Shown here piece after piece: positions 1 to 1,235 of a stretch of 1,235 bases of DNA. Position numbers and translations under genes: made by a program. This DNA comes from Naegleria gruberi. Lineage: Eukaryota. Position 1 is the first letter of the stretch. Every line of letters starts with the position of its first letter. Location of the stretch: the NCBI GenBank assembly GCA_000004985.1, contig GG739487.1; one strand, written 5' to 3'. Below the pieces are notes generated by a model. That model saw nothing but the letters and a program-made list of their open reading frames with translations, was not told the origin of the DNA and did no database searches.

Positions 1-306
1 CTTTTTGTTGCTTCTATTATCATACATAGCAGTGATATAATTCCATCAAACTTATTCCTCCATTGCGATTGGAGCGAATGTAAGTCTGAACACTTTCCGC
101 CATACCCTAACTAGTTTTTAATAACTTAGCTGGTAGTGTATACAATTTGAGTTCGACAAGTGGTTATTGCTCTCGCCTATCTCCATTCAAAAGGAATGGT
201 CCACAGAGATTTGAAACAAACCAATATTTTCATTGCAAAATCTCCAGAAAACCCTCAATCTTCATCAAAATGGAATAATGATTTTTTATGGTCTTTCTTT
301 TCATAA
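1..306 (+). pseudogene. Protein-kinase catalytic-domain remnant (subdomains about V to VIb, then a degenerate DFG-like 'DFL'). It is truncated at TAA 304-306 with no activation segment or C-lobe. Either a kinase pseudogene or an exon fragment; 5'-partial.
   Basis: Frame 1 from 151 to 303 translates to VRQVVIALAYLHSKGMVHRDLKQTNIFIAKSPENPQSSSKWNNDFLWSFFS*. ALAYLHSKGMVHRDLKQTN is the kinase helix-E/catalytic-loop signature (HRDLKxxN at 202-225). Frame 1 from 1 to 79 (…LFLHCDWSE) joins in phase 1 across a GTAAGT…TTTGAG intron (80-151). That gives …DWSEFRQVVIALAYLHS…, which matches the usual '…FSE..AR…QI..AL.YLHS' spacing. The ORF stops 27 residues after HRD-N with only 'KWNNDFLWS' in place of 'K..DFGLS', and the convergent gene begins 18 nt later, so no remaining kinase exons can follow in this window. 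Confidence 0.55.
80..151 (+). other. Putative spliceosomal intron (GTAAGT … TTTGAG), phase 1, in the kinase-like gene
   Basis: There is a canonical dictyostelid donor GTAAGT at 80-85. Frame 1 is closed in between by TAG 112-114, TAG 127-129 and TGA 148-150, but it reopens exactly in the kinase frame when 79 is joined to 152 (t|tt = Phe). An alternative acceptor TTAG at 126-129 is phase-compatible only with frame 3, which loses the HRD frame. Confidence 0.4.
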
Positions 307-313
307 AATTCAA

Positions 314-319
314 TTTATT
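314..319 (-). terminator. Putative polyadenylation signal AATAAA for the minus-strand gene, 5 nt downstream of its TAA
   Basis: + strand 'tttatt' at 314-319 reads AATAAA on the minus strand. The minus strand reads TAA-tgtaa-AATAAA-ttgaatttt. This is a motif match only and lies in an AT-rich context. Confidence 0.4.
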
Positions 320-324
320 TTACA

Positions 325-1235
325 TTATTCTTTTCTCTTCTTTAAAATTGATCTAAAATCTACTTGTTGAGCTTCACCAGCACTATTAGCAGTAACAGCA
401 GCACCACTTGTTGGAGTAGAAGGTGTTGATGATACAGATGATGGTGGTGTTGTTGTTACTGGTGTTGTAGTTGTGGTTGATTTAATAGGTGGTGGTGTTG
501 TTACTGGTGTAGTAGTAGAAGTTGGAGTAGTAGTATTTGATGTTTTGTTTTTGAGTTGAGATCTAAAATCAACTTGTTGAACTCCTCCACCACCAGTAGT
601 AGCAGTAGTAGATGGAGGTGGATTGGATGGTTTTGATGGTGGAATTTCATTCTTTTTATCTTGTACAACTTGAACAGATGGTGGTGAAGTATTTGATTGA
701 TCTTCTGTCTTTTTCTTTAAATTTGATCTAAAATCAACTTGTGTACCACTTCCTGTATTATTATTAGTATTAGGTGAAGTAGTAGTTCTAGTTGTTGTTG
801 ATGGTGGTGGAGTAATAGTATTATTATTATTACTCTTAGTAGTATCAATTGAAGATGGTTGAGTGGTAGAAGAAGAAGATGGTTGATCTTTCTTTTTTAA
901 ATTAGATCTAAAATCAATTTGACCACTTGAAGGAGTATTAACACTATTACTTGTATTACTTGTATTAGTATTAATAGTATTAATAGTATTTGGTGAAGTA
1001 GCAGAAGTATTTAAATTACTTGTAGATTCCTTCTTTTTCAATGCAGATCTAAAATCAACTTGTTGAACACTTCCTCCTCCAACTGATGATGATGATGTAT
1101 TATCATTTGATTGAGTATCATCTTGTTGAGTTTTCTTTAATCTCATTTCAGATAATACTGATTGTGAAATTGCAACACTTAATCTTCTATTAGCATCATT
1201 TGTTACTGACACTGATGATGGTGATGTTATTGCTG
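325..1235 (-). CDS. C-terminal portion (5'-partial in window) of a Ser/Thr/Asn/Pro-rich low-complexity protein with 5 (+1 degenerate) copies of a QQVDFRSxLKKK motif and a polybasic KKRKE C-terminus. Family not recognised.
   Basis: A single uninterrupted minus-strand frame from the window edge to TAA at 327..325, more than 300 codons in an AT-rich genome where random open frames are short. The 'M' at 1212 in the ORF track is GTG (plus-strand 'cac' at 1210-1212), and the frame stays open upstream (…AITSPSSVSV…) to 1235, so the start lies outside the window. Codon usage is strongly biased (AGA, GGT, ACT/ACA, TCA, AAT). The motif is conserved at regular spacing across divergent linkers, which argues for selection on the protein. 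Confidence 0.8.
   Translation of the reverse strand, partial: AITSPSSVSVTNDANRRLSVAISQSVLSEMRLKKTQQDDTQSNDNTSSSSVGGGSVQQVDFRSALKKKESTSNLNTSATSPNTINTINTNTSNTSNSVNTPSSGQIDFRSNLKKKDQPSSSSTTQPSSIDTTKSNNNNTITPPPSTTTRTTTSPNTNNNTGSGTQVDFRSNLKKKTEDQSNTSPPSVQVVQDKKNEIPPSKPSNPPPSTTATTGGGGVQQVDFRSQLKNKTSNTTTPTSTTTPVTTPPPIKSTTTTTPVTTTPPSSVSSTPSTPTSGAAVTANSAGEAQQVDFRSILKKRKE
331..369 (-). repeat. Motif copy 5 (C-terminal): QQVDFRSILKKRK, followed by E-stop
   Basis: + strand core 'gatctaaaatc' at 350-360. The protein ends KKRKE with TAA at 327..325. Confidence 0.85.
544..579 (-). repeat. Motif copy 4: QQVDFRSQLKNK (aa 212-223)
   Basis: + strand core 'gatctaaaatc' at 560-570. It shares 24 identical nt with copy 1 and is preceded by GGGGVQQ (copy 1 has GGGSVQQ). 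Confidence 0.85.
709..741 (-). repeat. Motif copy 3: QVDFRSNLKKK (aa 158-168)
   Basis: + strand core 'gatctaaaatc' at 725-735, followed by 'aacttg' as in copies 1 and 4. Confidence 0.85.
889..921 (-). repeat. Motif copy 2: QIDFRSNLKKK (aa 98-108)
   Basis: + strand core 'gatctaaaatc' at 905-915. D-F-R-S uses the same codons (GAT TTT AGA TC) as the other copies. Confidence 0.85.
946..990 (-). repeat. In-frame coding microsatellite: imperfect 9-nt tandem units encoding NTINTINTNTSNTSN
   Basis: + strand has 'tacttgtat tacttgtat' then 'tagtattaa tagtattaa tagtatt' at about 946-1000, a 9-nt periodicity that keeps the frame. This is typical of Asn/Thr-rich dictyostelid coding repeats. Confidence 0.7.
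1030..1065 (-). repeat. Motif copy 1: QQVDFRSALKKK (aa 50-61 of ORF-track numbering)
   Basis: The + strand has the core 'gatctaaaatc' at 1036-1046. The 24-nt 'agatctaaaatcaacttgttgaac' at 1035-1058 is identical to copy 4 (559-582). It is preceded by GGGSVQQ. Confidence 0.85.
1129..1164 (-). repeat. Possible degenerate sixth (N-proximal) copy: QSVLSEMRLKKT
   Basis: It aligns without gaps to the consensus Q-x-V-x5-L-K-K-[KT]. Q, V and LKK are retained, and the ending LKKT resembles the beta-thymosin 'LKKT' signature. The DFRS core is replaced. Confidence 0.4.

What the first reader, a model, noticed from the sequence alone, without database searches (positions are those of the whole stretch)
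1..306. Truncated protein-kinase remnant (…ALAYLHSKGMVHRDLKQTNIF…) lying tail-to-tail against the repeat-protein gene
A textbook catalytic-loop segment (YLHS…HRDLK..N) is present in plus-strand frame 1. It connects in phase to upstream coding through a GTAAGT intron. The ORF then ends after a degenerate 'DFL' with no activation loop, APE or C-lobe, and the neighbouring convergent gene starts 18 nt past its stop. This is most simply a decayed or truncated kinase pseudogene, of the kind produced by segmental duplication in dictyostelids. The alternative is a short expressed kinase-like fragment. Its residual ORF integrity from the window edge through the intron is notable for a pseudogene.
Basis: partly seen in the sequence, partly recalled or inferred. 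Interest (0 to 1): 0.5.

Follow-up and report, generated by a model that had tools for sequence, protein, structure and literature searches.

The report
Truncated Naegleria-type receptor-kinase gene remnant
The window holds one recognisable exon of a protein-kinase gene whose only close relative is a Naegleria gruberi receptor kinase; it is cut off just before the magnesium-binding motif by the end of a neighbouring gene, so it is most likely an ordinary dead gene fragment.

Summary
The kinase catalytic-loop segment is real (Pfam Pkinase E=3.7e-9). The interpretation needs three corrections.

(1) The source is not dictyostelid. An exhaustive search of 1.84 billion proteins found one close relative, Naegleria gruberi NAEGRDRAFT_74151. 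It is a 1395-aa NHL/EGF-ectodomain receptor with a complete kinase domain, 78% identical over nt 151-288 (E=3e-22). The window's 33% GC matches N. gruberi.

(2) 'NNDFL' is not a decayed DFG. It is conserved family sequence after a family-specific insert. The true DFG equivalent (GDWG) lies 5 residues further on and is absent, as is the whole C-lobe in all six frames.

(3) The upstream 'exon' (1-79) carries no detectable kinase or parental homology, although a GTAAGT/AG configuration like this arises in only 0.3% of shuffles.

Best reading (~0.6): a 3'-truncated, catalytically dead remnant of a receptor-kinase paralogue. Whether it is transcribed, and what lies upstream, cannot be tested here.

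In passing: the neighbouring gene carries five near-verbatim copies of the vertebrate MLCK F-actin-binding motif (QQVDFRSxLKKK). That is more interesting than the remnant itself.

The parts
1..79 (+). Candidate upstream exon A (frame +1, LFVASIIIHSSDIIPSNLFLHCDWSE plus 1 nt). Its coding status and kinase origin are unproven.
   Evidence: The frame is open from the window edge. There is no similarity to the matching part of P0003 (p=0.64). It adds no gain to a kinase-profile score when spliced to exon B (43.8 vs 44.1 bits; 90% of shuffled controls score at least as high). Its best profile placement is the catalytic loop itself (IIHsSDIIPSNLFLH; about 0.8 bit, 1.3% of shuffles reach it). Pfam and PDB return nothing at E<=10.
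80..151 (+). Candidate 72-nt intron: GTAAGT donor at 80-85, CTAAC branch-like element at 107-111, AG acceptor at 150-151, phase 1.
   Evidence: The frame +1 read-through has three stops (112-114, 127-129, 148-150) and no homology to P0003 (p=0.81). A consensus donor that is phase-compatible with this acceptor and preceded by a frame open to the window edge occurs in 150 of 50000 shuffles. GC is 36%.
152..288 (+). Exon B homology block, covering kinase helix alphaE, the catalytic loop (HRDLKQTN, 202-225), strand beta7, the family-specific insert (AKSPENPQSSSK-WNN) and the start of beta8 (DFL).
   Evidence: tblastn of P0003 residues 1218-1267 matches window 151-288 at 78% identity with one 4-residue gap, E=3e-22, and is the only significant HSP. 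phmmer gives 83% identity. Pfam Pkinase profile positions 104-134 are matched.
289..306 (+). Non-homologous ORF tail (WSFFS) and TAA stop at 304-306. The point of truncation relative to the parent is at 288/289.
   Evidence: P0003 continues LCVGDWGSSRHQH...SAPE...DIWSLG...DPASR for 128 more residues, and none of this is found in the window. The GT at 291 is a P0003-compatible donor, but about 10% of random tails give one too.
307..324 (.). An 18-nt, 11% GC spacer between the two convergent stop codons. It holds a minus-strand AATAAA at 319-314.
   Evidence: plus direct reading of the sequence. That the neighbour's 3'UTR runs into the kinase ORF tail is an inference.
325..1235 (-). Convergent neighbouring gene: an ORF of at least 302 codons that is open to the window edge. 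It is S/T/N/P-rich and carries five (Q)QVDFRSxLKKK motifs, with DFRSxL cores at 1056-1039, 915-898, 735-718, 570-553 and 360-343.
   Evidence: repeat families D3 and D5. GC3 is 6%. The motif matches the rabbit MLCK N75 actin-binding fragment.

Best explanation
Nt 152-288 is the surviving core exon of a paralogue (or diverged orthologue) of the Naegleria gruberi NHL/EGF-ectodomain receptor Ser/Thr kinase NAEGRDRAFT_74151. The copy is truncated inside strand beta8, 5 codons before the family's DFG equivalent (GDWG). The reading frame runs 5 unrelated codons to a stop and then straight into the 3' end of a convergent gene.

The locus lacks the Mg-binding Asp, the activation segment, APE, helix alphaF and the rest of the C-lobe, so it cannot encode a folded, active kinase. 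It is a gene relic left by a partial duplication, deletion or rearrangement whose breakpoint lies at about nt 289.

Shown: the homology, its sharp limits, the absence of downstream kinase sequence and the stop codon. Inferred: that the relic is non-functional, that the GTAAGT...AG intron was (or is) real, and that the host genome is a Naegleria.
For: - Only one close relative exists among 1.84 billion representative proteins: P0003, 83% identical including the idiosyncratic insert. It is N. gruberi XP_002670873.1. No other hit shares the HRDLKQTN...PENPQSSSK...WNNDFL signature.
- P0003 has a complete kinase domain (Pfam profile 1-259 of 263) behind teneurin-like NHL and EGF modules. The window matches only profile positions 104-134.
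- tblastn of full-length P0003 finds one HSP, nt 151-288, E=3e-22, and nothing else in any frame.
- The ORF stops at 304-306. A minus-strand ORF of at least 302 codons occupies 325-1235, and plus-strand ORFs there are at most 39 aa.
- The window GC of 33% equals N. gruberi's 33%, against 35-36% in N. fowleri (PMC8296547).
- The splice configuration is unlikely by chance (0.3%), consistent with derivation from an intron-containing gene.
Against: - There is no in-frame stop or frameshift inside the 46-codon homology block. Its single indel is in frame (12 nt), and the 21-residue catalytic-loop stretch is identical to P0003. Recent origin or continuing constraint therefore cannot be told apart.
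- The upstream exon shows no parental homology, which is odd for a simple recent duplicate.
- No flanking sequence could be obtained: the window is absent from the metagenome, viral and prokaryotic contig collections, and P0003's locus is not on record. Upstream integrity and downstream exons therefore remain untested.
- Expression is untested.
Confidence: 0.6

Rival explanations
1. The region is kinase debris rather than one spliced gene. Nt 1-111 would be a second, older and more degenerate catalytic-loop-to-DFG scrap (IIHsSDIIPSNLFLHCDWSECKSEHF, with the catalytic R and K lost). It would sit upstream of the better-preserved exon-B scrap, and the GTAAGT would be fortuitous.
For: The only placement of exon A on a kinase profile is the catalytic loop, and the score is reached by just 1.2-1.3% of shuffles. 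The post-hoc pattern D[LIVM]xPxN[LIVMF]3 occurs in 1 of 20000 shuffles. Exon A gives no gain as an alphaD/alphaE segment.
Against: The score is only about 0.8 bit. Pfam and PDB searches return nothing at E<=10. There is no internal similarity to exon B at protein (p=0.20) or DNA (p=0.52) level. The GTAAGT/phase/open-frame configuration is itself improbable by chance (0.3%).
Confidence: 0.13
2. The gene is expressed and truncated. Exon B would be the terminal coding exon of a transcribed gene, for example an NHL/EGF receptor with a crippled kinase stub acting as a decoy or scaffold, or a chimeric gene that captured a kinase exon.
For: The ORF is intact from the window edge through a consensus donor and acceptor to a stop. 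The catalytic loop is perfectly conserved and the only indel is in frame.
Against: A kinase domain ending inside beta8 lacks helix alphaF and the hydrophobic core of the C-lobe, so it is unlikely to fold (established kinase structural knowledge). Exon A has no recognisable domain. No identical or near-identical annotated protein exists in the 15-billion-protein collection.
Confidence: 0.12
3. The gene is not truncated. Exon B would be an internal exon with its donor at 291 (TTA TG|GTCTTT, giving DFL-C as in P0003's DFLLC). The DWG-to-C-terminus exons would lie beyond nt 1235, across an intron of more than 945 nt that hosts the antisense gene.
For: The homology block is bounded by AG on the left and GT (291) on the right, and the 'TG' fits the parent's Cys codon.
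Against: About 10% of random tails give an equally compatible GT. GTCTTT is far from the GTAAGT seen at nt 80, and intron-poor genomes tend to keep strong donor consensus (general knowledge, not tested here). The N. gruberi average intron is 203 bp, whereas this one would exceed 945 nt and contain a whole antisense gene whose AATAAA lies about 25 nt from the donor.
Confidence: 0.08
4. The arrangement is an assembly or chimeric join near nt 289-324 between a Naegleria kinase gene and an unrelated gene, so the truncation is an artefact.
For: There is a sharp compositional discontinuity: GC3 is 6% in the minus ORF against 27-31% in the kinase pieces. Homology ends abruptly at 288.
Against: Overall GC is the same on both sides (34% vs 33%). 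The very low GC3 is expected for an S/T/N/P/Q-rich low-complexity ORF that uses A/T-ending codons. There is no repeat or junction signature at the join.
Confidence: 0.05
5. It is a dictyostelid GCN2-like (IfkA/B/C) kinase pseudogene produced by segmental duplication. This combines the first reader's framing with the GCN2 top hits in the PDB.
For: The best PDB hits are GCN2. The neighbouring ORF has an S/T/N-rich, A/T-ending codon style.
Against: The GCN2 similarity is only the generic catalytic loop (at most about 60% identity over about 30 aa). The N. gruberi receptor kinase is 78-83% identical and shares the insert. P0003 has NHL/EGF and TM modules and no RWD or HisRS-like domains. The Dictyostelium kinome paper reports no GCN2-family pseudogene. 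The 36% GC intron is unlike D. discoideum introns (my own knowledge).
Confidence: 0.02

Closest known systems
Naegleria gruberi predicted protein NAEGRDRAFT_74151 (XP_002670873.1 / EFC38129.1 / UniProt D2VYK3), 1395 aa
   Same: It is 78-83% identical over 46-50 residues (alphaE to the start of beta8). The shared features are the unusual HRDLKQTN catalytic loop and the insert AK(A/S)PENPQSSSK...WNNDFL between beta7 and beta8.
   Different: P0003 is complete: signal sequence and ectodomain with teneurin-like NHL and EGF modules, a TM segment, and a full kinase domain with GDWG, SAPE, DIWSLG and DPASR. The window lacks everything after DFL, lacks 4 residues (SILE) of the insert, and its upstream exon is unrelated to the corresponding P0003 sequence.
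Protein-kinase pseudogenes of Dictyostelium discoideum (Goldberg et al. 2006, PMC1420674)
   Same: It is the same kind of object: a kinase-derived locus with a truncated ORF, where gene finders would mask the defect by truncating the ORF or introducing introns, and which retains the parental intron-containing structure.
   Different: The organism and the family differ. No frameshift or nonsense codon lies inside the conserved block here. The defect is loss of the whole 3' half.
GCN2 / eIF2-alpha kinases (PDB 8t7t, 1zyc)
   Same: The catalytic-loop flavour is similar (xFRQxxxALxYxHSxGxxHRDLKxxNIFI), and these are the top PDB matches.
   Different: The similarity is restricted to about 32 generic residues. 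The extension across the splice junction (W..F) adds no score over shuffled controls. The nearest full-length relative has a receptor architecture, not RWD, pseudokinase and HisRS-like domains.

Membership tests
Eukaryotic protein kinase domain (Pfam PF00069) | Catalytic loop HRDLKxxN (subdomain VIb) | tested here: met
   HRDLKQTN is at nt 202-225. Pfam Pkinase E=3.7e-9, 36.8 bits against a cutoff of 31.7.
Eukaryotic protein kinase domain (Pfam PF00069) | DFG (Mg-binding Asp, subdomain VII) | tested here: not met
   The ORF stops 5 codons before the position of the homologue's GDWG. 'NNDFL' aligns to the homologue's NNDFL, not to its DFG equivalent.
Eukaryotic protein kinase domain (Pfam PF00069) | Activation segment, APE, alphaF and C-lobe (subdomains VIII-XI) | tested here: not met
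   tblastn of full-length P0003 (word size 2, E<=100) finds nothing beyond nt 288 in any frame. Only profile positions 104-134 of 263 are matched.
Eukaryotic protein kinase domain (Pfam PF00069) | N-lobe: Gly-rich loop, VAIK Lys, alphaC Glu | not testable with these tools
   These would lie upstream of nt 1, and no flanking sequence could be retrieved.
NAEGRDRAFT_74151-type NHL/EGF receptor kinase (Naegleria) | Signature HRDLKQTN plus the beta7-beta8 insert AKxPENPQSSSK...WNNDFL | tested here: met
   78% identity, E=3e-22. The signature is unique among the 150 best hits from 1.84 billion proteins.
NAEGRDRAFT_74151-type NHL/EGF receptor kinase (Naegleria) | NHL/EGF ectodomain, TM segment and collinear hinge/alphaD sequence upstream | tested here: inconclusive
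   The ectodomain and TM segment lie outside the window. The 26 codons upstream of the intron show no similarity to P0003's hinge/alphaD region (p=0.64).
GCN2 / PEK eIF2-alpha kinase family | Closest relatives are GCN2-type, with RWD, pseudokinase and HisRS-like domain context | tested here: not met
   The closest relative is a receptor kinase with NHL/EGF modules and none of those domains. The GCN2 hits cover only the generic loop.
Pseudogene (duplicated, non-processed) | Clear homology to an intact parental-type gene together with a disabling lesion | tested here: met
   Homology is shown. The lesion is a premature end at 304-306, with at least 128 C-terminal kinase residues missing.
Pseudogene (duplicated, non-processed) | Neutral evolution or lack of functional expression | not testable with these tools
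   This needs the parental DNA for dN/dS, plus RNA-seq. Neither was available.
MLCK-type DFRxxL F-actin-binding motif (neighbouring gene) | Repeated DFRxxL motif with a basic tail | tested here: met
   There are five copies of (Q)QVDFRSxLKKK. Rabbit MLCK N75 reads SPQQVDFRSVLAKKG and TPDFRSVLGSKKK (PMC4586593). The alignment z-score is 3.6.
MLCK-type DFRxxL F-actin-binding motif (neighbouring gene) | Binds F-actin, one actin monomer per motif | not testable with these tools
   This is a biochemical property (PMC2196421).

The most novel reading that the evidence does not exclude
The stub is not dead. It would be the 3' end of an expressed, naturally truncated NHL/EGF receptor paralogue (a kinase-dead decoy). 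Its transcript would converge on, and overlap, the 3'UTR of the DFRxxL actin-binding-motif gene, so the two would regulate each other through antisense overlap.
Probability: 0.08. Interest if true: 0.4.

Novelty: new member of a known kind. Interest (0 to 1): 0.2.

Why it matters
As a truncated kinase relic it matters little. It would add one pseudogene or gene fragment to an uncharacterised, apparently Naegleria-restricted receptor-kinase lineage (teneurin-like NHL/EGF ectodomain, HRDLKQTN loop, GDWG in place of DFG).

The practical value is as a cautionary annotation case.

The more useful lead is the neighbour: five near-verbatim vertebrate MLCK DFRxxL actin-binding motifs in a protist protein. 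In the papers found here, the motif appears only in an MLCK context.

Tried and rejected
- Word-indexed homology searches with the spliced peptide, the neighbouring ORF and P0003's kinase domain found nothing close. They did not even return P0003, so that index is incomplete for this lineage and its negatives carry little weight.
- Exact look-ups of four possible gene-caller products and of P0003 found nothing on record.
- Scans of the metagenome, viral and prokaryotic contig collections found no copy or close relative, so no flanks could be obtained.
- Idea: the 'intron' is decayed coding sequence masking stops, as in the Dictyostelium pseudogenes. Rejected: the frame-1 read-through has no similarity to P0003 (p=0.81).
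- Idea: a frameshifted DFGLS (gatttt[ttat]ggtctttct). Rejected once P0003 showed NNDFL is conserved and the DFG equivalent is GDWG further on.
- Idea: the GCN2 alignment across the junction (W..FRQ) proves the splice. Rejected as evidence: exon A adds no profile score over shuffles.
- Idea: nt 1-111 is an internal duplicate of exon B. Rejected (p=0.20 and 0.52).
- Idea: a GCN2/Ifk family pseudogene of Dictyostelium. Rejected.
- The Rfam scan gave only sub-threshold low-complexity hits.
- Literature searches for Naegleria splice-site consensus and kinome data gave nothing usable.

Full report
**What is in the window**

- The 1235-nt window is about 33% GC throughout.
- On the plus strand, frame 1 is open from nt 1 to a TAG at 112-114. 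It is open again from nt 151 to a TAA at 304-306.
- The second stretch reads VRQVVIALAYLHSKGMVHRDLKQTNIFIAKSPENPQSSSKWNNDFLWSFFS.
- A consensus GTAAGT sits at 80-85 and an AG at 150-151. Joining 1-79 to 152-306 preserves the frame.
- On the minus strand, an ORF of at least 302 codons runs from the right edge to a stop codon at 327-325. That leaves an 18-nt spacer of 11% GC.

**Is it a kinase, and which one?**

- The peptide passes Pfam's Pkinase gathering score (E=3.7e-9), but only over profile positions 104-134 of 263.
- The best solved structures are GCN2 kinases. This initially suggested a dictyostelid Ifk/GCN2 relative.
- The word-indexed protein searches found nothing.
- The exhaustive HMMER search of 1.84 billion representative proteins with nt 151-303 gave one outstanding hit, P0003. 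It is 83% identical in a single stretch covering query residues 1-47.
- P0003 is Naegleria gruberi NAEGRDRAFT_74151 / XP_002670873.1.
- Its 1395 residues comprise teneurin-like NHL and EGF modules, a hydrophobic transmembrane-like stretch (read by eye from the sequence), and a complete kinase domain covering Pfam profile positions 1-259 of 263.
- It reads ...LVLEIIKQIASALDYLHSKGMVHRDLKQTNIFIAKAPENPQSSSKSILEWNNDFLLCVGDWGSSRHQH...SAPE...DIWSLG...DPASR.
- None of the other 149 best hits shares the HRDLKQTN loop or the insert.
- The nearest indexed kinases to P0003's domain are only about 32% identical.

The 78-83% match is therefore specific. Together with 33% GC (N. gruberi 33%, N. fowleri 35-36%; PMC8296547), it points to a Naegleria genome and not a dictyostelid. 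The Dictyostelium kinome paper also says its 15 kinase pseudogenes all derive from Dictyostelium-specific families, apart from akt2_ps (PMC1420674).

**Where the homology starts and stops**

- tblastn of full-length P0003 against the window gives a single significant HSP: nt 151-288, frame +1, 39/50 identities, one 4-residue gap, E=3e-22.
- It begins exactly at the proposed acceptor and ends right after NNDFL.
- In P0003 the next residues are LCVGDWG. 'NNDFL' is therefore the end of a family-specific insert of roughly 17-21 residues plus the start of strand beta8. It is not a decayed DFG.
- The DFG equivalent (GDWG) would come 5 residues later.
- The window instead reads WSFFS-stop. No trace of the remaining 128 residues (activation segment, APE, alphaF-alphaI) is found in any frame.
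- A product ending here lacks the Mg-binding Asp and the core of the C-lobe. From established kinase structure it cannot be an active or stably folded kinase domain.

**The upstream 'exon' and the intron**

The evidence here is mixed.

For a real splice:
- A consensus GTAAGT, phase-compatible with the only acceptor that keeps exon B in frame and preceded by a frame open to the window edge, occurs in only 150 of 50000 shuffles.
- A CTAAC branch-like element lies at 107-111.

Against kinase coding continuing upstream in register:
- Exon A has no similarity to the corresponding hinge/alphaD/alphaE part of P0003 (p=0.64).
- It adds nothing to a kinase-profile score (43.8 bits spliced versus 44.1 for exon B alone; 90% of shuffled-exon-A controls score at least as high).
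- The GCN2 alignment across the junction (W..FRQ) is therefore not evidence.

The 'intron' read in frame has three stops and no parental similarity (p=0.81), so it is not masked decayed coding sequence.

Oddly, exon A's only placement on the kinase profile is the catalytic loop itself (IIHsSDIIPSNLFLH). The score is tiny, yet only about 1.3% of shuffles reach it. It is not a duplicate of exon B, and Pfam and PDB see nothing.

Three readings of nt 1-150 remain open:
- a real but fast-diverged exon plus intron;
- an older, degenerate kinase scrap;
- all intron, with the true upstream exon lying beyond nt 1. In that case a split codon a|tt would give Ile, as in P0003.

**Could the gene continue downstream?**

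- A GT at 291 would give ...DFL + TG|, compatible with P0003's Cys. About 10% of random tails give an equally compatible donor.
- GTCTTT is a poor match to the GTAAGT seen at nt 80.
- Such an intron would have to exceed 945 nt and contain an entire antisense gene, in a genome whose average intron is 203 bp.
- Plus-strand ORFs across 325-1235 are at most 39 aa.

I rate this rival at about 8%.

An assembly chimera is suggested by one result only: the striking codon-composition break, with GC3 of 6% in the neighbour against 27-31% in the kinase pieces. That break is expected for an S/T/N/P/Q-rich low-complexity ORF, and overall GC is equal on both sides.

**Best explanation**

This is a 3'-truncated, catalytically dead remnant of a Naegleria-type NHL/EGF receptor-kinase gene. 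One recognisable exon is preserved, and its breakpoint at about nt 289 abuts the 3' end of a convergent gene. A minus-strand AATAAA at 319-314 implies that the neighbour's 3'UTR runs into the stub's tail (inference).

The block has no internal stops and an in-frame indel, and its catalytic loop is identical to the parent's. With only 46 codons and no parental DNA, this cannot separate recent origin from selection.

Confidence is about 0.6. Most of the remainder goes to variants of the same picture (tandem debris, or an expressed stub) rather than to an intact kinase.

**What could not be done**

- The window and its relatives are absent from the metagenome, viral and prokaryotic contig collections.
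- Neither the window's products nor P0003 are on record in the contig index.
- As a result, upstream and downstream sequence, the parental exon structure, dN/dS and expression are all untested.

**Novelty and interest**

This is an ordinary kind of object (a gene relic) in an under-annotated lineage, and the interest is low (0.2).

The neighbouring gene deserves its own look. It has five (Q)QVDFRSxLKKK motifs spaced 47-70 residues apart. They are almost identical to the DFRxxL F-actin-binding motifs of vertebrate MLCK: rabbit N75 reads SPQQVDFRSVLAKKG and TPDFRSVLGSKKK (PMC4586593; function in PMC2196421; alignment z=3.6). Every DFRxxL paper in the searchable library concerns MLCK, and the sequence-string searches turned up no non-MLCK report of the motif.

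Noticed in passing
window 325-1235 (minus strand); DFRSxL cores at 1056-1039, 915-898, 735-718, 570-553, 360-343: The convergent neighbour encodes an S/T/N/P-rich protein with five copies of (Q)QVDFRSxLKKK spaced 47-70 aa apart. These are nearly identical to the DFRxxL F-actin-binding motifs of vertebrate smooth-muscle/non-muscle MLCK (rabbit N75: SPQQVDFRSVLAKKG, TPDFRSVLGSKKK). There is no Pfam match, and the searchable literature has no report of the motif outside MLCK. It is probably a multivalent F-actin-binding protein of an amoeboid protist.
   Followed up: partly
window 1-306 versus 325-1235: Codon composition changes sharply. The neighbour has GC1/2/3 of 0.35/0.57/0.06 (CAA 18/18, AGA 10/10). 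The kinase pieces have a nearly flat profile (exon B 0.41/0.35/0.27, exon A 0.38/0.35/0.31). Overall GC is equal on both sides. Low-complexity amino-acid bias probably explains it, but a chimeric join is not excluded.
   Followed up: partly
window 19-63 (frame +1), extending to 111 if read through the GTAAGT: Exon A reads IIHSSDIIPSNLFLH, which resembles a degenerate kinase catalytic loop (H-x-D-h-x-P-x-N-h-h-h with the R and K lost). Read on, CKSEHF follows at roughly the VKIGDFG spacing. The kinase-profile score is about 0.8 bit and only about 1.3% of shuffles reach it. It is not similar to exon B.
   Followed up: partly
window 314-319 (minus strand AATAAA), 5 nt after the neighbour's stop at 327-325: A canonical poly(A)-signal hexamer for the neighbouring gene lies in the 18-nt spacer. 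Its 3'UTR and cleavage site would then overlap the tail (289-306) of the kinase ORF on the other strand. Whether Naegleria uses this signal was not checked.
   Followed up: no
P0003 (N. gruberi XP_002670873.1), residues about 1245-1275: The parental-type kinase has an unusual active site: HRDLKQTN (Q-T in place of the usual P-x), an insert of roughly 17-21 residues between beta7 and beta8, and GDWG in place of DFG. This sits behind a teneurin-like NHL/EGF ectodomain. Its nearest indexed kinase relatives are only about 32% identical.
   Followed up: partly
P0001 (2179 aa, highest-scoring hit): This protein contains nine tandem partial kinase-core repeats (alphaE to catalytic loop to DLG, e.g. 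...QQDVVMALEQLHKRGLLHSDLKDDNILI...KISDLGL...). It is an unrelated example of tandemly repeated kinase fragments inside one gene model.
   Followed up: no
window 378-472 (+) and 379-449 (-): There is a sub-threshold Rfam match to mir-194 (27.7 bits against a gathering score of 52) inside the low-complexity coding repeat. It is most likely a chance match.
   Followed up: no
tool behaviour: The word-indexed protein search returned neither P0003 for a query sharing 21 consecutive identical residues with it, nor P0003 itself when queried with its own kinase domain. Negatives from that index are therefore unreliable for this lineage.
   Followed up: yes

What the first reader, a model, noticed from the sequence alone, without database searches (positions are those of the whole stretch)
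331..1164. Five near-identical copies of a QQVDFRSxLKKK motif periodically embedded in divergent S/T/N/P-rich linkers
The motif is Q-[QV]-[VI]-D-F-R-S-x-L-K-[KN]-K. The D-F-R-S-x-L core is invariant in all five copies, whereas the 48-70-residue linkers between them are low-complexity and unrelated in sequence. Motif conservation against linker divergence is the signature of a functional short linear motif or mini-domain array, not simple-sequence expansion. The x-S-x-L-K-K-[KT] ending, including the N-proximal degenerate copy 'MRLKKTQQ', loosely resembles the 'LKKT' actin-monomer-binding signature of beta-thymosin/WH2 repeats (thymosin-b4 …KFDKSKLKKTET…). Multi-WH2/thymosin arrays in disordered, Pro/Ser-rich proteins are known in actin regulators. 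The match is imperfect: only two upstream hydrophobics (V.F), and the F-to-L spacing is shorter than in canonical WH2. The motif could equally be a docking site for something else, such as a calmodulin- or phosphatase-like partner. It may be an undescribed repeat family.
Basis: partly seen in the sequence, partly recalled or inferred. Interest (0 to 1): 0.7.

Follow-up and report, generated by a model that had tools for sequence, protein, structure and literature searches.

The report
Five MLCK-type DFRxxL actin-binding motifs
The five repeated QQVDFRSxLKKK stretches are real and match the "DFRXXL" motif that smooth-muscle myosin light chain kinase uses to bind actin filaments; here they sit in the disordered tail of a protein from an AT-rich, probably amoeba-like eukaryote, which suggests the motif is older and more widespread than the one kinase it was described in.

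Summary
A minus-strand ORF (stop at 325-327, open at the right edge) encodes 302 T/S/N/P-rich residues. It holds five copies of x-Q-[VI]-D-F-R-S-x-L-K-[KN]-[KR], spaced 47-70 aa apart, and those copies contain every Phe in the ORF. Synonymous codon changes inside the copies show that selection acts on the peptide, not on recently duplicated DNA.

The WH2/thymosin reading fails: there is no Pfam or PDB hit. The motif is instead the DFRXXL F-actin-binding motif of smooth-muscle/non-muscle MLCK. Rabbit MLCK has 'QQVDFRSVLAKK', which is 10/12 identical to copy 1.

A profile of the five copies, searched against 1.84 billion proteins, found 39 hits. Of these, 37 carry 2-9 DFRxxL motifs, and they include vertebrate MLCK. 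A profile built only from MLCK motifs finds exactly the five window copies.

The closest relatives are unnamed proteins with a PH domain and a C-terminal DFRxxL array, one of them from the heterolobosean Percolomonas. They end almost identically to the window ORF ('QQMDFRSILKKRRE').

Best explanation (inferred, not tested): a multivalent array that binds the side of an actin filament, one motif per actin subunit, probably anchoring a PH-domain protein to cortical actin. It is a new member of a known kind, and of moderate interest.

The parts
325..1235 (-). C-terminal part (302 codons plus stop at 325-327) of a protein-coding ORF that is open at the right window edge. T/S/N/P-rich and predicted disordered.
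   Evidence: translation. No other frame in this span has an ORF longer than 55 aa. AlphaFold2 single-sequence mean pLDDT is 44.3, with 239/302 residues below 50.
1030..1062 (-). DFRxxL motif copy 1: QVDFRSALKKK (aa 58-68)
   Evidence: 10/12 identical to rabbit MLCK 'QQVDFRSVLAKK'. Matched by the MLCK-only HMM at 14.6 bits. Local pLDDT island with helix 62-65.
889..921 (-). DFRxxL motif copy 2: QIDFRSNLKKK (aa 105-115)
   Evidence: MLCK-only HMM 15.4 bits.
709..741 (-). DFRxxL motif copy 3: QVDFRSNLKKK (aa 165-175)
   Evidence: MLCK-only HMM 14.7 bits.
544..576 (-). DFRxxL motif copy 4: QVDFRSQLKNK (aa 220-230)
   Evidence: MLCK-only HMM 11.4 bits.
328..366 (-). DFRxxL motif copy 5 at the extreme C-terminus: QVDFRSILKKRKE* (aa 290-302)
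   Evidence: MLCK-only HMM 17.5 bits. The same C-terminal ending occurs in P0009 (QQMDFRSILKKRRE), P0006 (QQVDFRSVLKKRND) and P0036 (QQLDFRSILKKRPE). Helix 293-301 in the AF2 model.
1129..1188 (-). Upstream element RRLSVAISQSVLSEMRLKKT (aa 16-35). It is not a DFRxxL copy and its role is unassigned.
   Evidence: Not matched by either motif profile. No WH2 Pfam hit. AF2 predicts helix 24-31 with pLDDT around 60. Similarity to the PH-family proteins is not significant.

Best explanation
The five repeats are DFRXXL-type F-actin-binding motifs, the same short linear motif that tethers smooth-muscle/non-muscle myosin light chain kinase (MLCK) to actin filaments. They are strung along an intrinsically disordered S/T/N/P-rich C-terminal tail.

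Proposed mechanism:
- Each ~12-residue motif ([EQ]-Q-[VILM]-D-F-R-x-x-L-K-K-K) docks on one actin subunit on the side of a filament. The D/R and F/L residues alternate electrostatic and hydrophobic contacts, and the basic tail adds charge attraction.
- The flexible 35-58-residue linkers let neighbouring motifs reach neighbouring subunits.
- The five weak sites therefore add up to a high-avidity attachment of about one protein per five actin subunits that may slide along the filament.
- The nearest relatives carry an N-terminal PH domain, so the whole protein most likely links a phosphoinositide-bearing membrane to cortical F-actin.

Shown here: the motifs, their peptide-level conservation, their profile-level equivalence to the MLCK motifs, the disorder, and the conserved C-terminal array in PH-domain relatives.

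Inferred: actin binding, the stoichiometry, the presence of a PH domain in this gene (its N-terminus is outside the window), and the membrane-cortex linker role.
For: (1) Sequence identity to the experimentally defined motif. Rabbit smMLCK N75 is printed in PMC4586593 and contains MDFRANL, QQVDFRSVLAKK and PDFRSVLGSKKK. BLASTP of the ORF against N75 aligns every window copy to motif 2, with up to 10/12 identities.

(2) Forward profile search. An HMM of the five window copies against 1.84e9 representative proteins gave 39 hits at E<=1e-3, each with 2-8 matched stretches. Of these, 37 carry 2-9 D[FYV]RxxL-type motifs. They include vertebrate MLCK fragments P0020, P0022 (a fish Ig-like protein), P0029, P0032 and P0035 at E 3.6e-5 to 4.2e-4. 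By my own comparison of the two printed sequences, P0032 differs from the published N75 fragment at 2 of 75 positions.

(3) Reciprocal search. An HMM built only from 18 vertebrate-MLCK motif instances finds exactly the five window copies and nothing else in the ORF (69.8 bits).

(4) The extended consensus of 128 distinct non-window instances is Q(-2) 84%, V/I/L/M(-1) 69%, S(+3) 34% (the commonest residue), and K at +6/+7/+8 in 57/49/45%. The window copies match it at every position.

(5) Published function of the motif:
- It binds F-actin at one motif per actin monomer. The three-motif MLCK-147 fragment has Kd 0.26 uM.
- Mutating the motifs reduces binding to filaments in vitro and in cells.
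- The MLCK fragment that carries them is largely unstructured when free (PMC2196421).
- Five motifs suffice for stress-fibre targeting of long MLCK (PMC2185581).

(6) The ORF is predicted disordered, with small confidence/helix islands exactly at the motifs.

(7) Peptide-level purifying selection acts on the motif, and the linkers are unrelated.

(8) Relatives P0006 and P0041 (Pfam PH hits), P0009 (partial PH sequence plus an upstream PH exon) and the fragment P0036 keep a collinear C-terminal array ending in the same terminal motif.
Against: - No binding experiment exists for any non-MLCK DFRxxL protein. The function is transferred from a 6-12-residue motif, and short motifs can arise convergently or be reused for another partner.
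- Spacing here (47-70 aa) differs from the 28-29 aa of MLCK and from the 23-32 aa seen in 73% of other arrays.
- The flank statistics are biased, because those instances were retrieved with a profile made from the window copies.
- The N-terminus of the gene is outside the window, so the PH-domain context is inferred only from similarity of the C-terminal end.
- The organism is unknown.
- The atomic binding mode of DFRXXL on actin is itself only a low-resolution model.
Confidence: 0.65

Rival explanations
1. WH2/beta-thymosin-type G-actin-binding repeats. Each copy would bind an actin monomer through an amphipathic helix plus LKKT, sequestering or nucleating actin.
For: The motif ends in L-K-K-K, which superficially resembles LKK[TV]. 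The repeats lie in a disordered protein, as in multi-WH2 proteins. Direct reading only; no tool result supports this.
Against: Pfam WH2 (PF02205) and Thymosin (PF01290) gave no hit at E<=10 for the ORF or for its N-terminal 38 aa. Neither is among the 25 families listed for the 39 family members at E<=1. The repeat profile hits no WH2- or thymosin-containing PDB chain at E<=10. The invariant residues D, F, R and L are not the WH2 signature. The hydrophobic triad LLxxI is absent, and the F-to-L distance is 4 residues, shorter than in WH2. The profile search retrieves MLCK-type arrays instead.
Confidence: 0.04
2. A docking motif for a different partner (protein phosphatase 1, calmodulin or an unknown domain), with the resemblance to the MLCK motif being convergent or reflecting a shared non-actin ligand.
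For: Short linear motifs are often reused. V-D-F resembles the [VI]-x-F core of the PP1 RVxF motif, and relative P0006 has K-V-D-F. No experiment links non-MLCK copies to actin.
Against: None of the five window copies has the basic residue required before V-x-F (they have Q-Q-V-D-F or G-Q-I-D-F). An acidic residue at the x position is atypical for RVxF (background knowledge). There is no IQ or 1-10/1-14 hydrophobic spacing for calmodulin. The conserved positions (Q-2, D, F, R, L, basic tail) coincide with the MLCK motif across 128 instances. For MLCK, F-actin binding through these very residues has been demonstrated.
Confidence: 0.15
3. The polybasic tails (LKKK/LKKRKE) are the functional part. 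They would act as membrane-binding (acidic lipid) or nuclear-localisation patches, and DFR would be incidental.
For: K is enriched at +6 to +8 in all copies, and the C-terminal KKRK fits a monopartite NLS pattern (direct reading). Relatives have a lipid-binding PH domain.
Against: The invariant part across all relatives is D-F-R-x-x-L. The basic positions are only 45-57% K, and some MLCK motifs lack them (DFRANLQRQ). A purely electrostatic patch would not need an invariant D, F and L.
Confidence: 0.08
4. A lineage-specific simple repeat with no function, or a spurious ORF in low-complexity DNA.
For: The ORF is highly low-complexity. The whole-ORF word-index search found no homologue.
Against: The frame stays open for 303 codons in DNA that is 33% GC. 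There are synonymous changes inside otherwise invariant motif codons. Motif arrays are conserved in distant eukaryotes, including Percolomonas and vertebrates. The linkers diverge while the motifs do not.
Confidence: 0.02

Closest known systems
DFRXXL (DXRXXL) F-actin-binding motifs of smooth-muscle/non-muscle myosin light chain kinase (MYLK). There are three in short MLCK and five in long MLCK (Smith et al. 1999; Hatch et al. 2001, PMC2196421; Poperechnaya et al. 2000, PMC2185581).
   Same: The core D-F-R-x-x-L is identical and so are the flanks (QQVDFRS-L-KK, 10/12 with MLCK motif 2). The motifs are tandemly repeated in an unstructured segment, and the number of copies (five) equals that of long MLCK. 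Profiles detect each other in both directions.
   Different: - Spacing is 47-70 aa and irregular, against 28-29 aa in MLCK.
- The array is at the extreme C-terminus, not N-terminal to Ig/Fn/kinase modules.
- No kinase domain can follow it, because the ORF ends 5 residues after motif 5.
- All five copies have Ser at +3 and none is a DVR variant.
- The host looks like an AT-rich protist rather than a vertebrate.
- Actin binding has not been tested.
Unnamed family of proteins with a PH domain and a C-terminal DFRxxL array, found here: P0006/P0040 (JGI metagenomes), P0009 (Logan SRR32315873), P0011/P0041 (Percolomonas sp. WS, EukProt EP00818) and the fragment P0036.
   Same: The arrays of 3-6 DFRxxL motifs are collinear, with long irregular spacers (26-130 aa). 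They end at or near the C-terminus in the same terminal motif: [AV]QQ[VML]DFRS[IV]LKKR[KRNP][ED]*.
   Different: - The window does not include the N-terminal part, so the PH domain and the conserved middle region cannot be checked.
- Gene or contig GC differs (33% for the window against 40-51%), so these come from other organisms.
- There is no shared gene neighbourhood.
- No family member has a name or a studied function.
WH2 / beta-thymosin actin-monomer-binding repeats
   Same: A short motif in disordered regions, often tandem, ending in L-K-K-x and related to actin.
   Different: There is no profile match. The invariant residues differ. WH2 binds G-actin at the barbed-end cleft, whereas DFRXXL binds the side of F-actin.
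Nebulin/nebulette SDxxYK repeats (background knowledge, not tested here)
   Same: The same principle: many short repeats, each contacting one actin subunit along a filament, giving avidity and a defined stoichiometry.
   Different: Nebulin modules are about 35 residues long, helical and strictly periodic. There is no sequence similarity.

Membership tests
MLCK-type DFRXXL/DXRXXL actin-binding motif array | Core sequence D-[FV]-R-x-x-L | tested here: met
   Five of five copies are DFRSxL.
MLCK-type DFRXXL/DXRXXL actin-binding motif array | Similarity beyond the core, at profile level, to bona fide MLCK motifs | tested here: met
   The window profile retrieves vertebrate MLCK at E 3.6e-5 to 4.2e-4 in 1.84e9 proteins. 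The MLCK-only HMM finds exactly the 5 copies at 69.8 bits. Copy 1 is 10/12 identical to 'QQVDFRSVLAKK'.
MLCK-type DFRXXL/DXRXXL actin-binding motif array | Several tandem copies (3-5) within an unstructured segment | tested here: met
   Five copies. AF2 mean pLDDT is 44, with islands only at the motifs. MLCK-147 is reported to be largely unstructured.
MLCK-type DFRXXL/DXRXXL actin-binding motif array | Regular 28-29-residue spacing between motifs | tested here: not met
   Spacing is 47, 60, 55 and 70 aa, against 28-29 in MLCK.
MLCK-type DFRXXL/DXRXXL actin-binding motif array | Binds F-actin at one motif per actin subunit, and binding is lost on motif mutation | not testable with these tools
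   This needs co-sedimentation or imaging. It is known only for MLCK.
Myosin light chain kinase (MYLK) orthologue | Motif array followed by Ig/Fn modules, a Ca2+/calmodulin-regulated kinase domain and telokin | tested here: not met
   The ORF stops 5 residues after motif 5. The relatives with the same C-terminal ending have a PH domain and no Ig or kinase domain. The motif is shared, but the protein is not an MLCK.
WH2 (PF02205) / beta-thymosin (PF01290) | Match to the family profile | tested here: not met
   No hit at E<=10 on the ORF or on its N-terminal segment. Not among the families listed for 39 relatives at E<=1. No WH2 or thymosin PDB chain at E<=10.
WH2 (PF02205) / beta-thymosin (PF01290) | Amphipathic helix with three hydrophobic positions (LLxxI), then a linker, then LKK[TV] | tested here: not met
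   Only V/I and F precede the L, and the F-to-L distance is 4 residues. The residue after KK is K, R or N, not T or V.
WH2 (PF02205) / beta-thymosin (PF01290) | 1:1 binding to G-actin | not testable with these tools
   A biochemical assay is needed.
PP1-docking RVxF motif | [RK]-x(0,1)-[VIL]-{P}-[FW] | tested here: not met
   The residues before V/I are Q-Q, G-Q or T-Q in all five copies.
PH-domain / C-terminal DFRxxL-array protein family (unnamed; P0006, P0009, P0041, P0036) | C-terminal DFRxxL array ending in QQ[VML]DFRS[IV]LKKR-x-[ED] at the C-terminus | tested here: met
   The window ends EAQQVDFRSILKKRKE*, against P0009 GAQQMDFRSILKKRRE*, P0006 VQQVDFRSVLKKRND* and P0036 VQQLDFRSILKKRPE*. 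The BLASTP alignments are collinear.
PH-domain / C-terminal DFRxxL-array protein family (unnamed; P0006, P0009, P0041, P0036) | N-terminal PH domain and conserved middle region | not testable with these tools
   The N-terminus of the gene lies outside the window. The source contig was not found. Similarity of window aa 1-52 to the family is not significant.

The most novel reading that the evidence does not exclude
DFRxxL is not an MLCK peculiarity but an ancient, pan-eukaryotic motif that binds the side of actin filaments, and it predates animals. In amoeboid protists (a dictyostelid-like organism here, and Percolomonas in Heterolobosea) it would form the C-terminal anchor of a conserved, so far unstudied family of proteins with a PH domain and a DFRxxL array, linking phosphoinositide membranes to cortical actin. 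MLCK and many unnamed animal proteins, with up to 9 copies, would have inherited or recruited the same module.
Probability: 0.35. Interest if true: 0.65.

Novelty: new member of a known kind. Interest (0 to 1): 0.5.

Why it matters
In the papers I could search, the DFRXXL motif is discussed only in connection with MLCK. The profile search shows arrays of it in at least 37 protein clusters. These include non-kinase PH-domain proteins from protists in a different eukaryotic supergroup.

If these arrays bind F-actin, three things follow:
- The motif becomes a general, predictable filament-targeting module that annotation pipelines lack. The Pfam scans run here matched no family to these motifs.
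- A whole unnamed PH-domain family gains a testable function as a membrane-cortex linker.
- Natural variants with very different spacer lengths (23 to more than 70 residues) become available for studying how multivalent disordered tethers bind and diffuse along filaments.

For this window, it replaces a speculative WH2 assignment with a specific, experimentally grounded one.

Tried and rejected
- Whole-ORF homology search through the word index found nothing, probably because low-complexity words swamped it. The same tool with the 5-repeat alignment found only one candidate. With P0006 as query it returned only P0006 itself. One search failed because the query was too short.
- The PDB profile search gave only chance hits at E>0.3, with no WH2, thymosin or MLCK chain.
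- I tried three ways to find the source contig, and so the N-terminus of the gene: an exact look-up of a window-encoded ORF, an exact 30-mer scan of metagenome contigs and a motif-pattern scan (12 pattern matches, none passed tblastn). All were negative, so the organism and the full architecture remain unknown.
- Synteny: the genes downstream of P0040 (an ankyrin protein) and of P0009 (an RGS protein) differ from the window's kinase fragment.
- 'MRLKKTQQ' as a sixth, degenerate copy is rejected. Neither profile matched it, and it has no significant similarity to the relatives.
- Rejected on sequence pattern: PP1 RVxF, calmodulin-binding and simple-repeat readings.
- Non-coding RNA on either strand: only sub-threshold Rfam hits and no tRNA.
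- Smith et al. 1999 (PMID 10506206), the original mutagenesis paper, is not held in the library. Its content is cited only as reported by PMC2196421 and PMC2185581.
Full report
**1. What is in the window**

The 1235-nt window is 33% GC. Its right three quarters carry a single long reading frame on the minus strand. That frame is open at the right edge and closes with TAA at 327-325. No other frame in that span has an ORF longer than 55 aa.

The 302 translated residues are dominated by T (57), S (54), N (29) and P (27). Codon choice and composition look like an AT-rich amoeboid protist, dictyostelid-like or possibly heterolobosean. The source could not be identified.

**2.

DFRSxL occurs five times, with D at aa 60, 107, 167, 222 and 292, and a D-to-D spacing of 47, 60, 55 and 70 residues. 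Aligned, the copies read xxGSxQQVDFRSxLKKK, with Q(-2), D, F, R, S, L and K(+6) invariant.

- All five Phe of the ORF lie in the motifs.
- The ORF's own composition predicts 0.0002 matches to DFR..L.
- None of 20,000 shuffles contained even two DFR.
- The DNA repeat finder recovers the same five sites independently (family D3, 35 nt, 77-83% identity).
- Within the 11-codon core, V, S, L and K codons differ silently between copies (GTT/GTA, TCT/TCA, TTG/TTA/CTC, AAA/AAG). There are 29 synonymous and 21 non-synonymous pairwise codon differences, and the non-synonymous ones fall at -1 (V/I), +4 (the x position), +7 (K/N) and +8 (K/R).
- Nei-Gojobori dS is high or saturated, while dN is 0.04-0.24.

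The copies are therefore old, and they are maintained at the peptide level. The linkers have different lengths and share only composition.

AlphaFold2, run on the single sequence, gives mean pLDDT 44. Confidence rises above 50 only at aa 6-34, at a few very short stretches (1-5 residues) in the linkers, and at the five motifs (59-65, 107-110, 166-170, 221-224, 291-302). Short helices are predicted at 62-65 and 293-301. This is the picture of short binding motifs in a disordered chain.

**3. It is not WH2 or thymosin**

- Pfam hmmscan at E<=10 gave no WH2 or Thymosin hit on the ORF or on its first 38 residues, which contain 'MRLKKT'.
- Neither family appears among the families listed for 39 related proteins at E<=1.
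- A profile of the repeats found no WH2- or thymosin-containing chain in the PDB at E<=10.
- The invariant residues (D, F, R, L) are not those of WH2.

**4. What it is**

From memory, the motif resembled the DFRXXL actin-binding motif of smooth-muscle MLCK, and I tested that lead.

[quoted passage not shown] BLASTP of the ORF against this fragment aligns each window copy with 'QQVDFRSVLAKK', with up to 10/12 identities.

A profile of the five window copies was searched, without any word index, against 1.84 billion representative proteins.
- It returned 39 proteins at E<=1e-3, three of them at E<=1e-10. Each had 2-8 matched stretches.
- Reading the sequences and counting motifs shows that 37 of the 39 contain 2-9 D[FYV]RxxL-type motifs. 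The other two, P0010 and P0037, are unrelated repeat proteins.
- The hits include vertebrate MLCK fragments. P0032 differs from the published N75 fragment at 2 of 75 positions by my own comparison of the printed sequences. P0020 also shows the two extra long-isoform motifs, DVRGVL and DFRDLL, described in PMC7496663. P0022 is a fish 'Ig-like domain-containing protein'.

In the reverse direction, an HMM built only from 18 vertebrate-MLCK motif instances finds exactly the five window copies, at 69.8 bits.

Across 128 distinct non-window instances the extended consensus is Q(-2) 84%, V/I/L/M(-1) 69%, D-F-R, S(+3) 34%, L, and K at +6/+7/+8 in 57/49/45%. The window copies fit it at every position. 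One caveat applies: these instances were collected with a window-derived profile, so the flank frequencies are biased. The MLCK sequence from the literature is independent of that bias.

**5. Closest relatives and likely protein context**

Four hits share more than the motif.
- P0006/P0040 is 750 aa, with a Pfam PH domain at aa 8-110 (E 9e-8).
- P0011/P0041 has a weak PH hit. P0041 is a Percolomonas sp. WS transcript in EukProt.
- P0009 is 655 aa. Its called start lies inside a PH-like sequence, and the missing first half sits on an upstream exon in L001.
- P0036 is a fragment.

All four have a long linker and a C-terminal array of 3-6 DFRxxL motifs with long, irregular spacers (26-130 aa). 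The three non-Percolomonas proteins end with the same terminal motif as the window ORF:
- window: EAQQVDFRSILKKRKE*
- P0009: GAQQMDFRSILKKRRE*
- P0006: VQQVDFRSVLKKRND*
- P0036: VQQLDFRSILKKRPE*

. BLASTP aligns the window array collinearly, motif to motif, with those of P0006 and P0009, and puts gaps in the linkers.

The window gene is therefore most likely a member of this unnamed PH/DFRxxL family. The PH domain itself cannot be checked, because the N-terminus is outside the window.

Other hits pair the array with I-set Ig domains, as in MLCK (9 of 39), or are fragments with no recognised domain. Gene neighbourhoods are not conserved.

**6. How it most likely works**

For MLCK, the following points come from the literature read here.
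- The three-motif MLCK-147 fragment has Kd 0.26 uM.
- The free fragment is largely unstructured.
- Mutation of the motifs reduces filament association in vitro and in cells.
- EM reconstruction places the density on a site not used by other actin-binding proteins. The proposed model has D, F, R and L contacting Arg374, Val372, Glu366 and Tyr364 of actin.
- Five motifs suffice for stress-fibre targeting.
- MLCK diffuses one-dimensionally along filaments (PMC4586593, abstract).

By transfer, the window's five motifs would each dock on one actin subunit. The flexible 35-58-residue linkers are long enough to bridge adjacent subunits, which are 5.5 nm apart along a strand (background knowledge). 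Five weak contacts would then add up to a high-avidity, possibly sliding, attachment. With an N-terminal PH domain, the protein would tie phosphoinositide-containing membrane to cortical actin.

The motif identity, the disorder and the family architecture are shown here. The actin binding, the stoichiometry and the linker role are inferred. I put about 0.85 on the motif being equivalent to the MLCK motif, and about 0.65 on the full explanation.

**7. Rivals**

- WH2/thymosin: 0.04, see section 3.
- A docking site for another partner: 0.15. The PP1 RVxF pattern fails because no copy has the basic residue before V-x-F, and no calmodulin-type hydrophobic spacing is present.
- Polybasic lipid-binding or NLS patches as the real functional element: 0.08. 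The invariant part is DFRxxL, not the lysines.
- Non-functional simple repeat or spurious ORF: 0.02. This is contradicted.

**8. Novelty**

The motif kind has been known since 1999. In the searchable literature it appears only in connection with MLCK. Seven papers contain 'DFRXXL' and three contain 'DXRXXL'. Among the six peptide strings searched, the only protein-sequence match was 'VDFRS' in the MLCK paper PMC4586593, and 'DFRSVL' was likewise found only there. One paper remarks that C. elegans MLCK-1 lacks the motif. The Pfam scans matched no family to these motifs.

This makes the window a new member of a known kind. The unusual features are a non-kinase and probably PH-domain context, a C-terminal position, long irregular spacers and a protist host. 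The wider pattern, arrays in 37 clusters including Heterolobosea, is the more interesting by-product.

**9. Surroundings**

The left quarter of the window, on the plus strand, carries a fragment of a GCN2/eIF2-alpha-kinase-like kinase domain.
- Pfam Pkinase matches at E 3.2e-9.
- The best PDB hits are GCN2, at E 2.7e-9 to 4.6e-8.
- Removing a putative 72-nt GTAAGT...AG intron (80-151) joins '...DWSE' to '[31 protein letters not shown]'. That matches GCN2 '[34 protein letters not shown]' across the junction.
- The frame closes at 304-306, only 18 nt from the stop of the convergent DFRxxL gene. The DFG motif and everything after it are missing.

I did not resolve whether this is a pseudogene, a truncated gene or an unusual splice.

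No RNA family reached threshold and no tRNA was found.

Noticed in passing
window 1-306, + strand: A fragment of a GCN2/eIF2-alpha-kinase-like protein kinase (subdomains VIa-VIb: [30 protein letters not shown]), convergent with the DFRxxL gene. The reading frame stops at 304-306, 18 nt from the other gene's stop codon, so the DFG motif, the activation loop and the C-lobe are absent. It could be a pseudogene fragment, a truncated gene or an unusual splice; this is unresolved.
   Followed up: partly
window 80-151, + strand: A putative 72-nt spliceosomal intron (GTAAGT...TTGAG). Removing it joins '...DWSE' to 'F-RQVV...', which reproduces the GCN2 'W-x-x-F-R-Q' spacing. By eye, its GC content looks higher than I would expect for Dictyostelium discoideum introns, which hints at another dictyostelid or a heterolobosean host; neither figure was computed.
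   Followed up: partly
window 1129-1188, - strand (aa 16-35): RRLSVAISQSVLSEMRLKKT is the only region outside the motifs that AF2 gives some confidence (helix 24-31). It is not a DFRxxL copy, it has no WH2 profile hit, and it has no significant match to the relatives.
   Followed up: partly
P0006 aa ~345-375; P0009 aa ~405-425 (locus L001): The PH/DFRxxL relatives share a proline-rich basic patch (NTRPMKRRPSRKVS / NTRPQRPKRKPKSRPVS) about 80-120 residues before the first DFRxxL motif. It loosely recalls capping-protein-interaction (CPI) motifs. Not tested.
   Followed up: no
L001 8140-8866: The called gene for P0009 starts inside its PH-like sequence. An upstream exon (…GGQFKRRFLHMTNHRFLFYRSNSQ) followed by an intron supplies the missing first half, so the metagenomic gene call is truncated.
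   Followed up: yes
P0030 (448 aa, ENA contig 1.5 Mb); P0004 (627 aa, ENA contig 274 kb); P0001/P0002 (metagenome): Unnamed proteins with 5-9 DFRxxL motifs at 24-34-aa spacing. P0001, P0002 and P0004 have no convincing Pfam domain (P0001 only a sub-threshold T2SSN hit); P0030 was scanned only within the pooled. The motif is clearly used well beyond MLCK in animals or other eukaryotes.
   Followed up: partly
P0010 (879 aa), P0037 (686 aa): False positives of the repeat profile. P0010 is a fibre-like protein with many 'GGLTQQNFTTTLKNKLDGIA' repeats, and P0037 has 'SVSQADFVSG[MLIV]K' repeats in EF-hand-like units. Neither contains DFRxxL.
   Followed up: yes
window 378-472, both strands: A sub-threshold Rfam match to mir-194 (27.7 bits against a gathering score of 52), inside the GT-rich low-complexity coding region. 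Most likely chance.
   Followed up: no
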